From a virus, in IMG/VR virus record IMGVR_UViG_3300045988_073059, positions 1 to 31,797 of that record: a stretch of 31,797 nucleotides of DNA; one strand, written 5' to 3'. Positions 1-31,797 of this stretch are shown here, piece by piece; position 1 is the stretch's first letter, and every line of letters begins with the position of its first letter. A model generated the notes under the pieces. The model was not told the origin of the DNA. It did not search any database and worked only from the letters and a program-made list of their open reading frames with translations. The translations under genes and the position numbers were made by a program.

Positions 1-52
1 GGAGTTCCAGTTGCCGGAGTTACAGTTGCCGGAGTTCCAGTTGCCGGAGTTA
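1..52. repeat. Terminal direct repeat, identical to 31746..31797. It is built from alternating 15-nt units GGAGTTCCAGTTGCC / GGAGTTACAGTTGCC.
   Basis: Read directly. The first 52 nt, ggagttccagttgccggagttacagttgccggagttccagttgccggagtta, equal the last 52 nt of the window. Confidence 0.95.
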
Positions 53-306
53 CAGAGACTGCTTATTTCATCGGCAGTTAATTCACGCAGAATTTTAAGT
101 TTGCGACCGACGCTCTTATTTCCTTGCGTCTGTACTGCGCCAGTGACGCTAACTTCACAGATACAGCAAGGCTTACTGTAATAATCGTAAACGTCAACGC
201 ACTTCTTGCAGAAATGGTAGCCATTCTCGCATATCTTGATTTCGCCCTCGACTGTGTAGGTCTTTCCAACCTCATAAACGGTATCGTCGCCGTGTAGTGT
301 CGTCAT
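1..306 (-). CDS. N-terminal part (102 codons) of a Cys-rich protein with NSGxx pentapeptide-like repeats. The ORF runs off the window start and continues at 31745..31407.
   Basis: ATG at 306..304 is followed by 102 sense codons with no stop down to nt 1. Translation: MTTLHGDDTVYEVGKTYTVEGEIKICENGYHFCKKCVDVYDYYSKPCCICEVSVTGAVQTQGNKSVGRKLKILRELTADEISSLCNSGNWNSGNCNSGNWNS. It is absent from the ORF track because it has no in-window stop. The frame matches the open frame at the other window end. Confidence 0.75.
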   Translation of the reverse strand, partial: MTTLHGDDTVYEVGKTYTVEGEIKICENGYHFCKKCVDVYDYYSKPCCICEVSVTGAVQTQGNKSVGRKLKILRELTADEISSLCNSGNWNSGNCNSGNWNS

Positions 307-322
307 ATTCGGCAGAAATGCT

Positions 323-847
323 TTATAGCCTTTCATTGTTACCATCTCCAAGAAGTCCGTAGATACGCTGTGGCAGCTGACCTTGGTAAGCGTCTGCTAC
401 CTTGTCAGCGTCAACTCGAAGCGTGGTACCAAGCCAGGACTCAGCAACTTCACGCTTAACCATCTCGCAACCACCGGGCAGCTCACCGTCTTGCGTTGCA
501 CACTCCAGTACTTTGTCTGGGTAGAGGGTGATAAGGCGTGTAAGTGTGTCAATACCAGAATCGCTCGTCATGATCCAGTCAACGAACTCAGCAACACTTT
601 TCACTTGTGGTACAACCTCAACCTTTGGCTTTGAGAGTCGAGCGGACACCGTGCCAACTTTCTTGCCGTTCACTTTAAGGTCAAGCTTGGAAACTCCCAT
701 TTGCACGTAGAGGTTCTTGAGCTCGTCATCAAGCTGTGTACGCAGGTTGTCTGTTGCATGTGCGTCAAGGTGCTCCTTGACCTTCTTCTGGAGTGCCGTC
801 AAGAATGCAACTCTCTCAACTAACAACTCACGTTCTTCTTTGTTCAT
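323..847 (-). CDS. Hypothetical early protein with a coiled-coil N-terminus (only tentatively Sipho_Gp157-like)
   Basis: Track ORF is 323..898. I moved the start to ATG 847 (MNKEERELL...), which follows an AAGAAAGGA RBS. No diagnostic motif was recognised. Confidence 0.6.
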   Translation of the reverse strand: MNKEERELLVERVAFLTALQKKVKEHLDAHATDNLRTQLDDELKNLYVQMGVSKLDLKVNGKKVGTVSARLSKPKVEVVPQVKSVAEFVDWIMTSDSGIDTLTRLITLYPDKVLECATQDGELPGGCEMVKREVAESWLGTTLRVDADKVADAYQGQLPQRIYGLLGDGNNERL

Positions 848-860
848 ATCAAATCCTTTC

Positions 861-1205
861 TTAGCTGACTGAATCAGCAAGCCATCTATCCATCTCATCG
901 CAGGTAATCATGTAGCCCCGCTCTTGTCCAGCTGGCTTGATAAACTTGAGTGCTCCTGCCTTATGCTCTGCTCTGAGCATTGAGCCTGGAATACCAGAGT
1001 ATTTAGAGGTTTGAGCAATCGTGTAAGCAAGCTGTGGTGGAAGTCCCGCAAGCACTGCTGCGTTGAGTGAGCGAGAGCCGTTCACGGTTCCCGTCTTCTC
1101 TGCAAGCTCTCTTTGCGCTTCAGCAGAAGCAATCATGAACTTCTCAAAGAGCTTTGCGAGCACGCTCACGTCTGCGGTAATTTCTTTCTGCTTCGTTGAT
1201 GTCAT
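861..1205 (-). CDS. DNA-binding protein with an excisionase/MerR-like HTH; candidate Xis or early regulator
   Basis: ATG 1205 has a GGAGGTG RBS 5 nt upstream; the track start at 1208 is TTG. The segment YTIAQTSKYSGIPGSMLRAEHKAGALKFIKPAG..YMITCDEMDRWL resembles excisionase-family HTH domains. Confidence 0.6.
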   Translation of the reverse strand: MTSTKQKEITADVSVLAKLFEKFMIASAEAQRELAEKTGTVNGSRSLNAAVLAGLPPQLAYTIAQTSKYSGIPGSMLRAEHKAGALKFIKPAGQERGYMITCDEMDRWLADSVS

Positions 1206-1371
1206 CAATCCACCTCCAAACAGGAATAGTGATTGCTATATAGGGGAGAAGTCCAACAATGCCACAGACTGAAAACGTGGCATAAATAAGAGCAAATAAG
1301 ATGCCTGTCATAACTGAGCAAACATAAGCTCCAACGGCAATCTTCTTGATTTGAAGCGGTATACTCTTCAT
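1144..1371 (-). CDS. Small membrane protein (two hydrophobic helices, basic C-terminal tail)
   Basis: ATG 1371 has a GGAGGTG RBS upstream. The sequence contains IAVGAYVCSVMTGILFALIYATF and VCGIVGLLPYIAITIPVW, followed by NYRRRERARKAL. Its 3' end overlaps the next gene by 62 nt in another frame. Confidence 0.55.
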   Translation of the reverse strand: MKSIPLQIKKIAVGAYVCSVMTGILFALIYATFSVCGIVGLLPYIAITIPVWRWIDDINEAERNYRRRERARKAL

Positions 1372-1395
1372 ATGTTCACCTCCGCGGAGAACAGA

Positions 1396-1433
1396 GCCCT
1401 TACGCTATGCGACAGCGTGAGGGCAAACTTTTT
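1396..1433 (+). terminator. Strong stem-loop followed by a T-run on the plus strand, inside the 303-bp untranslated spacer
   Basis: GCCCTTACGCT (1396..1406) pairs with AGCGTGAGGGC (1414..1424) across a 7-nt loop. There is one U-G pair on the plus transcript, which becomes a C-A mismatch on the minus transcript. AAACTTTTTA follows. No plus-strand gene lies upstream, so the role is unclear. Confidence 0.35.
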
Positions 1434-1674
1434 AGATTGGGTTTGCATAGCAACAAAGCGTCTATGCCCGCTCTTCACGCTTAGCGTGGCGGACTGTAAG
1501 GTCCTACATGGTTATCACTACGACCATGCAACGTTATCTGGATACCATTAGCCATTCACTTTATTGCGACAGGTACTCACCAACTCAAGAAGCTGAGCAA
1601 GTGTTGTTGCTTTCCCTGTAACGATTTACGTCTATACGGTTTGCAAGGTACATAAAAAGAAGGATGGAAAATAC

Positions 1675-1896
1675 CTATTTAACGTTAGTTAAACTAGCAT
1701 TTCGACCGAAAAAAATACTCTCGTAACTACGGCTTAAAACAGCGCAGATACGTCTAGCTTGCAAAACGGTTGCAATGGCTGGATTTTCTTCAATTTTCTT
1801 GTATGTTTGACGAGAAATACCCAGTTCATCAGCCATTTCCTGCATAGTAATACCAGCAGCTTTGCGGGCTTCAAAAAGTGATTCATTTCGTCTCAT
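1675..1896 (-). CDS. Cro-like XRE-family HTH regulator
   Basis: Track ORF is 1675..1968. I moved the start to ATG 1896, which follows GGAGAGGAGG. The HTH is GITMQEMADELGISRQTYKKIEENP. It is divergent from the CI-like gene. Confidence 0.8.
   Translation of the reverse strand: MRRNESLFEARKAAGITMQEMADELGISRQTYKKIEENPAIATVLQARRICAVLSRSYESIFFGRNASLTNVK
1682..1700. promoter_or_regulatory. Second operator-like site, ACGTTAG-TTAAA-CTAGCAT
   Basis: It has the same 7-5-7 architecture as the 1940..1958 operator and matches it at 15 of 19 positions. It lies at the 3' end of the cro-like gene. Confidence 0.45.
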
Positions 1897-1939
1897 GCTT
1901 AACACCTCCTCTCCAAGGCGTTTAATTTGGTTGTTTAGT

Positions 1940-1958
1940 ATGCTAGATAAACTAGCAT
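1940..1958. promoter_or_regulatory. Operator: perfect inverted repeat ATGCTAG-ATAAA-CTAGCAT
   Basis: Read directly. It covers the -10 and spacer of the cro-side promoter and abuts the -35 of the repressor-side promoter. Confidence 0.7.
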
Positions 1959-1968
1959 TGTATGTCAA
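1940..1968 (-). promoter_or_regulatory. Early (cro-side) promoter: TTGACA, 17-nt spacer, TAGCAT
   Basis: On the minus strand the -35 TTGACA is plus 1963..1968. A 17-nt spacer separates it from the -10 TAGCAT at plus 1940..1945. Confidence 0.6.
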
Positions 1969-1986
1969 GAGATTTTAACGTAAAAT
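1958..1986 (+). promoter_or_regulatory. Repressor-side promoter: TTGTAT, 17-nt spacer, TAAAAT
   Basis: The -35 is at 1958..1963 and the -10 at 1981..1986. The -35 boxes of the two divergent promoters overlap at nt 1963. TTAACGT occurs at 1679..1685, 1975..1981 and 1998..2004. Confidence 0.5.
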
Positions 1987-2018
1987 GTAAAAAATAATTA
2001 ACGTCAGGAGGAAACCTC

Positions 2019-2675
2019 ATGGCTATCAGGGAAAACATTATTAAGCTTCGCGAGATGAACCAGATTACCCAGGAGCAACTGGCTGAGATTGCGGGTGTCT
2101 CAAGAGGTGCTGTCTCTCAGTGGGAGGGTGGATTCTCTGAGCCACGTATGGGTGCAATCCAACGCATGGCTGACTACTTCAATATCTCCAAGAGCAACAT
2201 TATTGAAGACGGCGGAATGAACGCTTGCTACCGCTCAAGTATTCCAGGAGTCATGAAGGTAAGAGGATACGAGGAGACATACATTCCTCTTTTGTCCTTT
2301 GGCAAGGTCCATGCTGGTTCTTTGACTGATGAAGAAGCAGCTGAGAAGACAATCAATATCCCCTCTAATGTAGCCAACAATCATCCCAATGCCTTTGCTC
2401 TCGAGGTTGAGGGGAGCTGCATGAACCACGTTATCCCTGAGGGTGCTCACATCTTAGTAGACCCGGATGTGTATCCCTCTAATGGATCTATTGTCGTTGC
2501 TGAGACTGAAGACTACCAAGCAATCATGAGACGTTGGTACAAAGGTAGCAAGAGTCTTATGCTCGTGGCTGACAGTTATGAGGAGTTCGAGGACATCATC
2601 TTTACTGACGACGAGCATCCAATCAAGGTTGTTGGTGTTGTTATTTGGTATCAAGCAGCAGAAGAAATGGGATAG
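2019..2675 (+). CDS. CI/LexA-like repressor: XRE HTH plus S24 autopeptidase domain
   Basis: The RBS is CAGGAGG. The HTH is ITQEQLAEIAGVSRGAVSQWEGG. A candidate Ala-Gly cleavage site sits in VHAGS. The S24 motifs are GSCMNHVIPEG (Ser nucleophile) and RRWYKG (Lys). Confidence 0.9.
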   Translation: MAIRENIIKLREMNQITQEQLAEIAGVSRGAVSQWEGGFSEPRMGAIQRMADYFNISKSNIIEDGGMNACYRSSIPGVMKVRGYEETYIPLLSFGKVHAGSLTDEEAAEKTINIPSNVANNHPNAFALEVEGSCMNHVIPEGAHILVDPDVYPSNGSIVVAETEDYQAIMRRWYKGSKSLMLVADSYEEFEDIIFTDDEHPIKVVGVVIWYQAAEEMG

Positions 2676-2684
2676 GAGACTACA

Positions 2685-3299
2685 ATGAAACTGTTTGATT
2701 TCCTACATAACAGAAGAGACAAAAAAGATACTCTATACAGTAAGAAGGATAATCCTTTGCAATCTCAAGCCGAAACAAACGAAATAATGGATGAGATTAG
2801 AAACGAGTATTTTCCGAGATTTGATGAACCTCTTACTAATTACGTAATAGATCCTAGACTTCTTCCTGTTTACGAATTAGTCCAAGAAGCTTTTGAAATT
2901 GATCCTGCTATTCCTATGCCAAATGCAGCTCTTCTTGAAGCTACGAGATGTCCAGAAATTCCAAATGTTATTAAGACGTTTGTTTGTGAACCAACTAAAA
3001 GCGGGAAAGAGCCAAAATATGTAACGAAGCTTGTTTTCGGGCTCTACGGGACGATGAGAAAGAATCAACTTGGTACGTGGTATGGAGGTGAAAATGGGTC
3101 TCACGGAGAAATTTGGTATTTGAAAAATCTTGTTCCAGGAAAAGTAAGAGTTGATATATGGGAAGATAAAACCCACTGGTCAATTCGTGGAAAAATAATA
3201 GACGGGTCTTTGCATCTTGCGTATGTAGAAAGATGCTATCCAAACGAGCTTTCAAAAAGAATTTACGACTACAAAAAATCTATCTTTCCTAAAGCTTAG
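2685..3299 (+). CDS. Hypothetical 204-aa soluble protein; AT-rich cargo gene behind the repressor
   Basis: An AGGAG RBS follows 9 nt after the CI stop. There is no TM segment and no motif I recognise. A hand-counted 60-nt line (2701..2760) is 33% G+C, against 57% for line 2101..2160 in the CI gene. Confidence 0.7.
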   Translation: MKLFDFLHNRRDKKDTLYSKKDNPLQSQAETNEIMDEIRNEYFPRFDEPLTNYVIDPRLLPVYELVQEAFEIDPAIPMPNAALLEATRCPEIPNVIKTFVCEPTKSGKEPKYVTKLVFGLYGTMRKNQLGTWYGGENGSHGEIWYLKNLVPGKVRVDIWEDKTHWSIRGKIIDGSLHLAYVERCYPNELSKRIYDYKKSIFPKA

Positions 3300-3490
3300 T
3301 AAGCAACAAGAAAAAGATTGCTGACAGCTCAACGATGATGACAGATAGATGAATCTCGTATTTATCCATAGCAGATCTCCTCTCTTATTCGATGAGAGCA
3401 TAAGAGGGAAGTAACGGAATAAAAAGCTCCCTCACATCCGCCAAGACGCTAAGGGAGCAACTTCCATCTCGTTAGGAAGGTATATACATT

Positions 3491-4597
3491 ATGCCACGTA
3501 AACGTTCTTCATGGGGTTCAAACCAGCCAATGGGTCCTGGGAAACGCAGAATCCGCTATATGGCAGACACAGGAGACGGTAGAGGGTTCACAAGACACTC
3601 TGAGACCGTCTATGGCACACGCAAACAAGCTGATGAAGTATTAGCGCAAAGACGCATAGAACACAGCCAAGACAAGCCTGTGCCAACGCTTAGGCAAGCT
3701 TATGAGACGTGGCTTATCCCAGAATTTGAGGACAAGCTTAAACATGATGAATTAAGAGCAAACTCATACAATCTATATAAAAGGATGTGGGACTGCCATG
3801 TAAAACCTACATTTGGAAGCTTGCCAATTACCGCAATTAAGCCTCTTGGTATCCAGAAGTGGCTGCTTACGATGACTCAAGAGGTTGCAAAGGTGTCACT
3901 TATGGTACTTCGTAGAGTACTCGATAAGTGCGTCATGCTTGAATTGCTACCAGCAAACCCTGCAAGCGTTACGTACAGAATGCCAAAGCAGTCAAACAAG
4001 CTTGATACGACTGTTTACTCGCTTAGTGAACTTTGCGAGGTTCTAGAAGCTCTGCGTGGCTCTGTCGCATATATCCCAGCTATTCTCTGTGGTATTGGTT
4101 CATGCCGTGTTGGTGAGTCGCTGGGTGTAAGAACAGAGAACATTATGTCTTATGAATACGCAGGCATGATTCTTGCCATCATTGACATTGATGTACAAGT
4201 AAACAATAACGGGGAAGTGTTAGATAAGTTAAAAACAGCACAAAGCAAAAGACCTATAGTTATTCCAGAGCCATGGTCAAAAGATATTCTCTCTATCAAT
4301 ACAAGTTGGCTCACCGATACAGGCTATGGGAAGCCAGTAAGCCAGTATGTAGTACGCCGTGCATGGGGTAAGCTCATTAAAGATAAGAATCTCAAATACA
4401 TCCCATTTAGGAATCTGCGTAACTCTTGGCGAACTATTATGCGTTGGGAATTAGGTATAGATTCTGACTATGTAGAGAAGATGATGGGGCATGCTGGAAA
4501 GAACGTTGGAGAGATCTATTACGACCGACCGCAATGGCAACAGTTTGCTGATGTTGTAGGGGAAGCGTGGACTCGATACCGCGCAAAGAGTAATTAA
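3491..4597 (+). CDS. int: Tyrosine recombinase / phage integrase
   Basis: It has an Arg-rich N-terminal arm-binding-type region and a SAM-like core. The C-terminal catalytic signature is RNLRNSWRT...MMGHAGKNVGEIYY (R..H..Y). Confidence 0.9.
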   Translation: MPRKRSSWGSNQPMGPGKRRIRYMADTGDGRGFTRHSETVYGTRKQADEVLAQRRIEHSQDKPVPTLRQAYETWLIPEFEDKLKHDELRANSYNLYKRMWDCHVKPTFGSLPITAIKPLGIQKWLLTMTQEVAKVSLMVLRRVLDKCVMLELLPANPASVTYRMPKQSNKLDTTVYSLSELCEVLEALRGSVAYIPAILCGIGSCRVGESLGVRTENIMSYEYAGMILAIIDIDVQVNNNGEVLDKLKTAQSKRPIVIPEPWSKDILSINTSWLTDTGYGKPVSQYVVRRAWGKLIKDKNLKYIPFRNLRNSWRTIMRWELGIDSDYVEKMMGHAGKNVGEIYYDRPQWQQFADVVGEAWTRYRAKSN

Positions 4598-4600
4598 CGG

Positions 4601-4619
4601 TTAGGACATTTTAGGACAT
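4601..4619 (+). repeat. Tandem TTAGGACAT x2 at 10-bp phasing; candidate integrase arm-type sites
   Basis: The sequence is ttaggacatt ttaggacata, starting 4 nt after the int stop. Confidence 0.5.
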
Positions 4620-4767
4620 AAACAGGTATTACATAGCATTTTAACTGGTCTTTTGTTCTATCTCAAATACGGAGCAGATATTATCCAGTTGTATTTGTAT
4701 ATTTCATACTATAGTTTACCTGCGGTTATATAAAATTGTGGTCTTCTAAATTAGCGTATTTTTATAG

Positions 4768-4790
4768 TTTAGGACACGCTAAGGACATAA
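4768..4790 (+). repeat. Second pair of AGGACA sites (TTTAGGACAC GCT AAGGACATAA), same orientation
   Basis: AGGACA occurs at 4771..4776 and 4782..4787. A variant, TTAAGACAT, is at 4871..4879. Together with 4601..4619 these bracket an AT-rich stretch of about 150 bp, which is the likely attP core. Confidence 0.45.
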
Positions 4791-4909
4791 ATTCTTATGT
4801 CTGTTCTACGCTTTATATTATCTAGTTTGTGGCTATGTTTCCCCAGTTAAACGGCTTGTTGTAAGCCGTTTTAAGACATGCAAAAATCAAGCTGGAGTAT
4901 TTACCCATG

Positions 4910-4941
4910 AAAAAAGCCCTCATCTAATTGAAGATGAGGGC
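4910..4941 (-). terminator. Rho-independent terminator of the 4954..5745 operon
   Basis: The stem is GCCCTCATCT / AGATGAGGGC (4916..4925 and 4932..4941) with a 6-nt loop. On the minus strand TTTTTT follows it. Confidence 0.8.
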
Positions 4942-4953
4942 AAATTGTTGCGC

Positions 4954-5382
4954 TTATTGCTTCGGAACTAAGTTCTCCGCTCCGCTGATCCAATCAGTCT
5001 CAATTCCTCGCTCATGGAGCGCATACGAGACAATTCGAGCGGTTGCATTAGCCTGTCTCCAATCTCCTCCATCGTCTATGCAATGGTGCTCATCGTATTC
5101 CGCTTGTGTGGACCAGTAGACCAGCTTCACGCTTGCTGGGTAGCTTCCAACCTCTTGTGCAGCTTCTTCAACCTGTCCCAGGGCAGCGGATACCACTTGA
5201 CGCTGTAACTTCAACGCATCGTCCAGGATGTCCCACGCGTCCTGTGGTGCGTTGTACTCTTTGTACTTGACGCTTTCCCACCGCTTCACGGAACGCTCTG
5301 AGACCTCAAGCGCGAGTGCCATGTCTGCCTGGCTCATTCCAACCTGCTCACGTAGAGCCTTGAACTCTTGTTTATTTCTCAT
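4954..5382 (-). CDS. XRE-family HTH protein with an uncharacterised C-terminal domain of about 80 aa
   Basis: The RBS is AGAGGGGA. The HTH is MSQADMALALEVSERSVKRWES. I did not recognise the C-terminal part (..VKLVYWSTQAEYDEHHCIDDGGDWRQANATARIV..). Confidence 0.8.
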   Translation of the reverse strand: MRNKQEFKALREQVGMSQADMALALEVSERSVKRWESVKYKEYNAPQDAWDILDDALKLQRQVVSAALGQVEEAAQEVGSYPASVKLVYWSTQAEYDEHHCIDDGGDWRQANATARIVSYALHERGIETDWISGAENLVPKQ

Positions 5383-5402
5383 GTGTATCCCCTCTAAGAG
5401 TA

Positions 5403-5422
5403 AGCCCCTCTTGCGAGGGGCT
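5403..5422 (-). promoter_or_regulatory. Intercistronic GC-rich hairpin (8-bp stem, GCAA tetraloop on the mRNA strand) without a U-tract
   Basis: AGCCCCTC-ttgc-GAGGGGCT lies between the stop of 5434..5745 and the RBS of 4954..5382. Confidence 0.5.
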
Positions 5423-5433
5423 GTCTTGCTTTC

Positions 5434-5745
5434 TTAGAACTCCTTGCCCTTTGCTGCTTCAAAAAAGAAGTTCATTGCTGCTTCTTTGTCGAGTACAAGA
5501 ACCACACGACGGCGAGTGTTCTTCTGGAAGTACCAGTAAGCTGTACGCTCTGGTGTGTCGTGCTTTGGAAGGTTGGTCTTGCTGTACTCTTTGCGCTCAA
5601 ATCTTGTAACGAACGGTGGAAGTGCCTTTGTGTGCTTGGTTGAGTAGCGACCGCTGACCCACTCACTGGATGGAACACACCCGTCCCTGTCCATGATTGC
5701 CATGAACTCGGTGAGCTGCTTTGCGGAAGTCTTGGTGAATTTCAT
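5434..5745 (-). CDS. Hypothetical 103-aa protein, first gene of the post-lysin cargo operon
   Basis: The RBS AAGGGGA precedes ATG 5745. The protein is basic and soluble, with no motif I recognise. Confidence 0.7.
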   Translation of the reverse strand: MKFTKTSAKQLTEFMAIMDRDGCVPSSEWVSGRYSTKHTKALPPFVTRFERKEYSKTNLPKHDTPERTAYWYFQKNTRRRVVLVLDKEAAMNFFFEAAKGKEF

Positions 5746-5801
5746 TTTGTTCCCCTTCTCTGGGCTGAGGTATGACCTTTTGTCTCCCTCTTGTTATTTA
5801 T

Positions 5802-5830
5802 AATATAGTCCCGTTTGGGGACTAAGTCAA
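5802..5830 (-). promoter_or_regulatory. Near-consensus sigma-70-type promoter (TTGACT, 17-nt spacer, TATATT) with an inverted repeat filling the spacer
   Basis: The minus strand reads TTGACT TAGTCCCCAAACGGGAC TATATT. The inverted repeat is TAGTCCC-N5-GGGACTA (5806..5824). An A/T-rich tract with repeated TAGAA(A)TTTT lies upstream. Confidence 0.7.
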
Positions 5831-5864
5831 GCAGAATTTTAGAATTTTTTTAGAAATTTTTGGC

Positions 5865-5899
5865 ATAAAAAATACCCCTCCCGCCGAAGCGAGAGGGGT
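5865..5899 (-). terminator. Rho-independent terminator ending the late/lysis operon
   Basis: The stem is ACCCCTC / GAGGGGT (5874..5880 and 5893..5899) with inner CGC/GCG pairs. On the minus strand TATTTTTTAT follows it. Confidence 0.75.
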
Positions 5900-5945
5900 T
5901 ACAAGTCTAGTCTTGCACTCTTTCGAGCAGCTCTAGACGTATTAC

Positions 5946-7010
5946 TTAATGCAGTGAAGTCAATCGACCGGCTTCATCGGTATCAACTTGCACCGTGCTG
6001 TCAGCCTGGACAGAGCCATCAGCGTTGACTGCGTAAGCATGGTTATTGTGAACGTGAACTCCAGCGGGAAGCAGGTTGCCATTCTCAGAAGCAAGATACT
6101 TCTTTCCTTCCGCGTCAAAGATACCCGTTGCCATGCGACCATCATTGGCAAAGTAGTAGTCACAGCTTCCGATATGCTGCATTCCTGTCAGCATGGCGCA
6201 CTCTTGTGGTCCTTCATCCGGGCAAAGGTAGAACCAATCTGCGCCATCAAAGTACCATCCCGTGACTGCGTAACCTCGAGCATCGAAGTAGTACCAGGAA
6301 CCATTGATGAACGCCCACTGACTGTAGTAATACGTGCTAGGGCTGGTTGCATACCACCAGCCTGTGGAGTTCTTGACCCAGTGTGGCTCAAAGTTAGACT
6401 CACCCTGTGAGAGCTGCTCCCACTCTGCGTAAGTGAGCTTAGCCACATCCAGGTCAACAGTACCGCCAGCACTAGAGTATTGCCAAATGGTCCAATCGCT
6501 CCACGCACCAGTGTTATAGATCATGGCAGGCAAGTCCCACGAGAAGCGATTGTCTGGGTATCCTGCAATCCATAAGCGAGATACATCAGCGCAAGACGCT
6601 ACCTGTGAGCGTCCAGCGGGGTAAGTGTACACAACCGGGTAGATGCCAGTCTTAGCATAGACGCGGTCAACAAACTGCCTTGCCCAGACGGTTGAGCCCC
6701 ATGCATCGTTGTCACCGTTCTCCCAGTCTAAGCACAGTAAAGCCTTACCAATGTAGGCAGAGACGCAAGCCACGAATGCGTCAGCTTCTGCTACGGGTGA
6801 GCCTCCTTCCGCATAATGGTACACACCAATAAGCTTACCGTCAGCGAGAGCGCGCTGAAGCTGTGCAGTCATGTAACGGTTCATTGGCTGTGTGCCTTGA
6901 GTTGCCTTAGCAATGACGAAGTCAGAACCACTGTATGCAGTCTCAACATTAGGATGCGAGTATGTTGCACCCAATGCCTGATAACCGCTAACGTCAATGC
7001 CCCTAAGCAT
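5946..7010 (-). CDS. Endolysin: GH25 muramidase plus CW_binding_1-type (choline-binding-like) cell-wall-binding repeats
   Basis: GH25 motifs are GIDVSGYQ, DFVIAKATQG, GVYHYA and LDWE. The C-terminus carries aromatic repeats such as GWWYATS..YYYS, NGSWYYFDARGYAVTGWYFDGADWFYL and CDYYFANDGRMATG. Confidence 0.9.
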   Translation of the reverse strand: MLRGIDVSGYQALGATYSHPNVETAYSGSDFVIAKATQGTQPMNRYMTAQLQRALADGKLIGVYHYAEGGSPVAEADAFVACVSAYIGKALLCLDWENGDNDAWGSTVWARQFVDRVYAKTGIYPVVYTYPAGRSQVASCADVSRLWIAGYPDNRFSWDLPAMIYNTGAWSDWTIWQYSSAGGTVDLDVAKLTYAEWEQLSQGESNFEPHWVKNSTGWWYATSPSTYYYSQWAFINGSWYYFDARGYAVTGWYFDGADWFYLCPDEGPQECAMLTGMQHIGSCDYYFANDGRMATGIFDAEGKKYLASENGNLLPAGVHVHNNHAYAVNADGSVQADSTVQVDTDEAGRLTSLH

Positions 7011-7368
7011 TATCTACCTCTTCCTTTGTTGGCTCTTCTTTTGGTTGTGTATTAGTTGGCTCAGTGTTGCCTGTCATGTAACTTGCAGGACGCTCAGAAG
7101 GCTGTACATAGGTCATTGCACGGGCAGAGTCGCTTAGTCCCTTAGTTGTTGGGTCAACCGTGACACCGATAGCACCAAGCACCGCCACGATCACTGTGCC
7201 AATCAAGTATGGATTGTTAATAAACTTCACAAATACATCAGCAAGGCTGCCCCATGTAGTCAAATCGGAATAAGCAAGTCCGAGATATGCCAGGACAGGG
7301 CTCATGACGATTCCAGCCATTCCAAGCCACCAAGCGGGGTTATGCAAGCGTACCTTCCAATTAATCAT
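7003..7368 (-). CDS. Holin (phi LC3 family-like)
   Basis: The N-terminus MINWKVRLHNPAWW and the signature GVTVDPTTKGLSDSARAMTY are characteristic. There are two hydrophobic helices. It overlaps the lysin start by 8 nt. Confidence 0.85.
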   Translation of the reverse strand: MINWKVRLHNPAWWLGMAGIVMSPVLAYLGLAYSDLTTWGSLADVFVKFINNPYLIGTVIVAVLGAIGVTVDPTTKGLSDSARAMTYVQPSERPASYMTGNTEPTNTQPKEEPTKEEVDNA

Positions 7369-7380
7369 GTCGATTCTCCT

Positions 7381-7758
7381 TTACTTCTCAAGCTTAGTAA
7401 TGCGTGAGTCTAGGTTTTTTACGTCCGTTTTGACCTCGGCGAGGTCTGTTGCTGCTTTTTTTGATACTTCATCCGCCCTTCGTGCGACAATTCCAACCAC
7501 AGAAAGCTCTGCCGTGTGCTGCGTGAGCGTTGCAGTCAAGTCGGAGAGAGACTGTTGATACTTGCCAAGCTGCTCATTCATGACTTGCTGTCGCGTCTCT
7601 AAGCGTGTGAGGGTGTTTGTGATGGTGCTCTTCCATGCGTCTTCTTTTTCCTTATCTTCTCGACTAGCACGCTGCCAGTTCGAGATAGCAACAAGACCGC
7701 CCAAAAATGCACCAACAATAGAGATGAAGAAGGAAACCATTTCAGCTGTAATGTTCAT
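7381..7758 (-). CDS. Membrane-anchored coiled-coil protein (XhlA-like, lysis-associated)
   Basis: I moved the start to ATG 7758, which follows AAGGGGTGAGG (track start is 7809). The single N-terminal TM segment is VSFFISIVGAFLGGLVAI, followed by a long coiled coil. Confidence 0.6.
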   Translation of the reverse strand: MNITAEMVSFFISIVGAFLGGLVAISNWQRASREDKEKEDAWKSTITNTLTRLETRQQVMNEQLGKYQQSLSDLTATLTQHTAELSVVGIVARRADEVSKKAATDLAEVKTDVKNLDSRITKLEK

Positions 7759-7769
7759 GACCTCACCCC

Positions 7770-8648
7770 TTAATGCCTTACCGTAAATGTGAGAGATCCA
7801 TAACGCCATGCGTTAGATACTTTCCCGCCTTGGTCTTGAAGGTAAATGTTGCCGTCAGGTCTCGCTGAGATAGCAGTAATAACGTCAGCGTGTCCAGGGC
7901 AAATACCTGAGTCATAGACGATTGACTCATTGCCGTCTGTGGCTGAGCCGTACTTCTCGTGATCTACAAGAGGAGGTCTTGAGTTTTCTGGAAGCGTAAA
8001 TGGGCAACGGACAGCGTCGTAAGAAACATTGTTAGCCAACCAACCTCGAACCTTGATAGTTACAGAATCGCCTGTGCGGTAAATGTGCCAGAAGTTGTTG
8101 TAGCTGCCTTGTGGTTGCAGGTAGATTACGTCAAAGTCAGTGTCAGACTGCTTCTTGTCGTCTCCAAGAACGTTGATAGTAGGCAACAGAGATACGGGCT
8201 CACCAACAGTAATGCCGTTGATTGGTAGACGGTAGAGGGGCATGCAAGCTGTAGTAGAACCGGAGAGAATGTCACCCTTTACGTAGGTTGGGTCTACCGG
8301 ATTACCTTGATTGGTTGGAGTGCCCTGGATAACCTCACAGGTGAACTTCTCAACACCGCCAACTTGCTTAGAGTACTTCAACACTACCAAATCATTGCGC
8401 TTGTAACCTGCACGACCATTAGCAACATTAAGCTCAAAAGGCTCCTCATTAGTCACCATGCGAGCGTCAAAGAGTACGTCACCAGTATCAATACGAACCC
8501 TGTTGGCAGTCTGCATGGCAGCCTTGATTTGATTCTGAGTCTGCAAGATGCCACGAACAGAGCCGGCTACACCAGCAATAAGTCTGCCAATCTGAGGTGC
8601 TGTAATGTGGTCCTTGCCCTGAAATGAAATAACACCATCAAAAGCCAT
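7770..8648 (-). CDS. Putative distal tail / receptor-binding protein
   Basis: It is a 292-aa ORF between the tail-fibre gene and the lysis cassette. It looks beta-rich and carries no enzymatic motif. The call rests on position. Confidence 0.5.
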   Translation of the reverse strand: MAFDGVISFQGKDHITAPQIGRLIAGVAGSVRGILQTQNQIKAAMQTANRVRIDTGDVLFDARMVTNEEPFELNVANGRAGYKRNDLVVLKYSKQVGGVEKFTCEVIQGTPTNQGNPVDPTYVKGDILSGSTTACMPLYRLPINGITVGEPVSLLPTINVLGDDKKQSDTDFDVIYLQPQGSYNNFWHIYRTGDSVTIKVRGWLANNVSYDAVRCPFTLPENSRPPLVDHEKYGSATDGNESIVYDSGICPGHADVITAISARPDGNIYLQDQGGKVSNAWRYGSLTFTVRH

Positions 8649-8876
8649 TTAACCCTCCTTTACCATGAATTGAGCGAACTCTTCATCACGCTTACGTGCG
8701 AGTTCACGATACTTTGCAGCACAGTCAGGGCAGAGAAGATAACTCTGCTGCACGCCGTCTGCTGATACTCTGCTTATGCTTTTCCATTGCGAGGTAGCAA
8801 AGTCACTTTCAAGTAGAAAGGCTTCTTTCTTGCATCTATCGCATTGGAAGCGTGCAAAGCCACTTGTTTTTGCCAT
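8649..8876 (-). CDS. Small Zn-ribbon protein (CxxC...CxxC) inside the tail module
   Basis: CDRC and CPDC lie about 40 aa apart, followed by a basic/acidic helical tail. The gene abuts both neighbours with no gap. Confidence 0.55.
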   Translation of the reverse strand: MAKTSGFARFQCDRCKKEAFLLESDFATSQWKSISRVSADGVQQSYLLCPDCAAKYRELARKRDEEFAQFMVKEG

Positions 8877-10637
8877 TTAAGCTGTCCTTTCCCATTTGAA
8901 GCAGCCAAGAGAAGGTAGTTGTTGCCATCTACCTCCGTAGTTTGTTGCAGGGTTAACAAATGAAGTTGTTTCAATGACAGAGCCGATGGGGAAAGATGGT
9001 GTGGTCGCACCGCCTTGAGTTGCTCCCTGGACGTTGATAGTCACGTCACTAGACCCGTCAAATGAAGCTGTGCCACTTACAGAGCCAACCAGCTTGATAG
9101 TGCGTGGCTGTGAGAGCTTCTTAGCAGCGTTAGCGTCACCGCCCGGGGTAGATGCGCCAGCGTATGGATGTGTGTGGCTCGCAGGAGCTGCACCAACTTC
9201 TTGTGCTGTATATGTTGGCTTTGCAGGGAGCTTTACTGTGTGCGCCTGAGCGTCTGTAACGTGTCCTAAAGCGTCTACATTGACCGTTGCGCCTAATTGC
9301 ACCGTATCACCCCAAGAAGCGTCTATATCGCTCTCAGAGCCGTATGTGCCAGCGGTCACACTAGAAGGCTCATGCGTAAGTGCGACAGTTCCTCCTGTGC
9401 GCTGAGCCTTGATGGGTGTTGTTGCTGTGACTTCTGCAACCTTAGAGTCAACCTGCAGCGTAGCTCTGCCAATCTCACTGGCTGAATCTGTTGCCACTTT
9501 GCGTGCTTCATTGACCTTGTTCTCAAGGCTCTTGAAGTCTGCTCTTGATACTTCTGCAGAGATGGTGCGTCCAGCAATAGAGATACCAGTACCGGCTGTG
9601 TATGAGCTTGATACTGCGCCTGAGCCTGTGGAAGAACCGCGCTCAGCGGTACCAGATGAAGAAGTGTTACTGGCTGTACCACCTACCTTGTAGCTGATAC
9701 TTACCTCAGTATCTGTAACGATAATGACCTTGGTACCGACCGTCGCAGTAACATGCAAGCCAGTCACAGGATCTATGCCAGGAACAATGTCACCAATGCC
9801 AAATTCTTCATCGTCATCCAGTGTGACGTTAATTGAGTCAGCAGCTTGATACTCTTTGAGTTTCTTAGGACCGTCTTTCTCGAGCTCTTCACGACTTGCA
9901 TTGGTGTAGTTGTAGGTTGTCGTGCGTTCATCAATGCCAAAGAGCGTCTGTGTAGTGGAGATGTTGCCACGCGCGTCTGCGTAGAAGTGCAGCACAATAC
10001 GGTTTTTAAGCTCACCAGAGCCAAGGCAAATAAGATGGTTGTAAGGTCTTACAACTCTCTTAATAGTTACGTCAGAATGTTCTGCGTCTGCACCATCAGT
10101 CCAGTCTGTAATTGGCTTTACCGAGAGCACAATCATGCGCTCAATGGAGTCATACTCGATGTTGAGACGCGATGAAGAATCAGCAAGCATCTTTCTGATG
10201 CCCGTCCAGGCATCACAATACCTGTCAAAGGTGTACTTGACAGTAATGCCAGAGGTCTCTTCTGAGACTTTGAACTGGTTAGCAAGTCCAAGACGCTGAA
10301 TAAGCTGCTTTAGAACTCCGTGAGCTTCTCCACGCACACTGAGATAGTCTTCTCCACTTAGTGGCTCAAGGACCTTATCTCTGATGATTCCTTGCCATGA
10401 TCTACCAGTATACGTGATTGTGTTGTTGCCTGAGTTAGACTCTCGTGCGTCAACCACACCGCCCCACTCAGTGCCTTCAACATAGACGTATGCGCCATCA
10501 TCAAGACGCTGCTCAGAGTCAATGTCGAGCGTGAGCTCAAAGTCGTTACCTGTGTCTCCATATTCGAGGTCAAGGCGTGCTCCTCTGAGCACGCCAATAT
10601 CGAGATGTGTTGCGTCTGTGTAGCTAATATCTGGCAT
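8877..10637 (-). CDS. Tail-associated / baseplate hub protein with a C-terminal fibre (Sipho_Gp37-like N-terminus)
   Basis: It is 586 aa and lies directly after Dit. The N-terminus is DIGVLRGARLDLEYGDTGNDFELTL..VYVEGTEWGGVV. There is a central Ser/Thr/Gly-rich stretch and a coiled coil. The C-terminal fibre-like segment contains HTHPYAGA. Confidence 0.7.
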   Translation of the reverse strand: MPDISYTDATHLDIGVLRGARLDLEYGDTGNDFELTLDIDSEQRLDDGAYVYVEGTEWGGVVDARESNSGNNTITYTGRSWQGIIRDKVLEPLSGEDYLSVRGEAHGVLKQLIQRLGLANQFKVSEETSGITVKYTFDRYCDAWTGIRKMLADSSSRLNIEYDSIERMIVLSVKPITDWTDGADAEHSDVTIKRVVRPYNHLICLGSGELKNRIVLHFYADARGNISTTQTLFGIDERTTTYNYTNASREELEKDGPKKLKEYQAADSINVTLDDDEEFGIGDIVPGIDPVTGLHVTATVGTKVIIVTDTEVSISYKVGGTASNTSSSGTAERGSSTGSGAVSSSYTAGTGISIAGRTISAEVSRADFKSLENKVNEARKVATDSASEIGRATLQVDSKVAEVTATTPIKAQRTGGTVALTHEPSSVTAGTYGSESDIDASWGDTVQLGATVNVDALGHVTDAQAHTVKLPAKPTYTAQEVGAAPASHTHPYAGASTPGGDANAAKKLSQPRTIKLVGSVSGTASFDGSSDVTINVQGATQGGATTPSFPIGSVIETTSFVNPATNYGGRWQQLPSLGCFKWERTA

Positions 10638-11578
10638 TATGCACTCACCTCACTAGGTACGCTCTGAGTGCTTGCTGCCCTTGGTGTACGAGTCTCACCC
10701 TGTGGCTGCTCCTTCTCATATGGAGGTGTAGAGCGTGTCTCATAGAGCGTGAGGTCAAAGTCAAAGGTGTTATCCCATGTAATGTCATCAGTTCCTGGCT
10801 TAATTGGCTCGAAGAGGTAAGAGCCAGAGCCGTGAGCTCCGCGCTCTCTGAACTTATAAACGTTCTCACGGGTACCGTTATCCTGGACTACAACAGCGGT
10901 CTTACTCTGTGAATCAACCTCAAGATATGCACCAGCTGCAATGGTTGTATTGACCTTGTGCAGGTTCTCACCAATTCTGACGTAAGGGTTAGTTGCAGGA
11001 CCATAGACACGCCAAAGCCAAGGAGAAGCACTCTTAGAGGGATTAGTGAATGACTTAGCTGGCTTACCCTGAACAAGGTCAAAGGGGAAGTCTCTTGGGA
11101 AGTCAGGCTTAACACCAGCAATAGCACCGGCGGTCTCATGCTCAAAGTAAAGGGTAGTTGCCTTAAACCATGTAGGGTCTTCGACAAGAAGCGTCAGAAC
11201 AAACTCTGCGAACTTATCAGAAAGCCAGTAGTTGGTAGGAGCTCCGCCAATAATGTAGCAACGGATACCCCAAGAGCCTACTGTGAGCGTTCCTGTGGTG
11301 CGGTTTAAGATGTCCTTTTCGCCAAGCTCAATAATCTTATTGCGGAGCTCTAAGCCTTCTTCATCACTTTCAGCAGCAATTCCAACAGGGAACTTGATTG
11401 TCTTTGGCTTGTGGTCACGCCGTCTAAATGACGTAATTCTGCTGGAGTTCTTGCCTGATGTGTATGACCACATCCAGTCTCTGAGCTCGTGTTCCATGTA
11501 ATGGAGGGACTTGTCAGCCCCTCCAAACTCCACGTACTTGCTTCCGTCAGAGGTTGTGTATCTAATGTCTGTGCGCAT
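10637..11578 (-). CDS. Distal tail protein (Dit, Sipho_tail-like)
   Basis: It is 313 aa and lies immediately downstream of the tape measure gene with overlapping stop/start. This is the canonical position and size. Confidence 0.7.
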   Translation of the reverse strand: MRTDIRYTTSDGSKYVEFGGADKSLHYMEHELRDWMWSYTSGKNSSRITSFRRRDHKPKTIKFPVGIAAESDEEGLELRNKIIELGEKDILNRTTGTLTVGSWGIRCYIIGGAPTNYWLSDKFAEFVLTLLVEDPTWFKATTLYFEHETAGAIAGVKPDFPRDFPFDLVQGKPAKSFTNPSKSASPWLWRVYGPATNPYVRIGENLHKVNTTIAAGAYLEVDSQSKTAVVVQDNGTRENVYKFRERGAHGSGSYLFEPIKPGTDDITWDNTFDFDLTLYETRSTPPYEKEQPQGETRTPRAASTQSVPSEVSA

Positions 11579-14496
11579 TATGCGCTCACCTCTCTTACCA
11601 TGCGACCAAATTCACGGTTGTTCACGTCAACTCTTACGGGCTTTCCGTATGCGTCCTCAATGCGCTTAGTCATGACATCCATCTGTGCTGAGAGATCTGC
11701 AATGGCTTGGTTGGTATCTGCATAGATGCCATTGGCTACAAGAGACGCTGTCATATCCATTTGTTTGTTAATAGGAACATTGAGCGCATAGCCATCTACG
11801 CCACTCTGAGCAGCTTCTGCGAGGTCCTGTGCTGCCTTGTAAACGTCTCGCTTACCGCCTGCAATACCAACAACAAAGCCGTCTACCGTGTAGCTACCAA
11901 GACCAGCCATGACACGCGAAGGCGAGTGAATGCCAAGAAGTGCCTTAACTGCACCAACAACGCCGTTAAAGACTCCACAGACTTGGTCTACTACCCAACC
12001 AGCAAGACCAGAAACGCCATTTACAAAGCCTTGAATGAACGCTCGTCCTGCGCTACCAAGGTCAAAACTTGTGATGGCGTTCTTTGCTTGATTGAGCAGG
12101 TTTCCGACTGCCCCAAGCAAGCTGCCAATAATTTGTGGAACAGCTGCGACAATGGCTGTAAAGAGCGTTACCGCTGCACCAAGGAGCATTCCAATAAACG
12201 TTGGAAGGTTGGAGACAACGGTGCCAATGAGATTGCCAACGTTGCCAATGAGTCCTGGAAGAATTACAGGGATAGCGTTCACGATTGCCACAAATAGGTC
12301 CACTGCAGCTGAGAGAAGCGTCCCAACAAAGCCAGGAAGACCTGTGATAAATACATCAATAATTTGTGGCAGTGCTGCTGCTAGCGTTGGAATAATTGCT
12401 ACAACGCCATCAACGAGAGCCATAAACAGCCCTTGCGCTGCTGCAAAGAGTGCTGGAGCATTCGCAACAAAGCCATCAACAAGACCTTGCAGGATCTGTG
12501 GAGCTGCTTCTGCAAGCTGTCCTGCAACCTCAGTGAGTGCTTGTAGGATAAAGGTGAACGCTTGCATTGCTCCTGCCATAAGAGAAGGCGCAGAAGCCAC
12601 GAGAATGTCACAGATTGCACCAGCTGCAGCTCCAACTGCTTCAAGTAGTCCAGGAGCAATCTGCTGCCATGCTGCGCCCATCTGACCAAAGAGAACCTCA
12701 AAGGCGTGTGCCAGCGTAGGACCTGCAGAAGCAAGACCAGAAGCCACCTGTGGAAGTACCGAGCTGATTTGAGAAGCAAGTCCAGGAATAGCGTCAGCGA
12801 TACCAACGATATTGCTTGCAATGTTTGCTGCTGCCTGTGTGATGTCTCCGCCCATAGCAACAAAGGCTGTACCGGCTACCGCTGCAGCGATTGAGAGCAC
12901 ACCAAGCACCACAGTTGCGCTACCAAAGCCAGAAGCGAGATTTGCAACCATGCCCATAGCTGGCTGCACCGCCCCTAAAAGCTTAGGACCTAAGCCCGTG
13001 AGTGCAGGTCCTAAAACGCCCGCAATGGCACTACCAACGCCACCAAGCTTGGCAGCAATCGGAGCAGCAAAGGCAGAGATTGCGCTTCCAGCCTTAGAGA
13101 GAGCAGAAGTGACAGGGCTCATGAATTGAGCCACATTACCGCCAACAGTTGCCAGTACGCTCTGCGCGTTTCTCGCAATGGATGTGAGATGCAGCGTTGC
13201 AGTTGCTGCCATACTCTTAAATGTAGTCTGTGCAGCAGAAACAATGGATACAAGCTTGTTCTTAATGGGGTTGTTGAGACCGCTGAAAGCCTTTATAAGC
13301 TTGTCTCTGAACTCCCAAGCGTAAAGAATTGCTGTCTCCAGCTTGTCCTGGACTGTTGCAGCGATTGCGCCAAAGAAAGACTTAAAGCCTGTGCTTAGAC
13401 CTGCAACGGTAGAGAGCGTGCCAGGGACCATACCCTTGATGACTGCTAGACCCTCTGCAACAGTGTTAGAAGCCTTCGAGAACGCTCCAAGCATCTTGCC
13501 AGCGGTTTCCATTGACTTACCAATGACAAGAAGCGCAGGACCAGTGCCAGCAAGCATGCCAATAGACTTTGCAATAGTCTGAATGTCTGAAGCTGACATC
13601 TGATTGATTGCGTTAGCTGCGTTTGTTGCCATGCCAGCGAGGGCTTCCATGCCACGCTCAAAGAGTGGCATAAGCGACTCAACAAGCTTCTGAATAGGGT
13701 CTGCAAGCTTGGAGAGCGCGTCTGTCATCTTCTTGTAGCTATCAGTCTGGTACATCTTCATGATGGTTGCGGTTGCTGCGTCAGAGAGATTTGAGAGCAC
13801 GCCAGTAAGTGTCCTGGACTGCTTAATCATGAGCCCGCCAAAGTCACCCTGCATACCAGCTCTAATTGCTGCGATTGCTACATCAGCACTAACTGCCTTC
13901 TTGGTGACCATCTCCATTGCGCCAGCAACGTCTGTATGCAGTGCTTTTGCGAGGTAGTCCCATGCAGGAATACCGACCTCGGTAAGCTGCATCATCTCCT
14001 GCGAAGCTGCAACGCCTTTACCGTGCATCTGACCTAAAGCACGGGTAATAGCGTCAATGCCTTGCTGACCAGCACCGAGGGCTGCGGTAGCATTGCCAAC
14101 GTCTGTAAGCATGGGGATGACATCATTGGCTGCAAAGCCATAAGCGAGCATCTGCTGAGTTGCCTTATTAAGACCTGCCATCTCAAATGGCGTAGTCTTT
14201 GCGAACTCGACTAGATCAGCAATCATCTTCTTGGCACGCTCAGGACCAAGCATGGTATTAAATGCAATGTCTACTTGCTCAGCATTTGCTGCTGTCTGAC
14301 TTGCCCACCGAGCAGCCTTAACACCTGCAATGGCAAGGGGAGCGGTAATTGCAGCGGTAAGCACCGTGCCTGCTTTAGAGAACCCACTGCCAAGGCTTGA
14401 AATTGCCTTAGAAGTCGTGTCAGTTAGCTTGGAAACCTCGCTGGCGAACTTGGAAGAGTCACCTAAAATCTCAATGACTACTTTTCCATCTGCCAA
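11578..14496 (-). CDS. Tape measure protein
   Basis: It is 972 aa and rich in Ala/Gly, with long hydrophobic repeats. The TTG start has a GGAGGT RBS. It sits in the canonical position after the chaperones. Confidence 0.9.
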   Translation of the reverse strand: MADGKVVIEILGDSSKFASEVSKLTDTTSKAISSLGSGFSKAGTVLTAAITAPLAIAGVKAARWASQTAANAEQVDIAFNTMLGPERAKKMIADLVEFAKTTPFEMAGLNKATQQMLAYGFAANDVIPMLTDVGNATAALGAGQQGIDAITRALGQMHGKGVAASQEMMQLTEVGIPAWDYLAKALHTDVAGAMEMVTKKAVSADVAIAAIRAGMQGDFGGLMIKQSRTLTGVLSNLSDAATATIMKMYQTDSYKKMTDALSKLADPIQKLVESLMPLFERGMEALAGMATNAANAINQMSASDIQTIAKSIGMLAGTGPALLVIGKSMETAGKMLGAFSKASNTVAEGLAVIKGMVPGTLSTVAGLSTGFKSFFGAIAATVQDKLETAILYAWEFRDKLIKAFSGLNNPIKNKLVSIVSAAQTTFKSMAATATLHLTSIARNAQSVLATVGGNVAQFMSPVTSALSKAGSAISAFAAPIAAKLGGVGSAIAGVLGPALTGLGPKLLGAVQPAMGMVANLASGFGSATVVLGVLSIAAAVAGTAFVAMGGDITQAAANIASNIVGIADAIPGLASQISSVLPQVASGLASAGPTLAHAFEVLFGQMGAAWQQIAPGLLEAVGAAAGAICDILVASAPSLMAGAMQAFTFILQALTEVAGQLAEAAPQILQGLVDGFVANAPALFAAAQGLFMALVDGVVAIIPTLAAALPQIIDVFITGLPGFVGTLLSAAVDLFVAIVNAIPVILPGLIGNVGNLIGTVVSNLPTFIGMLLGAAVTLFTAIVAAVPQIIGSLLGAVGNLLNQAKNAITSFDLGSAGRAFIQGFVNGVSGLAGWVVDQVCGVFNGVVGAVKALLGIHSPSRVMAGLGSYTVDGFVVGIAGGKRDVYKAAQDLAEAAQSGVDGYALNVPINKQMDMTASLVANGIYADTNQAIADLSAQMDVMTKRIEDAYGKPVRVDVNNREFGRMVREVSA

Positions 14497-14512
14497 ATTG
14501 ACCTCCTAGAAG

Positions 14513-15103
14513 TTAGAAGTTACGGAGTGCCATCTCCCGTAATTCATCTTCTGTTGGAGGTAACGCCCAAGCTTGAGCACGTCTAGCATGAGCACGCTCT
14601 TCTTCCTTTGTAGTGTCTCCTTCAAGTGAGCTTCTTGCAGCCACCGCTTGCCCTGTGAGCGTATCTGGAGTGGCAAGAAGAGCCAGATATAAGTTGATGA
14701 AGGTGTACCAGTGGAGTTGTGTTGCTTTGCTCGTGAGATCTATTGAGTAGACGCGCATGAAGTCAGCAGTCACAATGCCAGCGTCATAGTGCCAGTCAAA
14801 GTTCTTCTTTCTGTAGTACTGGATGCGCTTGTACTGCTCACCGTAAGAGATAGTGTCAAATGCCCCTGCTGCCCATTCAGACGCTGCCTGAAGGGCTTCT
14901 ACTGGGTACTTAGACACTTGGTCTGGAAGTGTGCCTTTTTGAGCGTAGAAAAGGTTTAGTGTCCTCGCATTAGCAACAGCACTATTCTCTGTATCCATTG
15001 TCATGTAGATGAGCGAGGTTCTAAAGCCACTTTTAATGGGTACAGATACTCCCGCCACATCAACTGTGACGGGAGCACCCTTGATAACCGAGTCTAAAAA
15101 CAT
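14513..15103 (-). CDS. Gp15-family-like tail assembly protein (second chaperone ORF)
   Basis: The segment FDWHYDAGIVTADFMRVYSIDL..LHWYTFINLYLAL resembles the bacteriophage Gp15 family. It sits directly upstream of the tape measure gene. Confidence 0.65.
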   Translation of the reverse strand: MFLDSVIKGAPVTVDVAGVSVPIKSGFRTSLIYMTMDTENSAVANARTLNLFYAQKGTLPDQVSKYPVEALQAASEWAAGAFDTISYGEQYKRIQYYRKKNFDWHYDAGIVTADFMRVYSIDLTSKATQLHWYTFINLYLALLATPDTLTGQAVAARSSLEGDTTKEEERAHARRAQAWALPPTEDELREMALRNF

Positions 15104-15106
15104 GAA

Positions 15107-15487
15107 TTACTCATCCATGCTGGAGTTCTCTTGCGTGATAAGCTCAGAGACCTTGGACACAGCGTCACTTGCTGAATAGACCTCCGTCAGAATCGAAATA
15201 ATCTTCATCAAGCGATAGATGTTGAGACGGTTAGCCTTGCCAATAAGCTCCTCTGCAGCTTCCTCACCAAGTGCAAAAGCAACGATATTGTGTGCTTCAT
15301 CTGCAAGGGTTGTGAGGTTGTCCATTACCTCGTCATTTGCGAGTCCAGCAAAAGACGAGAGACGCTGAGCCCAAGAGTTTGCTTCAACAACAAACGTGAT
15401 GTTGCCTAGATCTACGTCGTAGGTCTTACCCTCAATCTTCACCTTTGCCTTTGGTGCGCCATCAAGCTTGTAGTTCTTCAGTGCCAT
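15107..15487 (-). CDS. Tail assembly chaperone (first ORF)
   Basis: It is 126 aa, acidic, and lies between the major tail protein and the tape measure module. Confidence 0.6.
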   Translation of the reverse strand: MALKNYKLDGAPKAKVKIEGKTYDVDLGNITFVVEANSWAQRLSSFAGLANDEVMDNLTTLADEAHNIVAFALGEEAAEELIGKANRLNIYRLMKIISILTEVYSASDAVSKVSELITQENSSMDE

Positions 15488-15544
15488 AAGTGTTCCTCTC
15501 TACGGGTTTACCTTGCAGATATCTTGTATCACGGGTAACGCCAA

Positions 15545-15576
15545 ATAAAAAAGCACCCAGCGTATGCCAGGTGCTT
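15545..15576 (-). terminator. Intra-operon rho-independent terminator after the major tail protein gene
   Basis: The stem is AAGCACC / GGTGCTT (15551..15557 and 15570..15576). On the minus strand TTTTTTATTT follows it. Confidence 0.7.
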
Positions 15577-15606
15577 CCCCAGAGAGGAGAGGAATGGGGA
15601 CTATGT

Positions 15607-16125
15607 CTATACAGCCTTAGTAAAAGCTGCAGTGTCATAGTTGAAGGTGCCGTACTCGTACTCGTCGGTGATTGCGACCTTAAAGGCAATCTTGATAGGC
15701 GCAATATCAGAGCCAGAGAATAGCGAAACATTCAGCGTTGCCTTTGCGTGCTTAGCAACAAGCGCGGTCTTCTCGCAAGCCTTACCTGCCTTGAAGTCAT
15801 AACCGCAAGTGCGAACATACTCAACAGGTACGTCTAGAACATCCTCATAGCTTGCAAGAATCTTCTGGATTCCTCCAGGACCCATTGCGTCAACCTCAAA
15901 ACTGAAGGTGTCAGTCTTGCCTAGGTTGTACTTAGGCTGGGTCTTACGATCAATGTAAGTTGGCTCATAAGACTTAGCTTCACGCTCTGGGTCTGCTTTG
16001 GTAGTCTCAGTAACACGGATGAAGTTAGTCTGTCCAGGAAACTTAATCCAGTGCTGAATCTCGTAAATAGAAACAGGTGTGCGCTGCGTCTCTGTTGGCT
16101 GTACGACAACTGGTGATTCTGGCAT
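15607..16125 (-). CDS. Major tail protein
   Basis: It is 172 aa, lies between the tail terminator and the chaperones, and is followed by a terminator. The call rests on position and size. Confidence 0.7.
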   Translation of the reverse strand: MPESPVVVQPTETQRTPVSIYEIQHWIKFPGQTNFIRVTETTKADPEREAKSYEPTYIDRKTQPKYNLGKTDTFSFEVDAMGPGGIQKILASYEDVLDVPVEYVRTCGYDFKAGKACEKTALVAKHAKATLNVSLFSGSDIAPIKIAFKVAITDEYEYGTFNYDTAAFTKAV

Positions 16126-16147
16126 AATGCCGTCCTTTCTTTAAGGG

Positions 16148-16543
16148 TTAAACCCTGTACTTAATTTGGGCGATAAGCTGGTAGGTTGCGACTCCATCCT
16201 CACCGACACTGAAGGGAGATGGCAGTGTGGTGACATCGTGAGCGTAAACAACAACACCCTCTGGTGCACCACCGTCTTCGATGGCAGCTTGGACTTTACG
16301 CAGCATGGCAAGACCGTCAATGCGCTCCTGCTCGTCTAGCGGGCGTGTCTGCAGATATACCTCGTAAGGGAACTGCTTAATACCGCCACCAGAACAATAA
16401 TGAAGTACCCATGGCTCACCTGGAGCAGCCTTAAGCATTGCTTGTGCAGCTCCAGTACCGTTGGGAAACTGACCATATTCAACAGGAATACCTGTGAGAA
16501 TGTCTTTTAGCCAGTCAGTAACGCTTTGAGCGATGTCTACCAT
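16148..16543 (-). CDS. Tail completion / terminator protein
   Basis: I moved the start to ATG 16543, which follows GGAGGGG and forms an ATGgTAG overlap with the upstream stop. The call rests on position. Confidence 0.5.
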   Translation of the reverse strand: MVDIAQSVTDWLKDILTGIPVEYGQFPNGTGAAQAMLKAAPGEPWVLHYCSGGGIKQFPYEVYLQTRPLDEQERIDGLAMLRKVQAAIEDGGAPEGVVVYAHDVTTLPSPFSVGEDGVATYQLIAQIKYRV

Positions 16544-16920
16544 GCCCCTCCAACTTTCTCTCCAAGAACTTTTGCGAACATTTGCTGCCATGCATTACCT
16601 CTAACACCTGCACAACGGTCATACCAATGGTCACAGGCATTAGGAGCGTGCAAGGCATTCTGAAGCGTGTTGTGGTTGTGCGTTGAGTAGTACTGAACAC
16701 GTGCATAAGCTGCTGCGTCTCCTGCGCCCCATTCAACATAAGCAGCACTGCCAGTCTGACGGGTAGTGCCAGAGCCTTGCAGGGCTCCTGAGTCATAAGG
16801 AACGTAAGTCTTACAGTCAGCTAGAACGTTTTCAGCAACGATGCCAAGGGCAGCTTCTACAGCGTTTGAGACCTTGTCTTTGCAACGCTCAACATCAACG
16901 TCAACCACACGCATTCTCAT
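16537..16920 (-). CDS. HK97 gp10-like head-tail joining protein
   Basis: The motif CKTYVPYDSGALQGSG resembles the gp10-family ..vP.dTG.L..S signature. It has an ATGA overlap with the upstream gene. Confidence 0.6.
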   Translation of the reverse strand: MRMRVVDVDVERCKDKVSNAVEAALGIVAENVLADCKTYVPYDSGALQGSGTTRQTGSAAYVEWGAGDAAAYARVQYYSTHNHNTLQNALHAPNACDHWYDRCAGVRGNAWQQMFAKVLGEKVGGAW

Positions 16921-17216
16921 CTGGCTTCTACCTCCACATGATGTGTCTCGTGATGAGTGGAATAAGGGTTTACAGAGCGCACCATACGCGCTTCTGATAC
17001 TGGTTTCTCCTCAGAGCTAATGCCACGAATAACGAAGTCACCAGCCTTGAGACCCGGGTCTCTGAAGAACCACACCTTAAGCACGTTGGCGTTCTGTGGT
17101 CCTACGGTTGAAGCGGTATTAGCGAGCTTCTCTTCAACGTGTACGCCTTGATAGATAGATCGCGTAAACCCTTTATCCTGCTTGTGCCAGACGGTGACAG
17201 TATCCCAGGCAATCAT
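16917..17216 (-). CDS. Head closure / head-tail adaptor protein
   Basis: I moved the start to ATG 17216. The GGAGGGG RBS is what the track read as codons after a TTG at 17231. It has an ATGA overlap with the upstream stop. Confidence 0.5.
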   Translation of the reverse strand: MIAWDTVTVWHKQDKGFTRSIYQGVHVEEKLANTASTVGPQNANVLKVWFFRDPGLKAGDFVIRGISSEEKPVSEARMVRSVNPYSTHHETHHVEVEAR

Positions 17217-17548
17217 CGAATACCCCTCCAAAGAAGACCTGTGCCTACTAAGAAGGGATATACGCAGGAAAGGTCAGAGACGCTTGCTTGAGCGTCTGTG
17301 TAGGTGTAGGACACGCTACCGACGCTCTCGCTCTTAACCATTCCACGTGTGTCTTTGCCAGCTACTCTGTCGCATAGAGCGCAGAGGGCAAGAAGCCACT
17401 TCTCGCTGTACTTCTCAGGGACCTCTTCACCAGTCATCGAGACAAGCAGTGCTTGAGCCTTGACGAGGGGAGCATCTAGCTCACCCTCGCCAAGAGAGCC
17501 TTTATACGTGTTGCTGTAGAAGTCGTATGTAAGGCTTGGGGTTGCCAT
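17213..17548 (-). CDS. Head-tail connector protein (gp6/gp15-like)
   Basis: It is 111 aa and lies immediately after the capsid gene. The call rests on position. Confidence 0.55.
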   Translation of the reverse strand: MATPSLTYDFYSNTYKGSLGEGELDAPLVKAQALLVSMTGEEVPEKYSEKWLLALCALCDRVAGKDTRGMVKSESVGSVSYTYTDAQASVSDLSCVYPFLVGTGLLWRGIR

Positions 17549-18435
17549 TAAGCAGCCTTAGGCTTCAAGACACCAGCAGCCTTAGTTGCCTTAAGAGCAA
17601 CACCACAGACGAACTCAACATCAACGTTCTTGACAGCACCTGGAGTGGTCCAGTCAGGAAGTGCAACGGTGAATGCGTTGTCACCCTTGAGAGTGATACC
17701 GTGGAAGCCGTCCATGCCAAGGCAAGCAGCATAGATAGAGCCGTCGGTGATAGAGCCGTCACGGACCTCATGAATTGCAATGCCGTTGTAAGCCTTAACA
17801 ACATTGCCAGCGGTCTCCTTGGACTCAGTGCCAAGACCAACAACACGAAGCAGTGCGTTCAGCTTGGTGTACTGAGCTGCGCTCATCATGAGTACATCAG
17901 GGGTACGCATGAGGTTAGAGAGCATGGTGTCAAGCTCCTCAAGGTAAGCAAGAGCAGCTTCCTTAGTAGTGACCTTGACATCGGTCTTAGAGGTCATCTC
18001 AGTAGAGGTGGTCTTCAGAGCAGCTGCAAGACCGTCAAAGCCGTTTGCGTCCTTGGTAGGAGCAAAGATACTGGCGTTGAACTTGCGAGAGACTGCGTCC
18101 TTAGCCTGCTCCAGATACATCTCATAGAGGTCATCTGCAGCAGCCTTGGCAACACGATCCATCTGGAACGTAGAGCCAAGAATACCAAGGGTGGTAGTCT
18201 TCTTCTCAACAGTTGGCTCAGAGACAACTGGCTCAGCACCAAGTGCACGGAATGCTGCAGAAGATGGGGTCTTTACGCGCTTGTAGCCGTAGACCAAATC
18301 AGAGGTGCCAGAAGCATTCATGCAGTCATCAAAGGTGAGTGCACCGAGCAGATAGTTGTCGGTAACAAGCTCATTGATGAAGCCCTGTGTGAGCTTATCG
18401 CCAGAGTTAGTTGCAAGGGTAGCGAGATTAATCAT
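17548..18435 (-). CDS. Major capsid protein
   Basis: It is 295 aa and lies directly after the scaffold gene with a TAATG overlap. The call rests on composition and position. The long antisense ORF on the plus strand is a shadow of this gene. Confidence 0.85.
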   Translation of the reverse strand: MINLATLATNSGDKLTQGFINELVTDNYLLGALTFDDCMNASGTSDLVYGYKRVKTPSSAAFRALGAEPVVSEPTVEKKTTTLGILGSTFQMDRVAKAAADDLYEMYLEQAKDAVSRKFNASIFAPTKDANGFDGLAAALKTTSTEMTSKTDVKVTTKEAALAYLEELDTMLSNLMRTPDVLMMSAAQYTKLNALLRVVGLGTESKETAGNVVKAYNGIAIHEVRDGSITDGSIYAACLGMDGFHGITLKGDNAFTVALPDWTTPGAVKNVDVEFVCGVALKATKAAGVLKPKAA

Positions 18436-18968
18436 TAGTGTCCAAGTCCTTCCTTAATGTTGCGAGCAATGCCAGAAGAGCTGCCAGCGGGCTTGCCGGT
18501 AGTATTTACGCTCTTTGGCTCAGACTGGAAGAGATATGGCTTAGCTTCTTTAAGCTTAGAGACGTCACCCTCTAGAGCAGCAAGAGCAGCCCTACCAAGC
18601 TCCAAGTCAATGCAGCCAGCAGAAGTAAGCTTTGCTTCCACTTCTGCCTTCTCCTTGGCTTCCTGTGAGTCTTTGAGCTGCTTCTCAATGGCAGAGATAC
18701 GCTCATCAGAAGAAGCCATAGACTTCTTCGACTCTGCGAGTTCTGCTTCCAGCTCCTTGATACGCTTCTCACGATTAGCCAAGTCACGCTCTAGCTTGTG
18801 GGTGTTGACGTTTGCACTTGTGTCCTCGCTTGTAGCAGAGTCATGGGAAGATGCTTCCTCTTCTGCTGCTTGGTCCTGGGACTGGTTTTCCTGCGTAGAG
18901 TCTTGGGTGTCAGAGTCTTTCTTTTCCTCTGTGACCTCGTCTGGTGCAGGAGATCCATTACGATGCAT
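18435..18968 (-). CDS. Scaffolding protein (GP20-like)
   Basis: It has an acidic Ser/Glu-rich N-terminus, a coiled coil and the C-terminal motif KLKEAKPYLF. ATG 18968 follows AAAGGA; the track start at 18989 is TTG. Confidence 0.8.
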   Translation of the reverse strand: MHRNGSPAPDEVTEEKKDSDTQDSTQENQSQDQAAEEEASSHDSATSEDTSANVNTHKLERDLANREKRIKELEAELAESKKSMASSDERISAIEKQLKDSQEAKEKAEVEAKLTSAGCIDLELGRAALAALEGDVSKLKEAKPYLFQSEPKSVNTTGKPAGSSSGIARNIKEGLGH

Positions 18969-19040
18969 AGACCAAATCCTTTCAGTCAATCGCAGGTCCT
19001 TTTCCTGCGCTGAAAGAATTGTCTGTGAGTGTTAACAGCT

Positions 19041-19068
19041 AAAAGAAAACCCCGCTTGTAGCGGGGTT
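19041..19068 (-). terminator. Rho-independent terminator inside the head operon, after the 77-aa ORF
   Basis: The stem is AACCCCGC / GCGGGGTT (19048..19055 and 19061..19068) with a 5-nt loop. On the minus strand TTTTCTTTT follows it. Confidence 0.8.
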
Positions 19069-19073
19069 AGGAG

Positions 19074-19307
19074 TTACTTCATATGTAGCTTGGCGTATTC
19101 AAGAGCAAAGTCAGGTATCTGCTTTACACCAGCTCGATAGTTCAAAATGTCTTGGTCAGTTACTCCCATATCGCCAATATCATGTGCAGCATAACCCTGC
19201 TGTATTACTTCATTTGTGAGAGGGTCAATAAGATAAGCGGAAGTAACTGCATCTATTGGTAAAGATGCAAGGAAATCGCAAATCCTTTTCACTTCTTTAG
19301 CGTCCAT
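19074..19307 (-). CDS. Hypothetical 77-aa acidic protein; candidate immunity/partner protein of the MuF C-terminal domain
   Basis: The ATG directly follows the MuF stop (TAAATG), and a GGAGGG RBS lies inside the MuF 3' end. The composition is AT-rich. A terminator follows. Confidence 0.65.
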   Translation of the reverse strand: MDAKEVKRICDFLASLPIDAVTSAYLIDPLTNEVIQQGYAAHDIGDMGVTDQDILNYRAGVKQIPDFALEYAKLHMK

Positions 19308-20918
19308 TTAGCCCTCCGTTCTTGGTGAAAATTTAACCAGACTGTCTTCTCCGAACATTTTACCATTTTCTGTGAAGATATAGTATCTACCAGTAGACTC
19401 AATATATATTTCAGATGGTGGCGCATATACATCAACTTTAGTTAAATTTGCCAATTCTTGGGCAAAACAAGTTCCATCATAATTATTGCCAGTTGAACAG
19501 CACATAAGTTGGATGGGCTCACCGTTATGGTCCTTCCTGTTTTTAATAATTTTTGCAAGCATTTCAGCATCAATATTACTAATCTCATAAATTTGGATTG
19601 AGTGCGGTGTTCCATGCGCTCCAATCACATAACGCTCTCCATTTAAGCGATGACTAATTATCCTTGTTGAGTTTCTAAGAAGATTGTCATATGAGTTTGT
19701 TGTTGAAAAGAATATTGCGTCTTTAGATTGAACCGCTCTTTTAATGGCTTTGTATTTTTTACCCTTTTCCTTCCTTTGCCCACTTGATGCAGACAATGCC
19801 CTCAACGCTCTAGGTTGCTTGCTCACTGCCCAAGCACGCTCACGCTCATAGTCACGGCGCAGATGATTGTCATGCGTGAATTGGCGCAGCTTGTCTTGCA
19901 GCTCACCAAGTCTAATGCGCTGCTTTACTGCGTCTGCTCTTACCTCTTGAAGGTAAGAGATCTCTCTTTTTTGACTTCTAATGAGACGCTCATATCTGCG
20001 CTGTTTCTGCGTAGCTGCGTAGTACTCGTCACTTGTCATGCCTGTGATGCGCTCTTGCTCTGAGTAGTCCATGTCTGGAAGCTGTGAGTATCCAGGAACA
20101 TAAGGGGTCATGTAGTGGTAGCAGTTTGCGCCACATAGCCCTGTTACCGTGCCGTATCCGGTTGACTCAACGAGCGGTGGATACTCAGTACTCCTGCCAC
20201 TTCTTGAATATACCTTGCCTTGCCATTCAGCGTGGCTTGGGCGTGCTCCAAAGTGTGCATCAACAAAGACCAAGTCCCATTCCCACTCGTCCATACGCTG
20301 CATGAGTAGGCGGTTTCTCGCTTGGTTAGCCTGGGAAACAATGTGGCGTCTGAGAGCTGCGTCAATCGTTGTCTTAGTGCCACTGATGTAGTCAATCGTC
20401 TCTAGTCCAGAGTTGGCAAGCCTTGTAACGCCACGCTCCATAACTACTCGTGTTGGCTCTCCAGCTTGATGGCGTGCGATTGCTTCAGCGGTTACGTCAT
20501 ACCAGAGTGCTGCTTGGTCTTTAGCAAGAGCAATGTTTTGACGCTCAAGGACCTCATTCATGCCTTGCGCCGTCTGAGCAGCGATAATAGTTGCTAGATT
20601 GGTCATATGACGGCGTGAGCCCATTGCTCGTACAAACTGCCCCACAAGCGCATCATCAGTCTTTTTAAGCGCGGTCTTCAAGACTTCACGCGTCTGTTTG
20701 TCAATAGCTGGGCGGTACTTGTAGTAGATCGCGAGAGCTTCTTCGCGAGAGAGCCTAGAGAGACGCTCAAAGTCTGCAATCTCTCGACCTCTGATAACCG
20801 CGCCATTGGTGCGCACTACCTCATCAAGTAGGTTCAGAAAGAAGTAGGAGAGTTCCTGCACATAAGCAGACTGTGCGCCCCCTACGAGACGCACAGCGAT
20901 TTCTTCAGTCGGTTTCAC
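19308..20918 (-). CDS. SPP1 gp7 / Mu F-like head morphogenesis protein with an extra C-terminal domain of about 170 aa
   Basis: It has a GTG start. The MuF core contains VFVDAHFGARPSHAEWQGKVY, followed by the family-typical basic coiled coil ending at RDYERERAW (aa ~363). A non-family extension (aa ~364..536) then follows, with GAHG (H435) and LMCCSTG (C473/C474). Confidence 0.85.
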   Translation of the reverse strand: MKPTEEIAVRLVGGAQSAYVQELSYFFLNLLDEVVRTNGAVIRGREIADFERLSRLSREEALAIYYKYRPAIDKQTREVLKTALKKTDDALVGQFVRAMGSRRHMTNLATIIAAQTAQGMNEVLERQNIALAKDQAALWYDVTAEAIARHQAGEPTRVVMERGVTRLANSGLETIDYISGTKTTIDAALRRHIVSQANQARNRLLMQRMDEWEWDLVFVDAHFGARPSHAEWQGKVYSRSGRSTEYPPLVESTGYGTVTGLCGANCYHYMTPYVPGYSQLPDMDYSEQERITGMTSDEYYAATQKQRRYERLIRSQKREISYLQEVRADAVKQRIRLGELQDKLRQFTHDNHLRRDYERERAWAVSKQPRALRALSASSGQRKEKGKKYKAIKRAVQSKDAIFFSTTNSYDNLLRNSTRIISHRLNGERYVIGAHGTPHSIQIYEISNIDAEMLAKIIKNRKDHNGEPIQLMCCSTGNNYDGTCFAQELANLTKVDVYAPPSEIYIESTGRYYIFTENGKMFGEDSLVKFSPRTEG

Positions 20919-20920
20919 GG

Positions 20921-22306
20921 TTACTCACCAAGGTCTGCGTCAAGTGCGACACCGCCAGTCTCGCTGGTAAATGCCTTTGCGTCTTCCTCACTCATGCCTT
21001 GATACTTGACGAGGTACTTCCACTTAGGACAGAGACCGCGTGAAATGTCATCTTTCATCATGTCACGGTCTGCTTTGTCATCTGAAATAACCGAGTCATC
21101 CCACAGAATGTCAACAGGCACAGGCTCGTCTACCTTGTAGCCATTCATAGCACACTCTGCAGCAAACGCACCCTGGACAAGATCTCTTACCGAGTTCTCA
21201 ATGGAGTGCTCATGCTTTCTGATAGTTCTGATAAGCGTTGCATTAGTGCTTACAACCTCAGTTGCCGTCTTGAGTCCTTGTCCCAGCGTGAATGACCAAT
21301 ATCCCGCACCAAAGCCAGTTCTAAAGCCAAGAACAGCAAGAGCATTGTTGAACGCGGTAACCATGTCATCAATGTGCGTGTCAGGGTTGTAGACCGTCAT
21401 AGGAGACTCTGCGCTAATGCCGGCAGAGATTGGCGCAAACATAATCTGGTCCATAGTGTTTACAAACTTAGCTTCACCTTTGCTATCACGCACAATGGCT
21501 TGCTCATCTACAACCATCTTTGGCAGCGAGACCCTAACCTGCCAGTACATCTGGTTAAACGCTTCATCTACCAGTCTGCAGGAATCGCAGATATCTTCAA
21601 TGACAGATGCGCCCAGCGGTGTAAGCTCGTCATGAGCGTTGTACTTGGCTGGCTTAACAAGCGCATAGGTTGGCAGTGGCTGCTTGGTATCGACAAAGCC
21701 AGTAATTCCTTCAACCTCAACAGGGTTAATACGGTTCTGCGAATTAAAGAGCAGCGTCTCAATTACGTGAGACTGCGTCTCTTGATTGAAGTATCTAAGC
21801 TGCAGCTGGTCATACATCTTGGAGTTGACAGTTACCTTGGAGATGAATGCGCAGCCATTACCTAGAAGCGGAATAATCTGCCATGCCTTCATAGAGTCAA
21901 TGCTGGTCGAGACGTTGCCCTCGTATCCGTGGAAGTTTGCTACCCATGCACCAACACCGAGCGCAAAGACAGTGCTGATGAACTCTGCTTGCTCATCAAC
22001 AAAGTTAGGAATAGTGCGCTCTAACCAGTCATTTACCGCGTCTTCAGAACTTGAAAGTATTGTGCCTTCGTTCATGATCAGACTTGGAATCTCACTTGCA
22101 ACCATTGAAGCCGGACTGATTGAGAGCCTGTCATATGAGTCAGCACCATTGTTGATGATGTAAGGCTGCTTGTAGTACTCATTATCGTGCGTGAACCAGC
22201 CCCACCAGAGCTGCTGGAACTTGTCCATTGAGGTGTCCGGCGTAAATTTACGCTTCTTCAGATATCTGAGTGCCCAGTCTGGCTTTTGGATAGTAATCTT
22301 TGACAA
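20921..22306 (-). CDS. Portal protein (SPP1 gp6-like)
   Basis: It is 461 aa and lies between the large terminase and the MuF gene. The TTG start has a GAAGGGG RBS. Confidence 0.85.
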   Translation of the reverse strand: MSKITIQKPDWALRYLKKRKFTPDTSMDKFQQLWWGWFTHDNEYYKQPYIINNGADSYDRLSISPASMVASEIPSLIMNEGTILSSSEDAVNDWLERTIPNFVDEQAEFISTVFALGVGAWVANFHGYEGNVSTSIDSMKAWQIIPLLGNGCAFISKVTVNSKMYDQLQLRYFNQETQSHVIETLLFNSQNRINPVEVEGITGFVDTKQPLPTYALVKPAKYNAHDELTPLGASVIEDICDSCRLVDEAFNQMYWQVRVSLPKMVVDEQAIVRDSKGEAKFVNTMDQIMFAPISAGISAESPMTVYNPDTHIDDMVTAFNNALAVLGFRTGFGAGYWSFTLGQGLKTATEVVSTNATLIRTIRKHEHSIENSVRDLVQGAFAAECAMNGYKVDEPVPVDILWDDSVISDDKADRDMMKDDISRGLCPKWKYLVKYQGMSEEDAKAFTSETGGVALDADLGE

Positions 22307-22322
22307 GGTGAGACCCCTTCTC

Positions 22323-23999
22323 TTACGTCAAGCTTCTGTCATTGATAAGCGTCATACACGCATAACGCACAGCGTCGATAGTGTGGTTATCAGCGTCTGG
22401 CAACTGCCCTGTGAGCTGGTTGTCCTTTGTCATCACATATGAGTAATTGCTGAACTCACGCGCTGCAGTGGTGCAGCTGGAATCAATTACAATCTTTGCG
22501 CGATACTGCAGCCACTTAATCGAGTTATGGATGTTGTGCGCACCAGTCTTGAGTGCACCACGAGCGTTAATGCCATTAGCCTTAAAGTCAGCAATACTTT
22601 TTGGCTCTGCTGAGTCGCACCACACCGTGGCGTATGGCTCAGCGTCTTCAATAACGTCTTCACCGTCTTTGAGAGCGTTACCGAGCTTTTCGCTTACGAG
22701 CTCAGCGGTGTCTTGGTTAGAGAGTCCACACTTAACGAACTCATCCAGGATGTAGAGCGTGCGAGTCTTTGCGTCATAGGCAATCTTTACCCATGCAAAT
22801 GGATCCTGTGAGAATCCCCAGTCAACGCCGTAGTAGTGATACTCAAGCTTTTTGCGCTCTGCGTGCGTGATGCCTCTCACCTCAACGCGGGTAAAGACCT
22901 CAGAGCCAAAGCCAACCTGCTCGCCCAACCACTCATGACGATATGCTTCCTCGTCAAGCTCTTTGAGTGCTTCAGCGTCTTTTCGTACCTGTTCAGGTAT
23001 CCACTCATGAGGAACATCCAAGTAGCTTGACTCAATGACGCGCTCCGGGTGAGTCGAGAGCATCGTAGAGACGTGCTCATTTACCCAAGCATCACGAGAG
23101 CGTGGTGGGTTGTGGTCGAAGAAGCGGAAGTACACAGAGCCTTCCGGAGCGTCACGAGTGACAGACTGCATAACCGTTCTGAGTTCTCCCCAGCCATTGA
23201 ACTGGTCCACCTCTGAAAACCACTGGTAGGCGTAGTACGTGCCATTAGGTGCCTTGATTGCCTTGGTCTTCTGCGTATGGTCACCACCTCTGAAGGTAAT
23301 GACTTGACCAGTTGCAGGGCGTGTGAGCTTGTAAGGGCTCTTAGAAGGCTTCCATTCGTCACGGATGTTCAGCTTGTCAATCGCCCAGAGCATCTGCTCA
23401 AAGACACCGTCTCCGATATCCTTGCCAATCTTTGGCATGATGAATGCTGAGCGGTCCTTGTGCTCCATAAGACCTTGCATGATCTCTAGAGAGACAGTGG
23501 AACTTTTCAAAGAAAAACGCCCTCCTCTTAGCCACCATTCACCTCCCGCATCTTGTGCGATTGCACGATGCAGTGAGAGAAACGGTGGTGCTAAGAGAAG
23601 GGCGAAGTCTGCCACGAATGGCTTCTCTTCTTCTTCCACATCTTCTGGGATTGCGTCTAAAAGCGTCCTGCCAATGGAAGAGATAGCAGTGACTGCAGTC
23701 TGGTTCACGCCTGAGTCAGCAATAGACTCTTGCGCCATTGCGAACGTCTTACCCATGCCATTTAATACTTGAGCACGGGTGATGGTTACTTTCTTTGAAG
23801 CTCTCTCTTGGAGGTCTTGAAGCCTTGCCTTTATCTTGCTGTCTGCTTCAAGCCTGCAAGCAGCTTGGTCAACAGTATCTGGCTTCCACTTTGAACGGTG
23901 CGGATAAGCTTCAAGCATTGCCTGTCTCTGGCTTTTGCCAGCAACTCTTGCGAGCACATACTTCTCATGGTTTGCGTTTGTGAGTGGTTGCGTCTTCAA
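22323..23999 (-). CDS. terL: Terminase large subunit (PBSX/Terminase_3-like) with an N-terminal small-subunit-like (Terminase_2-type) domain
   Basis: TerL motifs are YYGVDWGFSQDPFAWV, VWCDSAEPKSIADF and DADNHTIDAVRYA. The Walker-A-like sequence is LRGGRFSLKSS at aa 157..167. The N-terminus LTNANHEKYVLARVAGKSQRQAMLEAY...TITRAQVL resembles P27-type TerS and is followed by the acidic linker PEDVEEEEKP. It has a TTG start. Confidence 0.85.
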   Translation of the reverse strand: MKTQPLTNANHEKYVLARVAGKSQRQAMLEAYPHRSKWKPDTVDQAACRLEADSKIKARLQDLQERASKKVTITRAQVLNGMGKTFAMAQESIADSGVNQTAVTAISSIGRTLLDAIPEDVEEEEKPFVADFALLLAPPFLSLHRAIAQDAGGEWWLRGGRFSLKSSTVSLEIMQGLMEHKDRSAFIMPKIGKDIGDGVFEQMLWAIDKLNIRDEWKPSKSPYKLTRPATGQVITFRGGDHTQKTKAIKAPNGTYYAYQWFSEVDQFNGWGELRTVMQSVTRDAPEGSVYFRFFDHNPPRSRDAWVNEHVSTMLSTHPERVIESSYLDVPHEWIPEQVRKDAEALKELDEEAYRHEWLGEQVGFGSEVFTRVEVRGITHAERKKLEYHYYGVDWGFSQDPFAWVKIAYDAKTRTLYILDEFVKCGLSNQDTAELVSEKLGNALKDGEDVIEDAEPYATVWCDSAEPKSIADFKANGINARGALKTGAHNIHNSIKWLQYRAKIVIDSSCTTAAREFSNYSYVMTKDNQLTGQLPDADNHTIDAVRYACMTLINDRSLT

Positions 24000-24432
24000 T
24001 GCGTCTGACCTTTGCTTTTCGCTCCTTCTTCCTCTTCATCTTAAAGGCAAGCTGACGCTCCAAATTCTGCTTGCGCTCAAGCTCTTGTGTGTGCTTTCTC
24101 AAGTACTCGCGCTCATCAAGCGCACACTCTTTGCAGAGCCCCCAACGCTTAGCATCCTCTGCATCAACCCACACAGGATGCTGCCCACACTTCTGGCACA
24201 AAGGCACAATGCCTTCTGTGCGATACCTCCCGTAGCGGTGGCGCACCATAGTGATTGCTTGCACCGAGTGCGTGGGAATAAGCTCATGGAGTTCCTTGGC
24301 AGTCATGGAGGGGTTTCGCCAAAGCGTCTCAAGCTCTGACCAAGTCCAGGACTGGTACGTTCGTCTCCCTCTTTTCTTAAATGATGAAAGAGATGAAACA
24401 TTTATTTCATCTCTACTCTTACGCTTGCTCAT
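23965..24432 (-). CDS. SANT/Myb-like plus Zn-ribbon protein with a basic coiled-coil tail
   Basis: I moved the start to ATG 24432, which follows AAGGGAGAAG. The sequence contains WTWSELETLWRNPSMTAKELHELIP and CQKCG...CKEC, followed by KMKRKKERKAKVRR. Its 3' end overlaps the terL start by 35 nt. Confidence 0.6.
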   Translation of the reverse strand: MSKRKSRDEINVSSLSSFKKRGRRTYQSWTWSELETLWRNPSMTAKELHELIPTHSVQAITMVRHRYGRYRTEGIVPLCQKCGQHPVWVDAEDAKRWGLCKECALDEREYLRKHTQELERKQNLERQLAFKMKRKKERKAKVRRIEDATTHKRKP

Positions 24433-24769
24433 TGAGCTTCTCCCTTTGTGTAAAGAGACTGTACGCATGGTTGCAAACCATCTGTGGCTCACGTTGCAGC
24501 TTCTTGGAGAGTGTCTCTACAATGGCAACGATGAGTGCGTCTTCCTTCTCACTCCAGATTCTGTGTGAGCGTGTAAGACTTGTTTTGCTTTGAAGTCCTT
24601 TGCTCCTTGCAAACACTTTGATGTCAGTGATTGAACGGTTAGGCATAAGGCGTTTGAAGCCTGACCAAGTTGGTCCATGCTTCGGTACTTCGCGCTCAAT
24701 GATTGCAATCTCCTTTTCCGTGAAGGGGGAGTGATCTAGTTCTTCATAGCTGCGTCTGAATCCATTCAC
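24419..24769 (-). CDS. Protein with two SANT/Myb-like repeats
   Basis: It has a GTG start with an AAAGGAAA RBS. The two repeats are FTEKEIAIIEREVPKHGPTWSGFKRLMP and IWSEKEDALIVAIVETL. Confidence 0.55.
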   Translation of the reverse strand: MNGFRRSYEELDHSPFTEKEIAIIEREVPKHGPTWSGFKRLMPNRSITDIKVFARSKGLQSKTSLTRSHRIWSEKEDALIVAIVETLSKKLQREPQMVCNHAYSLFTQREKLNEQA

Positions 24770-25014
24770 TTCAGCTTTCCTTTCTCATAAAGAAAGCGAG
24801 TCATCTCAACTCGCTTTCTCACTTCCTCTTTCTGTAGTTCTCGCTCCGATACGTTTGGAGCGTGTGCGTTTCGCTTAAAAATCGCTTTATCGCTATCTGA
24901 GAGACACGCTAAGGCGCAAACTCTCTTACCGTCAATAACTCCAGCCAAGGCACACGTAGAAGCGCACTCAGAGCCTGTGAAGGGGCATAGAAGATATTTA
25001 ACCTGCTTAGGCAA
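24766..25014 (-). CDS. Small Cys-rich protein
   Basis: Track ORF is 24766..25053. The most plausible start is TTG 25014, 6 nt after GGAGGTG, and it overlaps the helicase stop. The Cys-rich segment is CPFTGSECASTCALAGVIDGKRVCALAC. Confidence 0.5.
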   Translation of the reverse strand: MPKQVKYLLCPFTGSECASTCALAGVIDGKRVCALACLSDSDKAIFKRNAHAPNVSERELQKEEVRKRVEMTRFLYEKGKLK

Positions 25015-25960
25015 TGGAAACACCTCCATTCTGAATAAATGTTGAATAGGCACCTTTTAATTTGGCGGGTACTAAAATGCCAGTTCTACCTGCTTTGTTC
25101 TTTACTGTGTGTAGTGCTACCTCTTTGAATTGAGGAGTATCAATCTCACCTTTTGTGAGGATGAGTGCTGCCCAGGACGCATAACCAACTACACCAGAGC
25201 CACGGAACCAGTCCAAAGACGGTTCATCTTTAGCGTCTAACTTCTTTAGGCTTGAGAGCACAAGGAAAGGTATCTGCGTGTCAAAAGCAAGCATCTGAAG
25301 ATTGGTAGCAACTTGAGAGACGCGTGTGTATTCTTGCTTGTCGATGTCAGGAGTTCCTGTCTGGTACTGCTGAATGTAGTCAACGATGATAAGGTCTGGC
25401 TTATCTCCATCTGCCATAACGGTGCGCACGATCTCTTCTATTTGCGTTGTAGTTGATACGTTGTCGATGATGGCGAGATTGGGTGCGACCATATCGTCAT
25501 AGAGAGCAGCGTCAGCAAGCACGGCATTAGAGTGTCTAGCATTGAAGGCATACGCAGAGAGGTTTTGTAGTCCTTCTGGCAGTTGTAACTCTGTGCCTGG
25601 ACCCTTAATGACTGTGGACCACTCAAAGGGAACAACCGTGAGCCCTTGAGACTCTAGTCCTTGATTCTTCACCGACCAGCAACTCATGGAACGGGCTGTA
25701 ATGTTGCCCCACGTATCATCAAGCGTGAAGTAGATAACACGCTTGCCGTCTTGTGCCACTTCCGTTGCAATGTGTACTGCTAAGGAAGACTTACCAGCGG
25801 ACGCTACACCACCTAAAATCGTGAGTCCTGGCATAAGACCACCAGATAATGCATCATCAGCGATAGTGTGCGTCTTGAGTGGCTCTTTAGCTGCAAGATA
25901 GCACTCAACGTCCCAGCCATACTTTGGGCGGTTCAGCCGGCGCAAATATTCAAATGTCAT
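25007..25960 (-). CDS. DnaB-like replicative helicase (RecA-fold C-terminal domain type)
   Basis: Walker A is GGVASAGKSS. Walker B is LIIVDYIQQ. A further motif is FLVLSSLKK. Confidence 0.8.
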   Translation of the reverse strand: MTFEYLRRLNRPKYGWDVECYLAAKEPLKTHTIADDALSGGLMPGLTILGGVASAGKSSLAVHIATEVAQDGKRVIYFTLDDTWGNITARSMSCWSVKNQGLESQGLTVVPFEWSTVIKGPGTELQLPEGLQNLSAYAFNARHSNAVLADAALYDDMVAPNLAIIDNVSTTTQIEEIVRTVMADGDKPDLIIVDYIQQYQTGTPDIDKQEYTRVSQVATNLQMLAFDTQIPFLVLSSLKKLDAKDEPSLDWFRGSGVVGYASWAALILTKGEIDTPQFKEVALHTVKNKAGRTGILVPAKLKGAYSTFIQNGGVSIA

Positions 25961-26640
25961 TTGCGCTCACCTTTGCCCTCATTGTTTTCCCAGTAGCTTG
26001 CAATACGCTCTTCTGGTGTGAGGTCATCAATAACTGCTCGCATCATCAAATCAAAATCAGGGTCAGTCTCATGGATATAATCGAGCGTGCAATCCTTCTG
26101 CATGGCGGTCGCCGAGCGTTTAGCGAAGGCGTAGACCGCCATGACTGAAAACTTTTCTTCTCCGTATACGTAACAAGTAAGAGAGAGATTCTTTAAGGAA
26201 TCTCTCTTACTATCTGTATTCTGATGTGTATCGGTTTTTGCTTTATTTTTGATACACCCCTGTATCGGTTTCCTATGGGTTTTTGATACACCCTGTATCG
26301 GTTTTTCGATACACCTATCAACGAACCACCAAAATGTTCTGAGCGGTGTTTTACCGTCTGGTGTAGTGCCTACTGACACGATCAGTTCACGTTCTTCACA
26401 GTATTGAATGAATCGCTGTGCTGCTGGTACTGAACAATCACAAGCCTTAGCGATTGTACGAACTCCAAGCCTAAAGGACGGAATGTCTCCAATGTCTCTG
26501 ATTTGCGAGTAACAGAAGAGGAGCATGGTTGCCCTTGCTCCTCTTGTCTTGTCACTGAAGTTCTCGATAATTCGTCCGAGATGGCACGCAGCTGTTGTGT
26601 CCAGCTTCGCCCATCCAAGACCGTCTGTGTAATCAGCCAC
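25957..26640 (-). CDS. Replication initiator / replisome organiser (N-terminal wHTH) with an internal origin
   Basis: It has a GTG start with an AAGGAGGTG RBS. The HTH is VRTIAKACDCSVPAAQRFIQYCEE. The iteron cluster is encoded in the linker (KPIQGVSKTHRKPIQGCIK). Confidence 0.7.
   Translation of the reverse strand: MADYTDGLGWAKLDTTAACHLGRIIENFSDKTRGARATMLLFCYSQIRDIGDIPSFRLGVRTIAKACDCSVPAAQRFIQYCEERELIVSVGTTPDGKTPLRTFWWFVDRCIEKPIQGVSKTHRKPIQGCIKNKAKTDTHQNTDSKRDSLKNLSLTCYVYGEEKFSVMAVYAFAKRSATAMQKDCTLDYIHETDPDFDLMMRAVIDDLTPEERIASYWENNEGKGERK
26226..26320. repeat. Iteron cluster (candidate ori): units GATACACC(C)CTGTATCGGTTT, each containing the palindrome GATACA..TGTATC
   Basis: There are full copies at 26251..26271 and 26285..26306, and partial copies at 26226..26240 (GTGTATCGGTTTTT) and 26308..26320 (CGATACACCTATC). 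Confidence 0.7.
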
Positions 26641-26669
26641 GTGCCACCTCCTTTCTTACCTCATGGCTT

Positions 26670-27281
26670 CTAGAATGGAATATCCTCGTCTGCAAGCTCA
26701 ACGGCAGGTGCAGGAGCGTCAATGACTGCATTAACTGCATTGTCACGTGCATCTTTGACTTCATCAGTTTCGTATGGCTCTGCGAATTTTTGGTCAAAGT
26801 TGCCTTCTACTGCGTCTTTGCCAGGGATGAATGCGTTGACATCAACAGCTGTCTTAATCTTGCCCTCACTGTTGACGTAAGAGCGATGGCGGATGACAAC
26901 GCCCAGAAGCTTGCCAACGAGCGTCTGCTCTGCATCGTCTTTGTCCTCATAGACGAATGCCTTTGCACCCTTGCCCTGGGCAGTGTTCTCAACTGCTTCA
27001 GTGAGTGCCTTGTAACGCTGCTTACCAAACTCAGAATTGCCTGTGAAGTAGATGCGGAAAGAATGTCTCCAGTCATTGGAGGTGTCTGCAAGATCCTGTG
27101 CAAAGAGAAATGACTTAGTCTCCGCGTTCCAGATGTCGTAGACGAACTCAAGGTATGGCTTCTTCTCGTCTGTGTGGTCCTTAACACGTACAATTTTTGC
27201 AACGTATCCGCCAGGCTCAAGCATGGAAGAGCTACCACCGTTAGATGCGACTACCTTGTCAAAATTACCGAATGCCTTCAT
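26670..27281 (-). CDS. DUF669-like protein with an SSB-type acidic C-terminal tip
   Basis: The N-terminus LEPGGYVAKIVRVKDHTDEKKPYLEFVYDI resembles DUF669. The C-terminus ..ELADEDIPF mimics the bacterial SSB tail D-D-D-I-P-F. It lies next to the Sak4-like ATPase. Confidence 0.65.
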   Translation of the reverse strand: MKAFGNFDKVVASNGGSSSMLEPGGYVAKIVRVKDHTDEKKPYLEFVYDIWNAETKSFLFAQDLADTSNDWRHSFRIYFTGNSEFGKQRYKALTEAVENTAQGKGAKAFVYEDKDDAEQTLVGKLLGVVIRHRSYVNSEGKIKTAVDVNAFIPGKDAVEGNFDQKFAEPYETDEVKDARDNAVNAVIDAPAPAVELADEDIPF

Positions 27282-27294
27282 GATTTTCTCCTTA

Positions 27295-27315
27295 AAAATA
27301 GTGAATTAAATAAAT
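27295..27315. repeat. 21-nt AT-rich motif AAAATAGTGAATTAAATAAAT, matching 30002..30022 at 20 of 21 positions
   Basis: Read directly. It lies in the 40-bp gap between the ATPase and DUF669-like genes. Confidence 0.8.
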
Positions 27316-27321
27316 AGGAAA

Positions 27322-27939
27322 TTAAGCGAGTGGCTTCATATCCCAGTAAGCACGAATAGTGCTGTCAACCTCTTTGAGGTCGTTGTCAATTACGAGCTCA
27401 TCAAACATACCCATAGGGGATTTGGCGGGCGTTGAGCCGTCTGTCTGTGTGATGAAGTGGTAGCCTGTGTCATCACGTTCGGTGATGAGAACGATTGGAA
27501 ACATTCCCTCAATACAGAGCTGGTTGTCGAGCATCTTGCCAATCGTCTTAGGCTTCAATCTCCCTGCATCGTCATAATCAGGGTGCATAAAAAAGTAAAC
27601 GATTGTGTTCTCGTTTGTGTTGTTTGCAGCTTCCAAGAGTTGCTCAAAGTCAACTGCCATTGATGTGAACTTGTCATAGCCTTTCTCATTGGCTTTAGCA
27701 AAGCTTTGGAATGCCATAAGGTAGTTCGCATCATCGACTACATATGCTTTAAGCTTGTTAGCCTTAAGAGACTGCTTCATCTGAGCGTAGGTTGGATGGT
27801 CTACTTTGCTCATCTTTCCACGGAAGGGGAGTGGCTTGCCAGCCACGTTAAAAATGCCAATCTCGCCAGGCTTAAAGTTCCTGAGACTGGTTGACTTACC
27901 TGTGCCAGAATGTCCTAGCACAAGAACTGATACTCCCAT
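27322..27939 (-). CDS. P-loop ATPase (AAA_24 / Sak4-like recombination protein)
   Basis: Walker A is GHSGTGKST. Walker B is AYVVDDANYL. Its size of about 205 aa and its pairing with a DUF669-like gene fit the call. Confidence 0.7.
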   Translation of the reverse strand: MGVSVLVLGHSGTGKSTSLRNFKPGEIGIFNVAGKPLPFRGKMSKVDHPTYAQMKQSLKANKLKAYVVDDANYLMAFQSFAKANEKGYDKFTSMAVDFEQLLEAANNTNENTIVYFFMHPDYDDAGRLKPKTIGKMLDNQLCIEGMFPIVLITERDDTGYHFITQTDGSTPAKSPMGMFDELVIDNDLKEVDSTIRAYWDMKPLA

Positions 27940-27952
27940 AATCTACTCCTTT

Positions 27953-28309
27953 CTAAAACTTGTATTCTTTCTCCGAATGACCTGCTTCGTGGTATTTGCC
28001 ATGAAGTCCATTAGCTCTGACACACTCCATGAATGCTGGCATGCGTGACTCATAGACGCAGACATATTCGTGGTAGAACTCAACGTATTCTGTTCCAGGA
28101 GCTGTTGTGTGTTTCATGGTTGGCTTCCTTTGGTAGAAGTCCCATGCGGTCGAGTGGACCGCATGGAATTGAGCAGGTGTGTACGTATAGAGACCAAAGC
28201 AGACCGAGTCGAAGTCAATGCGCCATATTCTTATAAGACGCACATCTTCTGCGTTGGGCTCAACGTACTTAGTCGACTCTAGCTGCTTCATCTTGCTCAG
28301 CTGCTTCAT
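27953..28309 (-). CDS. Hypothetical protein
   Basis: It is a 118-aa ORF. The start is ambiguous (ATG 28309 or 28291) because of an 18-nt tandem duplication (GATGAAGCAGCT..). Confidence 0.5.
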   Translation of the reverse strand: MKQLSKMKQLESTKYVEPNAEDVRLIRIWRIDFDSVCFGLYTYTPAQFHAVHSTAWDFYQRKPTMKHTTAPGTEYVEFYHEYVCVYESRMPAFMECVRANGLHGKYHEAGHSEKEYKF

Positions 28310-28463
28310 CTAACTTAAAGCCAATGTTTGCTTCTTCCTTGGTTTGGTAATACCTGGATGCATGGTTGCAGTAAGGGCATCTGATACGCCAACCGTGTTC
28401 ATCGTGTTCAAGATCAAAGGCAGTGCTGCCCCAACCTTCATTGAGACATCTTGGGCAAATCAT
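28269..28463 (-). CDS. Small Zn-ribbon protein
   Basis: I moved the start to ATG 28463, which forms a TAATG overlap with the upstream stop. The Zn-ribbon cysteines are CPRC...CPYC. Confidence 0.55.
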   Translation of the reverse strand: MICPRCLNEGWGSTAFDLEHDEHGWRIRCPYCNHASRYYQTKEEANIGFKLDEAAEQDEAARVD

Positions 28464-28648
28464 TAGTACCGCTCCATGTAGCAGCCTTTGAAGCGTCTCC
28501 ACTCAAGAATCAAGCCAATCGCATTAGCCTTTCTTGAACCGTCATATCCCAACGAGATACCTTCATCCTTAGCAAGTGCCTTGATCTCCTTCATCGTCAT
28601 CTTTTCGAGACGCTCTCTGTCGGCTTGCTCTTTTGCCTTTGCATCCAT
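28463..28648 (-). CDS. Small protein with a HeH/SAP (Rho_N-like) motif
   Basis: The motif is MTMKEIKALAKDEGISLG. The ATG forms a TAATG overlap with the LPXTG gene stop. Confidence 0.55.
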   Translation of the reverse strand: MDAKAKEQADRERLEKMTMKEIKALAKDEGISLGYDGSRKANAIGLILEWRRFKGCYMERY

Positions 28649-29865
28649 TACTTCTCCTTTCTGACTAGATTGCTGGAGATGATGAATGCAAGTGCAGTCG
28701 TTCCAACTCCAGCTGCGACCGCAATAACTGCGTCATCTCCCGTTGCTGGTAAAGCTGCTTTCTTAGCCTTCTTTACCTTCTTGGCAGGTTTAGCTGGCTC
28801 AGGCTTAGACTGTGGATCCGGGTCAGACTCTTCTGGAGTAGGCTGTGGCTGTGGTCCTGGAGTTGGCTCTGGAGTCGGTGTTGGCTCTGGGGTAGGTGGA
28901 GTCTCCGGCTCAGTTGGCTGTGGACGATTGTCACCGTTACCGTTACCGCCAGAATCAGCTGCTACATAAGTCCAGACGCTAGAAGCTTGCTTCTCAGCTG
29001 AGTACAGCGTGATGGAGTTTTTAATGCGTGGATTCTTGGTTGTGCGGTAGATGAGGAAGTACTGCTCACCGTTAGCCATTGCATTGTGCAGGTTCAGTGT
29101 GAACGTGGAACCATTGATAGTTGGCTCATCAACCTGCACTGGCTGCCAGCCATAAGAGTCATCGATTGCCCCATATTCATCCATATGAACGCGGTAGAGC
29201 TTGAATGAACCTGGAACGTAAGAGCCCGCTTCAATGGAGTCTTCCAGGATGACATTGGTAAGGTTCATCTGGTTGACGTTAAGTCGCACCTTCCACTCGA
29301 TAGTGTCAGCGTCTGTGTCAGCAACGCCCCACTTAGCAATGACCTCGCCTGTGAGGACGTTAGGACGCTCAGTGTGAACTGTGAAGCTTACAACTTGACC
29401 GGTAGAGGTCTGAACGATTCTCAACTCTTCATGATCTAGTCCGTTATCTTCACCAATCCATGTTGCTAGCCATATTGAACCCTTGATGTTGTCTTTGCCT
29501 TCAACGTAGTTGGTAAAGGTGACGTGACATGTCTGAGTGAGCGGGTTAATCTCTGCAACTGCGCAGACTTCTCCGTCTGGCGTGTAAAGGTTGAAACTCG
29601 AAGCTGCGTCATCTGGGAAGCGCAGGAAGGTTGGAAGCTCAATGTCGAATGAATCGCCGTTGTGCAACTCCTGTCCTGTGGCATCCCAGTTGATATTCAT
29701 ATAGAACTTGGAATGCAAGCCTACTGAGTTGACCGGTTGCTTCTCTAGGTTTGTTACCTGAAAGCTCGTGAGCTGGACTGGTACCGTCTGAGCCTGTGCA
29801 AATGCTGGCACAAATACCAGTACTGCAAATACACAAACAGCCAGCCATTGAAGAAGCCTCTTCAT
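28648..29865 (-). CDS. Sortase-anchored (LPXTG) surface protein with MSCRAMM-like Ig-fold domains and a Pro-rich wall spanner
   Basis: The signal peptide is MKRLLQWLAVCVFAVLVFVPAFAQA. The adhesin-like N-domain contains WDATGQELHNGDSFDIELP...VTFTNYVEGKDNIKGS. The Pro-rich spanner is PTPEPTPTPEPTPGPQPQPTPE. The sorting signal is LPATGD, a hydrophobic helix and RKEK. Confidence 0.9.
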   Translation of the reverse strand: MKRLLQWLAVCVFAVLVFVPAFAQAQTVPVQLTSFQVTNLEKQPVNSVGLHSKFYMNINWDATGQELHNGDSFDIELPTFLRFPDDAASSFNLYTPDGEVCAVAEINPLTQTCHVTFTNYVEGKDNIKGSIWLATWIGEDNGLDHEELRIVQTSTGQVVSFTVHTERPNVLTGEVIAKWGVADTDADTIEWKVRLNVNQMNLTNVILEDSIEAGSYVPGSFKLYRVHMDEYGAIDDSYGWQPVQVDEPTINGSTFTLNLHNAMANGEQYFLIYRTTKNPRIKNSITLYSAEKQASSVWTYVAADSGGNGNGDNRPQPTEPETPPTPEPTPTPEPTPGPQPQPTPEESDPDPQSKPEPAKPAKKVKKAKKAALPATGDDAVIAVAAGVGTTALAFIISSNLVRKEK

Positions 29866-29874
29866 GGTTAAACC

Positions 29875-29907
29875 TTTCTATTAGGTTGTAAAAAATAGGG
29901 AATTTAT
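29875..29907. repeat. Copy B of a ~35-bp imperfect direct repeat (CCTTTCTATT..AAAATAGGGAATTTAT)
   Basis: It lies immediately upstream (minus sense) of the LPXTG gene start and includes that gene's RBS region. Confidence 0.7.
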
Positions 29908-29983
29908 GCGCTCATAACAAAAGCAATACCAGCGAGAATGCAGAAAATTAGAATAATTGTATCTTCAGCACCCGTGCGAGTCT

Positions 29984-30022
29984 CCTTTCTATTCGGTTTT
30001 GAAAATAGGGAATTAAATAAAT
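29984..30022. repeat. Copy A of the ~35-bp repeat, extended into the 21-nt motif AAAATAGGGAATTAAATAAAT
   Basis: CCTTTCTATT is at 29984..29993 and the 21-mer at 30002..30022. It lies directly downstream (minus sense) of the resolvase-like gene stop. Confidence 0.7.
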
Positions 30023-30028
30023 CGGTAT

Positions 30029-30391
30029 TTATTGCAGAAGCTCGTGACTTCCTGCAATCATTGCTGCGAGCGTCTCCAGCGTCATTGTGACGTATGTCTC
30101 GCCAAACGTTTTCTCGCCTGTGCCTTTGCGCTTATGAACCACTAAGCCGAACTCTGCGTCTGCGTTCCCGCGCTCTGTCTCGGCTTCTTGGAGCCACTTT
30201 GGCAGCTCCATACGCGTGCAGTTTTTGCACTCCACGACAACGGGAAGACCTCGGAAGAACACTCCTGCAATGTCTCCTCGGTCGTGTATGCCAGCTGTGG
30301 TTCTGCGCTCAATGTCAGCTCCGAGCCTTGCTGCGAGATACTCTGCTACTTGACGCTCAAACGCTGTGCCTTTCTGCTTCTGTTTGCTCAA
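30029..30391 (-). CDS. PD-(D/E)xK nuclease, Holliday-junction-resolvase-like
   Basis: The motifs are GTAFERQVAEYL, DRGDIAG and VVVECK (D...ExK). The size is 120 aa. Confidence 0.65.
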   Translation of the reverse strand: MSKQKQKGTAFERQVAEYLAARLGADIERRTTAGIHDRGDIAGVFFRGLPVVVECKNCTRMELPKWLQEAETERGNADAEFGLVVHKRKGTGEKTFGETYVTMTLETLAAMIAGSHELLQ

Positions 30392-30600
30392 TCTTCCACC
30401 ACCTCTGAGTCGCTCTGCTCATAGAAACAGCAACGTATGCTAGAGCCCTCAATTCTGTCTATCGTCTCTATTCCTCCGTACACGTCTCTAATCCGTCGCT
30501 CTGATTTATTTTTAATCCACTCTGCAAGCTCATTTTTGCTAGGGAAGAAATAAAGATTACCGCTGCAATCCTCTAAGGTGTATCCGAGCCTAGGCATCAT
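30388..30600 (-). CDS. Hypothetical small protein
   Basis: I moved the start to ATG 30600, which forms an ATGA overlap with the upstream stop and follows GGGTGGTGAG. Confidence 0.5.
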   Translation of the reverse strand: MMPRLGYTLEDCSGNLYFFPSKNELAEWIKNKSERRIRDVYGGIETIDRIEGSSIRCCFYEQSDSEVVED

Positions 30601-30926
30601 CTCACCACCCTTGCGCCACAATGAGGGCAATACTTAGGTAAAAGCGCTGCTCCAGTTATCGTGTCCCACAGTGCGCCACAATTTCCGCAACTGCTTGTGT
30701 AATATGGCTGAGCGTCGATACCGTCATCCTCACGCTTAATATCTGCGGTACATGTAGGGTCGATAAGGTCAGCTAGACGGTTGAAGAAATCTTGATAGCT
30801 TGTGATTTCATTTATGGCAATAATATTGGTAATCTCGTTGAGTACAACTGCTGGGTACGGACTTACTTCTTCGATATTTTCTCCAGCTTCACACAACTTC
30901 TTTGCTACTTCTTGACGGTTAGTCAT
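30597..30926 (-). CDS. Hypothetical protein with a C-terminal Zn ribbon
   Basis: The Zn-ribbon cysteines are CGNCG...CPHCG. The start is ATG 30926 after AGGTGA, or alternatively GTG 30935. Confidence 0.55.
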   Translation of the reverse strand: MTNRQEVAKKLCEAGENIEEVSPYPAVVLNEITNIIAINEITSYQDFFNRLADLIDPTCTADIKREDDGIDAQPYYTSSCGNCGALWDTITGAALLPKYCPHCGARVVR

Positions 30927-31413
30927 CGCTATCACCTAGGCTCTCTAACTGGTCGGCGATACGCCCTAATTCAACGTAAGGGCTAACACCTATCGAAGTA
31001 GCTTCATTTTCTAAGACGTATTTAATGCGCTGCGCAAGTGATTTAGTTGTTATATGCTCTTTGCGAGTTAGGAATTCTGCTGATGACAATATCTCAACGT
31101 TTCGCCCGTAAATGCGGAGGATAACTTTATTGATATCCAGCATATAGCCAATGACCTCGCACTTTATGTTATTGATATCGTACACCGTGTCACCAGGGCG
31201 AATAACCTCGCCGTCTTTATCAAGCGGTAGTTCAAGCATGTTTGACGTGTCGCAGAGGTCAATAATGCGGTCTTTAAGCGCTTTTAGATACTCTGTGTAC
31301 TGCATAGCGTATGGCGCGCGACTACCAAACAAAAGTTTATAGAACGGCAAATCAGAGTCACCGTAACTTTTGATTCTCTCAATGGTTGCTTCGCGTTCTT
31401 GTTTAGTTAGCAT
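30919..31413 (-). CDS. Hypothetical early protein
   Basis: It is a 164-aa ORF that overlaps both neighbours by a few nt. No motif was recognised. Confidence 0.55.
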   Translation of the reverse strand: MLTKQEREATIERIKSYGDSDLPFYKLLFGSRAPYAMQYTEYLKALKDRIIDLCDTSNMLELPLDKDGEVIRPGDTVYDINNIKCEVIGYMLDINKVILRIYGRNVEILSSAEFLTRKEHITTKSLAQRIKYVLENEATSIGVSPYVELGRIADQLESLGDSDD

Positions 31414-31797
31414 TGTTGTTCCACTCTAATATTTGTGCACATGTAAAATTTATCTGCGTCGAAATATGGCATTGAGATAATCGCTGCCTTGCTCTCGTCG
31501 CTTAGGCTCTCCCACCATGCTTGACGGGCTGCTTTCTCGAGATATAAGAACCCGCCGGTAGTCTCATGTTCCGGATGTGCTGCCTTTTCGTCGTCTGTCA
31601 TATACTCGCTATATTTCCAGGTAAGACAGTCTGACGGTATACTGCAAAGCAAGCCATAAGCTCGCGATTGCCGGAAGTCATTAAAAGTGATGTCTGTTTG
31701 ATGATCAAAGAGACGAACTGTAGGTTCGGTTGTATTACAGTAGCCGGAGTTCCAGTTGCCGGAGTTACAGTTGCCGGAGTTCCAGTTGCCGGAGTTA
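31407..31797 (-). CDS. C-terminal part of the split NSGxx-repeat protein (continuation of 306..1)
   Basis: The frame is open from the window end. Translation: NSGNWNSGNCNSGNWNSGYCNTTEPTVRLFDHQTDITFNDFRQSRAYGLLCSIPSDCLTWKY...MPYFDADKFYMCTNIRVEQQC, then stop. The track started it artificially at TTG 31652. The joined protein would be about 214 aa. Confidence 0.75.
   Translation of the reverse strand, partial: NSGNWNSGNCNSGNWNSGYCNTTEPTVRLFDHQTDITFNDFRQSRAYGLLCSIPSDCLTWKYSEYMTDDEKAAHPEHETTGGFLYLEKAARQAWWESLSDESKAAIISMPYFDADKFYMCTNIRVEQQC
31746..31797. repeat. Terminal direct repeat, identical to 1..52
   Basis: Read directly. Confidence 0.95.

Follow-up and report, generated by a model that had tools for sequence, protein, structure and literature searches.

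What does a two-gene operon lodged between the lysis genes and the att site of a temperate phage contribute to its carrier, and how is it controlled? The question is raised by positions 4910 to 5899 of a 31,797-nt viral sequence (the window, meaning the whole stretch of DNA analysed here). The carrier is a siphovirus-like temperate phage whose hosts are oral Atopobiaceae (Lancefieldella/Atopobium). On the minus strand, the operon comprises a 103-aa ORF, the cargo (geneA, 5434..5745, with the Shine–Dalgarno (SD) sequence AAGGGG upstream), and a 142-aa HTH ORF (4954..5382). A minus-strand terminator at 5865..5899, formed by an 11-bp stem (5874..5899) and an ATTTTTT tail that runs to ~5865, closes the lysis/late operon and shields the cassette from late transcription. 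At the other end, the operon has its own minus-strand terminator (4910..4941), in which a 10-bp stem (4916..4941) is followed by TTTTTT to position 4910; this terminator is kept in sister loci, where the stem carries compensatory changes. The integrase gene is on the plus strand (3491..4597). Because homology to integrated prophages stops near position 4843 in a blastn comparison, we place the att site there; the operon then closes one end of the prophage in its integrated state, with ~100 nt left to the att junction. A sequence-only reading had described an autonomous operon between lysin and att. All the sequence features it listed were recovered on the minus strand at their coordinates, and both the autonomy (a strong promoter of its own and a canonical terminator on each side) and the position (the late-operon terminator on one side, att on the other) were borne out.

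The cassette has a σ70-type promoter on the minus strand (5802..5830), with TTGACT (5825..5830) and TATATT (5802..5807) separated by a 17-nt spacer and matching the consensus at 10 of 12 positions; the transcription start site and the use of this promoter are predicted from sequence. Directly upstream, an A/T-rich, UP-element-like tract with phased A-tracts (5831..5864, minus strand; AAAAATTTCTAAAAAAATTCTAAAATTCTGC) is conserved in the related loci L001-L009, L017, L044 and L053-L055, and the same promoter stands ahead of different cargo genes in L017, L044, L054 and L055. The promoter spacer is filled by a perfect, strand-symmetric inverted repeat of 19 bp, TAGTCCC-N5-GGGACTA (5806..5824), which overlaps the −10 element by 2 nt (TTGACT-[TAGTCCC-N5-GGGAC]-TATATT). 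Several observations argue that this putative operator is under selection. Its arms are invariant across related loci while the 5-nt centre is variable. The L. parvula DSM 20469 prophage (L008, Apar_0597) carries a symmetric, compensatory arm change (TAGTCCT/AGGACTA) that is accompanied by an altered recognition helix in the HTH protein. In more distant loci, other palindromes occupy the same promoter position, and their half-sites (GTCC, ATACC, GTCGC, CTACC, GTACT) differ along with the recognition helix. The predicted arrangement is that of an Aca2-type inverted-repeat operator overlapping its own strong promoter. The earlier suggestion that the repeat is the target of the HTH protein thus gains from both conservation and covariation, and we consider the repeat very probably to be the operator of that protein. 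The putative target DNA of the HTH protein, with its candidate half-sites, is TAGTCCCCAAACGGGACTA. A search for further copies of the palindrome, allowing up to three mismatches, found none in the window, which offers no evidence for control of several operons. Second promoter/UTR units do occur in L046/L018, L056 and L041.

The region between promoter and cargo is a ~50-nt 5′UTR (5746..5795, minus strand) with two hairpins. The larger, SL1 (5767..5790), has a purine-rich loop of 5 nt, and the smaller (5753..5764) pairs part of the SD sequence in the minimum-free-energy fold. This two-hairpin fold has a z score of −3.1. Six of the seven base pairs of SL1 show changes on both sides, and paired cells amount to 82%, against 62% in shuffled controls, with none of 500 shuffles performing as well. 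A covariance model (R1) matches solely upstream of the HTH gene and on the same strand, including at loci outside the seed alignment; no Rfam family matched within 4850..5950. We conclude that the predicted 5′UTR is structured and conserved, with SL1 covarying.

The gap between the two genes holds an 8-bp GC hairpin with a GCAA (GNRA-type) loop (5403..5422, minus strand) and no U-tract after it on the sense strand. Across related loci the stem is conserved, one locus carrying a G·U variant, and the loop varies (GCAA, GTGA, GCGA, GAAA, GCTA). The hairpin is retained in L017 despite the different cargo there, is replaced by a different hairpin in L050, and recurs in L056 as a 97%-identical copy that ends a second operon. 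On its 5′ side, the conserved HTH module begins with this hairpin. In the predicted fold, an outer stem joins the region of the geneA stop codon to the sequence upstream of the SD of the HTH gene. We weighed a role for this stem in translational coupling but dropped the idea, since L017 lacks it. More than 20 independent related loci have the promoter, palindrome, 5′UTR and hairpin in matching positions, and this recurrence makes these elements more than chance features.

The HTH protein links the operon to a known regulator. It matches Pfam HTH_31/HTH_3 at residues 6-63, and a PDB profile search extended the similarity to Aca2 (7ezy; E 2.2e-4, residues 7-116), in line with a direct hhalign comparison (96.2% probability, E 2.3e-9, 98 columns). 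Its AF2 model (pLDDT 94) has SO3848 (2ox6), Aca2 (7ezy, 7vjo, 7vjq) and YdiL (1s4k) as its best Foldseek matches, with TM scores of 0.65-0.80 when normalised to the query and 0.70-0.81 when normalised to the target; the Aca2 entries alone reach 0.77-0.81 (target-normalised) over 131-133 columns. The predicted structure has the two-domain Aca2 fold, an N-terminal HTH domain followed by a C-terminal dimerisation domain. The DNA-binding residue Arg30, which is required for repression by Aca2 (PMC6765145), is kept. The HTH protein itself gives no match at the curated threshold of Pfam PF08965 (Aca2_YdiL), and 6 of 25 members of its family match that profile weakly (best E 0.0049). By profile and model comparison, it is a full-length homologue of Aca2, either distantly related to it or belonging to a subfamily apart, and it probably represses the strong promoter of its own operon. 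The first description, an XRE-HTH protein with a C-terminal domain of no known kind, was therefore right about the HTH; the second domain is predicted to be the Aca2/YdiL dimerisation domain, since the protein is an Aca2 homologue.

To place the operon among known systems, we compared it with the acrIF8-aca2 operon of Pectobacterium phage ZF40. In both, a short temperate-phage operon ends with the regulator gene, whose product combines an HTH with a C-terminal dimerisation domain and the conserved Arg30. The two also share a strong σ70-type promoter that has a 17-nt spacer and encloses an inverted-repeat operator, a structured 5′UTR with hairpins near the ribosome-binding site, and variable upstream genes; a strong σ70 promoter with an inverted repeat inside and 5′UTR hairpins have been reported for the Aca2 operon (PMC6765145, PMC13551039). 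The differences are equally clear. The regulators share only ~26% identity, and the host here belongs to the Actinomycetota (Atopobiaceae), whereas ZF40 is on the Proteobacteria side. The putative half-site is TAGTCCC rather than the TTCG core of the ZF40 operator, and the 5′UTR hairpins do not repeat the sequence of the DNA operator. An additional intercistronic GC hairpin is present, neither AcrIF8 nor any other validated Acr is related to the cargo, and DNA and RNA binding are predicted here. Closer in host range are loci with the actinobacterial Aca2 'actino-motif' (Birkholz et al. 2024), which, as summarised in PMC13551039, combines a promoter DNA motif with a two-hairpin RNA motif just past the start site; compared at the level of that description, their layout is the same as that found here. 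AcrIIA1 loci of Listeria prophages likewise lie between endolysin and prophage end and pair an autorepressing HTH protein with variable small genes, but AcrIIA1 is the first gene, is itself an anti-CRISPR and has another fold, whereas the HTH gene here comes last and encodes an Aca2 fold. Restriction–modification controller (C) proteins and the type II antitoxins HigA, MqsA and HipB are also small dimeric XRE-HTH autoregulators with promoter palindromes. In their case, however, the similarity is confined to the HTH domain (TM ≤0.35, query-normalised), and their partner genes are fixed, whereas those of the present regulator are exchangeable. Finally, the best structural match, SO3848 (2OX6; TM 0.80/0.70), and YdiL (1S4K) are chromosomal, lie outside mobile elements and have no acr context (PMC8434428), so an Aca2 fold is no proof of an anti-defence role.

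The exchangeability of the cargo became apparent in a survey of the same slot in relatives, in which the pairing of geneA with the HTH gene was not invariant. Among 35 units, one HTH family is combined with 31 unrelated small cargo families, geneA being the most frequent, with 11 units. Sister phages carry the same promoter, UTR and HTH gene with an unrelated gene in place of geneA, and blastn shows sharp recombination breakpoints, one at the start codon (ATG) of the cargo and the other at the intergenic hairpin or the RBS. Variable small genes are thus found upstream of a conserved aca-type gene across mobile elements, the carriers being phages, prophages and one relaxase-bearing element; the gene swapping predicted for this slot was indeed seen. 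Twenty of the sister cargo proteins scanned against Pfam, and six more searched against PDB sequences, gave no significant match (26 in all).

The 103-aa protein is similarly devoid of recognisable relatives, in agreement with its initial description as lacking any recognisable motif. It had no match in Pfam, PHROGs, NCBIfam or PADLOC or in a PDB profile search. Its AF2 model (pLDDT 89.8) matched no fold in the PDB by Foldseek (best E 5) and only its own family in BFVD. These searches of families, profiles and folds linked it neither to a validated anti-CRISPR, by identity or by homology, nor to a known toxin family or fold. The GenBank phage and plasmid collections held no DNA or protein match, a scan of genomes with the geneA profile gave no match, and the few long matches that might have represented domain fusions were repeat-protein artefacts or lacked an informative domain. 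The family is small, with 78 relatives recovered when 1.84 billion representatives were searched with the profile. A ~97%-identical copy lies on an element with SSB, ParA and relaxase genes, beside an HTH gene that is 55% identical. Homologues in other phages, from six contexts or more, are solitary; in L010-L012, L052 and L061-L066, no HTH gene adjoins geneA. Distant homologues belong to the early regions of such phages, where their neighbours are dUTPase, ThyX, ParB_N, TAGT and DnaC-like genes. Judged by this distribution, geneA behaves as a mobile gene.

Taken together, the locus is best explained, with fair though incomplete confidence, as an Aca2-type, self-limiting, immediate-early accessory operon with acr-aca2 architecture, whose cargo is likely anti-defence. 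Upon DNA entry, host RNA polymerase would fire the near-consensus promoter without any phage factor, giving a burst of the 103-aa cargo and the HTH protein. The HTH protein would then dimerise via its Aca2/YdiL C-terminal domain, bind the 19-bp palindrome and occlude the promoter; because of this proposed occlusion, expression should drop and settle at a low level, which the lysogen would maintain. By analogy with published work on Aca2, binding of the protein to the two-hairpin 5′UTR probably adds translational control. The GC hairpin probably skews output toward the cargo, speculatively through stabilisation of the upstream mRNA or weak attenuation. The exchangeable slot would be loaded with many orphan small proteins, the 103-aa protein being one of them. 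As a swappable gene under the control of an Aca2 relative, geneA is a candidate for an inhibitor of bacterial immunity: its product most likely inhibits one of the defence systems of the host, with CRISPR-Cas as one possible target. Anti-defence genes are known to cluster in plasmid leading regions (PMC11541004). A literature search did not find the CRISPR type of the host. The initial comparison with acr-aca loci thus held for the regulator and the architecture but not for homology of the cargo to a validated Acr, and the anti-defence interpretation is limited by the apparent lack of homology to defence inhibitors in geneA and the sister cargos. Three counterpoints to the favoured explanation are the basic pI of the geneA protein, the position of its distant homologues amid nucleotide-metabolism and replication genes, which would fit an ordinary early function, and the score of the HTH protein below the Pfam Aca2_YdiL threshold.

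An operon at the prophage end, ~100 nt from att and equipped with its own promoter and terminators, also occupies the classic position of a moron. The cargo could then be a lysogenic-conversion or superinfection-exclusion gene, a defence function that benefits the lysogen, with the HTH protein setting its steady-state level; an autorepressor leaves basal expression in the lysogen, as was shown for ZF40 Aca2 (PMC6765145). We nevertheless regard this as unlikely, given that geneA is without a PADLOC match, that its occurrence in early regions and on the relaxase-bearing element fits a function at entry better than one in lysogeny, and that the regulator and UTR architecture is that characterised for anti-defence operons.

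Ranked below it, and improbable in our view, is that geneA is an ordinary early accessory gene, for example one for a nucleic-acid-binding factor in replication or host takeover, that the Aca2-like regulator is incidental and that the gene plays no part against immunity. With a pI of 9.8, the geneA protein is basic, unlike many DNA-mimic inhibitors, which are acidic. The early-gene neighbours of its distant homologues would suit such a function, and Aca2-fold regulators are known outside acr contexts (PMC8434428). However, geneA is dispensable and interchangeable, its place being taken by unrelated genes in sister phages, and a plasmid-like element carries it as well; a core replication gene would typically show neither trait.

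The alternative proposed at the outset, a toxin-first type II toxin–antitoxin module (HigBA-like or MqsRA-like) of a 103-aa toxin and an HTH antitoxin/autorepressor, would account for the order of a small gene and an XRE-HTH gene, the promoter palindrome and the weak, sub-threshold matches of the HTH protein to MqsA, HipB and Xre antitoxin families, but we rejected it as very improbable on the linkage evidence: the two genes show no obligate linkage or co-evolution, with solitary geneA copies, a near-identical geneA beside a divergent HTH gene and dozens of unrelated partners for one HTH family, and the full-length fold of the regulator is that of Aca2/YdiL, not HigA or MqsA.

The Aca2-type accessory operon with a likely anti-defence cargo therefore remains our preferred explanation. 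A more far-reaching version of it is possible but tentative: the 103-aa protein and up to ~30 sister cargo families may be new immune inhibitors from oral Actinomycetota (among the cargo proteins, a predicted fold without a match refers to the 103-aa protein alone), delivered in a plug-and-play cassette with fixed junctions. The 5′ junction may be the cargo start codon after a conserved promoter–operator–UTR module, and the 3′ junction the GC hairpin at the head of the Aca2-like regulator module. Such a cassette might move between phages and conjugative or mobilisable elements, and its UTR might represent a new variant of Aca2-bound RNA.

Operons anchored by Aca proteins are the most productive route to new anti-CRISPR and anti-defence proteins, and to our knowledge almost no phage biology has been described for human oral Atopobiaceae. 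Because the regulatory logic is already known, the locus reveals no new principle. The cis elements are now mapped, namely the putative operator, the 5′UTR hairpins and the intercistronic hairpin, and ~31 orphan cargo families, with the 103-aa protein as the commonest, form a list of candidates. The Aca2 family is extended to phages and plasmid-like elements of oral Atopobiaceae, and the cultured lysogen Lancefieldella parvula DSM 20469 (Apar_0597), which carries the operon, provides a test system.

The operon lies on the minus strand, 3' of a GH25/choline-binding endolysin gene (5946..7010, minus strand; Pfam), and an integrase gene on the plus strand (3491..4597) converges on it. A canonical terminator 3' of the endolysin gene (stem 5874..5899 plus T-tail, minus strand) is followed by an A/T-rich tract and by the promoter TTGACT-17 nt-TATATT, which matches the consensus at 10 of 12 positions. 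The palindrome TAGTCCC-CAAAC-GGGACTA (5806..5824), with perfect arms, fills the promoter spacer; no second copy was found in the window, allowing up to three mismatches. Downstream follow, all on the minus strand, a leader of about 50 nt, the 103-aa ORF (5434..5745), an 8-bp GC hairpin with a GCAA loop (5403..5422), the 142-aa HTH ORF (4954..5382) and a second canonical terminator (4916..4941). All elements described in the sequence-only reading were found at the coordinates it gives.

That reading had left the regulator as an HTH protein to be examined by profile and structure searches, and in these it matched Aca2, SO3848 and YdiL over both domains. Pfam assigns only a generic XRE-type HTH to residues 6-63. 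A profile of 25 family members matches the anti-CRISPR-associated repressor Aca2 (solved structure 7ezy; E 2.2e-4) over residues 7-116, an extent that spans both the HTH and the C-terminal domain, and hhalign of the family against the 7ezy sequence gave 96.2% probability (E 2.3e-9, 98 columns, 26% identity). Arg30 of the window protein aligns with Arg30 of Aca2, the mutation of which abolishes repression (PMC6765145). The best PDB match of the AlphaFold model (pLDDT 94) is SO3848 (TM 0.80/0.70), with YdiL also among the best; several Aca2 entries gave TM values of 0.65-0.70 (query-normalised) and 0.77-0.81 (target-normalised). No proteins other than SO3848 and YdiL are reported to match both Aca2 domains (PMC8434428). 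Matches to antitoxins, C-proteins and Aca1 were confined to the HTH half of the window protein. Since the family matches Aca2 over its full length but the Pfam Aca2_YdiL model only weakly (6 of 25 members) or, for the window protein, not at all, we conclude from profiles and predicted structure that the regulator is a remote rather than a textbook member of the Aca2 family.

The palindrome occupies the same position in the promoter as Aca2 IR1 (PMC6765145). Across nine IMG/VR relatives and several MAG prophages, its 7-bp arms do not vary and the 5-nt centre drifts freely (CAAAC, TAAAG, GTATG, GCAAG, GAAAG). In the prophage of Lancefieldella parvula DSM 20469, the HTH protein of which is exactly Apar_0597, the operator carries a symmetric double change (TAGTCCT-N5-AGGACTA), and the recognition region reads RERSVRRWES, compared with SERSVKRWES in the others. 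Distant loci (HTH 29-62% identical) have different palindromes of equal overall size at the same place between -35 and -10, for example ATGTCCTA/TAGGACAT, TGTCGC/GCGACA, TGCTACC/GGTAGCA, TGTACTA/TAGTACA and ATGATACC/GGTATCAT, and the recognition helix changes in step with them. Such a pattern would be expected if a dimeric HTH protein recognised its own promoter, and it suggests that the regulator binds there.

The leader is conserved whichever gene stands downstream. Its minimum-free-energy fold (z = -3.1) contains a stem-loop (SL1) closed by a purine-rich loop of 5 nt, followed by a small second hairpin, the 3' arm of which lies within the Shine-Dalgarno (SD) sequence. In an 11-sequence alignment, six of the seven SL1 pairs show changes on both sides, and 82% of the alignment cells are paired, compared with 62% in shuffles (0 of 500 reached the observed value). 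Because the structure was derived from the same 11 sequences, sliding the partner strand is the fairer test; this control left 34-51% of cells paired. A covariance model built from the alignment found the motif outside the seed (L041, L020, L028, L038, L036, L053-L058 and L060, all related loci); nearly all matches, and every one at E below 0.1, lie upstream of an HTH gene on the same strand. Rfam holds no such family. PMC13551039, citing a 2024 Nature study, reports that Aca2 binds two hairpins in its own 5'UTR, blocking the ribosome-binding site, and that an 'actino-motif' has been described. The window leader element is probably the actino-motif or a variant thereof.

The proposed survey for cargo swapping upstream of a conserved HTH gene bore out the expectation. 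It comprised 35 promoter/UTR-to-HTH units, drawn from IMG/VR contigs, ENA and Logan assemblies and GTDB genomes; their 50 ORFs clustered into 31 families, compared with one HTH family, and the 103-aa gene occupies 11 of the units. Where sister phages share this promoter, operator and UTR and have an 83-90% identical HTH protein, the cargo can differ: a 78-aa gene in L054, 100-aa and 64-aa genes in L044 and L055, and ~84-aa and ~120-aa genes in L017. By blastn, the 5' breakpoints coincide with the cargo ATG, and the 3' breakpoints with the GC hairpin or the HTH ribosome-binding site. None of 26 sister cargo proteins tested had a significant Pfam or PDB match. A very acidic small protein family (pI about 4.2; motif GEF..D[YF]D.DAI...RYW) recurs in the slot (L046 1670..1864, L021 5404..5607, L022 5756..5998, L025 ~5599) beside HTH proteins that share only 39-62% identity with the window's. 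This family, too, is an attractive candidate for an anti-defence role and may be a DNA mimic. In L046/L018 (1585..1672 and 2495..2582), L056 (77..129 and 1371..1423) and L041 (5055..5104 and 5409..5456), the promoter/5'UTR is present in tandem; each extra copy drives further small orphan genes and lacks its own HTH gene. A single regulator may therefore govern several units side by side, in line with the published proposal that Aca proteins also act on operons nearby (PMC13551039).

The stem of the intercistronic hairpin is conserved across loci while the loop varies, and one G.U variant in the stem points to selection at the RNA level. The hairpin is retained with the HTH module in L017 despite the swapped cargo, is replaced by a different hairpin in L050, and in L056 a 97%-identical copy closes the HTH-less operon. 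The sense strand has no U-tract. Speculatively, the hairpin might stabilise the mRNA or weakly attenuate transcription, lowering HTH expression relative to cargo, and might double as a recombination boundary of the regulator module. On the plus strand, the hairpin at 5403..5422 is followed by a T-rich stretch and has a terminator-like score; antisense transcripts arriving from the integrase/att side could end there. In the minimum-free-energy fold of 5380..5440 (minus strand), an outer stem extends the hairpin, pairing the 103-aa stop-codon region (UUCUAAGA) with UCUUAGAG, which lies immediately 5' of the HTH SD sequence. This predicted stem could couple translation of the two genes; it is not kept in L017.

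The 103-aa protein is basic (pI 9.8) and has a confidently predicted alpha/beta fold (pLDDT 89.8) with no structural neighbour in the PDB; BFVD returned its own family only. Pfam, PHROGs, NCBIfam and PADLOC gave no family annotation, and the family is small (78 representatives at 50% identity). A copy ~97% identical to the window's lies on a plasmid- or ICE-like element (L050, Logan SRR26708940_4, 1174..7483; also L056, an Atopobiaceae MAG), the 32.8-kb contig of which bears SSB, ParA, NikA/MobC and relaxase genes. The adjoining HTH protein (160-163 aa) is only 55% identical to the window's, and both the operator (ATGTCAC-N5-ATGACTA) and the intercistronic hairpin differ. The near-identical cargo beside a divergent regulator implies that the gene recently moved from one cassette to another and across types of mobile element, and these comparisons point to phage-to-plasmid exchange. 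Other phages carry homologues of 44-65% identity as solitary genes in their early regions, adjacent to dUTPase, ThyX, ParB_N, TAGT-family transglycosylase or DnaC-like genes; none of these homologues has an Aca2-like neighbour. Distant homologues at L063/L064 (3624..5221) and L010 (2745..4119) adjoin ParB_N nuclease-like genes, with a TAGT-family (DpdA-like) transglycosylase or PAPS-reductase-like gene alongside. Genes of these kinds are typical of phage DNA-modification (anti-restriction) modules.

The 103-aa gene fits a dispensable, mobile, early-acting function. Association with an Aca2-type regulator makes an anti-defence role our best guess, and the known grouping of anti-defence genes close to ssb in the leading regions of plasmids (PMC11541004) offers a looser link of the same kind. 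The acr-aca-like proposal is supported for the regulator, operator, leader and exchangeable slot. The cargo may instead have an ordinary early phage function or a moron function expressed in the lysogen. The TA-like alternative falls as an obligate toxin-antitoxin pair, given the solitary homologues and the ~97%-identical copy beside a 55%-identical HTH protein.

Uncultured Atopobium MAGs (88-94% identity), other Atopobiaceae, Olegusella, Olsenella and human oral metagenomes hold the closest copies of the HTH gene. In integrated prophage copies, homology to the window stops near 4843, so that no further transcription unit lies between the operon and the att junction. Four independent integrated copies have a host tRNA-Arg(TCT) gene at a distance of 250-360 nt past this junction (L045 4287..4363; L053/L054 4787..4863; L008, the DSM 20469 prophage, 7150..7226), followed in three of the four by tRNA-His and tRNA-Lys; the window has no tRNA genes. 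A 204-aa ORF (2685..3299, plus strand) separates the LexA/cI-like repressor gene (2019..2675) from the integrase gene. It gave no match in Pfam, PHROGs, NCBIfam or PADLOC and is a possible accessory or defence gene expressed during lysogeny. The regulatory logic of Aca2 has already been described, Actinobacteria included; the value of this locus lies in its list of cargo candidates and in a cultured lysogen in which to test them.

Follow-up and report, generated by a model that had tools for sequence, protein, structure and literature searches.

The locus and its phage

The window analysed here is the whole of a 31,797-nucleotide stretch, positions 1 to 31,797 of the IMG/VR virus record IMGVR_UViG_3300045988_073059. 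On its minus strand, the head module contains a gene for a 536-aa minor head protein, followed by a 77-aa ORF and a terminator. The features are listed below.

19308..20918, minus strand: MuF2-toxin gene, 536 aa plus stop (from the ORF list), with an N-terminal minor capsid/MuF2 domain and a variable, putative protease tip
19802..20918, minus strand: conserved backbone part, aa 1 to ~373, ending in RDYERERAWAVSKQPRAL; predicted capsid-targeting MuF2 core plus basic coil
19722..19801, minus strand: start of the cassette, a strongly basic linker, aa ~374-399, of low pLDDT in the first model
19311..19721, minus strand: predicted C80-like (clan CD, 'Tox-Caspase'-type) cysteine protease domain, aa 400-536, from the AF2 model, Foldseek and weak Pfam matches
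19614..19616, minus strand: codon of H435, predicted catalytic His (HG motif), aligned with the His of 'VGHG' in the V. cholerae CPD 3eeb
19497..19499, minus strand: codon of C474, predicted nucleophile (S/C-C-x-T-G motif), aligned with the Cys of 'VGCS' in 3eeb
19312..19317, minus strand: RBS (Shine-Dalgarno) GGAGGG of the 77-aa ORF, within the 3' end of the MuF2-toxin gene
19074..19307, minus strand: 77-aa ORF, acidic (pI 4.6), predicted cognate immunity protein or inhibitor of the protease tip
19038..19068, minus strand: intrinsic terminator, GC-rich 9-bp stem and U-tract, shared backbone and right-hand limit of cassette exchange

The two ORFs are tightly joined, as the original prediction had it: the stop codon TAA of the large gene (19310-19308) abuts the ATG of the small one (19307-19305) with no gap, and the GGAGGG at 19317-19312 lies inside the C-terminal extension of the head protein. 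The prediction was also right that this extension is AT-rich. G+C content is 0.335-0.39 over 19300-19800, versus 0.48-0.54 on either flank; by part, it is 0.515 in the MuF core, 0.366 in the C-terminal part, 0.402 in the small ORF and 0.500 in the next 500 nt. The AT-rich cassette thus covers about 725 nt (window ~19077-19801), that is, the last ~163 residues of the 536-aa protein plus the 77-aa ORF.

The 536-aa protein matches the minor head protein family phrog_581 (E 6e-66), and its residues 69-347 match PF06152, Phage_min_cap2 (E 4.4e-57; 194 bits versus a cutoff of 26.3), which is MuF2 by the definition of Jamet et al. 2017 (PMC5576092). The N-terminal domain is therefore that of the MuF toxin family, as had been proposed. 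Upstream of the MuF gene lie the terminase gene (22323-23999) and then a gene for a portal-like protein of 461 aa (20921-22306), whose match to SPP1_portal, at E 5.9e-4, is below cutoff. The phage is temperate: it encodes an integrase, an HTH+S24 (Peptidase_S24) repressor and a GH25 lysin, and the complete genome of L. parvula (CP097092.1) contains it as a prophage. It is a siphovirus of Atopobiaceae (Lancefieldella/Atopobium), and its host is a human oral/gut commensal. In the phage GenBank collection, neither megablast of the region nor tblastn of the tip gave a match; the lineage is known from metagenomes and MAGs, and absent from that collection.

Exchange of the cassette among close relatives

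Relatives were compared among the 120 matches listed, of 831 with E <= 0.001. On one and the same backbone, these 120 carry at least six classes of C-terminal tips, in proteins of 536, 565, 568, 607/608, 623/625 and 626 aa. In near-identical phages, at least five other, unrelated tips are found at the same junction, …KQPxAL, HExxH domains being among them. The MuF2 core (aa 1-373) is 97-100% identical across hundreds of proteins and has a dN/dS of 0.02-0.04. The core, initially placed as ending at aa ~363, in fact reaches aa ~373 (…AVSKQPRAL; window ~19801), and nucleotide identity with all other classes breaks down at nt ~1117 of the gene. The strongly basic stretch at this boundary (aa 364-399) has a pI of 11.6 and a net charge of +11.

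A small class-specific ORF of 57-94 aa lies directly downstream of the tip in all six classes and swaps with it. Every class has an AT-rich cassette (G+C 0.34-0.43 versus 0.51) with identical junctions on both sides. On the right-hand side, the junction is the terminator, which is identical in all six classes and stands directly 3' of 'TAACTCCTAA'. Its 9-bp stem (19068-19048) is followed by UUUUCUUUU, and it folds at -15 kcal/mol (z = -3.9; 0 of 200 shuffles as stable). The strong terminator announced after the small ORF is thus there; its inclusion in the cassette, however, does not hold, since it is shared backbone outside the variable part. The exchange of C-termini among gp7/MuF homologues that had been anticipated is observed, with at least six unrelated tip classes, and the extension is not a conserved structural part; likewise, the supposed coupling of tip and 77-aa ORF is borne out by their joint replacement. 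Recombination between the …KQPxAL junction on one side and the conserved terminator on the other would exchange the cassette as a whole.

All five features of the MuF family that can be read from sequence (Jamet et al. 2017) are found here, namely a MuF domain, a post-portal position, a polymorphic C-terminus, a small downstream ORF (<150 aa) and a temperate phage.

Predicted fold and catalytic dyad of the tip

A first AF2 model of the tip, built on a 3-sequence alignment, reached a pLDDT of 58 and was discarded as too poor. The model retained has a pLDDT of 87.7 and a pTM of 0.84. When it was compared with the PDB by Foldseek, ranks 1 to 14 were all C80 cysteine protease domains (CPDs) of MARTX, TcdA or TcdB, with a probability of 1.00, E values of 6.8e-6 to 1.3e-3 and 24-25% identity to the V. 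cholerae CPD, the matches being moderate in extent (TMq 0.41-0.54, TMt 0.29-0.38). Legumain, GPI8, gingipain and Csx29 came next. The His-then-Cys order, initially compared with that of clan CD peptidases (caspase, legumain, C80), thus agrees with the modelled structure. With 137 aa, the tip is some 70 to 110 residues shorter than solved CPDs, and its net charge is -4; together with the low TMt values, by which about 30-38% of the CPD is covered, this charge may point away from a basic InsP6 pocket in the modelled domain.

The two motifs of the tip are YVIGAHGTPHS, which contains H435, and LMCCSTG, which contains C473 and C474. H435, G436 and C474 are each conserved in 175 of 176 homologous copies of the domain; position 473 is a Ser in 141 of them. 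Of the dyad first put forward, H435 with C473/C474, we therefore keep H435 and C474 and drop C473. In 3eeb, they align with a His (in 'VGHG') and a Cys (in 'VGCS') that are 49 residues apart, as are the published H3519/C3568. Conservation and the alignment with the CPD alike predict H435/C474 to be catalytic.

Sequence profiles do not reach this far. The tip scores 15.7 bits with the C80 profile (PF11713), under its 23.8 cutoff, and 18.0 bits with that of DUF4347 (PF14252), under the gathering score of 24.6. Because alignment of the family profile with the 3eeb fragment by hhalign is not significant (probability 5.7%), we claim no membership of C80 at the sequence level.

Distribution of the tip domain

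A word-indexed protein search with the tip finds only two relatives, and an exhaustive profile search is needed; the latter yields 1,925 homologous representatives at 50% identity, a family that no Pfam model reaches. Sub-threshold Pfam matches recur among its members: C80 in 19 of 62 and DUF4347 in 12 of 62, any other family being matched by at most two members. One protein (P0138) bridges DUF4347 and the tip family: its residues 2230-2338 score 49 bits with DUF4347, above the gathering score, and a copy of the tip domain (E 7e-11) lies at the same place. Weak matches to TIGR00719 sda_beta, RINT1, DUF3783, YjeF_N and the like do not recur and were set aside as noise. The designed 'Pizza' propellers returned by a PDB profile search with a 62-sequence alignment were rejected as an artefact, in which six repeat matches of ~2.8 bits each are summed with no significant stretch.

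Of 134 single-domain proteins, 129 have the domain no more than 15 aa from their C-terminus. The domain is preceded by MuF2 (seven cases), MuF1, RHS (six cases), Fil_haemagg/DUF637/PT-VENN (CdiA-like), PAAR/prePAAR, PT-HINT or PT-TG; internal, repeated copies occur in giant WXG100-headed multi-effector proteins. Downstream of a standalone homologue (P0002) lie genes for proteins of 117 and 108 aa, neither of them related to the 77-aa protein.

The terminal position, the conserved dyad and the modelled fold of the tip are those by which Zhang et al. 2012 define Tox-Caspase. The domain had at first seemed to belong to no known toxin family; on the basis of the model it can be placed, as a compact C80/DUF4347-like clan CD cysteine protease domain of the 'Tox-Caspase' type.

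The 77-aa partner and its chromosomal arrays

Pfam, PHROG and NCBIfam gave no match for the 77-aa protein at E <= 0.1, Imm36 included, and its family is restricted to Atopobiaceae and the phages that infect them. Nine of 13 Atopobiaceae species genomes also have its gene without toxin, in tandem arrays at a single chromosomal site next to tRNA-Leu(TAA), where no genes for recombinases or mobile elements are close by. Each array has two to four partners of different cassette classes, in fixed order and with no other phage DNA; the partner of the 565-aa class was seen in none, so that the tip of this class would escape neutralisation. For the nine arrays, tblastn at E <= 1e-5 revealed no MuF and no tip of any class. 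The only toxin remnant is a 24-aa stub of the toxin end. The orphan units retain ~25 nt from the 3' end of the toxin ORF, with its GGAGGG site, and are trailed by degenerate copies of the terminator. We ruled out that the arrays mark the attB site of the phage, there being no tRNA or tRNA-Leu fragment within the phage window.

All array ORFs are intact, with a median dN/dS of 0.22 (range 0.09-0.35) at a dS of 0.63. The selection is purifying, and we interpret the loci as orphan immunity arrays directed at the MuF toxins of phages. Because hosts keep the partner without the toxin under such selection, the tip should have a harmful activity in trans that needs neutralising, and the presence of orphan immunity genes on bacterial chromosomes points to the bacterial cytoplasm as its place of action. 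Such host collections of antidotes suggest that the warhead harms the cells that the phage reaches. As to the locus itself, the chances seem to us evenly balanced that Atopobiaceae possess a dedicated, vertically conserved poly-immunity locus at tRNA-Leu(TAA), which stockpiles inhibitors of alternative virion-delivered MuF tips.

A model for the cassette

The architecture, the polymorphism and co-variation of tip and small ORF, the spread of the tip domain over toxin families, the arrays with their purifying selection and the modelled fold all speak for the polymorphic-toxin/immunity-like cassette of the original prediction. We think it likely that the whole is a MuF-family polymorphic toxin-immunity cassette, in which a capsid-borne protease tip is accompanied by its cognate 77-aa inhibitor and countered by host arrays. 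The MuF2 part (aa 1-373) would target the protein to the capsid. If SPP1 gp7 is a guide, the protein would sit at the portal and exit the capsid with the DNA, so that a few copies per virion may reach the cytoplasm when a bacterium is infected. Once inside, the tip (aa ~400-536), possibly after freeing itself by self-cleavage at the basic linker, would cut one or more host proteins. The acidic 77-aa protein would be the cognate inhibitor that protects the producing or lysogenic cell, and host bacteria would counter MuF toxins via the toxin-less arrays of immunity genes at tRNA-Leu.

Three other scenarios are considered: self-cleavage only, a chaperone function of the small ORFs, and action on human cells.

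The C80 domains known so far process their own chain in cis upon activation by InsP6 and do not act as toxins in trans; bacteria, to our knowledge, have no InsP6. The tip could be a self-cleaving, 'releasing' peptidase only, which trims or frees part of the MuF protein during head maturation or ejection and is not toxic in trans. The closest structures are indeed all autoprocessing CPDs, and the repeated internal copies in the giant WXG100-headed proteins resemble processing modules. The conserved junction …KQPxAL, moreover, ends in Leu, the P1 preference of C80 CPDs. Zhang et al. (PMC3482391) also rate most caspase-like domains of polymorphic toxins as releasing peptidases. However, the tip is the C-terminal-most domain, so that nothing downstream is there to be freed; its alleles are unrelated tips, some of them HExxH domains; and it has a dedicated, co-varying partner gene, which hosts keep, without the toxin, under purifying selection. 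We therefore consider an exclusively cis-acting role improbable, self-cleavage and toxicity being compatible rather than mutually exclusive.

Less probable still, in our view, is that the 77-aa and other small ORFs are tip-specific chaperones or assembly factors and the arrays neutral relics of decayed prophages. The lack of homology between the small ORF and known immunity families would fit, as would the phage backbone stubs (terminator remnants) retained by the array units and the adjacent tRNA, tRNAs often being integration sites. Yet a prophage has one cassette, whereas the arrays hold up to four classes, in fixed order and free of other phage DNA; the window has no fragment of the tRNA-Leu; relics would hardly be intact in nine species genomes, with dN/dS of 0.09-0.35 at dS ~0.6; and a chaperone of capsid tips is useless in a cell without the capsid protein.

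We tend to dismiss the idea of a eukaryote-directed effector, activated by host-cell InsP6 and acting on human cells: the solved relatives are all InsP6-activated domains of toxins working in the eukaryotic cytosol, the bacterial host is a human commensal, and a precedent is Bxa, an ADP-ribosyltransferase that is fused to MuF in a Bacteroides prophage and acts on epithelial cells (PMC11699363). However, a 137-residue domain of charge -4, with about a third of the CPD missing, is ill suited to hold a basic InsP6 pocket; its homologues are the end domains of antibacterial delivery systems (RHS, CdiA-like, PAAR), and the orphan immunity genes are on bacterial chromosomes.

We thus retain the toxin-immunity cassette. 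MuF toxins and the Tox-Caspase class were known already, and the toxin-less arrays of partner genes in Atopobiaceae are new. Prophages of the human microbiota commonly encode MuF toxins, of which only two enzymatic types, those of Apk2 and Bxa, have been characterised. To these, the locus would add a protease-type tip, predicted to be a minimal relative of CPDs that matter clinically, namely those of MARTX and of the C. difficile toxins. Toxin-less arrays under purifying selection imply that capsid-delivered tips harm recipient bacteria, and this is the same kind of evidence as that which established the immunity function in CDI, Rhs and T6SS systems. The role of MuF toxins becomes testable, by challenging strains with and without the array with phages whose tips are matched or unmatched. 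If our reading is true, the infected cell is where MuF tips act, they affect the outcome of infection, and the poly-immunity locus is a host defence that neutralises an injected phage effector, as well as the first handle on the biological role of MuF toxins.

Comparison with known systems

The locus resembles the MuF polymorphic toxins of Jamet et al. 2017 (PMC5576092) in its N-terminal MuF domain, in the post-portal position of the gene within a temperate phage's head module, in its variable tips, common to other toxin families, and in the small ORF directly downstream. It differs from the characterised MuF toxins Apk2 and Bxa, a (p)ppApp synthetase and an ADP-ribosyltransferase, in that the tip is predicted to be a clan CD cysteine protease; in the text, the supplements and part of table S7 of Jamet et al. 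2017, caspase, C80 and DUF4347 are not mentioned. For Bxa homologues, immunity genes are reported to be always alongside the toxin (PMC11699363, where orphan immunity loci are mentioned generically). In our case, in contrast, they are also found in toxin-less chromosomal arrays.

We know of no experimental study that characterises a C-terminal Tox-Caspase. The modelled tip shares with this class (Zhang et al. 2012, PMC3482391) the caspase-like alpha/beta fold and the His…Cys dyad. According to these authors, a Tox-Caspase that is C-terminal-most is a predicted toxin, while one that is internal or repeated in giant toxins is a predicted releasing peptidase. 'Caudovirales' are within the phyletic range that they list; MuF is absent from the delivery list of Tox-Caspase, and their MuF entry holds papain-like proteases only (PMC3482391). 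The immunity family given for the class is Imm36, whereas the 77-aa partner matches no Pfam family.

C80 CPDs (PDB 3eeb, 3gcd, 3fzy, 8yjc, 3pee, 3pa8, 3ho6) are the best structural matches and have the same His-Gly … Cys order. Unlike the CPDs of V. cholerae and V. vulnificus MARTX and of C. difficile TcdA and TcdB, which have 200-250 aa and a basic InsP6 pocket, the tip has ~137 aa and is acidic; and unlike these internal, cis-acting modules of eukaryote-directed toxins, it is terminal and has a predicted partner inhibitor gene. With DUF4347 (PF14252), the tip shares profile matches that are weak but recur across the His…Cys core, and there are bridging sequences that fit both profiles. A DUF4347 protein of P. 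aeruginosa, PA0256, is a putative Hcp-dependent T6SS antibacterial effector for which no immunity gene was identified (PMC8262886). The tip described here, on the contrary, has an adjoining candidate immunity gene.

Finally, CDI, Rhs and T6SS orphan or poly-immunity loci, as well as the acquired interbacterial defence (AID) clusters of Bacteroidales, keep tandem immunity genes without the toxins, in genomes that are exposed to these toxins. The arrays of Atopobiaceae are similar, with tandem partners of several specificities that lack cognate toxins and are intact and constrained. They differ from all of these loci in that the toxins would be delivered by a phage capsid and not via a secretion system, and in occupying one conserved tRNA-Leu(TAA) site, with a phage-terminator stub in each unit and no recombinase or mobile-element genes in the vicinity.

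Organization of the variable cassette

The original prediction of a toxin/immunity-like cassette at the end of a phage head gene is supported by our analysis, and the features on which it relied (ORF pair, TAAATG coupling, RBS position and drop in G+C) were all recovered by ORF calling and segment composition:

19308..20918 (-), gene of the 536-aa MuF2 protein with its C-terminal domain, the 'tip' (ORF call)
19074..19307 (-), small ORF of 77 aa (ORF call), ATG right after the upstream TAA
19317-19312 (-), RBS GGAGGG of the 77-aa ORF, within the 3' end of the 536-aa gene
19068-19038 (-), terminator with a 9-bp stem and U-tract (-15 kcal/mol, z = -3.9)

The G+C content is 0.335-0.39 over 19300-19800 and about 0.50 to each side (MuF core 0.515, C-terminal part 0.366, small ORF 0.402, next 500 nt 0.500).

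The window corresponds to a temperate siphovirus or prophage about 31 kb long, with genes for a tyrosine integrase, a CI-type HTH+Peptidase_S24 repressor, a DnaB-like helicase and a GH25/choline-binding endolysin. Its head module has the order terminase, portal, 536-aa gene, small ORF, scaffold, major capsid. Residues 69-347 of the 536-aa protein match PF06152 Phage_min_cap2 (E 4e-57) and phrog_581; PF06152 is the 'MuF2' member of the MuF superfamily (Jamet et al. 2017, PMC5576092). The hosts are Atopobiaceae (Atopobium / Lancefieldella parvula), and the same cassette is found in an L. parvula prophage (complete genome CP097092.1). No similar sequence was found in the GenBank phage collection, and public databases label these proteins only 'minor capsid protein' or 'hypothetical protein' of uncultured Caudoviricetes. 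Elsewhere in the window, a 405-aa protein (28648-29865 (-)) with Big_8 and collagen-binding domains and a Pro-rich tail is a candidate adhesin 'moron' (lysogenic conversion) in this phage of a human oral/gut commensal.

Cassette exchange among relatives

Among the 120 listed of 831 relatives of the MuF protein, aa 1-373 are 97-100% identical, and lengths are 536, 565, 568, 607/608, 623/625 or 626 aa, besides truncated forms and one intein-bearing form. The tips are unrelated to one another; the swapping of C-termini expected among close relatives does occur, with the junction at aa ~373 rather than at the predicted ~363. Nucleotide identity between the 536 class and every other class is lost just after …AVSKQPRAL (gene nt ~1117, window ~19801) and returns at 'TAACTCCTAA' and the terminator, directly 3' of the small-ORF stop, so that the exchangeable cassette spans window ~19077-19801. 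The terminator exists as predicted (stem, U-tract, z = -3.9), but it had been counted in the variable cassette; by these alignments it belongs to the constant backbone.

Each of the six cassettes examined is AT-rich (G+C 0.34-0.43 for tips and 0.35-0.43 for small ORFs, against 0.51) and has its own small ORF (57, 58, 62, 77, 80 or 94 aa), adjoining or overlapping the toxin stop. Tip and small ORF co-vary: small-ORF kinship tracks tip kinship only (536 versus 536b, 74%; 623 versus 626, 37%). The dN/dS ratio is 0.02-0.04 for the MuF core, 0.07-0.34 for the tip and 0.16-0.34 for the small ORF; the core is very strongly constrained, and the two other parts roughly ten times less.

Peptidase-like motifs are found in every alternative tip (P0008/P0032 of 565 aa, P0012 of 568, P0014/P0050 of 608/607, P0011/P0060 of 623/625, P0007 of 626). 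HExxH is present in three classes (HEAGH, FHEIAH, FHEVAH), with weak SprT-like/PhageMetallopep matches for two, and JAB/RadC-like motifs ('THTHP…S…D' and 'NHPS…PSGAD') occur in the 565 and 568 classes. To judge from these motifs, the alternative tips could be different proteases directed against one host process.

The intein-bearing relative, P0005 (853 aa), has its intein (PF14890) within the MuF2 core, precisely at the conserved Cys of GANCYHY (GANC|YHY, aa ~266, window ~20120). In another variant, on a 5.8-kb contig, an extra A in an A6 run (window ~19752-19757, within GGTAAAAAATAC) splits the protein into a MuF core ending …GEKIQSH before the stop (P0006, 392 aa, 17 member sequences) and a free-standing protease domain that has a Met of its own (P0001, 158 aa, 4 member sequences). 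This could be a genuine uncoupled toxin or a homopolymer sequencing error.

Identity of the tip

Over its His…Cys core, the tip gives sub-threshold profile matches to DUF4347 (E 0.0025) and Peptidase_C80 (E 0.019), and by Pfam thresholds it belongs to neither family. These matches recur, however weakly, across 62 tip-family members (C80 in 19, DUF4347 in 12, any other family in at most two), and residues 2230-2338 of a giant homologue, P0138, score above the DUF4347 gathering threshold while also being a copy of the tip domain. An exhaustive profile search with the tip retrieved 1,925 representative proteins (E <= 1e-3), of which 586 reach E <= 1e-10.

An AlphaFold model built on the 62-sequence alignment (pLDDT 87.7, pTM 0.84) was compared with the PDB using Foldseek. 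Ranks 1-14 were C80 cysteine protease domains (CPDs) from V. cholerae and V. vulnificus MARTX, TcdB and TcdA (probability 1.00, E 6.8e-6 to 1.3e-3, identity <=25%, TM-scores moderate), followed by the clan CD enzymes legumain, GPI8, gingipain K and Csx29. This bears out the clan CD guess made from the His-Gly…Cys order. H435, G436 and C474 are each present in all but one of the tip-domain copies (175 of 176), and T476, G477, A499, P500 and G510 nearly so; of the dyad originally proposed, H435 and C474 thus hold, while position 473 is mostly Ser. In an HMM alignment to 3eeb, the V. cholerae MARTX CPD structure, H435 falls on the 'VGHG' His and C474 on the 'VGCS' Cys; these two lie 49 residues apart in 3eeb, as do H3519 and C3568, its published catalytic pair. 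An hhalign comparison of the tip-family profile with the 3eeb fragment was not significant. We conclude that the tip is a distant, compact C80/DUF4347 relative, predicted to work like a clan CD His/Cys peptidase.

The recombination junction, …AVSKQPxAL (window 19802-19817), is a conserved peptide of all classes with Leu last, and directly behind this Leu comes a linker that is very basic (+11 over aa 364-399). C80 CPDs prefer Leu at P1, so the junction may double as a self-cleavage site.

The tip domain in other toxins

In 129 of 134 single-domain homologues, no more than 15 residues separate the tip domain from the C-terminus. Its N-terminal partners, in 50 proteins sampled, include MuF2 (7), MuF1 (1), RHS repeats (6), Fil_haemagg_2/DUF637/PT-VENN (CdiA-like), PAAR/prePAAR, PT-HINT and PT-TG; such sharing of one tip by several delivery systems is a hallmark of polymorphic toxin domains. 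Giant proteins contain 3-5 copies, alternating with effector domains (PI3/PI4-kinase-like; TcdA/TcdB-type glycosyltransferase), which suggests T7SS-type polytoxins with putative multi-site autoprocessing. The MARTX-like giants P0123 (3184 aa), P0126 and P0138, some with a WXG100_2 head, have C80/DUF4347-like copies at about 450-aa spacing and four PI3_PI4-kinase-like units among their effector domains. At another locus (L007 554-2507), a standalone 161-aa tip homologue (P0002, 35% identity) lies downstream of a DUF4417 protein and is followed by ORFs of 117 aa (Cys-rich, zinc-ribbon-like) and 108 aa, unrelated to the 77-aa protein. Immunity to this domain may be achieved there in another way.

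In the 'Tox-Caspase' family of Zhang et al. 2012 (PMC3482391), internal copies are releasing peptidases and C-terminal copies likely toxins. That our tip is purely a cis-acting releasing peptidase we consider improbable. The domain, which the original prediction could not place, is now placed as C80/DUF4347-like, of the Tox-Caspase kind, by Foldseek and profile recurrence.

Partner genes in toxin-less arrays

The 77-aa family (76 clusters, 70-100% identical) is confined to Atopobiaceae and their phages. Outside them, a Cytophagales MAG (L026 6001-6141) gives a weak match covering the N-terminal two thirds (40% in residues 1-55; E 3e-6 when reckoned against candidates only).

One copy, in L012, lies in an ordinary chromosome, at a locus where no MuF gene and no toxin were found. 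Four tandem small ORFs are present there, each the homologue of a partner from a separate cassette class (626-type 75%, 608-type 79%, 568-type 90%, 536-type 81-86%). In a scan of one genome per species, 13 Atopobiaceae genomes had the 77-aa gene: four as a prophage copy beside MuF and tip, and nine in toxin-less arrays of 2-4 genes. Coordinates of arrays, that of L012 included:

L012 2050-3234; L013-L016, L018-L022 (e.g. L018 5050-6234), toxin-less arrays, Atopobiaceae chromosomes

The arrays form an AT-rich island of 1.0-1.65 kb at a constant site, some 240 bp from tRNA-Leu(TAA), and keep a constant order (626/623-type, 608, 568, 536, then tRNA); no 565-class partner was seen in any. Flanking genes are housekeeping (transketolase/GntR fusion, Ppx-GppA, DivIC, MazG), no recombinase was seen among them, and no tRNA-Leu fragment was found in the phage window. 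Arrays and phage have only window 19000-19337 in common, which holds the 77-aa gene together with the final ~25 nt of the toxin gene, RBS included, as well as the terminator and a short stub; between array units, too, there are degenerate terminator stubs. Every array ORF is intact, and orphan-orphan dN/dS for the 77-aa gene has a median of 0.22 (0.09-0.35) at dS 0.63. Three allele groups of its protein are common to phages and arrays.

Such arrays are the classic signature of orphan immunity genes, and they speak for an immunity role of the small ORF independently of its co-variation with the tip. That the small ORFs are chaperones and the arrays relics seems to us quite unlikely: a chaperone role is hard to reconcile with multi-specific, toxin-less and selectively maintained arrays, which for the same reasons cannot derive from a single decayed prophage.

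Proposed mechanism

From what is known of SPP1 gp7 and from the models of Jamet and Iyer, the MuF2 part would bring the protein inside the capsid, to the portal, and let it exit together with the DNA. The tip would then cleave one or more substrates in the bacterial cytoplasm as a thiol protease, perhaps once it has cut itself loose at the very basic linker. The acidic 77-aa protein, translated from a tightly coupled start on the shared transcript, would block the tip in the producer or lysogen, and hosts having acquired the inhibitor alone would neutralise incoming tips. An InsP6-activated effector directed at eukaryotes is very improbable: at 137 aa and acidic (net -4), against 200-250 aa for C80 CPDs, the tip is unlikely to have an InsP6 pocket.

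Comparison with known systems

In the Bxa study (PMC11699363), immunity homologues always lie beside a MuF toxin and poly-immunity is only speculation, whereas here toxin-less arrays also occur; a literature search turned up no earlier description of them for MuF toxins. What should surprise specialists, and can be tested directly, are these orphan poly-immunity arrays against phage-delivered toxins.

The cassette itself joins two known kinds, MuF polymorphic toxins and Tox-Caspase/C80-like tips. Like Tox-Caspase, for which 'caudovirales' are in the phyletic list and Imm36 is the listed immunity family (PMC3482391), the tip domain is internal in giants and C-terminal in toxins, and is therefore of a kind already known. 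MuF, however, is absent from the Tox-Caspase delivery systems: the new members are the MuF2 fusion and the 77-aa partner family.
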